A DNA stretch of 64,000 nt from Octopus sinensis. Its lineage: Eukaryota. Of this stretch, positions 1-64,000 are shown piece by piece. Both the position numbers and the translations under genes were made by a program. Every line of letters starts with the position of its first letter. The stretch's first letter is position 1. The stretch is from NCBI RefSeq assembly GCF_006345805.1, contig NC_042997.1:174406001-174470000 (forward strand). The letters run 5' to 3'. Below the pieces are notes generated by a model. That model saw only the letters and a program-made list of their open reading frames with translations, did no database searches and was not told where the DNA came from.

Positions 1-725
1 ATTACATTTTGCAGGACCGTCTTAAGAACATTTGTAGAACAATATTCAAATAGATTTTTACACATTTACAATACATAAGGCAAATGAATGTCATTATAGC
101 TAAGTACCTTTTAGCGATATGGTTCTTGGCTTCTACAATTCCTTATTCGTTTCAATTCGTCTCATTTTTCTCGTAACTTCGCTTCGCATTACACACGCAA
201 AAAGCCCGATGATTATAAAATTTACCCTCAGCACTACACTACAAGGTCTGCTTCTTACATGAAACCAGTGGTAACATAGATGTGAATAATTGTATTATAT
301 GCAAAATAATGTAAATATTTCACTTATCATCTAATAAACTGAGTTCCTTCAAAACGTTGACATATAATATACAATTTAGAAGCACTCACAAAGAAACACA
401 AAAACCTACACATAGACATAGATAATCCAATAAAGGGTTTATGTTATCATAGTCCTTTTACTCTTAATATCGGGTTGCACTTCTTCAAATCAAAATATTA
501 TTCTGTATAAGCGTTAAACGGAAACTGTATAAATCTCAGGTTTATACAGTTTTACTTCTACAATTATCCTTAGCTCCTGTTTATGAAGTGCGTATCTCTC
601 CTTATGTTTTTATAAACAAAAATACACACTCACACACACGCACAGACACATACACACACACACACACACAGAAACACATACATGCACGCGCACACAACAA
701 ACATATAAAATATGTGTTAATATTT

Positions 726-757
<32 letters not shown>

Positions 758-858
758 TGTGTGTGTATGTGCGTGTGCGATTGTAACTATATATATCATT
801 TTTAGATAAACAGATAACGAAACAGATAAATATAGATAGTAAGATATTAGATATTTAT

Positions 859-932
<74 letters not shown>

Positions 933-1765
933 GAGGGGAGAGAGATCTGTGTGTGAGTGTGCGCGCGTGTGTGAATATGTAAACGATGTATGCTTTAGTC
1001 AAGGCTTCACTTGCATTTAAATATTAAACGAATATATATGTAATGGCATACATTCAGACCTATATATATATATATACATACAGGCACATAGAGCGGTGTA
1101 TGTGTATATGCATACATACAACTACATAAAACAACATTGCGTATGTAATTGTGTGTATATATGTGACTTGTGATCGTAGTTGTATTTGTGCCTGTGTGGT
1201 TTTGTATCCACCCGTATTTAGGGTATATTTATGGGTGCGCATATCAAAACTCAATAGGCGAAAAGATATATGATACGAAGTAGCTCATGTTCTGTTAGAT
1301 CAAGTGTAGGGTCTGCGATTCGTACGGGGTGTGTGAGTGCAAAACTCCTGTTCCTATATGTGGATGTGGTTTCGTATGAAGGAGACTGTCATAGATACAG
1401 CCATATGTATACACACACACATATGTATACACACATATATATATATATACACATATATGTATATATACATACATAAGGTTACAAACACGAAGGCACTCTT
1501 ACATGTGTGGATATATAAATATACATGGGTGTGTGTACAGATATACCTGCGTGTGTGTGTATATATGCACACACCTCACCATGGGTTGTTGTATATGCAT
1601 ATGCCCTCGAGATGACCAATCACTTGTAGGTGAAATTTCGGAGAGGAAAATTGCGCAAAAGACATTTCTGTATGAATATATGATTTTTACGGTGTCTATG
1701 TATGTACGCATATATGTATGTGCGTATATATCTATATATGTATATATACATATATATATAGATAC

Positions 1766-1796
<31 letters not shown>

Positions 1797-1876
1797 ATAC
1801 ATACATATATATATATATGTATATATATACATACTACATATATGTATATATGTATATATCCATATATATATGTGTG

Positions 1877-1947
<71 letters not shown>

Positions 1948-2455
1948 ATATAAAGCTTGTGTAAATTTGCCTGTGTATGTAAGTTAATGCACAAGATAAT
2001 ACGAAACTTCACGCACTGGGGGTATGCGATAAATGATAAAACGTCTGTGCGTCTGTGTATGTGTGTGACAGAGAGAGTGTGTGTGCGTGCATGTGTGTAT
2101 TGTAGAGGGATGTATATAAGTATATGGATGCATATATATATATATAAACCTGTGTATGTGTTATTTGAACGTATAGACATAGACACGGACATACACACAC
2201 AAACACAAATAAACAAGTGCAAATGTGAGAAAGATGTGTTCGCACTCAGACAATCGCTGAACATGTATGCCAATAATTGCATCAAGTAATTATTTAACAA
2301 TCACCGTCCATCTTGCTTCTCAACAACCATAAATAACGGAGATAAGACCTCAAATATTTATTTTTAATTTTCTTTCTACTTCCGTTTTTTTTTTCTTCTT
2401 TCATTTTTGTTCTGAATACGTACAAGGACACATATACGTACATGTATATATATAT

Positions 2456-2501
<46 letters not shown>

Positions 2502-2509
2502 ATATATAT

Positions 2510-2540
<31 letters not shown>

Positions 2541-2589
2541 TATATATAATATATATATATATATGTATGTATGTATATATATATATAAT

Positions 2590-2644
<55 letters not shown>

Positions 2645-3554
2645 TTATGTATGTATGTATTAAGACATGAATATATAGGTATATTTGTATAAATACATTC
2701 GTTTATATGTATATGTGTACTGCGCGCGCACACACACATACACATGGTAATATATACTGCTTTTGTTTGTGTCTGTCTCTCTCATACTATCTCTCAATAT
2801 ATATCTATCTACTTATCTATCTACTTATCTAACTATATCTATATATATATATCTATATACATACATATATAATATATATATGTTTGTGTGTGTGTATATA
2901 TATATATATGTATATATATATATGTATATATATATACATGGTATGTGTGTACACATATGGATATGTTTGCACACGTACACATCCATATTTTTCTATTCTC
3001 CCCCTTGGTGAACTTGATATAACAAGATTTTGTTTGTCTACAAGGGCAACGAAGTTTATGAAAAAATATGATAATTGTACAAGGGAGAATTTTAAGACTT
3101 CTCTGGGATTATCTATTTGTGATTGTGTGTGTATGTGCATATTTGTGTGTGCGTATATCTGTGTTTGGGTCTTTAGGTGTGTGTGTATGTTGCACTGCCA
3201 ATTGTGTGGGTTATTAAATTGTGTGTAACTCTTCTACTATGCTTCATGGCTTTGCAGTAATAACTGTTTCCATGTGTGCTTTTAGTTTTGTGTATATAAA
3301 TATATACATATATACGTACGTACAAACACATACACACACACACATAGTCCTGATACCCAAAGAAAGTACGAGAGAGTGTGAAATAATTGTTTTTCTATTT
3401 TCTTTTTTGGAACGGTTTAAATCGAAGGTGATAACGCTAAATATTGAATTAGACACTCTTTGGATACAAGTAGAGTTAAAAACAATACGAAACAAAAAGA
3501 GAAATTATCTACACACACACACACATAAATACATGCATACAGACAGACAGACAG

Positions 3555-4946
3555 AAAATTTGAACCTCGGAATTCTTTGCATTCAATAAAACTGTGGCCC
3601 ACGATGTGTTTGCAGTGCCAGTACTCATATCAACATTTGACCTACCTGATTCGACGCTTGCCGAGATCCGAGCTATCGATGTGGAAAAACCTGAAGATAC
3701 TAACCAACACACATAATTTCTACATCAATAGTGACGTAGACTACCTCTACCTAAAACGAAAGTAAAGCTTAGCATCAATCCAGACTGCCTTTGAATGTCG
3801 TGTCATGTCCCCTCGGCAATATCTTTTAACCACCAAGTGTTGAAGTGCATCCCTTAACCAAGTTTGCATACATGAGGCTGATAACATCATGAGACTTGAA
3901 AAGCAGCTCTTTGTGGAGCATTTATGGCTTAATGATGTTAAATACATAACCAAAGAAGTCGCACGACTCTAAATATCATCAGATGAAAGGATGAGCGAAT
4001 ATCGGTAGAAGACCAGCGTGGATATGTTAGCAGAAAGCTCTGGGATGATAGCGATCATGAAAATAGTCTGTCACGGACCAACAACCGGACTACTAACTCC
4101 CACTTTTAAGGGTAATATGCACCAGATACTTGATGCACAAAAGGGACAGAGAAGGAGAGAAAAGCAGGAAAAAGTGATAACCGATGCAGACTTTGTGGAG
4201 TTAACACCGAAAGTGTCACCCACATCATAATCAGTTGTCCGATGAAACATAATGTTGTTGCTAGGACACAGTATAATGAGATCCGAACGAAGGATAAACC
4301 CGAGGCCAAAGAAATAAGAACCTACAGAATGGTAAAAGCCATAGCTACTTAATTTAAATGCGTACTTGTGGAATGTGCCAGTTTATACCGTCATAAAATG
4401 TAAACATAACAGACCTGACATAGTAATTATGGGATAAGGAGAGAAACTGTGTACAGTTGTGGAAATCAGATGCCCAGCGTTTGTTAATCTGAAGCTAAAG
4501 GTCAGCGAGAAAGAATATACCTACGCTGAACTATTGAGTAATCTACTACTAATCTATTCATATTATAAGTTCAGGTTTATACTCGTAATAATTTGGGCAT
4601 TGGGATATGTAACACATTGTCGAAATATCTTCAGAAATTAGTCTTCTTAAAACCAGAGAGGAGAAAGTTGATTAAAATACTACAGATCCAAGCCATCACA
4701 GGAACTGCAAAAATCTGTAAAACATTCCAGAAGTTCTTCGTTTAAGTATATTTGAGCTTGTCTAGATATGCAAGTATATGCAGAGAATACATACATCAAA
4801 CAAAATATACAAATCTGCACAGATCTACATATACATACAAAAATATCCCGTTGATGTTGACATTCCAATGAAAGAATCTTGGCTGTAGATTAGAAACCAG
4901 CTCTTTCTCAATTGGCAAGAAATCTTTAAATAAAACTCACCAATAA
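3555..4946 (+). mobile_element. RLE-type non-LTR retrotransposon (R4/Dong-like), 5'-truncated and decayed; post-RT region, CCHC finger, restriction-like endonuclease and 3' UTR
   Basis: Manual translation across frameshifts gives AFNKTVAHDVFAVPVL, NSDVDYLYLKRK, a CRLCGVNTESVTHII zinc knuckle, HNRPDIVI...EIRCP (PD-D/ExK region) and a C-terminal LQIQAITGTAKICKTF* (stop ~4745). Followed by (CATA)n. Confidence 0.85.
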
Positions 4947-5067
4947 CATAGATACATACATACATACATACACACATACTTACATACAACCATTCATACG
5001 TACATACATACATACATGCATTCATTCATTCATACATACATACATACATACATACATACATACATAC

Positions 5068-6049
5068 TTAAAAGTGAATTGAGCAACATTGTTCGAACTG
5101 GCAGTGAGCTCCTCAAGTAGCACTCTCTTCCTGATGATCTCCCATACTATCCCAAAAAAGCTGGGCTCTCTTACCTCAGAGAAGACATGGATTGAAAGCA
5201 CCCAGTATACAAAATGACTATATATGGGTACGTTGCACGGAAGCTCAAAGAAGACAGTAGTTTGACACGATGCGCAGCCTCTGTTGAACACAAGACCACT
5301 ACATCACATCTCAATATGAAAGCTATTCGTTTGCAATCCAGGAACAGGAGATCGCCGCAAAGTACCTGTTGAACAAGAGAGACAGTGATGCTCTTGTGAT
5401 CCCAAGGTGCAATCGCATATGTAGGCTATGTCATGTTTATGTGGAAAACATCATGCATGTGGTTAGCAGCCGTCCTAAAATGTCATCACGATCCTACCTC
5501 CCTATGCGTCACGATGTTGTTGCTAAAACAATTTACAACGCCATTCGAAAAAGACAGACCTGAAATAAATTTAGAATCTCCCTCTTTTATGGAATACATT
5601 CATAAACACTAACTCAAAGAATACTGGTGGAATATTCCCATCAAAACTTCTGTGAAATGTAAACGGGCCGCATACTGTTGTTTGGGACAGAGGGACAAAG
5701 GTATGAACCATCATAGAGGTCAGTTGCCCTGCAGATATAAACATCTCTTCGAAGATATCTATGGACAATTGCTTCTATATCCAGACTATGAATTCATATT
5801 CATAGCAATAATAATTGGAGCACTAGGCTTTGTTAGTAAATGCTTAAAGGAGAATCTGGAAAAACTGAGATTTGCAAAAAGAGAAATCGACCGGCTAATT
5901 CGTACATTACCAGTGCAATCTGGGAGTAGAACAGTAAAGAGATACAAAACTTTTCTCAAGTTCCAAATGGAAATTTGTCTGCAGCCTTGTATCTTTGTTG
6001 GAAACCTGCTCCCTCCTCAGTGGAAGATTTATAATAATTAAAAATAGAA
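5068..6049 (+). mobile_element. Second, diverged copy of the same RLE-type LINE lineage (CCHC plus RLE, decayed)
   Basis: AIQEQEIAAKYL, CRLCHVYVENIMHVVSS.P, MRHDVVAK, EVSCPADIN and IIIGALG motifs. Begins immediately after (TACA)n and ends before CATACATACAT. Confidence 0.85.
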
Positions 6050-6700
6050 CATACATACATATGTACATAGAGAAACAATACCGATTTTCCGATATCCTTG
6101 CTTCCAAAAGGGTCATCTGTGCTCACGTCATAATAATTCATCAACACTCCTGTACCAACTTATTGTACACCTCCAATGCGTCTAATGCACCATGAACAGC
6201 TCTGCATATCTTGGATCTATATCGGTTGATGTTTACGTTCGACGATCGCAATTCCCTTAACTATAGTAACCATTGCTAAGAATAAACTGAACTAAATAAA
6301 CAGATGATCTTTCAAAATTTAGACATCGACACTTACAAAATCTAATGTAAATTAACGTGTGTAGACACACGGTACACACAGTGCTACCTGCGAAGGTATA
6401 GTGGATTAGACTGGCGAACGCAGTAATTTCATGTTTCTCCTATTAATTTATCAGGATCAAAACAAATGCAGGACCATAAGTTGGGATAACATTGGTGGTA
6501 TACCTATATATATATATATATTTATGTGTGTGTATGTATGTATGTATGTATGTATGTATGTATGTATGTATGTATGTATGTATGTATGTATATGTATGTA
6601 TGTATGTTGTATGTATGTATGTATGTATGTATGTATGTATATGTGTGTGTATATATATATGGGTACACCAGCTATATATATGTGTATGTATGTATGCATG

Positions 6701-6780
<80 letters not shown>

Positions 6781-6895
6781 TATGTATATATATAACTGTA
6801 TAAATAAATATGGATTTACATACATATATATATGTATATATATATACAAATATATATGGACTGATATGTGTATGTATGTATGTATGTATGTATGT

Positions 6896-6989
<94 letters not shown>

Positions 6990-7087
6990 TACACGCACAC
7001 AATCAAGCGAAGCTTTCAGAGTGAAATGATTTTGTAAATACGTAAGTAGTTACATATGATATAATATAAAATAATATAATGTGTATA

Positions 7088-7126
<39 letters not shown>

Positions 7127-7569
7127 TTGTAGTCATGCATCCCTGTGTGTAGCATACATGTATATAAAAATTGTGTTACACACACATAAACACACACACA
7201 TATCACTCACACATCGAATTACGCCCGTACACACGAATGCACACGTGAACACAGGTCTTGCTAGGTAGGTAGTTAAACGAAGAAATAAGTCCTTGCTTCT
7301 ATGTACAAACACGTAAGCTAGCAGTATTTGTATGCAGTCACCTCTTTGACATTCGAAAGTATTCCTCATATATCACGTCGGAGCATTAATAAGCAAGCGT
7401 GTCGCAATGTATAACAAGATGAAAGACATATTCTAACATGGCGAATATCGGATTTTACATCAATGAACATGCTTGCTATTGTACGTTTGTGTTTGTGTAC
7501 TTACGTCTGCGTATGAGTTTGTGTACATTAATGTGTGTGAGTGTGTGTAGGTGTGTCTATGGCTGTATG

Positions 7570-7601
<32 letters not shown>

Positions 7602-7692
7602 CGCATATATGCATTTGTGTATGTGTAAATATGTATATACATATATGCTTATATACATACATGCTCACAGATTTAGGTGCCGCATATATAGG

Positions 7693-7733
<41 letters not shown>

Positions 7734-7989
7734 GTACATACACGGTGTGCGTCTGATAAACTTTAGTATTAAAAATAGCGAAGTTGTTTTGCTTCTGTTA
7801 TTGTTTTTTTGTTTTTTTAATGGACTTTTGTTTATTTGTTTAAAAATACCACAGATAAAACAAACCGCTTTTCGATATGTGGTTACTTCACACAAATACG
7901 AACGTATTTGAACTTATAGTATTACACACGCACACACACACACACGTACATACACATGTATATACATCATATGCATATGTATATATATA

Positions 7990-8029
<40 letters not shown>

Positions 8030-8088
8030 TATATATACATATACACACATATATATCCATACAAACACACACACTCATATATATATAT

Positions 8089-8120
<32 letters not shown>

Positions 8121-8593
8121 CATACACACACACTCTGATAATTCATATATCAATGTGTGTGTATGTATGTGCATGTGTGTTGTGTGTGAATGCATGTGAG
8201 TGTGAAAGTTACATCGTAATTTTGTCCGATACACTCTGTCTAAGTCTTTGAAATCAGGCTGCTCAACAAAATATGTAAAAATAATACATGCGTTTTAGAT
8301 TCGTTAGACAGAAATGTCGCAAAAGCGTATAGGACCTATTGTAATATATCTCAGCGTACAAGAATTAAATATATCTAATTTCTGGTTTGGGTTTTGGCAT
8401 AGTCTCATAGTCATGTGAGAGAATTGACGATGAATGTGTTGGTGAATTTCAACAGTGCCTTTCTTTCGCTCTTTATACACATATAAACACGCATAAACCC
8501 GTGTGTATGCATGTTTGTGTGCATACACACAAACATGCATACATATGCACATATATGAATGCGTATACATATTTACATAAAGAGATGAAGATA

Positions 8594-9158
8594 TTGGGTT
8601 GTCCGGAAGTTTGTGCCGATTTATAGTGGCTTACCTTTCGACTTGTTATAGAACATGATTGTGTCCATAAACTAGGATTTGACTACACCTCCATTCAGAG
8701 CACAGTTTAAGCTATATTTTCGTGGAAGAAGGTTTATGTTCCTATAACCTGTGTTAATTCTGTAACCCTTTAAAATAGAAGATAAGAAAGTTCATTTTCG
8801 GCACTTGAGGCTTTGGGAACCAGAAAAAATTGCTGCAGCTCGGCTAGGATGTGTTACCCCACCCTCCATATTCACCAGATATTGCTCCTTCAGATTTCCA
8901 CTAATTCAGGTCTCTGCAGAATAGTCGTAATGGTAAAAATTTCAATTCCTTGGATGACGTAAAAAGATACCTTGATGAATTCTTTGCCATGAAGCCACCT
9001 TAATTCTGGGAAGAGGGTATTTTCAAGTTAAAGGAAAGATGGAGACGCATTGTGCAACAAAATAGTTCATATTTGGTTGAATTAAAAATGTAATGGCAAG
9101 TATGTATTGACCTTTTTCTTTCCTTTAAAAATCGGCACGAACTTTCTGGACAACCCAA
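8594..9158 (+). mobile_element. Non-autonomous mariner (internal deletion derivative) with both TIRs
   Basis: TIRs TTGGGTTGTCCGGAAGTTTGTGCCGATTT and AAATCGGCACGAACTTTCTGGACAACCCAA. TA duplication at 8592-8593 and 9159-9160. N-terminal EDKKVHFRHL is joined to C-terminal DVLPHPPYSPDIAPSDFH...LKERWRRIVQQN. Confidence 0.92.
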
Positions 9159-9214
9159 TATGTATATGTATTTATAAATTTAGATATATTTCGATTAAAG
9201 TTGGTCAAGATCTT

Positions 9215-9545
9215 GCTTAACTCTCTGAAAAATGCGGGCAACGTGACAAATCAAGCTGAACTAATTCTCCAGAATCATACAAGTAGCAGGATGTATCCTA
9301 GTTTCATACAGCCGTTGGTTGGATCGGAAATCTGATTAATGGTAACAGACAATCATGCGAAGCAACCTGGCACCAAAGGGGTTGAGGCGGCTCCTAAGGG
9401 TCGCGGTCCCAAGTCTCACACCTATAGAGAAAGAGAGGTAGGACCAGATACTTGAAGACCCGAACATCCTGCTGAGATATTGGAAGCGCTAAACACCCTT
9501 GTCCAGTGAATATACAGCTGCGCCATCAAGTTCAACTCTTCATGA
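9215..9545 (-). mobile_element. RTE-clade LINE fragment (post-RT thumb region), decayed
   Basis: Minus-strand translation VRVFKYLVLPLFLYRCETW...RLNPFGARLLRMI...SDFRSNQRL...CHVARIF matches the typical RTE string (LPVLLYGCETW...RLDSFG...GHVAR). Confidence 0.75.
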
Positions 9546-9561
9546 GACTTCAGATTCGAGT

Positions 9562-9782
9562 GGAGTCGCGTGGCTTAGTGGTTAGGGTGTTAGACTCATG
9601 ATAGCAAGATTGTGGTTTCAATTCCTGGACCGGGTGACAAGTTGCGCTCTTGAGCAAAATACTTCCTTTCACATTTCACGTTGCTCCAGTCCACACAAGT
9701 GGCAAAACTGAATAATCCTGCAATGGACCGACGTCCCCTCCAGGTGGGTAATATTTATACGCCATGGAAACCGGGAAACCAT
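9562..9782 (+). mobile_element. tRNA-derived SINE, family B variant (degenerate)
   Basis: A-box TGGCTTAGTGG, B-box-like GGTTTCAATTCC, CORE-like TTGAGCAAAATACTT segment, and an internal GGACCGACGTCCC..CCAGGTGGG shared with 13347 and 62415. Confidence 0.75.
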
Positions 9783-10338
9783 TCCAACGGCAGTAATTCC
9801 GTTAACTGTTTTTGCTTATTTTAAAATTGCCTACGTATTTCTAATTCGATATTTTTGGTGTTCGCTATATTGAATATGCAAACACTGATTTGGCCGCCTT
9901 TTTTGTCTCAAGGAACTGCCATCTCATTCATTTATGCTCTTGAACTATCGATTCTTTTGACTAGATCTACTCACTCTGTGTAGGAGTTCGTTTTCGGATT
10001 GTGTGCTTAGGAAACGTGCTTTGCAACCGCGTTGTTTCGGATTCAGTCCTTCTGTGTGGCATCTTGAGCAAATATCTTCTGCTACTGTCCCAGACCAACC
10101 AATGCCTTACTAATGAATTTAGTACATGGAAATTTTTGGAAGTCTGTCATACATACATGGATGTGTGTATGTATGTGTGTGTGCGCGCTTGCTTGCCATT
10201 CCACCATAAATTGAAAACCGGTGTCCCAGTAACTGAGCGGTTTGGCAAATGATCGATATAATAAATACCTGACACAAAAAAATATAAAGGGGACGATCAG
10301 TGCAACTACACGCTTCAAGCCAGTACCCCAGAATGGCT

Positions 10339-10370
<32 letters not shown>

Positions 10371-10429
10371 GCATATATGTATTTGTTTAAATCATTACAC
10401 ATCTTTCACAAATAGAACGCAAACACACA

Positions 10430-10469
<40 letters not shown>

Positions 10470-10582
10470 GCACGTAAGCACATATACACACACACTTTTA
10501 TACTCAGATTTGTTAACATCTAATGGAAGTCTGCCATCATTGATGTCAACGCCCATGAAATTTCGCTAATATTTCAACAGAT

Positions 10583-10777
10583 TAAGGCGGCGAGAATGGG
10601 CGAATCGTTACCGCGCCAGACACAATGCTTTACGTTCTGAGTTCAAATTCCACCGAGGTCAACTTTGCCATTCATCCTTTTCTGAGTCGATAAAATAAGT
10701 ACTAGTTGAGCCTTAGTGTCGGTGTAATCAACTTACCTCCTCCCGAGATTTCTGGCCTTCTCCTAAAATTTAAAACC
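10583..10777 (+). mobile_element. tRNA-derived SINE family A (tail type 2)
   Basis: TAAGGCGGCGAG head, GAGTTCAAATTCC B-box, TTTGCCATTCATCC...GTCGATAAAATAAGTAC core. 15-bp TSD AATATTTCA(A/G)CAGAT at 10568-10582 and 10778-10792. Confidence 0.9.
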
Positions 10778-11789
10778 AATATTTCAGCAGATCATATGCT
10801 TATTACTTCAAAACTGAAAATTTAAATTTCCTCACTGTGCTCTGTACTCATTGCTATAATTCAGTACTCCTAGAAAAATATTATATTATCTCCCTCGTTC
10901 AGATTCTAGTAATTATTTAGCAGGATGAAAAGGGGAATACTGTTTCACTAAAAACAGAACGTCTAGAGAATGTGAGTCGAATGTTTAACAATTTTCCCAC
11001 AACCAACAGAAATGTTAAGGGTCGTTACGATTTAACCTTTCAGATACCGAGTGAAAAGGCATAAGATAAGGGTATCTATTTAGCGGCAACTCCTGTATTC
11101 TGTGAGTGAAGAAATGCATTTTATTGCCTACTAAGAAAAAAAAAAGAAGACAAAACTACGAGGAAAAAGAAAGAATTGATTAAATGCTATACGCGCTCGA
11201 GTAATGAATGTTATCACACGGTTGCGATTGGATTTATTGACAAAGTAATGCAGACAATGAAACAAAGAAACTTAGCGGAAAAATACTTACTGAAATGTTA
11301 GCAATGGTGAGTCGATATGGGCCTTTTGCGTATTTGCTCAAACAGGTGACTGATATATTCGAGTAATTCTCCCGTAGATTGTTTAGGAAGAGAATTTCTA
11401 CACTAACAGCATACATATATACATACATGCATACATACATACAAACATGCATGCATGCATACACGCACACACACACACACGCACACATATAATTTTGTTT
11501 TGAGAATTCGTAAGAATCAAGGCACGCCAATTCGTAGGACGCAAAAAGTGGCTAGGCACGATAACATGGAGTTCACGGTGAAATAAATAACTTTGAAGTC
11601 CTCAAGTATTGGTAGGATACAGTGTACACGCAAGTGTCAAATATAATTCAAACCATAGATCTGACACAGGAGTGGGTCTTCTGTGTGGCGTAGATATAAA
11701 ATGTAAAGACAAATAACTTTTAAAATGTGCGACAGCCGTTTCGGGAGAGTTTTGATAACTGCATTAAATGAATAAAATTCTACCGAAAC

Positions 11790-13325
11790 AGGTGTCGTAA
11801 ATTCCAAGTGTCCAGCCCAGTATCCCAAATGTTGGTACTAGCACTGGCACTGCAAATGCATTGTGAGATATAGTCTTCTTAAATGCAGGCGGTTCTATAT
11901 TTTCCAGTGTTTACAGAAGTATTCTTCTACCTTTTGGCTTTAGTTACAGCACCAACACAAGCAACCTTTCCAGTGATTCCAAGATACTTGTACTTTTCAT
12001 CATTGGAGGTAAGGCAGATAAACAAATCTTTGATATACATGTTCTCTGTCTGGGCGACAATTTTTCCTCGGTTGACTGTCATGTATGTGCAGTTATTTTG
12101 CCCAAACTTCTGGCGAATGTTGTGGTTAGTTCTGATTGTTTCTTGATGCTGACCATGTTACCAGAATATAATTTCAGGTCATCAGTAAAAAACGTGTGGG
12201 TGACATTAATTTTGTTCATTTATGCATCTCCCAGCATGTAGCCATGGCATTTTGTTAACAGGGCTGTGAGGGGGTTCACTGCCAGGACAAACATCACGAC
12301 AAATAAACTGGAATATGCCTTTTGATAGTTTAATTGTTTGTAACAATAGGTGTTGCTTTAGTACGTAGTTGTCAGTGATAACTGCGTGGAACAAATTGTT
12401 GTGGTCAGTCCTTCAAAGGTATTCACTATAGCAGCTGGTACTGTGGCAAGGTGTAATGATTCTATCACCGATGAGGGGCGTTTCATGTAGTCTAGATATA
12501 TTGTTATTATGGCGATGTTGCTTAGGTTTCTTCAGGACAGCTTTGTTGAAGAGGTGTTCAGCACCGCCCTAGACACCTTTCTTTCTTCCTACCTGTTCAT
12601 CAGTTATCTCACCATTTGTTTGGCAATTGTCTTGCAGAAATATATATTTCTTTACTGCCCGCAAGGGGCTAAACATAGAGGACAAACAAGACAGGCAAAG
12701 GAATTAAGTCGATTACATCGACCCCAGTGCGAAACTGGTACTTAATTTATCGACCCTGAAAGGATGAAAGGCAAAGTCGACCTCAGCGGAATTTGAACTG
12801 AGAACGTAACGGCAGACGAAATACGGCTACACATTTCGCCCGGCGTGCTAACGTTTCTGCCAGCTCGACGCCTTGTCTTGGAGAAATATATTGACAACCT
12901 GCGTGCTATTTGTGCATAGCATTCTTTCGTCTTGATCAGGTTTCGTGTCTTTCTCAGTCTATTCGCGAAAAAATAGTTTACTGCGTTGTTAATACGAGTT
13001 TTAACATTTACGCTTTTTGGCTGAGTGATTTTGTTTTTAGGATGGCATATTTCTATTCAACAAATTTAGCTTAGTGGCGTAATTGTTTTTCTGAAAATTT
13101 TGAAACTGTTGGATTCTGTAAGTCTCTTCATGTAGTCTATCGCGGTATCTTCTCTAGTCTTTCTGTAAAACTGGTATAGGTTTTGGTTCAGTCCACTGGA
13201 ATTTGATAGTAAATGTCTACGTGACAATATGAAAAGGCTAGATTTTTCCATCAAAAGACTGATTAACACTTTAGAGACACAATCCTTAAGAGGAACAATA
13301 ATACGCAGTACCTTCTTGAAGATAA
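11790..13325 (-). mobile_element. RLE-type LINE reverse transcriptase fragment (same lineage as 3555-6049), interrupted by a SINE
   Basis: Minus strand gives EQVGRKKGV, IYLDY, KGIFQ...VMFVLAVNPL, THTFFTDDLKLYS, EKYKYLGI and KKTISHNAFAVPVLVPTFGILGWT. Many stops and frameshifts. Confidence 0.85.
12646..12874 (-). mobile_element. SINE family A, full length (tail type 1), inserted in the RLE-LINE RT
   Basis: Head, B-box and core as at 59729 and 62215. TSD GTCTTG(C/G)AGAAATATAT at 12629-12645 and 12875-12891. Confidence 0.92.
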
Positions 13326-13346
13326 TATGTAATAATTACTGTTGTT

Positions 13347-13644
13347 GGAGGCACATGGCCTAGTGGTTAGAGCAGCGGACTCGCGGTCGCGGGACCACGG
13401 GTTCGAATCTCAGACCGGGCGATGTTTTTGTTTATGGACGAAACACCTAAGCTCCACGCAGCTCCGGCTGAAGGTAATGGCAAACTTCTGCTGACTCTTT
13501 CGCAACAACTTTCTCGCACTCTTCCCTCCATCTTGCAGCTCACCTGCGACGGACAGGCGTCCCGTCCAGGTGGGGAACCTATACGCCAAGGAAACCGAGA
13601 AACTGGCCCTTATGAGCCAGGCATGGCTCGAGAAGAAACAAACA
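13347..13644 (+). mobile_element. tRNA-derived SINE family B, full length
   Basis: GGAGGCACATGGCCTAGTGG (A box), GGTTCGAATCTC (B box), AAACAAACAAC tail. 9-bp TSD ACTGTTGTT at 13338-13346 and 13645-13653. Near-identical copy at 62415. Confidence 0.92.
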
Positions 13645-14917
13645 ACTGTTGTTGTTACGGAAATTCAAGAGATTGACGTTTTGTTTGTGCTAGAAACTAA
13701 TTTTCCCTTTCTAAGAAGACACTATTAAATAAATAAATAAATAAATACATTCATACATACATTTGCTAACGTACATAATGTGTATATATTTTAAATACAG
13801 ATGCATACGAGTTAATAAGGGATTCTTTACATCGTCGATTAATCAGCTAGAAATAGTAGCCAAGTTTCCTATAACACATTCACTACCGTTTTGAAAAAGA
13901 CGATATTTAAAATGTCATTGACCAATGTAATATTAGATACACAATGCCTGTTTAAACAGATACAATACTATGTTTAAAGCCTATCTTAATCATAGATTTG
14001 CACAATTAGGTATCAGTTGAGTTAGAAAGGCAACCACAAATGCACCAACAACAAAGAATTGCATACTTACATTAAGAAAGTGCAGGAATGCAACCATACT
14101 TTGTGATGTAGTCAACATAAAATTCATGCATTCCAGCACATACTCCTGCCTCTAAAATACTCCTTCCATTCGTACAGAAGCAGGTGGTATGAATTATGTC
14201 ATAATTTCTCACGATTGCAATATTTTTCTTCCCTTCCTTTCGCCTTTAACGCCAACTTAACAATGAAATTATTATTATTAATAAGGTCATCTAGGACGGT
14301 AGCGATTCTTTATATTTATTATGACAGAAACATCTACACAGTATGCAAGAGTTAAAACAACTAAAACAACAACGCAGAGTTTAATAACAATTTCGCGAGA
14401 ATAACTTCCCAATTAACCTTACCTTGACTTCCAATGTTTGCGATGCGAAGCATGCGTACGGATTTCATTTTCGTCCAAGTATAACCCCTTTCTACCCTCA
14501 TCTAAAAATAGTCCGTCATGGTCTGCGTGTGTCTAGCAGAGAGTTTCAATGTTTCTTGATGAATGCTTTAATTACTAATTTCACTTTATCAAAATATTTG
14601 GCATAGTGTAAAATAATCATGACGCGATTATATTGCAAAAAGCAATTTCTTCGTTAATGTTCGTTTTTGATTTTTGATTTTTCTTTTTTTTTTATTTGGC
14701 GTTTTAATTTAATATAATATTTCATGTTTAGTACATATATGTATAGCATGGTGTACTTGATACTGGAAATGACATAGTATCAAATTATCCAGAACTGACT
14801 TAGGAAGATATTAATTTGGTTTGCGTCGTGTATTATACTATGTTAGATATATTGTTATGCATGCATGGTGGTGATATGTCTTTATACAAACCAACCACGG
14901 ATTGTTTGCACTGTTAT

Positions 14918-15317
14918 TCTTTTACTTGTTTCAGTCATTTGACTGCGGCCATGCTGGAGCACCGCCTTTAGTTGAGGAAATCGACCCCAGGACTTATTCT
15001 CTGTAAGCCTAGCACTTATTCTGTCGGTTTCTTTTGCCGAACCGCTAAGTTACGGGGACGTAAACACACCAGCATCGGTTGTCAAGCGATGTCGAGATGG
15101 GGGACACAAACACAGACACACAAACACACACACATATACATACATTTATACGACGGGCTTCTTTCAGTTTCCGTCTACCAAATCCACTCACAACAAGGCT
15201 TTGGTCGGCCCGAAGCTATAGTAGAAGACACTTGCCCAAGGTGCCACGCAGTGGGACTGAACCCGGAACCATGAGCTTGGTAAGCAAGCTACTTACCACA
15301 CAGTCACTCCTGCGCCT
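14918..15317 (-). mobile_element. SINE family C, full length
   Basis: Minus strand: AGGCGCAGGAG..GCTGTGTGGTAAG head, GGTTCAGTCCC B-box-like, CACCTTGGGCAAGTGTCTT CORE-like segment, internal microsatellite, tail GGCGGTGCTCCAGCATGGCCGCAGTCAAATGACTGAAACAAGTAAAAGA. Short CTGTTAT duplication on both sides. Confidence 0.9.
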
Positions 15318-15344
15318 GTTATGTCGATCTTATTAAGATTATAA

Positions 15345-15534
15345 TAAATATTCTTTTATTCTTTTACATGTTTCACTCATTGAACTGAGGCCCTACTGGG
15401 GACATGACCCTGATGCGTTTGCTGAAGCCCAGTACTTTTTCACATCTCTTTTTGCCGAATTGCTAACTTGCAAACACGTAAAGAAACTAAACATTGGTTG
15501 TAAATCGCCGGTGTGAAACAAATACATAAATGCT

Positions 15535-15581
<47 letters not shown>

Positions 15582-15600
15582 TACTTCTCAGTTTCTTCTT
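15345..15600 (-). mobile_element. Old degenerate SINE family C 3' half
   Basis: Recognisable CTTTTACATGTTTCACTCATTG, TTTTGCCGAATTGCTAA and TTGGTTGTAAATCG segments leading to (CA)n. Confidence 0.55.
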
Positions 15601-16950
15601 CCATGCCGAAATGTTGGTATACTGCCTAGTAAACATACTACCTCGATTGTCTGTTAACATACCAAAACTGACCGCCAGAAATAATACGGCAAACAGTCTC
15701 GTTTTGCTGATCACATAGTCTGCACCTCATGTTAGTATCTTATTTCACTATTGCATTTCCGATCACGCGCAGCTAGACACAAAGTTCTGTTTCTACCATT
15801 TTCTATCTATCAACGTAACTGATTTCTCTCTGTCCCGTCTTCCGGGATATCGACCATGGAGCGGTTTATCACCATTTCCTTCAGTATGTTTTGGAAATAG
15901 ATTTTAGCTTCATGTCAAATGTCTGTCGGCTAGCTGGATAGGAACTGGAAGTAAATCATGTGTAGGGTGATTACCCCTATTGAGAAATAAGGTTAACCAC
16001 CCTACTCCTAATGTTGGGGGAGTTGTGAATACATAAACGGCTTTGTTGATATATTAGCGCCTGACCATTTTGCTTGTACTAGACTGCATCTAAATCTAAC
16101 CAGACTGAAACGGTTTTCCATTCGTTTCTTGTGAAACAGGCTGATTTAACTGATTATAAAATTCTTATATTGCCAACACTCAAGCCGCGGAATAAGTTTG
16201 GAGTTGCCGTGATTGATGAGCGAGCGGCAGTTTACTGTGACAATCAAATGTACACAGATGATTCTTGGACGTTGAGTGAGAGTTGTTCTCTTTTGGTAGA
16301 CATGTTTTTCTGCAGTTCATTCCTTTGATTATGCTGCAGTCTTGTAATGTCGTGAGACGTTCACAAACCTCTACGACATGTTCAATGCAGCAGCTGGGAC
16401 TTCACCCTGCATTATATAGATGATTAATAGTAGGCATGACCGACGATGTTATCTATGCTAGATAGCTTGAGCGTAGATAAAGATCAGCTGCTTTTCCAGA
16501 GAACTTCCAGGTCAGGACTTGAAGACAAGTATATATATATGTTCCAGATAAAAATCTACCGGCGTGATAATGCCGTCAACGAGGCCAGTATAAATACGCG
16601 GCGGATAAAAAGTCTTTCACGTGATCTTTATGGTGCCAGAAGATTGCTGAATTTTAAAGCTCAGCTGAACGGCTATTATTACGATTATGTCGCCTTTGTT
16701 TGTCAGCAGATTCTAAATGAATGTAGAACACGACTTTTCTTTGACCAGGCACTGTTAGAGAGAAAGCCACACGGGTGGAATTGTTATCATCTGGGCATGT
16801 TAGAAAGATATGAAGAACCATAAAATTATTTTGCACGAACTTGTTCAGTATCCGAGCATTACTAACTTAGAGTTTTACCGAACAACTGCTGTTATAGGTA
16901 CCCAACTATCAGCCGAATCACTCATGAACATCGCTGCACCAACATCCTCC
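15580..16950 (-). mobile_element. Highly decayed RLE-type LINE (RT through CCHC)
   Basis: Minus-strand remnants: IDHVKDFLS (cf. IDYxKAFDS), LINHLY, KPLHGRYP, ETE..LAARD, CRLCDQQNETVCRIISG and AVYQHFG. Confidence 0.6.
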
Positions 16951-17244
16951 GGCCGAGATGGTTAGTTAGTTTATTTCTGCTTAATGGCTATCATGTAAGT
17001 GCTCACATGTTGGACGTAGCATGAAGGATTGACAATAGTCCGTTTCCCACGTACTTTTTCAAGCATCCTTTTTATAGGAAGGTAAATTTAGACAAAGAGG
17101 TACTACCCTCAGTAAATTTGCTGAAAAGTATGTGAGAATTACGAGCATGGCTCATGCCTTCAGGTTCGATAAAATAAGGTAACAGTTAGATACAGATAAT
17201 GATGACATCGACTAACTTTCTCTCCTCAAAAGTGTTGGCTTTTT

Positions 17245-17395
17245 AACAAAATCAGAGACAGAATCGTTACCACGCCGCACAAAATGCTTAACGTAATTTC
17301 ATCCGGCTTTACGTTTCGACCACAAATTCGAAGTCGATAAAATAAATACCACTTTTTCCACAGGGATCGATGTAATGAACCAAATCCCACACATG
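17245..17395 (+). mobile_element. Degenerate SINE family A fragment
   Basis: CAGAATCGTTACCACGCCG..AAATGCTTA, GTCGATAAAATAAATACCA and GGGATCGATGTAAT segments. Confidence 0.55.
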
Positions 17396-17539
17396 AATTG
17401 CTTGGTGTTGTGGCCATAGTAGAAAGAAATATTATTATTATTATTATTTATTATAGTTATTATTATCATTATTTATTTTTTTACCCTTTTGAATCCTCTC
17501 CTTTAAAACCTCATGCGTCGAAATCGACGGGTGTGACCA

Positions 17540-17670
17540 TCATTATTATTATCATTATCAATGTACTCGTCATCATCATCATCATCATCATCATCACCAC
17601 CACCATCATCATTATTTGTAGTTGTAATAGTAGTAGTAGCAGCAGCAGCAACATCGGCAGCAGTGGCGGC

Positions 17671-17713
<43 letters not shown>

Positions 17714-17736
17714 ACAGGGGCAGCAGTAGCAGCAGC

Positions 17737-17792
<56 letters not shown>

Positions 17793-17842
17793 TAGTAGTA
17801 GTAGTAGCAACAGGAGCAGCAGCAGTAGCAGCAGCAGCAGTT

Positions 17843-17898
<56 letters not shown>

Positions 17899-17905
17899 TG
17901 TAGTA
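17540..17905. repeat. Compound triplet microsatellite (ATC)n/(AGT)n/(AGC)n
   Basis: Directly visible; source of the poly-S, poly-V and poly-L ORFs. Confidence 0.95.
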
Positions 17906-18727
17906 TTTTATGATTTCCCCTTTCGTTTTATTGCATTATTTTGACTTTTGTTTGACGTTTTTTTTTTATTTTATTCTCCTGTTAGAGCATTCGATAAGCA
18001 ACTGGCATTAAATCATGTAAAGAAATCCTTCATTGGTAAAACCATTAACATGAACTGTCTACGCCGTATTACTGACTGCTAAAAACTTTGGTAAGAGCTA
18101 TCTATCTATATCTATAGTCAGCCATTCTGTTTTCTCTGACCAATATACTCTGGACAAAGCTATAACAATATCTATCGACATCGGGAATGCACATACATAT
18201 ATATATACATAGATATACATATATATGCATAGATGAAAATTGCATTAAATAAAGCAGTATACATGAACGCAAAAATACCATACCAAAATCTCGTTGAATG
18301 AAAGTACGACTTTGCAATACCATCCATTTTAAGTTATATATGCAAACACTTTCGAAACAGAAGAAATAAGTTGATATAAATCCTACTAAAATACATAAAT
18401 AAAAACATAACTAAATAAATAATCGGGGAGAAAATGGTCTATTTTGTATGCTTTTTTTACATGGATTTATGTTGGTTTTCCTCTTGTTGTTATTGTTGCT
18501 ATTTTGTTATTGTTACTTTTTTTTTATTTTACTTGGTTACTTTGTTTTCAAACATAAATCTGTCCTCAACTGAAACAGGGTAGAAAAACTAAATTAGATA
18601 ATATAGCAAACAGGAACCTTCTATCAAAATAATGTTCATACATTTCATTTCCTTTTTTCATTTTGCGCCATTTTCTCTCTTTATATATTTATTTTTATTT
18701 CTTTGTCGTTTACTCTTTGGGTGTAGG

Positions 18728-18808
<81 letters not shown>

Positions 18809-19167
18809 ATATATATATATTATATACATACATATATATATACATATATCTATGTGTGTGCATGTACATGTATATATGTATATACACGCATATATATATA
18901 TATGTACATGTACATGTATATATAATATATAATATATATATAATATATATATAATATATATATATACACACGCATATATATAATATACATCTATGTATAT
19001 TTACATATATATGTATATATATGTATATATGTACATATGCATACATATACATATATATTATATATATATATATATATAGTACAATAATAAGGAGGAAGTT
19101 CTTCTTACAGTATTATATAATACATATATATATACATATATACATATGTGTGCATATATCTAAATAA

Positions 19168-19199
<32 letters not shown>

Positions 19200-19627
19200 A
19201 CACACTCATACTTGCTTGACATTATTGCAGTAAAGTACCTATACACATAATGCATTATCTTTGTCTCATGTTTTTTTTCTACGTCCTTTATTTTTTCCTC
19301 TATATATCCCCTCCTTCTTGTTGCGATCGCTCTCGTTCCCTTATCTCTTTTTCGTTCCTCGGTTTTGGTAGCAATCCGCAAAAGATGTAGCAAATCAAAA
19401 CTTAGGCTATTTCCATTTAAAATGTAAAGACGCTATTTTCATTTGGTTTCAAAATGGCCGAAGAAAAACGAGTGTATGCATATCCAATTTCTCTTCTAAG
19501 AAGACTATCGTTGAATCTGAAGGAATGGGTAAAGAATTCATCTTGTGAAATTAACGCCATCATTGTTGAACCTATATTCAGAACATGTACACACACAGAC
19601 ATATATATAAATGTGCGTGTTTGTGTA

Positions 19628-19703
<76 letters not shown>

Positions 19704-20373
19704 TGCATGTACATATGTATGTATATGTAAGCATGTATGTATATAAATATGTATGTGTGTGTGCCTGTGTGTGTATAATTATATATCTGTATATATGTAT
19801 ATACATTTATATCGATGTGTATGTTTACTTATAGGTATATATATATATATATATATATATAGATAGATAGATAGATAGAATAGATAGATAGATAGATAGG
19901 TAGATAGATATATAGCTTTGTATAGATATATACATATATACCTATATATATATATATATATATACATACATATATGTATATACATACACACACATATAAA
20001 TATATATACATGTATATATATGTACGTATGTATGTATTCGTGTGTGCATGTATGCACATTTTGCAAACCACTTACATTTACATTCGGATACTTATGCACA
20101 GATAAGTACAGATATTTATGCATAAGTACAAACACGTGCACACAAGCACAAACTCATATATACTCGCCTATGCGTATGTCTGTTTTCTTGTGTGCCTGTG
20201 CATGTGTATGTATGCTTTATCGCTAACAAAACTATGTATGCGTACGTATCTCTCTCTTCCCCCCACTCTCTCTCTAAATTATATATATATACATATACAT
20301 ATACATATATATATATATGTTGACATATATATATATATGTAAACATATATATATAAACATTCATATATCTACA

Positions 20374-20461
<88 letters not shown>

Positions 20462-20919
20462 ATATCTATATATATATATATATATATATATGTAAGTATG
20501 TATGTATGTATGTATGTATGTATGTATGTATGTATGTATATATATATATTCGTCTGTGGTGGTTGTATGAATGTGTGGCCTTATTATTGAAACTCTACTG
20601 ATATGAGCAATCCCTTTTGCAGAACAGAAAAGAAAAGAAGAAATTAGAAATGGAGAAAAGAAATATAGAAAAAGCATGCGATGAAACTACGAGAACAAGA
20701 AATAATGAAATAAGAAAAACCCGAACGTCTACCCATGGGCTGTTTTAAAGCCGTCACTCACTATTCCACTTTCGTTCGGTAAATGCTAAATGCAATCTTC
20801 ATCGTTACAAGTTTTTCCCCCGCACTGAAATATCTAATCCTGTTATACATCATGAGTTATGTTTCGACGCCATTTCTTTTTTGCCTTCAGTCTCCGTCTA
20901 AAGCGATGGTGGACGCGTC

Positions 20920-21425
<506 letters not shown>

Positions 21426-21759
21426 ATATGTTCACATGCAGTGTTGTTGATAATGATGGCCGATAAAGGTTATTATTACTTTGCTTTGTTCCTTTGCTTT
21501 GTGTAATGTTAGTGTTGTTATTTTTTTCTCGGTAATTCCTGTTGCTCTCCGTTATGGCTTTGGTAAGAATGTTCTTAGTATTGCTGCTGTTGTTTTTGTT
21601 GCTGTTGCTGTTTCTTTTATTCGTGATGGTGGTAGTGCTGGTGGTGACGCAGTGGTAGAGAGCTTTATGGTTATAGTATTAGTAGAGTTATGATACGGCT
21701 TGTAATGGTGGTTGGTTGGTTGGTTGGTTGGTTGGTTGGTAGTGGGGGGTGTTCTGTGT

Positions 21760-22340
21760 GAGGATGACGATGATAATGGTAAGGATGATGATAATGATGA
21801 TGATTATGATGGTGATGGTGATGGCGTTGACGATGACGATGATGATGACGAAGATGACTTTGATGATGACGATGATGGCAATGATGATGATGATGACGAT
21901 GATGATGACGATGACGATGATGATGATGATGATGATGATGATGACGAAGATGACTTTGATGATGACGATGATGGCAATGATGATGATGATGACGATGACA
22001 ATGATGATAATGATTATGATTATGATAGTGATGGCGTTGACGATGACGATGATGATGACTTTGATGACTTTGATGATGATGATGACGATGACGATGACGA
22101 TGATGATGACGATGACGATGATGATGATGATGATGATGATGATGACGAAGATGACTTAGATGATGACGATGATGGCAATGATGATGATGACGATGACAAT
22201 GATGATAATGATTATGATTATGATGATGATGATGATGACTATGATGATGATGGTGATGATGATGACAATGATGACGATGATGATGACGACGACGATGATG
22301 ATGATGATGATGATAACTATGACGTCTACGATAATGATGA
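21760..22340. repeat. Degenerate (GAT/GAC)n array with higher-order duplicated blocks
   Basis: Block GACGAAGATGACTT(T/A)GATGATGACGATGATGGCAATG occurs three times (~21847, 21943, 22144). GATGGCGTTGACG occurs twice (~21820, 22030). Confidence 0.9.
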
Positions 22341-22634
22341 CTATGAATATTTGAGACTGGAACATTGACAGTGAGTAGGTGGTAGCTTCTGAGATGATAG
22401 AAGTACAGTGCATGTAAAGCGACAAATAAAAAGGAAATATAGAAAGGAATTAAATAAATACATGTATGAACTGATACATATATATATATAAAACATAAAG
22501 AGTAGGATAGATGCATTGTTACATATAACAGAACAGAATGGAATAAGATGGATAATAGATTGTGTGAGAGAGAGAGGGAGAGAGTGAGAAATATTGATAG
22601 ACAGACAGACACACACAGAGACAGACAGACAGAC

Positions 22635-22721
<87 letters not shown>

Positions 22722-22724
<3 letters not shown>

Positions 22725-24642
22725 GTTTCTTTATTGGCCACACAGGGCTGCACACAGATGGGACAAGTTACAAGGTAGAGCTTTTCTTTTGGGGGAGAAA
22801 AAAAAAAGGTGGCGTAGGTTCTCGATGAAAAGGGATCGTAAAAGGGAAGAAAAGAACAAAAAAAAATTTTTTTTAAATAAAAAATTTTAAAAAATATAAA
22901 TAAAAATAAAAAAGAAAAGGAAAAGGAGCAAAAGAAAAAAGAAATGAAAAAAGAAGAAAAAGGGGAAAAAGAGGAAGAGGGAAAAAAACGATCAATAGGG
23001 ATCGTGTATCACAGTGTTATGATATATGGTGTAAAGGGGAAAGCAAGTAAGGTTTATCCGTGGGAAGAAAAGCCTACGAAAAAGACCACGGTAACCTTGG
23101 TCAATATTGTTATATGTTACCACATTTGTTTGCAAGTGGGTAACCCTCTGTTTTCAATTTCTGGGTTCATAGGATTATGCTCAAGGTGGCTTCGTCATTC
23201 ATACGTGCCATCCTTGCTACATTCACCCATCTTTTTTTTAAAACATTCGCTAGACAAAACTTGCCTCTCTACTCTCACTTTCCTTTTCAAGTGGTACTTG
23301 AAGAAGTTGATGAGAGATTGACCAGAGAGGAAAGTGTTTGTCTCCAATCCTTTCAGACGCGTCCACCAGATACATTCTTTCGCCATAGCCACAAGGATGA
23401 TGAAAATAGCTCTGCCTTCCCGTTTGAAGGAAGGAGGCGTGACAATATTGACGATAGACTCAGCTGATAAACCGACTCGTCCCACACGTAACAGCAGTTG
23501 TTCGACATAAGCCCACAGGTGGGAAATTGTTGGACACTGCACGAGTGCGTGCAGAACGGTTTCGTCGCTCTGACCGCATCTCGGGCAGGTCGGCCCCGTG
23601 TTTCTCGAGCCGTGTCTGTAGAGCTTATCCCGAACGGGTAGCGCTTCTCGGTAGCACTGCCAGGCCAGGGATCTCTGGAAGTTGTCCATGGGCCCTGGGC
23701 CGAAAATCGTCCCGAATAGGCGGGTCAGGTACTCCTCGTCGACGTCCAGGTTCGCCCCGAGCTCGTCGTCGTACCTCCCCTCCACTAATCCCCTATAGAA
23801 TGCTTTGGTTGTGATGAAGTCACTCAAGGTCGACCCAGGACGGCAGAGTTGCTTGAGAGCAACGCGACACTCGCGGTGCCATTCGCCCTTCCTCGGCCTC
23901 TTTATGATCCACGACTGCAGTTCGGTCATGGAGACGAGCTGCGGGAAAGCGTGCCTCACAAACGGCGACCACACCTCTTCACCGTCGTCTACGAAGAGCC
24001 GGAGATGTCGCAGTCTCAGCGCGTGTCTGCGCATCATCAACCACGGCATGCCCAGTCCTCCTTTTAACGGGTGTTGACAGCAAATGGATCGCCTGACCAT
24101 CGGGACGCATCCTTTCCACAAGAAGCGAAAGAGAATGCGTTGTAGTTTGGTGATGGTAGGGTCGGGACAAGGCACGACGGTCAGGCGGTAGTAGATGACG
24201 GACGCGATGTACGTGTTCGCCACCTCCGCCCGACCTTTTAGGGACAGTTTCCTCTCGGCCCATTGCCGGGCGAGAGTGACCACCCTACTCGTTATCTCGT
24301 TCCAGTTCCTCTCCACTTGGAGGTCCGGACCAAACCAGACCCCGAGCAACTCAACCGGGCCGTCGGTCCAGCGTCCCACGACGGAGGCGCTGGTAGACGG
24401 CATGGGCTTGCTTCTCCAGGTGCCTAGTCGCAAGCCCACTGACTTTTCCCGGTTGATTTTCCCTCCTGTCACCGCTTCGTAGTTTTTCAGTGTCTCGCCG
24501 ACCTGCTCGATGTGCTCGTGGCTAGACACTATGACGGTGACGTCGTCCGCGTATGTAGACACGCTCGTCCCGCATCCCGGTTCTCCCGGGATGCCCCTCA
24601 AAGTTGCCAGCTTCCGCAATAATGGCTCGAGAGTCAATACGT
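22722..24642 (-). mobile_element. Tx1/L1-clade LINE, 5'-truncated copy 1 (C-terminal RT, zf-RVT-like finger, 3' UTR)
   Basis: ORF track 23195-24922: LTLEPLL, YADDVT, INREKS, LLGVWFG, LSLKGRAEVAN, GGLGMP and CPRCGQSDETVLHALVQC. 3' end CAATAAAGAAACTTAT abuts (TATC)n and the 5' junction enters TATC-like repeats. Confidence 0.95.
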
Positions 24643-24692
24643 GATAGATAGGTAGGTAGGTAGATAGATAGTTAGACAGACAGATAGATAGA

Positions 24693-25050
24693 TAAGTTTC
24701 TTTATTGGCCACACAGGGCTGCACACAGATGGGACAAGTTACAAGGTAGAGCTTTTCTTTTCGGGGATGAAAAAAAAACAAAAAACAAAGGAAACAAAAA
24801 AGAAGGTGGCGTAGGTTTTCGATCAAAAGGGATCGTAAAAGGGGAAAAAAGAGCAAAAAATAATAAAAAAGGAAAAGGAGCAACAAAAAAAGGGGGGAGG
24901 GGAAGAGGAAAAAAATGATCAATAGGGATCGTGTATCACAGTGTTATGATGTAAGGTGTAAAGGGGAAAGCAAGTAAGGTTTATCCGTGGGAAGAAAAGC
25001 CTACGAAAAAGACCACAGTAACCTTGGTCAATATTGTTATATTTTACCAA
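24693..25050 (-). mobile_element. Tx1 LINE copy 2 (3' UTR only)
   Basis: Near-identical to 22722-23120, with (GATA)-type repeats on both sides. Confidence 0.93.
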
Positions 25051-25450
<400 letters not shown>

Positions 25451-25969
25451 GTAGATACATTCATAAACAGATTGATTGACTCAATGAAGGAGGATTGACT
25501 GATTGGTCGCTTTAGAGAAAGAGAAATTAAAAAGACAAAATATGACGTAGGTTGTAATAGGAAAAATAAGCATGAAAGGGAACGTAAAAATAAAACATAG
25601 AAAGAAAGAAAGACAAGAGAGCGGAATGAGAGATGAAAAGAACTATCCAGTGAGAGAGATAGAGAGAGAGAGAGAGAGGGGGAAAGGTGGAGAAGGAAAG
25701 AATGCGGAAGAAGAAAATAGAATAAAAATGAAAAAGCAAAATGGTGCGTTTAAAATATTGTGTTTAAAATATTGAAGCATATTAAATGACTTTGGAATAT
25801 ATGTCATGTAAGTGGTTTAAATGTTTCATTACAATTATTAAGCAACCAATCGGTTCATCTGATGTTCTGGCTTACTACATATACTCTATAGATAATACAT
25901 ATATGCATAAACATAGACTTGCTCTTACATACTTATACATACATAAATAACACACACACACACGCACAC

Positions 25970-26019
<50 letters not shown>

Positions 26020-27421
26020 CACTATGCATATATATATATATATATTATATATATATATATATATATAATATATATATATATATACTTTACCTATACACTA
26101 TACATTTATACCATACATTTACATATACAATGGATGGTGTAAACTGATATAAAAATTTTAATATAGATAGAAAAATGGTAATATGTAGGAGAGAGTATTA
26201 TATTTTATTTAAATGCTTTTCCTGTTTGTTTTCTTTAACTTTTGGGTGGGCAATCTCGGTATGGCATATATAGCGGCCATCTTTATTTTTATTTGCTTTC
26301 TTTCGTCAACAGAAGAATTTTTATTTTGATATTTGAATTGATTTCAAACAGTTTGTCTTTTGCTTCCCAATGCCTTATATGTTTTCTCTTTCTCATAGTA
26401 TTTTCGCTGACACTTGACCTGCCAGAAACAATATATATAGATGTATATATATGTATATTTGTATATGTGTGTATGTATATGTATTTTTATATATACAACC
26501 ATCAACTAAAGAAGGCTTTGCTCAAGCAAAAAATATTCTTAAATATAAAGAGATTGATGCTTATGATTAGATTGTCTTCGATCAGAAGTCTGATTTATCA
26601 GGGTTTATAGAATGCCTAAAAGTGGTCTTTTGACTTGCTAGAAGTAGCAGAGAAACTTTCTTTAAATCATATTCTTTCGTCCTCACAAATGCATCGCTGA
26701 CTAAAGCGAACTATGTAGTGAAATACATTATTCCTGAAGGAAAAAAGTGGAATGGTCATTGTTGGAATGCTTTTGATCTTGTAGCTGACTACATAAAGAT
26801 CATCAAAGACGATATATTGTTACTTAAGCCATATACACTGCACTAAGTGTTGCAACAGTATTAGTGGAATGAGAAAGTGGGAGAGACAGAAATAATAAAT
26901 GGGATTTTGTTTTTAGTTCGAGACAGTGGAGTTATTACCCTTGCATAGATTTGAGGTGGTGTAGTTGTTTAGGTCTATCTAAACTGTAAGAGAAAACGAA
27001 CGGGAAAATATTTTGTCTCAAAAAACGAAGGAGCAGATACAGTTTAAACCAATTAACAAAAAACATTACATATGTACGAATGAATTATCTAAGAACAATG
27101 AATAGATTAACTGAAATAGTAAATAATTAATGGCTGATTCATATCCATATATAAGCATAAATGTACACACTCCGACATACATACGTACATACATAAGAAT
27201 ATATATATATATATATATATATATAGGGAAGTGAAAAATATTATATAGGGAAATCAATATATAGATATATATATGATTTGAAAATATATATAGGGAAATG
27301 AATATATATATATATATCAAAATAAGCCAGAAGGATATCCAGAGGTAATGCAGTACGATCGTTTCATGCGACTCCATTTAATTGAACAATGAAAATATTA
27401 CATCAATTTAAAATGTAGAGC

Positions 27422-27473
<52 letters not shown>

Positions 27474-27928
27474 ATAGAATTTTAGAAAATAGCGAAAGAG
27501 TGGTTTAAATGTTTATATTATAACATCTCAAATAGTATGTTATGCACACTGCGTAAACGATTGTATTATAGGGCTGATGCGCCAGATCTTCAGAAGAATA
27601 TTGTAATTCATTTCAGTGCTACGTATCAACAGAGGTTGGATGACTGTTCAAAGCCGCAATTGTTTAACTGCCAAGACTCAACGTTTACCACTCGATTGAA
27701 ATTTGTACGTACAATGACTTACATGGAGTGCTAAATATTTGGTTAACTATCTCAACTATCTCCCGTGGTGTAGCACTACTAATCTACACACGCACATACA
27801 CACACATAGTTTGAGTGTTTATAATTACTTGAATTCATATAGCATTCTCTTTTGAGTTTCCGATGTGTTCCTGCATACATGTGAGTGAATGTGTGTGTGT
27901 ACGTGTGTGTTTGTGTGTGTGTGTGTGG

Positions 27929-27959
<31 letters not shown>

Positions 27960-28683
27960 TGTGTTTAACTCTAAATAGTGTAGGTCAAAACAATATAAAT
28001 GTCGTGCATTTTCATGAGCAGAGAAAAGAAAACAAGATCATAAATACGCAGTTAAGTAATTTACACAAATGAGAATAATTAGAACGAAATTAAAATTATT
28101 ATATTTCGTAAGGTAAATCAGTAAACTGTTCTAAACACATCCACAGCCTCTTTCTTAATCTCACTCTAAGTGTGTGCGTGTGTAAGCGTGCTTATACGTG
28201 CATATATGTGTATGTGTGTACACATATAGTATATATACACCCACGCACAGATACATATGCACAGATATACCGGGGAAGAAAGAGAGAGGAGTGATAGATA
28301 GACAGATAGATAGATAGACAGATAGATAGATAGATAAGCAGATATATGTATGTATATTTGTATTAGCATGGATGCGTGTACATTTGAGTGTGTATGTGTG
28401 TGTATGTGTATATTCATATATACATATATATATATGTATATATATAGATAAGTTGAGTGTAGAAATTCGGGGTGAGTACTTGATAATTATAAGCACCTGT
28501 GTATACCGTTTGGTGGTGTAGGTGGTGGTGCGCGGCTGAAGAAGGCCACAGACATACATTATGATTTGTTATGAATCTGTCTAATAAAGGCCCGAAACAT
28601 ATGTACCGCTGATCCTTCGCCTCATGTTTTTATTTTTATTTTTATTTTTATTTTTATTTTTATTTTGATCAATATATATATAT

Positions 28684-28730
<47 letters not shown>

Positions 28731-29312
28731 TACATATATATGTATATGGAAGAGAAAGAGAGGGAGAGAGAGAGAAAGAGAGAGTGGGAGAGAGAGAAGG
28801 TAATCTCGTTTTCAAAAGAAAAAATTATCTGTAATCATGTTATATATTATATACAAGTGCTTAATAGCCTATCCTATTCGCGTCGGTGAACATTTTATTC
28901 GATTAATCATTCTTGATAACCAAAAATTTGAAGCATTCTTTAATTACCTTACTGTAGAGGTCACTGCAGAGGTTACCACCGAGGTCAGCAAAAAGATAAT
29001 TGCAGCCAGGCAATAACGAAATACCAAAAACCACACGGCGAACAATGTGCAACTTTCTTCACTTTAAAATAATACTACATTACACGGGTGGCTGCAGTGT
29101 GATTCGAACTACACATGCGAATTAATTGCATGTTCTGTAAAATGTTAACCTGCATTGTTATAGCTGTCGTTGCCCTTGTCACTATCGTCATGATTTTCTT
29201 ATCGTTTTTTTTTTTCTCTCTCTCTCTCTCTTCTGGCCGTCTTTGGCGCGTCCTACTTCGTAGCTAAACTATTAATCCTGAAATGGTTCTATTGATCTTT
29301 TTTATATATATA

Positions 29313-29699
29313 CTAGCAGTATCGCCCGGCGTTGCTCAGGTTTGTAAGGGAAATAACTATAAAGCATTTTTAGAGAGTTATAGCCAAAAAATGGGAAAAA
29401 AATGGAAAAAAAATGATGGTAAATTTTTTTTTGAGAGTAAAAAAAGTTTGAGTTGCGTCCCCTAGACAGTCTGTGGTTTATTTTTTTTGATTCTCGACCC
29501 CATGTCGAATTTATCGATTTTTTTCAGAACTGGGGGAACTTTTCAAAATTTTCGCTGCGTTAGTTTTGAATTATGACATTGGGCTATGTGTGTGTCAAGT
29601 TTCATCAGAATCGGTTGAAAGCCGTGGTCAGAGTGAGGGTACGAGAAAACAGACACACAGAAACACGCACAGACAAACTGCCGTTTATATAGAGAGAGA
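29313..29699 (-). mobile_element. Non-autonomous Helitron
   Basis: On the minus strand: 5' TC start (A|TCTCTCTCTATATAAAC), GC-rich hairpin CCTGAGCAACGCCGGG 12 nt before a CTAG 3' end, insertion between A and T, no TSD. These are canonical Helitron termini. Confidence 0.8.
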
Positions 29700-30032
29700 T
29701 AATTATAATGCTTTTATATTCATATTTATTGCACAGAAATACTAGGGCAGTCTAAATATTTTTCAGCGGTAGCTAACCCACCCTTGGCCACAACTTGACA
29801 GCTATGATGCAGACGAATCTTTTCTTTGTTCGCCTTGATAACGATTATTTGTCGCACGTAAATTTGCTTAGATCATAAAAATTATTTTTAAATAGTTTTA
29901 AAGCTTAGGAGCAACTTCTCTCTTTATTTTCATCGTAGTAGCCTCACTATCAATGACAATCCAAATCTAAATGGTCTACTATGATCAAAGACGTTCCAAT
30001 CATGATCATCTTTTGTTTTTGAGACATTAGAT

Positions 30033-30354
30033 CAGTGGTTCACAACTTCTTTTTTTTTTTTTTGACCTATGGACACCTTCGGTTAATATTTTACTCTGAG
30101 ATACCACCATCGCCACTCAAAGTTTAAAAATTTGTTTCATTGATACTTCTTTTAAAATTCCTATTTTGTTTTCCAGACATTTACTTGTGTAGTTTGAACT
30201 TATTAAAACATTAAAGAAAGAAATCATGCTAATTCTTACATCTAAAGCAAAACATTTTTCATGGACACTTAAACTATTACCGCGGGTCTCCAATTTACTA
30301 TTTTGATTCTGTGAACACCTAAAAATTTATATGGACGCCTGTTGAGAACCACTG
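30033..30354. mobile_element. hAT-superfamily MITE
   Basis: TIR CAGTGGTTCACAAC and GTTGAGAACCACTG (13/14 match). 8-bp TSD CATTAGAT (30025-30032) and CATTAGCT (30355-30362). Confidence 0.9.
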
Positions 30355-30904
30355 CATTAGCTGCATTTTATTAAATGACATTCCCATTTTTAAGGAAGTA
30401 GTGTATGATTTCACTGAGTTTCTGCTACTATTTTTGGCAGACTGAGTGACCACAAAGAATTTTTTTTCATTGACTTGTACTAAGTTGGATACATGATAGC
30501 TGAAAGTATCATCACTAATAAGTGTGTGTCATACCGTTCATTGCTCGTAAAATAAATAGTATATGAAATTTGTCACTTTTTTTTTTACTTATTAAGTTAC
30601 ATAATTTACTTCTATTCGTGACTATACAGTGAATTTCTGAAAGTTTGTACAGCAGCTCTTCGAAGACGGGATGACGAAACTCGATGCATTTACAAGAAAG
30701 TCATATTTTCTTTTCCGGATGTGCAGCTATAAAAAAATTTTTTTTTTTTTTCTCTCTCTAGTTTCAGCTCAGAGCTGCAGCCATGCTGATGCACAGCCGT
30801 TTTGCTACACTGTTATTACTGAGGGCCTCCTCTAATATGTGGCACTTGGTGAAGAATGGCGTTTGATGTAGCTACCCTCATTTGCACCTCTTGCCGTGAG
30901 GTAG

Positions 30905-31133
30905 GTTGTCTGTGTATATGTTTGTGTGTCTGTGTTCGTTCCCCACAACATCGCTTGACAACCAATGCTGGTGTGTTTACGTCTCCGTAACGTAGCGGTT
31001 CGGCAAAAAGAGACCAATAGAAGAAGTACTAAGCTTACAAAGAAGAAGTCCTGGGGTCGATTTGCACGACTAAAGCCGGTGCTCCAGCATGGCCACAGTC
31101 AAATGACTGAAACAAGTAAAAGAATAAAAGAGT
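30905..31133 (+). mobile_element. SINE family C 3' half
   Basis: TCGCTTGACAACCAATGCTGG through GGTGCTCCAGCATGGCCACAGTCAAATGACTGAAACAAGTAAAAGA. Confidence 0.88.
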
Positions 31134-31612
31134 AAATATAAACAAAAAAAATGTTTTGGAAGACGCACAATGTAAAAGCGCACCGTTAATGCAAGTCAGA
31201 TGAAACGCCATTCTAATGTCTAAAACCACAAACATTACATAAATTTTCACTTCGAATCTTTTGTGCAAACTGGTGTAACAAGCAGATTTGGTACAGGAAC
31301 ACTAGTAACAAATCATCAAAGATATGTTCAGGAATTTCTGTCTTATTATTATTTGGATTATAATTTACTCTTCGCGAAACCCACGCAACTGTGTTACCGT
31401 CGTGAAACCAGTTTTCTACACCTGAAGAATTTCCGCATTGGTCAGGAACCCGACAGTGTTGATAGCCCAGAATTTCAGATTGAGTGCTTCTCCTGAAATA
31501 ACCTACCTTTATATCGGGACCTAAGATTATATGTAAATGCGCGAGCGTTTGTATGTGTATTTATAAGCACCTGCTTATATATATATTGCAGCTGGATAGA
31601 TAGATATATAGA

Positions 31613-31949
31613 TATGTTTCTTTATTAGCCACACAGGGCTGCACACAGACGGGACAGATTACAAAGTAGAGCTTTTCTTTTTGGGGAGAAAAAAAGAAAC
31701 TGGGGTAGGTTTTCGATCAAAAGGGGTCGTAAAAGGGAAAAGAAAGAGAAAAAACACAAAACGATCAATAGGGATCGTGTATCATAGAAATGTCATGATA
31801 TAAATTGTGAAGGGAGAAGCAGATAAGGTTTATCCGTGAAAAGAAAAGCCTACAGAAAAGGCCACGGTAACCGCGGTCAATAATGTCACATGTTAACACA
31901 TTTGTTTGCAAGTAAGTTACCCTCTGTTTTAAATTTTTCAGGGTTCATA
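31613..31949 (-). mobile_element. Tx1 LINE copy 3 (3' UTR only)
   Basis: ATGTTTCTTTATTAGCCACACAGGGCTGCACACAG terminus, flanked by GATA repeats on both sides. Confidence 0.92.
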
Positions 31950-31964
31950 GATAGATAGATAGAC

Positions 31965-32020
<56 letters not shown>

Positions 32021-32031
32021 GGATGGATAGG

Positions 32032-32079
<48 letters not shown>

Positions 32080-32081
<2 letters not shown>

Positions 32082-35000
32082 TGTTTCTTTATTAGCCACA
32101 CAGGGCTGCACACAGATAGAACAAATTACAAGGTAGAGCTTTTTTTTGAAGGTATTAAAAAAAAAAATAAAATAAAATAAAAAAAAAGGAAGGGGGAGGT
32201 TCGATCAAAAGGGATCGTAAAAGGAGAGAACGAGGACAAAAATAAGGGGGGTTAAAAAAAAAAAAAAAAAAAAAGGGGGGGAGAGGAAAAAAAATGATCA
32301 ATAGGGATCGTTATCACAGAAATGTCAATATGAAGTGTAAAGGGGAGGACAGGTGAGGTTTACCGTGGAAAGAAAAGCCTGCGGAAAGACCACGGTAACC
32401 TCGGTCAATGAAGTCACATTTTATATTTCTTTTTTTTTTTTTTTTTGCAAATAAGAAACTCTCTGTTTTCGATTTTGGGTTCATAGGACTATGCTCAGGT
32501 GGCTTCGTCATTCATACGTGCCATTCTTGCTACATTCACCCATCTTTTTTTAAAACATCGCTAGACACAAAACTTGCCTCTCTACTCTCACTTTCCTTTT
32601 CAAGTGGTACTTGAAGAAGTTGATGAAAGATTGACCAGAGAGGAAAGTGTTTCTCTCCAATCCTTTCAGACGCGTCCACCAGATACATTCTTTCGCCATA
32701 GCACAAGGATGATGAAAATAGCTCTTCCTTCCCGTTTGAAGGAAGGAGGCGTGACAATATTGACGATAGACTCAGCTGATAAACCGACTCGTCCCACACG
32801 TGACAGCAGTTGTGTTCGACATAAGCCCACAGGTCGGAATTGTTGGACACTGAACGAGTGCGTGCAGAACGGTTTCGCGCTCTGACCGCATCTCGGGCAG
32901 GTCGCCCCGTGTTTCTCGAGCCGTGTCTGTAGAGCTTATCCCGAACGGGTAGCGCTTCTCGTTAGCACTGCCAGGCCAGGGATCTCTGGAAGTTGTCCAT
33001 GGGCCCTGGCCCGAAAGTCGTCCCGAACGGCGGGTCAGGTACTCCTCGTCGACGTCCAGGTTCGCCCCGAGCTCGTCGTCGTACCTCCCCTCCACTAAAC
33101 CCCTATAGAACGCTTTGGTTGTGTTGAAGTCACTTAAGGTCGACCCAGGACGGCAGAGTTGCTTGAGAGCAACGCGACACTCGCGGTGTCCATTCGCCTT
33201 CCTCGGCCTCTTTTTGATCCACGACTGCAGTTCGGTCATGGAGACGAGCTGCGGGAAAGCGTGCCTCACAAAAACGGCGACCACACCTGTTCACCGTCGT
33301 CTACATAGAGCCAGAGATGTCGCAGTCTCAGCGCGTGTCTGCGCATCATCAACCACGGCATGCCCAGCCCTCCTTTTAAAGGGTGTTGACAGCAATGGAT
33401 GGATCGCCTGACCATCGGGACGCATCCTTTCCACAAGAAGCGAAAGAGGATGCGTTTTAGTTTGGTGATGGTAGGGTCGGGAAAAAGTACGACGGTCAGG
33501 CGGTAGTAGATGACGGACGCGATGTACGTGTTCGCCACCATCCGCTCCGATCTTTTAGGGACAGTTTCCTCTCGGGCCCATTGCCGGGCGATAGTGACCA
33601 CCCTACTCGTTATCTCGTTCCAGTTCTTCTCCACTTGGAGGTCCGGACCAAACCAGACCCCGAGCAACTCAACCGGGCCGTCGTCCGCGTCCACGACGGA
33701 GGCGCTGGTGGACGGCATGGGCTTGCTTCTCCAGGTGCCTAGTCGCAAGCCCACTGACTTTTCCCGTTGATTTTCGCTCCTGTCACCGCTTCGTAGTTTT
33801 TCAGTGTCTCGCCGACCAGCTCGATGTGCTCGTGGCTAGACACTATGACGGTGACGTCGTCCGCGTATGCAGACACGCTCGTCCCGCATCCCAATTCTCG
33901 CGGGATGCCCCTTAGAGTCGCCAGCTTCCGCAGTAGTGGCTCAGAGTCATACGTATAGAAGCGCCGAGAGGGAGCATCCCTGACGGACCGAACGTGCAAT
34001 GTCGAAAGGTCTCGATAGATGTCCATTTACGCGAATTACCGAACGGATGCCTCTGTACAAGGCAGTTATCCAGCCGCGGAAACGGGACCGAAACCAGCCG
34101 CTCTCAGGACTGCCTCCAAGTATCGATGGTCTACCCTATCAAAGGCTTTCGATTGATCCAAGTTGATCATGGCCCCACCCATGCCAGGTTCGTTAACTAC
34201 CCTGTCTATGATGTAGCGCATCAGATGGAGGTTGTCATGGATGGTCCGGCCTGGCACGGCGCATGTTTGCGCCTTGTCGACCAGTTTCTCGATGACAAGC
34301 GCCAACCTCTTGGCTAGCACTTGGCCAAAATTTTCAAGTCTGCATTAAGCAGGTGATGGGCCTAAAGTTATCTATTACATTTCCTTTGTTTAGATCTTTC
34401 TTCAGCAGTGTTACGGCTCCTCGGCTCACAAAACCAGGAATGCTCCCGTTTTGCTGCCAGTTGCAGTACACCGCCGCCAAGAGATCTCCAAACAAGTCTG
34501 GCATACAATTGTAAAGCTCGTAGGGTAGACCATCCAAACCCGGTGATTTGTCCCCGAGCATTCTGCCATCGCTTCCCGCACTTCCGCCGCCGTGATGGCA
34601 CCTTCGCAGCACCCTGCCTTTCTTGTCGAGAGTCGTGGTAGGCTATGTAGGTAGGCACTGAAGTCCACCCTACGTTCTGCCCTCCACTCGTTCCGAACAG
34701 TCGGGGCAAAATGCTGCTGAAAGGCTCACACATTTTTCTTGGCTCGAGCAATTCGCGCCCCTGTTCATCTACCAGTGACCGAATGGTGGCTTTGTTGCCC
34801 TGTGCGCTCTGCCACGGGCCTCTTCGCGGCTCTCTTCGCGGCTCCAAACCTTCGTTTCCTTAGAGCACGCAATCCTAGCTCTGACAGCACATCCTTCGTG
34901 TTTGGCGTTAAGTGTTGGTCGAGGGCCAACCTCGCCGCCAAAACGTCGGATGCGATGCCGCTTCTAATTGCCTCTTCTAGCTTCTAACTAGCTCACACCC

Positions 35001-35412
35001 TCTACTCTATTTCTATCTATGGCTAGTGCTTTGCTGTACCTAATCGCTTCTGCTTTTAACTGCTCTCTTGAGGGCAAACCACCATTTGTTGTTGATGATG
35101 GCTCCCGTCAAAGCCCTCTTTACTAGTGTGCTAATCCGGTCTCTGAAAACTTGTCTCGATGGGAAAGACGCGTTTAGTTTCCAGTATCCGGGACCCTGCC
35201 TAAGTGTCTTACCTAAGTCTAGCGTACATGTCACAAGTTTTGTGATCCGTGTAGCTGACTATGTGGAATTGTGGACATCCTATGCTATCTCTATCTACTG
35301 TCCTACACAGTATCCTATCTAGATACGATCTCGACGACCCGATGCGGTTGCTCCATGTCCACGTTGGCGCATTCGGGTGGTCTAGTCGAAACCTGTCAGA
35401 CAGTTGAAAGCA
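32080..35412 (-). mobile_element. Tx1 LINE copy 4, ~3.3 kb: C-terminal APE endonuclease, RT, zinc finger and 3' UTR, with many single-base frameshifts
   Basis: WTWSN...SYLDRIL...YTDHK (APE end), GPGYWKLNAS, KSPGLDGLPYELY, NFRPIT, GRTIHDNL, INLDQSKAFDRVDH, VRQGC.LS and YADDVT. Colinear with copy 1. Confidence 0.95.
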
Positions 35413-35415
35413 GAT

Positions 35416-35773
35416 ATGTTTCTTTATTAGCCACACAGGGCTGCACACAGACAGAACAAATTACAAGGTAGAGATTTTCTTTTGGGGGTAAAAAAAAGGG
35501 GGTTGGTTTTCGATCAAAAGGGATCGTAAAAGGAAAGAAAGAGGACAAAAAAAGGGGAGGATTTAAGAAAAAGGGGGGAGAGGGGAAAAAATAGAAAAGG
35601 GGAGAGGAAAAAAAAGTTGATCAATAGGGATCGTAATCACAGAAATGTCAATATGAAGTGTAAAGGGGAGGACAGGTGAGGTTTACCCGTGGAAAGAAAA
35701 GCCTACGGAAAAGACCACGGTAACCTCGGTCAATGAAGTCACATGTTATATTTCTTTTTTTTTTGCAAATAAG
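35416..35773 (-). mobile_element. Tx1 LINE copy 5 (3' UTR only)
   Basis: Same 3' terminus. Its 5' side enters (GATA)n 35778-35956 and its 3' end is joined to the 5' end of copy 4 through only AGATA. Confidence 0.92.
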
Positions 35774-35803
35774 CAAAGATAGATGGATGGATAGATGGAT
35801 AGG

Positions 35804-35836
<33 letters not shown>

Positions 35837-35854
35837 GGATAGATAGATAGATAA

Positions 35855-35956
<102 letters not shown>

Positions 35957-37350
35957 GTGCATGGATAGCTATCTCCCAACCAAAAGATTTTTGTTCGCGT
36001 CTCATATTTTTGATTCGAAGTGAATATTGAAATTAATAGCTTTTATAGTAGTGAGACACACACCAAACTCGATGTATGAACGTGTGCCTGTTTCTTTAAA
36101 TGAGAAAGAATGTAAGGGAAAAGAATGCGGGGAAAAAAATTACGATAGATAACACGGAAAGAAAGAAAGTGTTGCAGAGTTTAGGGGAGGAGAGAGAAAT
36201 GGAAAATAAAGAGATAAACATCGTCAAGTACAAAAAATATTCTAGATATCTGTCAAAGATAAACGAAAGAACGAAGAGCAAACACACGAAACAATATCAC
36301 TATCTTCAACATCATTATATAATTCACTGAGTGCCAATGTGTGCGCGTGTGTATGTATGTATGTATTATGTATGTATGTATGTATGTATGTATGTATGTA
36401 TGTATGTATGTATGCATGCATGTATGTATGTATGTATGTATGTATGTATGTATGTATGTATGTATGTGTGCAAGCAACTATGTGCGTCGTTGCTTGCTAA
36501 TATATATATATACATACATACATATATACATAAATACATACATACATATCCATATACATTCATGAACCTATATATATACGTATATTTATACATATATACA
36601 ACACGTATATATACGTATATATATATATAATACATATATTATATATATATATATATATATAATAGATATAGATATATATATATATTATATATATATATAT
36701 ATATATAACATATAATATTGAACATATATATGCATACACACACATATATACACTCACAAAATTATATAATGATGATGATTGTAAATATTATTTGTGTGCT
36801 TTGCACCTCGTTTTTCCGTTTTATTATATATATATATATATATATACGTGTACACAAAAATATACGTATGTACATCTAAGTGTTTGGAGAGAAAGTGGAA
36901 ACAGAGAGAAAAGGACATACATCATACAAATATATATATACTCTCATTTAGTAACATATATAAAGATATACTTATATGTGGTGTACGAGTGACACATTCG
37001 TATGTTTATTATATATTTCTCAATTGATAAATGAAACATTTTTGTTTCCTTTTTGTCCTTCTTTTCATATCTGCTTCCTTGAAATATTGTTTCATTTAAC
37101 GATATCGGTCTGATTATATTTGTTTATTTCTCTTTATATACAATTGTTCCCCTTTCCCCGCTGCAATATTATCGCTATTAGGGCCCCTAAAAAAAATCTA
37201 TGTGATAAAAACAACAGATTTGATATATAAAGACTACCCAGAAAACAGCTGATTTTTGTGAGTAATTCTTTGAAAATCTAAGACTTTATTTATATATATA
37301 AGGCATCGTCATCCACTACCACCCAATCTTATCTATTATACATATATATG

Positions 37351-37417
<67 letters not shown>

Positions 37418-37422
37418 GTATG

Positions 37423-37455
37423 TTTCCGACGAAGAGCTCCTCTCGAAACGTCAAA
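37423..37455 (+). ncRNA. Minimal type I hammerhead-ribozyme-like motif (U4C variant), probably a Penelope pLTR remnant
   Basis: TTT CCGACGA A GAG-CTCCT-CTC GAA ACGT C AAA: core, stem II, palindromic stem III and GUC triplet. Truncated by the gap. Confidence 0.45.
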
Positions 37456-37555
37456 NNNNNNNNNNNNNNNNNNNNNNNNNNNNNNNNNNNNNNNNNNNNN
37501 NNNNNNNNNNNNNNNNNNNNNNNNNNNNNNNNNNNNNNNNNNNNNNNNNNNNNNN
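37456..37555. other. Assembly gap (100 N)
   Basis: Run of N. Confidence 1.
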
Positions 37556-37766
37556 ATAGGGCACAGAAAGTGTGCTTATAGCCAGCTGGAGGAGATGTTC
37601 TCCTGGGGCTACAAGCTACAGTAACACACACCCTTAGGGTTAGCCATATTGAGATGGCAAATATATCTCACGTTGTCGTGCAGTTACTGTTTATACCATC
37701 GTTCAGAGATTTATTATTGTATATATATATAATTCTATTTACTATATATAGTTATCTATATTATAG

Positions 37767-37804
<38 letters not shown>

Positions 37805-38569
37805 TATATACATATATATAATATATATATTAATATATATATATATTAGATTACACACACACACACATTATATCATACATATATATAAACGAAATGACGA
37901 GATGCACGCAGTTTACTAATTTTCATATACTTTATAACGGAATATTTATATAGTCTACCGGTTTCAGGTTTTGCTAATCATGACTGAATTTCGCGTTTTC
38001 CTGATCATGGCTGGGTTTTGTGCTTTGCTAATCATTACTATGTTCGTAAATTAACCAGCATGTACATAAATATAAAGGAAAGTGATTGTTATTGTTCGAG
38101 ATAGGGAGGTAATTGCACTTTTTTGTGGGTACATTTTTTGCGGAGTTACACTTTCTTTGAAGGCTCAATATATAGTATTTATATTAAGAAGTTATAATTT
38201 CATGAATTGAAATAATAAAATAAAATACAAACAAAGTTGGTTATGCGTTCATGAATTAAGATATTTTCAATATCCAGATTTCGTTATATGTTCATATTCA
38301 TGGGCGTTTGCATTTTTCATGAATTAGTTACCCTTTTTTAATCGTTGATGTGGGGCGGGATGTACATATGAAGACAAAGAAAGAGCTTAACAAATCTTGA
38401 ACGACCGGTTACAATTTCTTACATACCATTAAGCTTTTAACGCCATTACACGAAGGCGTTAAAACAACTGGTACTGAAACAATTGTAAGTAGTCATGAAA
38501 GCTGTGGTAAACGCTTTCTTTGTTTTCTTATTTCAATTATATTTTAGTCTTTGCTAGACTCACACATAG

Positions 38570-38700
38570 TCTGTACAGGTGCATTTTCCACGCACAGAAT
38601 TTCAATCTCCCTCAAGACTCCATCTCAAGAATGTAGATATCTTGACCTCGAGCTAAGTGCAGCAACGAAAATACACCGATCGATTTACTACCTTCACGAT
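38570..38700 (+). mobile_element. Possible Penelope-like RT thumb remnant
   Basis: [11 protein letters not shown]...IHRSIYY resembles the PLE thumb motif (FLD...TSIYxKP). Short and decayed. Confidence 0.3.
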
Positions 38701-38843
38701 ATAAAAAGTATACAGATATATATTTGTACATATATATATATACATACATATATATATATATGTGTGTGTGTATGTGTATGTATATATCTATGTATATATA
38801 TATATATGTATATGTATATATATATATATGTATATAATGTATG

Positions 38844-38925
<82 letters not shown>

Positions 38926-40249
38926 CTACATATACACTTGCGATTGTCCTTGGCTAACCTTTAAGAACAGGCCCATACGTACCACATACATATCTCATGC
39001 ACATACATTTATATACATATACATATGTGTGTATACATATATATATGAGTATGCATATACACATATACGTGTGTATATTTGTATATTTGTGTCTGTGCGT
39101 GCATACATGTATATACGTATACATATGTGTGTATACATATGAGTATGCATGTACACATATACGTGTGTATATTTGTGTCTCTGCGTGCGTGTGTGTTTGT
39201 GTGCGTGTGTTTGTGTGTGTATGAGTGTGTGAGCAGAGTTTTCAACAAAATACACACTTATCATTCTTCATCTCTGAAAATAAACAGTTGGCTACAGATA
39301 TTTATCTCAATATTACTTATGTCCAAAAGACAATCTATAAACATATAGATATGAATAAATATGAGAAATGAGTTTATAAAAATATGTACGTAAATACTGG
39401 AAGAAATACGCAGAGCAGCTACTTAAAGTATACGTATCATGACAGAAGTTCTGTCATCACTATAAATATGTATATTAATAAAATACTATGTGAATATACA
39501 AAATTCAAAAACCATTTAGATACAGACATAAACACGGAGAAACTGATGGTACATATTTATACAATTTATAGCCCGCATGCAAATATGTAGACACAAATAT
39601 ATATATTTGTGTGTGTGTGTGTGTGCGCGCGCGCGCGTGTGTGTGTCTTTGTGTGGATGCATGCGTGTATGCGTGTGTACGTGCGTGTGTGTGTTTGTTA
39701 TGCGCATGTGTTCGTAATGTATACTTATATATACATGTATACTTATTATAGGCGCATTTCAACCAATCGGTTTCGCACAGGTTATTAGATAGTGAGACGA
39801 TTACGTGAGACTACACTCATCAAAGTTGCTGGTATGGAAAAAAATGGTGACAGCTCTCTGTTACTGGAGGTGAGGAAATGTCACTACCGGTTTGTCAGTG
39901 CTGTGGAGAGGAAACAAAACGTATAACGGATAACGGCTCCGAGATAGGATTGCATTAAATTTTATATCATCTGCCCCCAAAACTTGAGTCAGTGGCACTT
40001 GCTAACAAATGAGTTTGGGAGCGGGTGATGTGGCGTTGATATGTGTATAGATGTAGGAGGGAAGAGATCAGTTGGGTGCTCAAACCTTAATAATCATATG
40101 TCGCTTAATAATCATAATCATATGCGTATGAGCGTTAGTGTATGGTTGTGCATAGGCAAAAAGTTTGTGGATGGCGACAGGAAGACCCAACGTTTATAAT
40201 CATGGTGGATCCTGTAGATAACCGATAACATACTCCCTTCCTTGAGAGC

Positions 40250-40500
40250 ATGAGCTGAAAAGAATTATATCAAAACACTCTCTTCAACTGGACATCTTCT
40301 TCGTCTCTTTTCGTTTTGTATGGGGGAACTCGAGGTTGGTAAAAATATAGCATACGAGTATAAAAACCCTTTGGACAGAAACAATAGTTGAGGTGCGACT
40401 GGAACACACGACAGTTTTTCTACTAGTGGATCTAGGTAAACCTTCGAATTTCTTTATCCGTTTTAGATACATATTCACTTACAAATATATTTGACACGCT
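40250..40500 (-). mobile_element. Possible Penelope GIY-YIG remnant
   Basis: EYVSKTDKEIRRF and CVPVAP...NEKRRRR segments loosely parallel the GIY-YIG fragment at 42.1-42.4 kb. Confidence 0.3.
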
Positions 40501-40649
40501 TTTTTATTTACCAAAATTATATTCGCGATTTCTTTGTCATCCCAGAGAAATGCTAGATGTCACTTGCCAAAAACCCATCATAGAACAAAGCAAAATTTAT
40601 AAGCACACAACTATGCTTGTTTATCATCCCTTTACTTTAATTAGATGAT

Positions 40650-41248
40650 TAGTGATTAGATGCAGGATAATCACCTAAACACTACCCAAACCCACCATTG
40701 CACCCTAAAAAGATAGAGGTCACTGTATGGTGGTCCGCGAAAGGAGTTGTTCATTATTCATTTTTGCAACAAGGAAAAACGGTAACAGCAACATCGTATT
40801 GACAGGAAATTTGTATGCATGAGAATTTGAAAAAGAAGTAACCCAGACTAGTGAATAGAGATGGCCCAATATTGCTCCATGACAATGCACGTCCTCACAT
40901 TCCTCAAGCTACTATCCGAAAGTTGCAAAGCTTGAATTATGAGATTTTGAAACATTCTCCCTATTCCCCCGATATCTCTCCTACTGCTCACTTATTTAAG
41001 CATTCTGAGCTTTTCATAAGCAATAAAACAGATTTAGATAGAGAAGAGGTATTTGCAGCATCCAGATAGTTTATCACAGCAAAAGATGATTTTTTTTTAA
41101 AAGATGGAATATATGACATAGAGAAACGTTGAGTAAACGTCATAAATGAACATGGATCATACTTTGATTAAATAAATCATTTCTCTAACACTTCTGAAAC
41201 ATTTTATTATTACTTTTCAAATACGACATTTCGTGTGAAACAACCTAA
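40650..41248 (+). mobile_element. Mariner (Hsmar1/SETMAR-like) 3' half with right TIR
   Basis: PKHYPKPPLHPKK.EVTVWWSAKGVVHYSFL and GPILLHDNARPH...HSPYSPDISPT. Terminus CGACATTTCGTGTGAAACAACCTAA followed by TA. Confidence 0.9.
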
Positions 41249-41524
41249 TATATACAAACTGCTTTGAATGTACGGATACAGTAAGATTGTAGCTATGTTG
41301 CTGTTAAAGGAATTATCGTTTTAAAGGGATTAGTATTTGATTTCTTGGTACTGTTTATTTATTCTTCATGGTTGGTTACACTTGCGATTGTCCTTGGCTG
41401 ACCTTTTAAGAACAGACCCATGCGTACACACACATACTCATATACAGTTATATTTGCATATACATGAAAGTGAAGCTAAATCTTTATATTGTGCTCTATA
41501 TTGTATTCTTAACAGAATATAACA

Positions 41525-41555
<31 letters not shown>

Positions 41556-41689
41556 CTATATATATATATATATATGTAGAGGTAATGCACGAATAAGTAG
41601 ATATTTATGAAAAAGAAGAACTAAGATACTACCTTTTTAAAAATTAGGTACATTTAAATTTCTTGACATAAATACATTTTAAAAAATGA

Positions 41690-42458
41690 TTTTTTTTACA
41701 TGTTTCGGTTGTTTAGAAACCTTCATCAAAAATATGTACTTAAATGAAATATGTAGAGAAAGAAATGTTAATAAAATTGTTAATAAAATAAACGTTCATA
41801 GTGTACTTTTTTTTGCAAGCACGTGGTAATTTCCATTAATTTTCGTGGCATTGCTTGTAGCAACTTCAGCTGCTGTCTGTGATGGTAAATTAAGTAGTGT
41901 GGTCAAAACTGTTTGCAAAAGAAGTGGTCGCATCAATCAGATAAACAGCAGCAGCAATAATAGTCGTCGGGAAGTTATCGCCCCTGAGGTCTTCACAGAA
42001 ATGGATTTATTCAATCCCTCATCTTTATTTCTTATGAATAATATTCATATAGTTTCAGTGTTCCGAGCTTAAAGAATTTAGACTCGTTCGACACTTTGTT
42101 ATGAAGTGCATTTCCCTGCTAATGCGCTCATTTTGGCTAGTATTGCCTTTGAATTTGTATAAAGGAATAGTTGTGCACTTCTGTCTATGTGTTCGCTGAC
42201 CGATATTTTCCTGTGATCCGAAATTCTAATTTGGGATTTGTGCACCGCCATCCTCTGACGTAGGGTGTTTTTTGTGTGTCCAATATATTGCTTTTTGCAT
42301 CCCGAGCATGTATTTAAGTAAATCAAATTCTTTGATGCACATGTAAAGTTAGTTTTGTGGTAAGATTTTGGCCTTGTTCTAATCGGTATTCTAATTCTTC
42401 TATTAGCTGAAGTTGCTACTAGCCATGCCACGAAAATTAATGGAAATTATCACGTGCT
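41690..42458 (-). mobile_element. Penelope-like element, 5'-truncated: GIY-YIG domain, 3' pLTR and inverted pLTR piece
   Basis: ORF 42099-42431: FTCASKNLIYLNTCSGCKKQYIGHTKNTLRQRMAVHK, C-terminal FITKCRTSLN. 54-bp inverted repeat 41818-41871 and 42405-42458. Hammerhead-like motif at ~41.7 kb. Confidence 0.85.
41691..41733 (-). ncRNA. Minimal hammerhead-ribozyme-like motif (C3U variant) in the Penelope pLTR
   Basis: Minus strand UUU UUGAUGA A GGUU-UCUAAAC-AACC GAA ACAUGU A AAA, on the same strand as and ~350 bp downstream of the GIY-YIG coding end. Confidence 0.55.
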
Positions 42459-42462
42459 CTTA

Positions 42463-42972
42463 CTTTTCCAGTGGTCTAACGTGTAAAAATTTAGTCCAAA
42501 AGACTCGCCAGGTGCGATCGTCCTCAGCAGGAACACCTAGGGTTAATCATATACACACGGGTTTCAAAAGTTGGCATTTTTTTTATTGCTGGCGTAGGAC
42601 TGCGACTGCGCAGTAGATTTTGAAAAAGATAGGACGTATAAATAAGGGGCAGGTAGTTTGATCGCCCCGTGTGTATACGTTTAACCCTAGGTGTTCCTGC
42701 TGAGAACAATTGCACCTGGCGTGTTCATGTACTCGCTAAACTAAAATCAGAAACCAATTGGTCCAGGAAACTTGATGGTAAAATGATTTCATTTTCCATT
42801 TCGTTCCTGTCGAATTTTATCCCCAATTTTTGTGGTTATAGAACCTAGCTTTTCTTTCTAGCGTGTTGAATTCTTATGACGGGATTACTCGTGTGTTTAA
42901 ATATACACTGTATCGTATGACTAATATATAGTCTTTTGGACTAAATTTTTACACGTTAGACCACTGGAAATG
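42463..42972. mobile_element. MITE with long TIRs, TA duplication and an internal foldback
   Basis: Outer inverted repeat 42460-42505 and 42930-42975 (45/46 identical, including the TA flanks). Inner 56-bp inverted repeat 42506-42561 and 42666-42721. Confidence 0.8.
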
Positions 42973-43006
42973 TAAATTTTAATTAATTTCCATTTCCTTT
43001 GATATG

Positions 43007-43084
<78 letters not shown>

Positions 43085-43087
<3 letters not shown>

Positions 43088-43292
43088 GTTTATGTATATG
43101 TTTGTGTGTCCGTGTTTGTCCGCCACTATCGCTTGACAACCGATGTTGGTGTTTTTAGCGGTTCAGTAAAAAAAAAGATCGATAGAATAAATACTAGGCT
43201 TACAAAGAATGAGTCCAAGAGTCGATTATTTCGACTAAAGGCGGTGTTCCAGCATGGCCGCGGTCAAATGACTGAAAGGAGTGAAAGAATAA
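43085..43292 (+). mobile_element. SINE family C 3' half following (TA)n
   Basis: TCGCTTGACAACCGATG...GGCGGTGTTCCAGCATGGCCGCGGTCAAATGACTGAAA. Confidence 0.85.
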
Positions 43293-43747
43293 AAGATTAT
43301 ATTTATATATATATACGAGTGAGTAGACAAACGAAAGGACACTCGACACATTTATTGGGAGTTACATGTATGGAGGAAAATAGTTTGATTCAAATTCGCT
43401 AGTACTCCGAGTTTCAAGCGTGATACTATCTTCAGCCATTTTGAAAATGGCTGAAGATTAGCATCAAGCTTGAAACTTGGACTACCAAGGAATCTGAATC
43501 AATCTGTTTTGATCCATATAAATATATATATACATACACACACACACACATACATACATACATACATACATACATACATACATACATACATACATACATA
43601 CATACATACATACTTATGTATGTATGTATATAGTGTACTCTTCCGTGATGGTAAGATGAACAAAAAAGTACCCTATCTGATGAGAGATAAATACTATTTA
43701 ATAGACACAATACATGTTTTATATGCTAGAGTTGACCTGATAATCAT

Positions 43748-44022
43748 GAGTTAGTGAGTTCGATTCCCGGATCGGGATGCGTGCTGTGCTCTTGAGGAAG
43801 ACACTTTATTTCACGTTGCTCTATATAAACGAGTTTCGATATCACTGGTGCCAAGCTGTGTCGGCCTTTGTCTTTCCCTTGAATAACATCGGTGGCATGG
43901 AAAGGGGAGGCTGGTATGCATGCGCGAGTGCTTCCATAAAACAAACTTGCCCGCATTTGTGTCTCGGAGGGTAACTTTCTAGGTGCAATCCCATGGTCAT
44001 TCATGACCGAAGGAGGTCTTTT
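43748..44022 (+). mobile_element. SINE with family-B-like head and core but a different 3' tail
   Basis: GAGTTCGATTCCC B box, GCTGTGCTCTTGAGGAAGACACTTTATTTCACGTTGCTC core, tail AGGTGCAATCCCATGGTCATTCATGACCGAAGG. Confidence 0.65.
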
Positions 44023-44141
44023 ACTAGTATCATGGTCTGAGAACATGCCAGACACTGTTTTGAAACCCGATGAAGGGTGAGTTTCAATTGGTGAAGAACG
44101 TGAAAAGACGTAAAAAATTGGTGACGGATACGAGAATGACA

Positions 44142-44209
<68 letters not shown>

Positions 44210-44404
44210 AACTATGACGCCGTCGATGATGATAATTGTGAATGTGATATAGGAATTACAGCGCGACGACATAGCCGTCACAGATAAGATTTGGTCTCAG
44301 TATTGAAAATAATAGGCGGAAAGTAAATACTGACTGCAACCTACCTAATCTAGAACTCCCGTTGCAAATAGCCACCACCACTACTACCACCACCACCGTT
44401 ACTG

Positions 44405-44473
<69 letters not shown>

Positions 44474-44869
44474 TTATTACTGCTACTACAACGACCACGT
44501 CAGTCATCTCCACTCCACAACCCACATTACTACTTCGCTCCACCGTATTGTCAATTGAAATAAATTGAAATTGCAGATGTTTCGCCGAAGCAACTGGATT
44601 AAGCTAACACCTCAGCTGGACAAAGCAGTGAGGCGTTCTCACTGATGATCTCCGAGGACAACAAAAACAGATATTTACCCGGTTCGGTTCACTCTTCACT
44701 CTTCACTCCCCGCTTAGTGTTTGACACCGGTCATAAATCGTCACAGATGCTGGCATACTGTTAACATCAATATATCGGTACTGTTCTGGAGTGTCTATGA
44801 AAATTTAATTTCCGACCTATCGATTATTGAGTGTGTATCTGTATGTGACAATGTGTGTTTTTAGTTTCT

Positions 44870-44921
44870 GAAAGAGCGTATGTGTGCATGTGTATGTATG
44901 TATGTATGTATGTATGTATGC

Positions 44922-44953
<32 letters not shown>

Positions 44954-45295
44954 GCATGCATGTATATGTGCGTAAGTGTTCCTGTGTGCGCACAATCATA
45001 CATATCACGTATACACATACATGCATACAAATATACATACATACATATATATATGTGTATATAAAGAGTGTATGTGTGCATGTGCATGTATGTATGTGTA
45101 TGCATGTATATGTGCGTAAGTATCGCTGGTTGCGCACATTCATACATATTACGTATACACACACATACATAGAATATACATATATATGTGTGTGTGTATG
45201 TATAAAGAGTGTATGTGTGCATGTGCATATATGTTTGTGTATGTATATGTGTAACTATCGCTGCGTGCGCACATTCATAGATATTACGTGAGTGT
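44870..45295. repeat. Minisatellite: ~3 degenerate copies of a 140-190 bp unit
   Basis: AAAGAG(C/T)GTATGTGTGCATGTG recurs at ~44871, 45063 and 45203, each followed by GTAAGT/GTAACT...TGCGCACA(A/T)TCATA. Confidence 0.8.
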
Positions 45296-45495
45296 ATGTG
45301 TGTGTGTGTATTGCAAACACACAAACAAACATACATGTACGTAGGTGTGTACATGCATGCATATAAAACATACACGTTGCACACACATACACAACTACAA
45401 ATGCATGTATAAACAGAGAAACAACCACCTATAGAGATATATTCTACATACTCACATAATTAGATGAACTGAGACCCACATATATCTAGGTATGC

Positions 45496-45537
<42 letters not shown>

Positions 45538-46058
45538 ACACACATACACACACGCAATCACATGCAAAGAAATACATTCACTCGCACACAGAAAATTACA
45601 GACCCATGAATACACATATACACAGACATACATATGGAAGCTTATACAAACCACTCGTAGAGATAAGCACACACAAAATACAAATAAATATATACATCGC
45701 ATAAATACACACCCATAAATAACATTGTTCAGACACACATAATCACTAATGTGTTAGGAAATATAGCACACACATAGACACGAACACGCAAACACACACA
45801 CAGAGATACACACACATCAGTGTATAGTGTTTACTGTTTTAACTCTCCTATCCGTCGGCTATAGCCATGCTGGGGCGCCGCCATTAGCGTTCTTATTTAT
45901 TTCCACTTTCTTTTCGTGCTTCATTTTGCTAAATGGGAGAGTTGGATATCATCGCTCTCTTTTGGGTTTCTTGTTGTGACGTACGTTCATCTGGAATCTC
46001 TGATAAAAAAAGAACAGAAAATAGTAATATTAAGAAACATAATAATAATAATAATAAT

Positions 46059-46612
46059 GCCCTGATGCAGTACCAGGCAGTGGCTCTCATGGCTTCTGAT
46101 CTTAACTGATTGGAAGTGTTATCATGTACATTGTTTTGTCTTGGTATAAAAGATGGGCTACAGCAAATATTCTGCTCAATACCACAGATTTGCTTGTCAG
46201 TTGTTTGACCATAACCAGTTGAGCATGCCCCTTAGTGGCTGACGATATGTGCATCTCTGATCACGAGCAGAAGTAGTGGAGGAGCATCATAGCCATGTGT
46301 TGAGAGGGATTCTTTGAGGTTTGAATAATTCACCTCTGGAAACATGGGTGGTTCTTTCAACATCCTTAAACAACCCTTATTCAGGGACCTTTTGAGCGGG
46401 ATGGGCTACTCAACCTGAAGAAAATTCTAACTAGGCCCCACCTGCAAGGTCATGTGCTGTTTATCTTGATATGAGATCACCATGTCGCACACATATGGTT
46501 GTGATGCATGTGCCTGGTGTACCCTTATCAGACGGGTAGTCATGATGGGTATATTGGGCTTCGTATATTTTACCCCAGTGTCACTTTGATGGCATGCACT
46601 GCTCTCTCACTC
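46059..46612. mobile_element. Unclassified ~555-bp non-coding interspersed element inside (AAT)n, copy 1
   Basis: GCCCTGATGCAGTACCAGG...GCTCTCTCACTC with (AAT)n directly on both sides. Second copy at 49966-50476. Confidence 0.85.
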
Positions 46613-46689
<77 letters not shown>

Positions 46690-46811
46690 TAATAATAATA
46701 ATAATAATAAAGCTTGCTTATTTTTTAAATACATTCACATCTACGCCTTGGATTTTTAGGCAATGTATTGAAAGGTTTTTGTTGTGTCAATCTGAAACTG
46801 TTACTAAATAA

Positions 46812-46990
46812 TCCTTTTCCTACTGTAGGCATAAGGCCTGAAATTTGAGGGAAACCGCAAATCGATTACATCGACCCCAGTGTTCAAATGATTTTTATTT
46901 TATCGTATTGACGCACCGGAAGAATGAAAGACAAAATAGACCTTGGCAGGATTTGAACTCAGAACGTAACGACTCCACCAGCTCGTCGCC
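46812..46990 (-). mobile_element. SINE family A (tail type 2)
   Basis: Head and core on the minus strand. 13-bp TSD TGTTACTAAATAA at 46799-46811 and 46998-47010. Confidence 0.85.
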
Positions 46991-47119
46991 ATATAAATGT
47001 TACTAAATAACATTAATAAATATAATAAGTAAGAATTCAGGAAGTAAACAATAAGAGGTCAAACTAAATCCTCTGTTTAATTGCTGTATCGCGTTAGATT
47101 CATTTATGTTCCCACTTTA

Positions 47120-47474
47120 GATCCCACGTGTCTCATATTGATGGAACAGACAGAGACAAGACGTCTAGAGCAAGGACGATGTACTGCAATAGATTGGGTT
47201 TCAAGGGCCCACGGCTGTTTAACTGTCTCCCGAAGTATCTGAGGATCTTCCATGGAGTTGATGTAGTCGTTTTCAAACGTGAACTTGACCTCTGGCTCGT
47301 CGAGATCCCGGATGACCCAATATCTAGGCAAGAAACTCAAAAGAAGGATGCAGCATCGAACTCCATCCTTCACCAAAAGCCGCTCCGACAAAGGTGGAAA
47401 GATAATTACCATGGCGGTGCTCCAGCATGGCCACAGTCATTGGACTGAAACATATAAAAGAATAAAAGAATAAA
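47120..47474 (+). mobile_element. 3' end of an APE-type LINE (CR1/Nimb/Jockey-group-like)
   Basis: ORF 47128-47448: GFKGPRLFNCLPKYLR...FKRELDLWL.EIPDDP...ASNSILHQ, a typical C-terminus. Ends in a (TAAAAGAA)n-like tail. Confidence 0.8.
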
Positions 47475-47542
47475 TACAGTTTACATAATTTTTGCAATGA
47501 TCGTAACATTTTTAATCATATATATGTTTGTGTGTATGTGTA

Positions 47543-47601
<59 letters not shown>

Positions 47602-48063
47602 AATAATCCAAATAAACAGAAAATTCGTCGGCTTTGATAAACAGAATATATACATACATGTATACGTGTGAGCAAAGAAAAAGTAGAGACTGAAAGATTT
47701 TCCGTTGATTAACATTAAAGTACACATATGTATATGTAATAGAGCCAACTTACTCATATTCTAGGCTCAAAGAATTAGAGGAGAGAAGATATACACTATG
47801 CCCTCATTCTTTGCTATTTCTTTATTCACATATATAAATGTATAAATATTCTGTGTATCAAATCCAAGGAATTTTTGTCTGTTTATTTGCATAAGTGTCT
47901 CCATATCAGCTCACTTGAATTTCACTTATAGACACGCTTTACCCCGCTGACTTGGTCCTCGGTGATAATTTCGGAGTGTACGTTCAAATCTTTTGAGCGC
48001 TACAAAGTGTTCTGTATATAGAGATTCCCACGGCTTCATCTGTTAAGTAGATATATATATATA

Positions 48064-48195
48064 GACGCTGGTAAGAAGCTTGCTTCACAATCACATGGTT
48101 CCGGTACCTTGGGCAAGTGTTTTCTCGGGCCGACCAAAGCCTTGTCAGTGGATTTGGTAGATGGAAACTGAAAGAAGCCTGTAGTATATAAATAA

Positions 48196-48284
<89 letters not shown>

Positions 48285-48515
48285 GTGTGTGTGTGTGAAT
48301 ATATTGGTGCGTTTGTGTTTGTGTCTGCCTGTGTTTAGCCTTCCACCATCGCTTACCAATCGATGTTGTATGTTTACGTCCCCGTAACCTAGTGGTTCGG
48401 CAAAAGACACCGATAAAATAAGTACAAGGCTTAAAAATAATAAGCCCAGGGTCGATTTCTTCGACTCCAGCATGGCCACTGTCAAAATGACTGAATGAAG
48501 TAAAAGAGTGAAAGA

Positions 48516-48517
<2 letters not shown>
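48064..48517 (+). mobile_element. SINE family C with an expanded internal microsatellite
   Basis: Head GGTAAGAAGCTTGCT, CCTTGGGCAAGTG core, (TA)n/(TG)n block 48184-48310 and standard tail. Confidence 0.85.
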
Positions 48518-48575
<58 letters not shown>

Positions 48576-49169
48576 ACACACACACACATACATACATACA
48601 TACATACATACATACATACATACATACATACATACATACATGCATACATACATGCATACATATGCGTTTGTCTGGGGTGTGCATGTCTTTTGATTACAAA
48701 ATTATACGCACATTCGCACACACACACCTACATGAACATATAATTCATACATGGCCGTATGCATTGCCTGATGCACTGATAAAAACGCTTACCCGAACTT
48801 CCTTAATCAGATATCCTCTGAATGGTGTCGCATTAAGGAAAAGCAAGACCTAAGCTTCACAAATATTTTCAGCGTTTCCTTACCTTCATTAACATTAGTT
48901 TTTATCGTCATCACCATTGCTTTCACTGCCAACAACACTACCGCCACCACCACCACCACCACCACCACCATCGTCATCATCGAGCTCGTAATCATCATCA
49001 TCATTATTGTCAACATTACCACCGCTACATAACCATCACCACCACCACCACCATCACAAATACCATCATCACCATCATTTTTATGAACATAAAAACTGTC
49101 ACCATCGTAATCACCATCATCATCATCATCAACAACAACATTTTTTATTATCTTTTATTTTATTTTTTT

Positions 49170-49512
49170 TTTTACTTTTTACTTGTTTCAGTCACAAGAT
49201 TGCTACCGTGCTTGGACACTGCCTTGAAGAAATTTAGTCCAACGAATCGACCCCAGCACTAAAATAAGATCAAAGGTCCTTTCCGTGGCATGGGCTCATT
49301 AAGGCCGGTTTCCTATATTCTGTAGTGTGTATATCTCCTCCCTAGACGGGACGCCAGTCCATCGCAGCATTACTCAATTTTGCCAGTTGAATGACCTGGA
49401 GTAAAATAAACTAATGTATTTCGTTTAAGAACACAGCGCAGTGTCTTGTAGAGGAATCGAAACAGTTTTGTGATTATAAGTTCAGCAACCTAACCACTAA
49501 GTCACGCGCTCC
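49170..49512 (-). mobile_element. SINE family C tail fragment (49170-49260) adjacent to a SINE B-variant (49270-49512)
   Basis: CTTTTTACTTGTTTCAGTCA tail. Minus-strand GGAGCGCGTGACTTAGTGGTTAGG head and GATGGACTGGCGTCCCGTC body. Confidence 0.7.
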
Positions 49513-49819
49513 ACCTCCACAGCACATAACGTAGGCATAAACCATCCAGTAAAACATATATAATCGACACACAAGATCCACTAACATCAAAACAAACCAC
49601 ACCTCAAGGACACATACGTAGTATACTAGTGTTAATCTATGACCTGAAAAGCCAATATTGCACACATCACAAGTATACTAGATATTGCGGGGGAAACTTC
49701 TCAAAACATTATGATGTTTAACAATAACTCCACCACCGCCACCAATAACAACAACAACAACAACAAGAAAAATAACAACAAAACAACAACAGCAACAATA
49801 AAAATAATAAAAATAATAA

Positions 49820-49944
49820 TGGTTTCAAATTTTGCCACAAAGGCAGCAGTTTGAGAGTGGGGGAGATGAGTCGATTACATCGACCCAAGTGGTACTTATT
49901 TTATCGAACCCGAAAGGATGAAAGGCAAAGTCGACCTCGGCGGA
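49820..49944 (-). mobile_element. SINE family A 3' part (tail type 2)
   Basis: Core GCCTTTCATCCTTTCGGG on the minus strand and tail CCTTTGTGGCAAAATTTGAAACC followed by ATT repeats. Confidence 0.75.
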
Positions 49945-49965
49945 ATAATAATAGTAATAATAAAT

Positions 49966-50476
49966 GCCCTGGTGCAGTACCAGGAATTGGCTCTCATGGC
50001 TTCTGATCTAATCTGATTGGAAATGTTATCATGTAGATTATTTTGTTTTGGTATAAAATATGGGCTGCAGTAAATATTCTGCTCAACACCACAGATTAGC
50101 TGTCAGGTATTTAACCTTATCCGGTTGAGCATGTCCCTTGGTGGCTGACGGTATGTGCATCTCTGATCATGAGCAGAAGTAGTGGAGCAGCATAGCCACA
50201 TGTTGAAAGAAATTTTGTGGAGTTTGAATAATTCAATATCCTTAAACAACCGCTCAGGGACATTTTGAGAGGGATGGGCTACTCGACCTAAAGAAAATTC
50301 TAACTGGGCCTCACCTGAAAAATTATGCGCTGTTTATCTTGATAGGTCACCATGTCGCGCACATATGGTTGTGATGCATGTGTAACCTTATCGGACGGGT
50401 AGTCATGATGGGTATACGGGGCTTCGTATATTTCACCCCAGTGTGACTTTGATGGCATACAATTGCTCTCTCACTC
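49966..50476. mobile_element. Unclassified (AAT)n-embedded element, copy 2 (with internal deletions)
   Basis: Same termini as copy 1, with AAT-type repeats on both sides (49944-49965 and 50477-50554). Confidence 0.85.
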
Positions 50477-50554
50477 AATAATAATAATAATAATAATGAT
50501 AATAATAATAATAATATTAATAATAATAATAATAATAACAATAATAATAATAAT

Positions 50555-51565
50555 ATGGTTGCGAACACAGCATTAGAGCAGAAGAAAACACATAGAACGG
50601 TATGTAAAAAATGCCACAGAACCGCTATTATTAGAAGTAAGATGGTTAGGCTTGTGTAGGATGAAAAATTGCAAAGATAAAGCACTCTAAAAGAAATTGA
50701 AAACGAATGAAACTGAAAATAGGTGGATAAAGAAAAGTATGCATGGTCAATTTCATAGGGATGTTAAAGATAAGACAGACAGAGAAAAAATATAGCTGTG
50801 GTTGACTAAAAGTGATTCAAAACCGGAAATGGGGGCTCTAATCTATGCTGCCCAAGAGCAAGCACTAAGAACAAATTACATAATATACAGAATAGACAAC
50901 ATATCAGAGTGTGATACTTGCAGAATTTGTGGACAAAATGGTGAAACCGTATGGCATATTACCAGTCAATGTACGCCACTGGCCCAGGAGGAATATAAGA
51001 GACGCCACGACAATATAGCAAGGCTTGTCCATTGGACACTTTGCAACAAGTATGGACTTGACACAGCAAAAAATTGGTACGACCATAAACCCGAAGGCAT
51101 CAACGAAAATGATAATGCAAAGATCCTATGGGATTTTATGGTTCAGTGCGACCATGAGATTGAGAATAGGAAGCCAAACATAGTTTTAATTGAGAAAGAA
51201 AGCAAACTATGCTGGATCATAGATATAGCATGCCCAGCTGACAAGGAATGCGATTAGGAAGAAAGAAAAGTCGATAGATATGACATGTTAGCTTGGACGG
51301 TTAAACAATTGTGGTCGATATAAAAGGTGGTTGTAGTAACAATAATTGTCGAAACCCTGGGAACAGTGAGCAAAAATCTTGAGAAGTACATGGAACAAAT
51401 ACGGGCTGCAGTAAAGGTGGAGCACTTGCAGAAAACAGCACTGCTTGGAACCGCTTGAATACTTCGGAAGGTGCTCGAAAAATAAGGGATGTTTCCTTAG
51501 TTTACTGGTAGTGAACAGCTGACACCGTAGTACATCTGCAGCGTATGAGGCTGTAGGAAGGCAAC
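50555..51565 (+). mobile_element. R4/Dong-like RLE LINE, 5'-truncated
   Basis: KSMHGQF, AAQEQALRTNY, CRICGQNGETVWHITSQC, YKRRHDNIA, RKPNIV...IIDIACPAD and LQKTALLGTA. Preceded by (AAT)n and followed by AATAATACTAAT. Confidence 0.93.
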
Positions 51566-51834
51566 AATAATACTAATTCGTCATTATATGTTCAATACCC
51601 TATAGGGACCAGCAGTTCTTATGTTGATATCATTATCACCCATTACTGGCTGTGTACATCTGGACTTAATTCAAAACCAGAAGTCTTCATTATGGCAGAG
51701 CAGGATCTGTATCTGCTCACTAGAAGTTACCAAGGTAACATTCTTAAAAAATCGTGCTAATCCTTCCTGTCGCTTTCGTCTCATAAGCAGAGAAACAATT
51801 GACCTTTAGTTGTTGTATTTTAGCCTTAAGTGAG

Positions 51835-52200
51835 TAAACTGATCACAATAAGAGACCTGGTCAGTATTTGTACTACCTCATTATGGACTGCCATGTGAGA
51901 AAAACCAGTGGTTACATAAGACCGCAATGTAGTAAAAATTAAAATTCATCTCTCTTTGGGATTTTATTATTCAGACTAATCGAACTATTCAGACCAAATA
52001 CACCACATATAGTGACGTAAAATCACATTGACAAAACATGGTTGTGCACACATTTGTCAAATCGAGCAGACTGAAAGAGCTCTTCGAAAATGTTTGAAAA
52101 GTTCAGTAAATACAAGGACCTTGAAATAGAGGTTTCAAAAATGACATCTAAGAACTACAAATGTAGCTTTGATTGTTGGAGCTTTGAGGATAAATGTCAA
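51835..52200 (+). mobile_element. Older RLE LINE fragment (endonuclease domain)
   Basis: HYGLPCEKNQWLHK, LWDFIIQTNRTIQ, FEKFSKYKDLEIEVSKM and LIVGAL across frameshifts. Confidence 0.7.
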
Positions 52201-52210
52201 ATGGAGCTCT

Positions 52211-52329
<119 letters not shown>

Positions 52330-52786
52330 GTAGATAGATAGATAGAAAGATAGTTCTGGTTAGAGATGGAAAGCTATGATAACGGATAGAATACTGATAT
52401 CGAAAGAATCAACTGTTTAGTTTCACTAACGCATCATTGTAAGTTACGAGTTTGTCTAAATGTGTGAATACGCTTCTACATGTGTGTAGTAGACTGACAG
52501 ATCTATATCTCATCATTGTAATAAATTCTGGTGTTGCAATCTCCTGATATAATCTGGTAGTTATTTGTTTTCAAATGTAATAGTATAGCATCCGAAACAA
52601 AGATTAAGGCAGGATGAAGTCATATTATGTGTAGAAATAGCATAGATTATACATATGACTATTTTTTAGGCACTAATTACGCTGAGTTCAGTACCGTAGC
52701 AAACGTTGCACTAACGACTACTATATGTCACTCATACATATATGCATACATACATATACAGAGGTTTATTATATGTGTGGGTGCGT

Positions 52787-52895
<109 letters not shown>

Positions 52896-53599
52896 TGTGT
52901 GTATGAGTATATGTGTGTGTATGTGTGTGTGTATGTGTGTTTAAGTATCTTTTGAAAGCAAATGAATGCAAGTTATTCTGTTGTGTCTGGGGAGAGTCCT
53001 TTTCTTTATATAATTTCCACTTATTTCTTATTTTTATTATCCTAAAATATTCGTTGCGTCTTGCAACCTTTTCAATAGTCTTGACTCTGTCCGTTATTTA
53101 CACTACAGTGTTCCTAGATGTCTCCCCTATGTATGTCGTGTTCATGTCTTTACAAGCACCTTCTATGCATCTCATGCATAGTTCTACAGTTAACGCCAGG
53201 GCTAATCCTACATAAATAAGAATAAGAAATAAATGGAAATTTTACCGGTGAGTGTGTTAAATTATAAGGCACAAAAAGAAAACGACTCTCCCCAGATACA
53301 ACAGAATATGCTTCAACACACGAACTCATATAAAGAATCTTGCAAACCAAATCCCAAAACGAAATATAATGCAAGTTAAGAAAGTTTAATAGTATAGTTT
53401 GATAGGAAGCGTTGATGCTTCATAGGGCTAAATAGCAGTGGTGTGATTCCCTTCATGGGACTGTCATATTAAGTGGACAGTATACAACTACTCAGTTTGA
53501 TAGTACTTTTACCGAAATTCTCAATATTTCAAGCTTAGAACTCTTCTACAGTAAATTTATCGAGAGAAGGTGTTGATGGTTGATTTCTCTGCACTGTAG

Positions 53600-55200
53600 C
53601 GTGTATGAAGGGTTCTGTGCATTGCTCTATTATCCAGTCAGCTGCTTGTAATTAAGAGTTGTTTTTAATTCGCGAGCTTCTTAATTAAAATAGCTTCTTT
53701 TATTTTCAAGTTCCCAATCTTCTCTTCTATAGCTTCAACAGAAAATTGAATGTCTTGGCTGTTGCTTTTCCATAGGTGTTTTTAGATGGAAGAAGCATTA
53801 GGATAGAAGTATCGTTGAACCCATATGTGAACTGTTCTGATGGTACTTCTGATGCAGAACTTACTAAATTTTTTACACGTGATTTTATGCGACACGTTGA
53901 AATTCAGACATAGGTCTCCATCTTTGATCGAGTAGTATACATAAGTATAGTTAGTACAATATACATAAGTATACTTGTGTATACTCAGGCAGTATACATC
54001 AGGTGTTGTTTTGTCTTGGACTACTGTTGGTGGGGAACCTGATCAGAAGAGGTCTGGGGTCTTGCCAGTCGTATATTCAATCCATCCTTACGGATCACAC
54101 GGCAGATTGCAGCAGTTGCTTTTTCGTTAAAATGTGGTAGTTTCAAAACACACATGCTATCCTTAGATGTATGGGTTTGTTTTCAGGTGGTCTGGTGGTG
54201 TCTTGACGTTTCTTGTTAGAGTATGAATAGCTAATTTCTGTCAAAACATTTCGGTATTGGGTGGTGTTGGAGATTTTACTTCCTGCCTTACTACTCATTG
54301 TGAAACCTGTGATTCTCATTCCTAATGTAGTTTATTTTAGTTCTGATGAATAGGGATGAAATATAATGTGCAAATAGACCCCTGCATGCTGCTTTTCTGG
54401 AGAAGTTTGTGGACATGGACCCGTTCTATGTGATTTTGAGCAGAGTATGGAACCACTGATTTTGGGGTGCTTCTGTTCAAATTTTATATGTTCATTGATA
54501 TTATTTAAGATATTGTATACTTTTATTGTCTCCTTGCGAGATGATGTTAATATGAGGATGTGGTCCAGAGATTTGTTTGTAAATAGATCCCTCGAACTGG
54601 AAGGCGGTGTTGTACTTCTTAATAGTTACTAATTCGTTGATAGCTGGTGCTGTAAGCTCAAAACACTTAAGATTGCAAGAAAAGATAATTGCTGAGACAT
54701 TATATGGGGAAGCATTGTCCAGACTAAAGGAGGAGGGTTTTTTGTTTTCTAAGTATAGATAGGTTGAGATCTTTCTGCTTGATGATGATTTCGATGGAGC
54801 TTTCAACATATCCTGGGAAGGTTAGAAGTAGTGGCTTAAGAATATTAGACAGAAGTCAAGAGATTTTGTAAATCAATCCGTTAATGCTGGAGACAATAGG
54901 TCTAATATTTAAATATGGTCCGGATTAATGTGTTTATATGAAGTGATCGAAGTTGCGGGCAATGCTGTTTCTTATGATGAAGATGCGTTTAATCTTGTTC
55001 GAGAGTTCTCTCTCTTCACAGATATTCGCTTCGAAGCTGGCTAGAAGTGATGTTACCGACCTTTTCACATAGTGTTGTGCCAGCTCGAATGCCAGCTCAT
55101 CGTATTTATCCTTATGTATAACGAGGACTACCCTTCTTTTATACGAAGGCAGATATATAGGGTTGATTGAACTTAGGTTTTATAGATTGAGGAATTGAGA
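53600..55200 (-). mobile_element. Penelope-like element, decayed RT plus GIY-YIG
   Basis: Minus strand: LPSYKRRVVLVIHKDKY (cf. PADKG), IRPIVSSING, FQFEGSIYKQISG, ETYV..STCRIKSRV and LKIKEAILIKK. Confidence 0.8.
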
Positions 55201-55487
55201 TCTAGAGAGATTAAAATGAGTGGAAGGATTTTTTAAGATGTCGAAAATTAAATGTTTAAAGCTCATTAGCTTACATTGAATTCGGTGTTAAAGGGGGCGG
55301 GGAACGTGCTATCTGGTAGTATGTGAGATATCTAGTGGGGGTGCATAATAGAATTGGACCTACAGATAGTTTTATTGGAAGATGGAAACTAAAACTTCAG
55401 AACTGATATCCTTTTTAGCTGGTGTATATATGTGTGTGTGTGCGTGCTCGCGCAAAAAGATATACACAGAAAAAATATATATGTATC

Positions 55488-55830
55488 TTTAATCTTTAAT
55501 CTATTTGAGTCATTAGACTGCGACCATACTGGCGTACTGCCTTGAAAAACTTTTAGTCGAATAAATCGACCTCTGTATACCCATGTTTTTAAAGCTTGGT
55601 ATTTATACTATCGGCTTCTTTTGCCAAACTGCTCAGTTACGGGGACGTAAATAAACCGGTACCAGTTGTCAAGCGGTGGTGGGGGATAAATACAGATACA
55701 AAGTACGACACACGTACACGCACACACACAAACACACATACGACGATCTACTTTCGGTTTTCGTTTACCGAATACCACTCACATGGCTCTGGCCAGCCCG
55801 CGACTATAGTACAAGACACTTGTCGAAAGT
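55488..55830 (-). mobile_element. Degenerate SINE family C
   Basis: TTTGCCAAACTGCTCAGTTACGGGGACGTAAA, GTTGTCAAGCG and ACTATAGTACAAGACACTTG segments. Confidence 0.75.
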
Positions 55831-58276
55831 GCGACTGGCTGATTTTCGACTTTTAAAGATTAATAAATTAAGTATCGATAAAATAAATTAAGTATCAGTA
55901 ATCGAAACCAGTCTGCTCTGTTAAAAATTGTACTGGCATTGTGCCTATTCAGAAGTGACCAGTAACCAAATAAATAAAACTCTCACTGTTTGTTGAAATC
56001 AGTAAAACTGCAATTGAATTATCGCTTGTGATTTAGTCTGTATCTTTGGGAATCAAACTTTATTCGATAAATTCGCATTTACTGAATGTTAAGTCTCTCT
56101 TTGAGTAAGAAAATTACTTACTTTCAATTTAAACTATTTGGCAAGTAGATACCAACAAATTCAATGTTAGAGATATTTCAGTGTCCCAAGACACGAAATC
56201 TTGTATGCACTAGAAAACCTGGCTTTGAAGGTTTGTATAACATTGAAAGGCATTGCAGAAACCGAACAGCAGAACAATGAAAAGTCGATACGACGTGTAT
56301 GGAGCAATAGGCATGATATATCAATGTGTCAAAACCAGTTGCAAATCGATGACAGGCGAAATCAAACAAAGACCTTGATCGATTTTCTTGTTCAATTAAC
56401 TAGATAGCCATTATTACTTTTTTTCTGATATAATAAATGGAAATACAGGCGAAAATTCAGATAAAAATTGTCTCTTTTTATTTTAAATTTAATTATAAGA
56501 TCAAAGGAGAAGAGTTAATCTTTAAAAGTTGTTCCAATGATGTTGGTGTAACGGGGAAACAAATTAGATGCAGGACTTCGTTCGTTTGATACTGATATTT
56601 CCTTTCAATTCCAGGACAGCTACTCCATTGAGAGAACACCAGACCGAGTGGAGATCAAGTTTCTGCAATAAGGTTTTGTTGCGAATAAAAGATAGCTCGA
56701 AAAACCATGCGGTTGTTTCAACTCCAAAGAACGTGAAACTATGCAAATTTATATTAAAGTCATGCTACGGTATCAATAAAAGAAAAGCCAAAGAGAATTC
56801 TCTATTCTTTCTTATCACTTTATGATCTATAAATTGTAAATACAGCCAAATTTTGGAGAGTTGAGACGGCTGAAACATTTCATAATGTCTCCTTCTCGTA
56901 CTGATATTAAAAATTTAAATCTAGTCTGCGCTATATGAGATCCTAATTGTAAGTTAAAGAAAGGAGGCCAGTCGGGAAAGTAACAGATGTTGTTGCCAAA
57001 TTCAAACTCCCAGTTAGTTCTGACGTGACTGCTAATAAATAATACCAAGCAAATTTAAACTCACTGCTGGTGTATGAGGAAATAATTTGGAATAAGTTTT
57101 AAAATCTGTCCGATTCTTCATTTCCCCGTTTCAAAATAAAACTTCTTTTGATATCTGAGATATTTAGAACGATTCTCTACCTACTAAAACATTATCTGAC
57201 GCAAGCCAACACTCAGCCCGCTTGAAATTGTTAAGTCTACTTTAAATCACATCCTTTTATCTTAATTATAGAAAGGACTCACTGTTTATTGCGAATTTAT
57301 ATAGTCCTAAGAAGGTGGATTTGCCACTGCTGACACGCTAGAAGAGAAGTGGCCTGGGGTTAAACAGGAACAAGAGACTTATCAACGAAGGGGACGCGCA
57401 GCAATATACTAATTTATATTTATATGAAATGTGCTTCTTACAGGATAAATGTTCATCTAACGTTACTGATTTAGGAAATAAGGCCAACATTAAGCAAATA
57501 AATTATTCCTTTAAATTTATAATTTATAGTAAACGTTTTTATGTTATTTTGATATGCTCTCCTTCTGGTTTGAACAGTTTTATGATCAAAGACAACCCTG
57601 CCAATTAGTCCAATTTTTTTGTTTATCGACAATTAAAAGTTGTACAGAATATTTAGAACAATAAGAAGAATCTCTATCCGAGGAGATTCAATTAAAAGTC
57701 TACAACTTTCAAGATTTATGCAGATGATGATTTTCTTAGTCATACGGTGTGCATACAACTTATAATGGGATGGGCTGATTATTAGCTGAACGTGTTGTTT
57801 TAGGCCTTACAAAATGTTTGTGTTCCTGCACAAAGTGACCTGTACATTGAATCAATCATCTTCGTGGATGGCTGGCACCACATAAGAATTGAGTATCCGT
57901 TTGTATCTTGAGAGTAGTTTGTCAACTGATGGGTACCGTGACGATGAAATTCACTCACGAATTTAAAATGTTTTGGCAAATTATTAAAGAAAGAATGATC
58001 AGACACGGCTGACGGTTACAAACAACGGTGAGAACAATCATTGCTTTTTCGAACGAAATCTCTTGTAATATTCTTTCTGTTTTGGGTCCATGACACACCC
58101 ATGTTAACTTTTGCCTCTGAAATGCAGCGATCCAGTTGTTTGCTTGTTAGAAATCTGTTACCAACAACGTTTATTGTTAACCGATTGCAAAATAAATAAA
58201 TAAATAAATAAATAAATATGTATGTCTGCGCGCGTGTGTGTGTGTGTATTTATATATACTTATATATATATATATA

Positions 58277-58342
<66 letters not shown>

Positions 58343-58513
58343 TAAATTAGAGATAAAACCACTATTAGGCAAATGATACAATGAAACACTTAAGCCAATA
58401 CATAAGATTAATTAATTTATATTATTTAAATAAATATAATATTTTACTATAAAATTGGATTCAATCCTAAATCTGATTTTTCCCTGTAAGTTTGGATTTA
58501 TTCCCTAATATTT

Positions 58514-58550
<37 letters not shown>

Positions 58551-58904
58551 TAATCATCAAAGAGAGGATTATATGCAGTTCTGCAGATTTAATTACCAAA
58601 TCGCTTAGAAAACTATTATAAACCATTAAATATAATTTTTCTATAATTTACCCATATGACACTTGAATTCTAGGATATAGATTTACAATCTTCCAAATTA
58701 CTTTTGTCAACAAGAAGTTGATATATGAATAATTGTGATTTTTTTTTCTTAATAGCTTACTCAGAGGAAAGCAGTGCTCATAACCCCATTTTGGGGGCTT
58801 TTTCAGGGTAGAGATTTGTCTCAATGCTTGCAACCGATTGGACTCTGCTAAAGATACCCATCATCCAAGTGACTTGGACGTAGCAGAGTTGTGTTTCAAG
58901 AAAG

Positions 58905-58957
<53 letters not shown>

Positions 58958-59728
58958 TAAATAACATCTTGAATAATGTCTTGATATAGCTCTGCCAATT
59001 AGAGGTCCTGCCAAATCATGACAAATTTCTCTTCTGGATGGATTAGTCCGCCAAGCATGATATACGTTTACAAGAGAAATTGAAAACACTTGTCTATCCT
59101 TTCCTTCGTTGTCCACGTTTTATTAATATGTAGAAATATGTTATAAAGCAACTAATGACGTTCGTCTAGAGTCAATGAAGATATTTCAGTGCCGTAGGTC
59201 TCCAGACCTACTAGAAATAGCAACCAGTTCTTACTAAAATATCTTAAAATAGAGAAAGAGAAAGACAGAGTAGGTAAGACGGTCCTGCTTGAAATTTTAA
59301 AAAAATGTGGGATGTTTTTGATCATAGACTTGCCTATTTAGGGGTCAAATGTAATACATCCCACTTCTGAATGAAAACTTATGCATACCGTTACCGGCCT
59401 GTGTATTCAGATTGTATGGGTCTACCTGTTGATGCTCTCCAAAGTGTGGAATGAGGTCGTGTAAGACGAAAACATTGGTACCTTAATAAATATCAGCTAA
59501 CTGATCGACGGAACTATGAAGATAGCTTTTCCTCTGCAGCGTAAGCGAAAATTATCTCGGACAAAAGCCGCTCTTGACGAAAGCCATCTCTGATAAAAGA
59601 TCCGTATGTTAATATTAACCTAGAATGAACGTCCCGAAACACAATCTCCTCTTGGGGAAAAAGAAATTCCTACATTGATGTCACTTCAACAACTACAAAT
59701 TCACCGATGTACAAACACAGCTCCAACA

Positions 59729-59945
59729 TAAGGCGGCAAGCTGGCAGAAACGTTAGCACACCGGGCGAAATGCTTAGCCGTATTTCGTCTGTCTTTACGT
59801 TCTAAATTCAAATTCCGCCGGGGTCGACTTTACCTTTTATCCTTTCGAGGTCGATAAATTAAGTACCAGTTGCGTACTGGGGTCGATCTAATCGAGTGAC
59901 CCCTCACCCAAAATTTCGGGCCTTGTGCCTAGTGTAGAAAAGAAC
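59729..59945 (+). mobile_element. SINE family A, young copy (tail type 2)
   Basis: TAAGGCGGCAAGCTGGCAGAAACGTTAGC head, core, and tail AAAATTTCGGGCCTTGTGCCTAGTGTAGAAAAG. Confidence 0.9.
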
Positions 59946-60289
59946 ATAAACCACTCCCTCCAGTACTATGTACTTAAGATTTAGCCTACAATCTCAATGT
60001 AATTATATTGCCATCACATCACCTCTGTAACAGTAATGTTTAAAGAAATATCCTTACCGTAATATCTAATGTACACAGTGATAAAGTTACTATGAGGTTC
60101 CTCGAATTGTTACAAATTGTAGTCAAAGCTAATAATGTTGCGGAAACAAGAGATTCCAGAGGTATCCACCACCCCACGAACTAGGACGCGTAAGATCTGT
60201 GTTGCAAGATGCGGCCCTACAGCTAGACGCGTGGGCGTTGCACAGAGTTTCTGTTATATTGCTCTGAGAATAGTTAATCCGGGACTGGT

Positions 60290-61482
60290 CTTACTCAAAA
60301 ATAGGCCGAAAGGAAAATGTCCCTGAAAGTTCGGTCAGGGCTGGCGAACGCCTACGTTGCTTCCTTTCTCTATAGACATCTGATCGTTGTGGCCTGCCTC
60401 ATATCACATCAGATCAGACTGAACTTTTACATTTTGTGGGAGGAATTCGTTTCACTGGTGGAAAGGTTCAGTTTCTGTCAATACTTGCTATATGAAGGAC
60501 TGGGCATGCTGTTGGTAATGATGTGCAGACAGGCTCTTCAGTTACAGCATTTCCAACAATTTTGTGTCAGTGAACAGCCGTGAACACCTTTTGTCAGACG
60601 CTTTTTTCCCACCAAGTTGTTTCTTTGGCAGAACTACTGTTCAGGGTCAAGCAAAATCCGAGACAGGTTTGGCATCTGGAATGTCAAGACCTCTAGCAAC
60701 CGGTTGGCAGAAATTTCACATTGACATTCAATAGAAAATTAGTCGAATAAAATATCAACAATGTTCTCGGGTATATCTGGGCGTCAACGAAAATGAGGTA
60801 GTTGGCCTGTTCCGGAAGTTTATTGGTTCGAGGTCCCCGAATAATTTCTGGAAATCCTTTGCTTGGTAGTACTTCCGAGATTACTGCCACAAATATGCAT
60901 GCAGAGCAACAGGAACATTCTGAACACACTCTTCCAGCGCCCGAGCAGTGCTGATTTGTGGAATTATGTCGAACAGCTGAAATCACATGTAGGATGGATT
61001 CAGTTATCATATGAGACCATTGTGAAAAGGTAAGCAGTGTTTACCTATCTGGTGGCTTTATTGAAAGAAACTGAGTAGTGAACAGGACTGAAAGGGCTGA
61101 AGACAAACACTTACCTCTAGTTAAACCGTATTTTAAGTTTCACTTGAAAGGAAAAGTGAGCGCGGAAAGGGAAGATTTTCCTTCTAGTAAATTTGTTGAA
61201 AAGTGGATGAGATTGACGCTTGTGGTTCGAATAAACATATGCATTTAGAAGTGAAGAAAGACATCTTAGAGAGGGTGCTCACTCCAGTGGTCTGTGCATC
61301 CGTGGTTTCTACTGAAAGTCCTCGGAGGTCTCACACCCAATGGTAAATTTTTTACGTTTAAAATTTTATTGCTAGCATGCTTGTTTTAACTTACATGTAT
61401 AACCCCACACAGTTTTTGTAACCCCCATCCCACCTTGTTATGTCCTTGATTTTATGGAAGCTCTGATGGCTGATTAAGAAAC
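60290..61482 (+). mobile_element. Old, diverged Tx1-clade LINE fossil related to copies 1-5
   Basis: AERKMSLKVR...ANAYVAS, EGLGML.VMMCRQAL, DLWNYVEQL, LKGLKTNTYL and FKFHLKGKV are colinear with the young ORF. 3' end ...GGCTGATTAAGAAAC. Confidence 0.8.
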
Positions 61483-62176
61483 GCTGATGCGTCTACGCCA
61501 AAAGAGATCATCATCACCATCATGATCATTGGTGTCGCTATCATCACCATCGTCATCATAATCGTCGTCGTCGTCGTCATCAACATTATTATTATTTTCA
61601 TTACTGTTGTTCTAGTGATTACTATGATGATGATGGTCGTTGTAGTGGTGGTGGTGGTGGTGGTGGTGGTATTTGATGTTTGCATTTTTGCATTAAAAGT
61701 AAGTTATATTCAAAGACACATTTATCAAAAGTATTTCCCATGATGGAGAAGATAGGAATTGGAGGGTTGAGGGTTGGCGTGTGCACTTTAAATTTGACTT
61801 CAGATACTTTAAGCTTGATATATAGTGTTGTTTATCTTTTTTCTTGTTTCGTTTTTTTCTTTTTTTTTTGCCATTTTCGGAGTAAAAAACAAACAAGCAA
61901 ATAAAACAGCGTTTATCTTAGTCTACATACATGAGTTCTTTGTATGTTGATGTCGTGTTAATGTATTTATGGTTTTACTTCAAGGCTCGTTAACGACGAC
62001 GTTTCTGAATGGTGGCGAGACAAAGTGTAGTATTACCTTTGACGTCGCCGACGATGAAATCACTATATAGTCTCTGAAACTGCTAGAAATAGGAGCTAAA
62101 TCTCCGTCATAAAACATTTCATTAATTTAATCTTGTGCTTACAAATAGCCCAGAGAATAAAAAATGTGTGAACATG

Positions 62177-62721
62177 GAGGCGCTGACGTAGCTGTGTGGT
62201 AAGAAGTTTGCTTGAAGGCGGTGAGCTGGCAGAAACGTTAGCACGCCGGGCGAAATGCGTAGCCGTATTTCGTCTGCCATTACGTTCCGAGTTCAAATTC
62301 CGCCGAGGTCGACTTTGTCTTTCATCCTTTCGGGGTCGATAAATTAAGTACCAGTTACGCACTGGGGTCGATATAATTGACTTAATCCATTTGTCTGTCC
62401 TTTTCTGTCGAGTTGGAGGCACATGGCCGAGTGGTTAGAGCAGCGGACTCGCGGTCGAGGGATCGCGGGTTCGAATCTCAGACCGGGCGATGTGTGTGTT
62501 TATGAGAGAAATACCTAAGCTCCACGCGGCTCCGGCAGAAGGTAAAGGCGAACTTCTGCTGACTCTTTCGCCACAACTTTCTCTCACTCATTCCTCCTGC
62601 ATCTAGCAGCTCATCTGCGATGGACCAGCGTCCCGTCCAGGTGGGGAACCTATACGCCAAGGAATCCTGAAAGCCGGCCCTTATGAGCCAGGCGTGGCTC
62701 GAGAAGGAACAAACAACAACA
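62177..62721 (+). mobile_element. Tandem SINE cluster: family C head (62177-62214), family A (62215-62402), family B (62415-62721)
   Basis: Each segment matches other copies in the window. Confidence 0.88.
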
Positions 62722-62902
62722 ATTCAGGCATCACAGTTTTTACCCCTCAGTTTATTTTAATGCCGGTAGGTGCAACTGACCTATCGTTTATCAATTTCAC
62801 ACCTAATCCTGGAAATAGTTTCGCCCCCAGTCGATCGGTGAAAATAGTAACCAACGAATCCCTTCCTTCATTTCTTCGTTCCATTTCTGCTTCCTTCCTT
62901 AC

Positions 62903-62945
62903 TTTTTCATTTCTTCCGTGTCCAATTCAATGGTGACTTCACTGA
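62903..62945 (-). CDS. Candidate 43-nt internal coding exon of an unidentified host gene
   Basis: Acceptor CATTTCACTTGCTCTCTCAAG, donor AA|GTAAGG, open frame xSEVTIELDTEEMK, in non-repetitive sequence. No homology recognised. Confidence 0.25.
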
Positions 62946-63323
62946 CTTGAGAGAGCAAGTGAAATGCATGTGATTTTATGAGGTTTAAACTGACTCACAT
63001 ATTCAACAATTAATATTGTCATCTCGTTGTTCATTTGTTTTACAGACTACAGTGCTAATGAGTGAACAGGTTAAAAACAATGTACCGAGAGTTGCTGGCA
63101 AGCTATTGAGCCTTTTATTGTTTGCTATTATAGACATGGTAATCCAATGCAAAACGGAGCTTCAGAGATTGTAAAAAGTCACGCCATTTCTGAGACAAGA
63201 GTCCACAATTCACATACGCACACACGCACACACGCACGCGCGCATAGATACAGCTACGCACAAAATACTGAGTGTATAGTAAATATACATACATATATAC
63301 ATATATTATAAATATATTATGTA

Positions 63324-63502
63324 TAGGCGTGGTTGTATGGTAAGAAGCTTGTTTCCAAACTACATGGCTACAGTTTCAGTCCTCTGCGTAGCATCTTGGG
63401 CAGCTCTCCATTTCTTTTAGAGATACGTTGTCATCCGCTGGTATTGATACATCAATTAGAAAACTTGTCAGTGGATTTGGTAGACAGAAACTGAAAAAAA
63501 GC

Positions 63503-63505
<3 letters not shown>
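63324..63505 (+). mobile_element. SINE family C 5' half carrying a 60-bp foreign insert
   Basis: Head GGTAAGAAGCTTG, GCATCTTGGGCA, then the insert, then CTTGTCAGTGGATTTGGTAGACAGAAACTGAAA. Ends at (TA)n. Confidence 0.8.
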
Positions 63506-63545
<40 letters not shown>

Positions 63546-63759
63546 CAATAATAATTCTCTAAATGAGATATAGACAGTGACTGCTCCATAATATAAGGGA
63601 TATTAGCCAACCGAATATGGCTAGGGACAGGGCAGGGTGGTGGGGGTGTCACTGTTGCATTTAGCCCCAGGCGAACATCAACGCCACCAGATAGGCCTGA
63701 CGCCATCACGGCGTCCTCTATCTTGCAAAGAGAGATAATTCACCAAGAAGCAGATACCA

Positions 63760-64000
63760 CAGTGGTATTTGTCTTTGTATTTTGAGAGTTTCTCCATTTC
63801 TTTTAGAGACACGTTGTCATCCGCTGGTATTGATACATCAATTAGAAAACAATTTTTTCTTCATGGTCTCTGACAACTATATCTGGTCAATTGGCCTTAA
63901 TTTCTCTATCTGTGTGTATTGGCATATCCCAGATTATGGTTGATTTCTCGTTTTCTGTGACCTTTTCTGGTGTGTGCCTATACCATCTTTTTTCTGTTGT
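63760..64000 (-). mobile_element. R4/Dong-like RLE LINE endonuclease fragment, running off the window end
   Basis: Minus strand: WYRHTPEKVTENEKSTIIWDMPIHTDREIKAN*PDIVV...FLIDVSIPADDNVSLKEMEKLSKYKD. Confidence 0.88.

What the first reader, a model, noticed from the sequence alone, without database searches (positions are those of the whole stretch)
46039..50554. Unexplained ~550-bp non-coding element found only inside (AAT)n arrays
Seen: two copies (46059-46612 and 49966-50476) share identical termini (GCCCTG.TGCAGTACCAGG ... GCTCTCTCACTC) and orientation, and both ends abut AAT repeats. I find no long ORF, TIRs or convincing Pol III boxes. There are several local hairpins near one end (CTGGG..CCCAG, TACCC..GGGTA, GCACAT..ATGTGC). 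Unlike truncated LINEs, both copies have both ends. Copy 2 shares an AAT array with a Dong-like LINE but has no visible tail similarity to it. Inference: a non-autonomous, microsatellite-targeted retroelement of an unclassified type, possibly a parasite of an R4/Dong enzyme.
Basis: partly seen in the sequence, partly recalled or inferred. Interest (0 to 1): 0.72.

Follow-up and report, generated by a model that had tools for sequence, protein, structure and literature searches.

The report
AAT-repeat-associated non-coding octopus retroposon
The two ~550-bp copies belong to a real, multi-copy, non-coding mobile element of octopus genomes that sits in (AAT)n repeats and was probably copied in by the enzyme of a neighbouring Dong-like LINE; it is a new family of an ordinary kind of genomic parasite.

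Summary
Copy 1 (46059-46612) and copy 2 (49966-50476) are homologous (blastn E 1e-157), share both termini and orientation, and are flanked by (AAT)n on both sides. The window is octopus DNA.

I found at least 11 more copies hidden in Octopus bimaculoides "uncharacterized protein" models, which are antisense translations of the repeat. Six more loci came from short-read contigs of an unidentified octopod.

The family is non-coding. Copies form a star phylogeny, with copy 1 96% identical to the consensus of the others.

Truncated copies lose the 5' side (starting at about 32, 127 and 130) and keep the ...CTCTCTCA 3' end. This is the signature of target-primed reverse transcription with + as the sense strand.

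Young copies carry pure AAT arrays, always in the orientation seen beside Dong-like LINEs. Two old copies have no AAT flanks.

The element shows no similarity to the one Dong-like LINE tail available, so dependence on a Dong/R4 enzyme remains an inference from shared target, orientation and adjacency.

Verdict: a non-autonomous, (AAT)n-associated retroposon of modest interest.

The parts
46041..46058 (+). 5' flank of copy 1: (AAT)6. Seven degenerate, in-phase AAT-like units lie just before it, from about 46020.
46059..46612 (+). Copy 1, full length (554 bp), young. It is 96.4% identical to the leave-one-out consensus of the other family members.
46613..46710 (+). 3' (AAT)~33 array of copy 1. 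It is either the element's tail or the target array.
   Evidence: TRF reports 32.7 copies with 97% matches.
49944..49965 (+). 5' flank of copy 2: AATAATAATAGTAATAATAAAT. It starts at the GGAAT of a truncated common octopus SINE (~49810-49943).
   Evidence: compared with the fuller SINE copy at ~46810-46975.
49966..50476 (+). Copy 2, with both ends intact. It has internal deletions of 27, 7, 3, 3 and 3 bp and is 89% identical to the family consensus.
50477..50555 (+). (AAT)~26 array shared by the 3' end of copy 2 and the 5' junction of the LINE.
50556..51565 (+). 5'-truncated Dong-like LINE, about 1 kb. It carries a CX2CX8HX4C motif and a restriction-like endonuclease region. The ORF ends at about 51485, and the roughly 80-nt 3' UTR ends in GGAAGGCAAC. 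It is the candidate type of enzyme donor.
   Evidence: homologues carry zf-RVT, and RVT_1 lies upstream in L001. One search shows 72% nucleotide identity to an (AAT)n-flanked LINE in L003. One search is also relevant.
51566..51577 (+). Short AAT tail or flank of the LINE: AATAATACTAAT.

Best explanation
The element is a non-coding, non-autonomous retroposon family of octopods, about 554 bp long. Its sense strand is the window's + strand. [quoted passage not shown] The enzyme most likely comes from a (TAA)n-specific LINE with a restriction-like endonuclease, of the Dong/R4 type that is abundant in octopus.

Proposed steps:
1. A master copy lying in an AAT array is transcribed. It has no recognisable pol III head and contains internal T4 tracts, so transcription is probably read-through or pol II. 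The resulting RNA ends in (AAU)n.
2. The LINE protein nicks a (TAA)n array.
3. The (TTA)n bottom strand anneals to the RNA's (AAU)n tail and primes cDNA synthesis.
4. cDNA synthesis runs to the 5' end, stops early (giving 5'-truncated copies), or switches template to a second element RNA (giving extra partial 5' heads).

Shown: family membership, non-coding nature, fixed termini, a 5'-truncation series, fixed orientation relative to AAT, and adjacency to Dong-like LINEs. Inferred: transcription mode, tail annealing and the identity of the enzyme.
For: 1. **A real dispersed family.**
   - Two copies lie in the window.
   - At least 11 O. bimaculoides UniRef 'proteins' are antisense translations of other copies.
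   - Six distinct Logan loci are 69-79% identical to copy 1 and have unrelated flanks.
2. **Star phylogeny typical of a master-copy transposable-element family.** Identity to a leave-one-out consensus is 96.4% for copy 1, 89% for copy 2 and 70-82% for the Logan copies. Pairwise K2P distances are smaller to copy 1 than among the old copies.
3. **TPRT signature with + as sense.**
   - L016 starts at position 32, L012 at 127 and L009 at 130. Their upstream sequence shows no similarity to positions 1-130 (z -0.9 to 1.6).
   - L009 keeps the ...CTCTCTCA 3' end and L012 keeps a diverged ...TTTCTCACTC 3' end. The 3' end of L016 lies off its contig.
   - The O. bimaculoides model HJ33 lacks roughly the first 14 nt.
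   - The only 3'-truncated copy, L018, is cut by a later LINE insertion.
4. **AAT association and orientation.**
   - Copy 1, copy 2 and L004 have AAT units on both sides.
   - L009 has a degenerate AAT array at its 3' end.
   - The 5' head of L018 abuts (AAT)5.
   - Every array reads AAT on the element's + strand.
   - Array purity tracks copy youth.
5. **Same niche as Dong-like LINEs.**
   - Copy 2 shares an array with a +-strand, 5'-truncated LINE.
   - In L018 the element is followed, after TTAATAATT, by a +-strand LINE ORF.
   - The same LINE lineage is flanked by (AAT)n in another species.
6. **Literature.**
   - Dong targets (TAA)n (PMC3812793).
   - Dong-R4 is the most abundant recently active LINE group in O. 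vulgaris (PMC13282606).
   - A full-length Dong consensus exists for O. bimaculoides (PMC9115989).
7. **Extra partial 5' heads.** L018 has positions 2-68 placed before 3-464. Two O. bimaculoides models have a segment ending at about 136, then AAT, then position 1 onward. This fits template switching at the RNA 5' end, as proposed for SINEU (PMC4494074).
8. **Non-coding.**
   - Stop counts equal those of shuffles.
   - The consensus has at least 5 stops in every frame.
   - There is no codon-position bias.
9. **No terminal inverted repeats, and no Rfam or tRNA hit.**
Against: - The element shows no similarity to the 3' UTR, or any other part, of the only Dong-like LINE in the window. The usual SINE-LINE tail match is therefore missing.
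- Two old full or near-full copies, L007 and L012, have no AAT flanks. The three 5'-truncated copies have no AAT upstream. This could reflect array decay or target deletion, but it also fits a model in which the element carries its own AAT ends.
- Upstream arrays of full-length copies are uniformly short, at 5-7 units. That could mean they belong to the transcript rather than to the target.
- There is no direct evidence of transcription, of an empty site, or of the strand used as template.
- The sample is small and biased: 8 DNA copies, and the Logan copies were found through ORF-containing contigs.
- The clade of the window LINE (Dong/R4 versus HERO or NeSL) was not tested.
Confidence: 0.6

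Rival explanations
1. The element is a retroposon that carries its own AAT repeats: a short (AAT)5-7 leader and an (AAT)n tail made by reverse-transcriptase slippage or read-through. It is not targeted to pre-existing arrays. The arrays are made by the element, and any LINE that tolerates an AAU-type tail could move it.
For: - Upstream arrays of full-length copies are uniformly short: 6, 7 and 5-6 units in copy 1, copy 2 and L004.
- The 5'-truncated copies L009, L012 and L016 have no AAT upstream.
- Copy 2's upstream array begins exactly at the GGAAT of a truncated SINE.
- Non-LTR elements are a known source of microsatellites (PMC3812793, PMC2887409).
Against: - In front of copy 1's pure (AAT)6 lie seven degenerate, in-phase AAT-like units, which suggests an older resident array.
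- The related LINE lineage clearly accumulates in pre-existing AAT arrays, forming chains of inserts in L002 and L003.
- Two independent adjacencies to Dong-like LINEs occur inside one array.
- Loss of upstream target sequence at 5' junctions is expected for this class of element. In L018, for example, the LINE junction removed the last 90 bp of the element.
Confidence: 0.17
2. The element is not an independent family. It is a piece of a larger autonomous element: the 5' or 3' UTR of a Dong-type LINE not represented in the window, or an internally deleted derivative (SIDE-like) sharing both UTRs with its parent.
For: - Octopus has several Dong-R4 families (PMC13282606), and only one 3' end could be examined here.
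- The element lies directly upstream of LINE 3' parts twice, in the same orientation.
- From my own knowledge, R2 elements have such internally deleted derivatives.
Against: - Four copies (copy 1, copy 2, L004, L007) have the same two termini with no coding sequence attached.
- The two LINE adjacencies join at different LINE positions, and AAT units lie between the element and the LINE.
- tblastn with 120 LINE proteins finds nothing inside the element or next to L004, L007, L009, L012 or L016.
- There is no similarity to the LINE in the window.
- An origin from a LINE UTR is not excluded, but the element clearly moves as its own unit.
Confidence: 0.1
3. The element is a DNA transposon derivative with a TAA/TTA target, either a PIF/Harbinger-type MITE or a Helitron.
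For: The flanks are A/T-rich trinucleotides. PIF/Harbinger elements duplicate TAA/TTA, and Helitrons insert at AT (both from my own knowledge).
Against: - There are no terminal inverted repeats.
- The ends are GCCC... and ...CTCACTC, not TC...CTRR with a subterminal hairpin.
- The flanks are arrays tens of units long, not a 3-bp duplication.
- One-sided truncation with a constant opposite end is not a cut-and-paste pattern.
Confidence: 0.03
4. The element is a structured non-coding RNA gene or regulatory module kept by selection. The hairpins near one end would be functional.
For: - The + strand of copy 1 folds better than shuffles (z = -3.6), while its minus strand does not (z = -0.1).
- The 5' 120 nt have z about -2 in both copies.
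Against: - Copy 2 has z = 0.0.
- The RNAalifold consensus over 8 members is -3.85 kcal/mol with 18 pairs.
- The terminal hairpins of copy 1 pair in 77.3% of cells versus 77.2% in shuffles, and the covariation score is 0.081 versus 0.086.
- No Rfam family matches.
- Copies decay neutrally.
Confidence: 0.03
5. The two copies result from a local segmental duplication, and no mobile element is involved.
For: Two copies lie 3.4 kb apart in the same orientation.
Against: - The sequence outside the AAT arrays is unrelated between the two loci.
- Many other copies exist in other loci and in other data sets.
Confidence: 0.01

Closest known systems
SINEU-3 and other SINEU families of crocodilians (Kojima 2015, PMC4494074)
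   Same: - Both are short, non-autonomous retroposons that share the target preference of a target-specific LINE group.
- The partner is inferred from that shared preference.
- Extra sequence is added onto the 5' ends by template switching.
- There is no functional internal pol III promoter, and co-transcription with the target has been suggested.
   Different: - SINEU has snRNA-derived heads and poly(A) tails. Its target is a Mariner transposon, and its partner is a Tx1-clade LINE with an APE endonuclease.
- The element here has no recognisable head and an AAT tail. Its target is a microsatellite, and its presumed partner has a restriction-like endonuclease.
R2 SIDEs: short internally deleted, non-autonomous derivatives of the rDNA-specific R2 LINE (recalled from my own knowledge: Eickbush and Eickbush 2012)
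   Same: Both are non-coding parasites of a LINE with a restriction-like endonuclease. Both insert at the LINE's own target, in the LINE's orientation, by TPRT.
   Different: SIDEs keep the parent's 5' ribozyme and 3' UTR. Here no ribozyme was found (Rfam), and there is no 3' UTR similarity to the LINE that could be examined.
Dong and other (TAA)n-specific R4-clade LINEs (PMC3812793; Kojima and Fujiwara 2004)
   Same: Both insert in (TAA)n/(AAT)n with the array reading AAT on the sense strand. Both leave 5'-truncated copies and occur together in the same arrays.
   Different: Dong is autonomous, several kb long, and encodes a reverse transcriptase and endonuclease. This element is 554 bp and non-coding, with no detectable sequence relationship to the LINE.
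Microsatellite-associated repeat families: lepidopteran RTE-derived families (PMC2887409), and the 'cryptic repetitive flanking sequences' that hamper marker development
   Same: In both cases a dispersed repeat family has copies that abut one particular microsatellite motif.
   Different: In those cases the microsatellite is usually generated from the element's own tail. Here arrays lie on both sides of full-length copies, and a target-specific LINE shares them.

Membership tests
Classical SINE (pol III transcribed) | The 5' head derives from tRNA, 7SL or 5S RNA and carries internal A/B boxes. | tested here: not met
   ARAGORN finds no tRNA in the window. Rfam at E <= 10 finds nothing inside copy 1 or copy 2, and at E <= 1 nothing relevant in six other copies.
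Classical SINE (pol III transcribed) | There are no internal pol III terminators (T4 or longer) before the 3' end. | tested here: not met
   Every copy has 2-4 T4+ tracts on the + strand, for example at positions 76, 332 and 510 in copy 1.
Classical SINE (pol III transcribed) | The 3' tail is homologous to the 3' end of the partner LINE. | tested here: inconclusive
   There is no similarity to the one Dong-like LINE 3' end available (z = 0.0, P = 0.53). Other octopus Dong-R4 families could not be examined.
Non-autonomous TPRT retroposon (LINE-dependent) | There is a constant 3' end with variable 5' truncation among copies. | tested here: met
   Copies start at about 1, 4, 32, 127 and 130, and at about 14 in the O. 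bimaculoides model HJ33. The 3' end ...CTCTCTCA is kept in every copy whose 3' side is visible, diverged to ...TTTCTCACTC in L012, except L018, which is cut by a LINE. The sample is small.
Non-autonomous TPRT retroposon (LINE-dependent) | There is no coding capacity. | tested here: met
   
Non-autonomous TPRT retroposon (LINE-dependent) | The copies are dispersed and diverge from a master sequence in a star phylogeny. | tested here: met
   
Non-autonomous TPRT retroposon (LINE-dependent) | Mobilisation by a LINE-encoded protein has been demonstrated. | not testable with these tools
   This needs a retrotransposition or in vitro TPRT assay.
Dong/R4-type (TAA)n target specificity | Insertions are flanked by (TAA)n/(AAT)n on both sides. 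| tested here: inconclusive
   The feature is met in copy 1, copy 2 and L004, and at one visible end in L009 and L018. It is absent in L007 and L012, and absent upstream of the 5'-truncated copies. No genome-wide count was possible.
Dong/R4-type (TAA)n target specificity | The orientation relative to the repeat is fixed and matches that of the LINE. | tested here: met
   All arrays read AAT on the element's + strand. The same holds for the Dong-like LINE copies in the window, L018 and L003. Other LINE families in L003 lie in the opposite orientation, so orientation does carry information.
SIDE-like internally deleted LINE derivative | It shares the 5' UTR (with an HDV-like ribozyme in R2) and the 3' UTR with a parent LINE. 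| tested here: inconclusive
   No ribozyme family was found, and there is no 3' UTR match to the available LINE. No full-length octopus Dong with its 5' UTR was available.
MITE / PIF-Harbinger-type DNA transposon | It has terminal inverted repeats and a 3-bp TAA/TTA target-site duplication. | tested here: not met
   There are no terminal inverted repeats, and the flanks are long arrays.
Helitron | It has a 5' TC end, a 3' CTRR end, a subterminal 3' hairpin, and inserts between A and T. | tested here: not met
   The termini are GCCCTG... and ...CTCACTC. The subterminal hairpins are not conserved.

The most novel reading that the evidence does not exclude
The element could be a 'tail-less hijacker' of a microsatellite-specific LINE with a restriction-like endonuclease. 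It would share no UTR with the LINE and be recruited only because its read-through transcript ends in (AAU)n, which base-pairs with the nicked (TTA)n target strand. In that case (AAT)n arrays in octopus would act as a self-renewing safe-haven niche in which any RNA ending in the repeat can be copied. This would be a relaxed, target-annealing mode of trans-mobilisation not described for the R2/R4 group.
Probability: 0.22. Interest if true: 0.55.

Novelty: new member of a known kind. Interest (0 to 1): 0.35.

Why it matters
- If the reading is right, octopus (AAT)n microsatellites are a shared landing pad for Dong-like LINEs and at least one non-coding passenger family. That helps explain why octopus genomes are so rich in both microsatellites and unclassified short repeats.
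- In the literature I could search, I found no described non-autonomous partner of a Dong/R4-type LINE.
- It would be a natural test case for what an enzyme with a restriction-like endonuclease needs from its RNA template: UTR structure, or mere annealing of the repeat tail.
- Dong-R4 elements are among the most recently active LINEs in Octopus (PMC13282606), so a passenger family may contribute to insertion polymorphism.
- Practically, more than ten O. bimaculoides UniProt 'uncharacterized proteins' are antisense translations of this repeat and should be flagged as annotation artefacts.

Tried and rejected
- **Protein-coding element on the minus strand.** Copy 1 has only 4 stops in one minus-strand frame, and several related contigs carry 130-187-aa ORFs in that frame. 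I rejected this reading. Stop counts are within shuffle expectation, the family consensus has 5 stops, and there is no third-position excess. The long ORFs reflect ascertainment bias, because the copies were found through ORF databases.
- **HDV-like or other ribozyme, tRNA, 5S, 7SL or snRNA head.** Rfam and ARAGORN found nothing.
- **Conserved RNA structure or functional hairpins.** Rejected.
- **Terminal inverted repeats.** None.
- **Tail or any other similarity to the LINE.** None.
- **Minus strand as sense.** I considered this because the partial-dimer junctions could be read as a full copy followed by a 5'-truncated copy. I rejected it because independent truncated copies lose the + 5' side.
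- **Exact-pattern scans for more copies.** Scans of viral and metagenome contig collections gave 0 hits.
- **DNA for the O. bimaculoides UniRef models.** None is on record.
- **Loci fetched through LINE homologues (L001-L003, L019).** These come from other species and contain no copy of the element.
- **PDB sequence search with the LINE ORF.** No informative hit.
- **Source of the SRR118693xx runs.** It could not be identified from the literature.
- **Dong paper PMC309301.** It is not held in the library.

Full report
**1. Observation**

The region was read directly.
- Copy 1 is at 46059-46612 (554 bp) and copy 2 at 49966-50476 (511 bp), both on the + strand.
- They align end to end. blastn gives 81% identity counting gaps, E 1.6e-157; aligned columns are about 90% identical.
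- Copy 2 differs mainly by deletions of 27, 7, 3, 3 and 3 bp.
- Both begin GCCCTG(A/G)TGCAGTACCAGG and end TGCTCTCTCACTC.
- Copy 1 is preceded by (AAT)6 and followed by (AAT)~33. Copy 2 is preceded by AATAATAATAGTAATAATAAAT and followed by (AAT)~26.
- No further copy lies in the window, by blastn or by a family profile.

The window is microsatellite-rich, about 36% G+C, and eukaryotic. The protein hits described below place it in Octopus.

**2. The neighbouring LINE**

Directly after copy 2's downstream array lies a 5'-truncated LINE of about 1 kb on the + strand, at 50556-~51565.
- It has a CX2CX8HX4C motif followed by a restriction-like endonuclease region (RKPNIV...IIDIA).
- The ORF ends at about 51485. 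The short 3' UTR ends in GGAAGGCAAC and is followed by AATAATACTAAT.
- Homologues carry Pfam zf-RVT. In locus L001 the same element has an RVT_1 ORF upstream. The endonuclease therefore sits C-terminal to the reverse transcriptase, as in R2/R4/Dong-type LINEs.
- Closely related copies in another species (L003, 72% nucleotide identity over 1 kb) are also bounded by (AAT)n and end ...GGGAAGAACAT(AAT)n.
- Dong elements are known to target (TAA)n (PMC3812793).
- Dong-R4 is the most abundant recently active LINE group in O. vulgaris (PMC13282606).
- A full-length Dong consensus exists for O. bimaculoides (PMC9115989).

'Dong-like' is reasonable on the basis of target and architecture. The clade itself was not tested.

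**3. More copies**

No octopus genome could be searched at the DNA level, so I used stop-free translations of the element as bait.
- Two word-based protein searches returned three O. bimaculoides UniRef 'uncharacterized proteins'.
- One exhaustive profile search returned eleven more element-derived sequences. They are further O. bimaculoides models plus ORFs called on Logan short-read contigs from runs SRR11869384-94.
- All of these are antisense translations of other copies of the element.
- The Logan ORFs led to six distinct loci, each assembled in up to four of the runs.
- These loci are 69-79% identical to copy 1 and have unrelated flanks.
- The family is therefore dispersed, multi-copy and present in at least two data sets.

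**4. Anatomy of the family**

The alignment is A2, with 8 members.

| Copy | Extent in copy 1 coordinates | 5' flank | 3' flank |
|---|---|---|---|
| L004 | 1-554, full length | (AAT)5 | ATTAACAATAATAAAAG |
| L007 | 4-554, full length | no AAT | no AAT |
| L016 | starts at 32 | no AAT | runs off the contig |
| L012 | starts at 127 | no AAT | no AAT |
| L009 | starts at 130 | no AAT | degenerate AAT array |

- The upstream sequence of L016, L012 and L009 shows no similarity to positions 1-130 (z -0.9 to 1.6). L009 keeps the ...CTCTCTCA 3' end, and L012 keeps a diverged ...TTTCTCACTC end.
- L018 reads (AAT)5-AACAACAACAATATA, then positions 2-68, then positions 3-464, then GTTAATAATTTG, then a +-strand Dong-like LINE ORF. 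It carries an extra partial 5' head, and a later LINE insertion cut off its last 90 bp.
- Two O. bimaculoides models end ...WYCIR(A/T)LANLWY*. Back-translated, this places an internal segment of the element, ending at about position 136, plus one AAT unit directly in front of the 5' end of a full copy.
- Partial 5' heads therefore recur with different breakpoints.
- Copy 1 is 96.4% identical to a consensus built without it. Copy 2 is 89% identical and the Logan copies 70-82%. Old copies are closer to copy 1 than to each other. This is the star pattern of a master-copy family active over a long time.
- AAT arrays are long and pure beside the young copies. Beside the old ones they are degenerate or absent.

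**5. What it is not**

- **Not coding.** ORFs are at most 58 aa. Stop counts match dinucleotide shuffles. The consensus has at least 5 stops in every frame. Substitutions show no codon-position bias.
- **Not a classical SINE.** There is no tRNA and no Rfam family even at E <= 10. Every copy has internal T4 tracts.
- **No known ribozyme**.
- **No terminal inverted repeats**, and the ends are not Helitron-like.
- **No conserved RNA structure.**
  - The + strand of copy 1 folds unusually well (z = -3.6). Copy 2 does not (z = 0.0).
  - RNAalifold gives only -3.85 kcal/mol over the family.
- **No similarity to the LINE.** There is none to the LINE's 3' UTR or to any other part of it.

**6. Mechanism**

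One-sided truncation at the + 5' side, with a constant + 3' end, is the hallmark of target-primed reverse transcription. It sets + as the sense strand.

Where AAT arrays are present, they always read AAT on that strand. This is the orientation of the Dong-like LINE copies in the window, in L018 and in L003. Other LINE families in L003 sit in the opposite orientation within the same arrays, so orientation is informative.

The element lies next to a Dong-like LINE inside one array in two independent loci, with different junctions.

The most likely model has four steps:
1. A master copy is transcribed by read-through or pol II into an RNA ending in (AAU)n.
2. A (TAA)n-specific LINE protein nicks an array.
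3. The (TTA)n strand anneals to the tail and primes cDNA synthesis.
4. Early stops give 5'-truncated copies, and template switches at the RNA 5' end give the extra heads.

Inferring the partner from shared target preference, 5' additions by template switch, and dependence on target transcription all have a published precedent in SINEU (PMC4494074).

The steps that are shown are the family, its termini, the truncation series, the orientation and the adjacency. The enzyme, the transcription mode and tail annealing are inferred.

**7. Rivals**

- **The element carries its own AAT leader and tail and is not array-targeted.** This is the strongest rival.
  - For it: upstream arrays of full-length copies are uniformly 5-7 units; 5'-truncated copies have no AAT upstream; copy 2's upstream array starts at the GGAAT of a truncated SINE.
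  - Against it: degenerate, in-phase AAT units lie further upstream of copy 1; the related LINE lineage clearly accumulates in arrays.
- **The element derives from a LINE UTR.** This cannot be excluded without full-length octopus Dong sequences. Even so, the element moves as its own unit.
- **DNA transposon, structured RNA gene, or local duplication.** All three are contradicted by the tests in section 5 and by the dispersed copies.

**8. Comparison and novelty**

The element works like the target-sharing non-autonomous retroposons already described: R2 SIDEs (from my own knowledge) and SINEU (PMC4494074). It fails the defining features of a pol III SINE, and shared UTRs with a LINE could not be shown.

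I file it as a new family of the known kind 'LINE-dependent non-autonomous retroposon'. I found no described non-autonomous partner of Dong/R4 LINEs in the searchable literature. Repbase, Dfam and the octopus repeat libraries could not be searched, so the sequence may already be catalogued as an unclassified repeat.

**9. Verdict**

This is an ordinary but tidy case of a microsatellite-associated passenger retroposon. Interest is 0.35.

The most novel reading still open is recruitment purely by annealing of the repeat tail, with no shared UTR. I give it a probability of about 0.2.

Noticed in passing
O. bimaculoides UniRef entries A0A0L8H6S8, FNA5, GW01, I0P0, I493, GIN5, FV58, FU08, G9T0, HJ33, I1L9 (P0001, P0002, P0123-P0128, P0137-P0140): At least 11 annotated 'uncharacterized proteins' of 50-117 aa are antisense translations of this non-coding repeat. 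They are almost certainly annotation artefacts. Five are near-identical 50-101-aa models, which suggests a young subfamily in that species.
   Followed up: partly
L018 (reverse complement) 1-100; O. bimaculoides H6S8 and FNA5: Extra partial 5' heads of the element recur in front of full copies, with different breakpoints. L018 has positions 2-68 joined directly. The two O. bimaculoides models have a segment ending at about 136 plus one AAT unit. I read this as template switching at the RNA 5' end. Breakpoints cluster near 127-136, where two truncated copies also start.
   Followed up: partly
window 4000-4745 and 5068-6049 (+), with (ACAT)n at 4946-5067 and ACAT-like sequence at ~6050-6075: Two further fragments of LINEs with restriction-like endonucleases are present. 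The second is bounded by (ACAT)n on both sides. A different microsatellite-specific LINE family therefore seems to sit in the same window.
   Followed up: partly
window 50556 versus L003 9745; L019 5430-5450: The 5' truncation point of the window's Dong-like LINE lies within about 9 nt of the truncation point of a 72%-identical copy in another species. Both copies are about 1.01 kb. L019 shows that the ORF continues upstream (...GGRGLIGCEDC...). This is either a truncation hotspot or a coincidence.
   Followed up: partly
L002 and L003, 1-20393 (ENA ERZ25066843, species unknown): At least seven transposable-element blocks of 1-3.3 kb are chained together, separated by (AAT)n arrays that all read in the same direction. 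They include LINEs in both orientations. One is a 1019-aa ORF on the minus strand that is only 28% identical to the window LINE in the endonuclease region. There are also blocks encoding HTH_animal and DUF8422 proteins. AAT arrays appear to be a shared landing pad for several families.
   Followed up: partly
window ~49810-49943: Copy 2's upstream AAT array starts at the GGAAT of a common octopus SINE. This SINE copy lacks its last ~45 nt or more; compare the fuller copy at ~46810-46975. The missing SINE end is not found downstream of the insertions, which suggests a target deletion.
   Followed up: no
window 52040-52353: A short C-terminal LINE fragment (KYKDLEIEVSKM..., ALIVGAL) runs straight into a (TAGA)36 array at 52211-52353.
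   Followed up: no
window 48510-48700 and 47534-47674: Sub-threshold Rfam hits to mir-297, mir-466, mir-5014 and others fall on (TA)n(TG)n(ACAT)n microsatellites and are low-complexity artefacts.
   Followed up: no
window 23195-24922 (-) and 32772-34847 (-): A 575-aa ORF from another LINE family (reverse transcriptase C-terminal region with a CX2C...H...C motif) is present, along with a second, broken copy. The G+C-rich stretch at 32-36 kb corresponds to the latter.
   Followed up: no
window 46170-46189 / 46253-46272 and 50077-50096 / 50159-50178: An internal 20-nt imperfect inverted repeat (75-80% complementary, with about 63 nt between the arms) is present in both window copies. It lies next to the 127-136 breakpoint cluster. 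By eye, the arms are not well kept in the older copies.
   Followed up: partly
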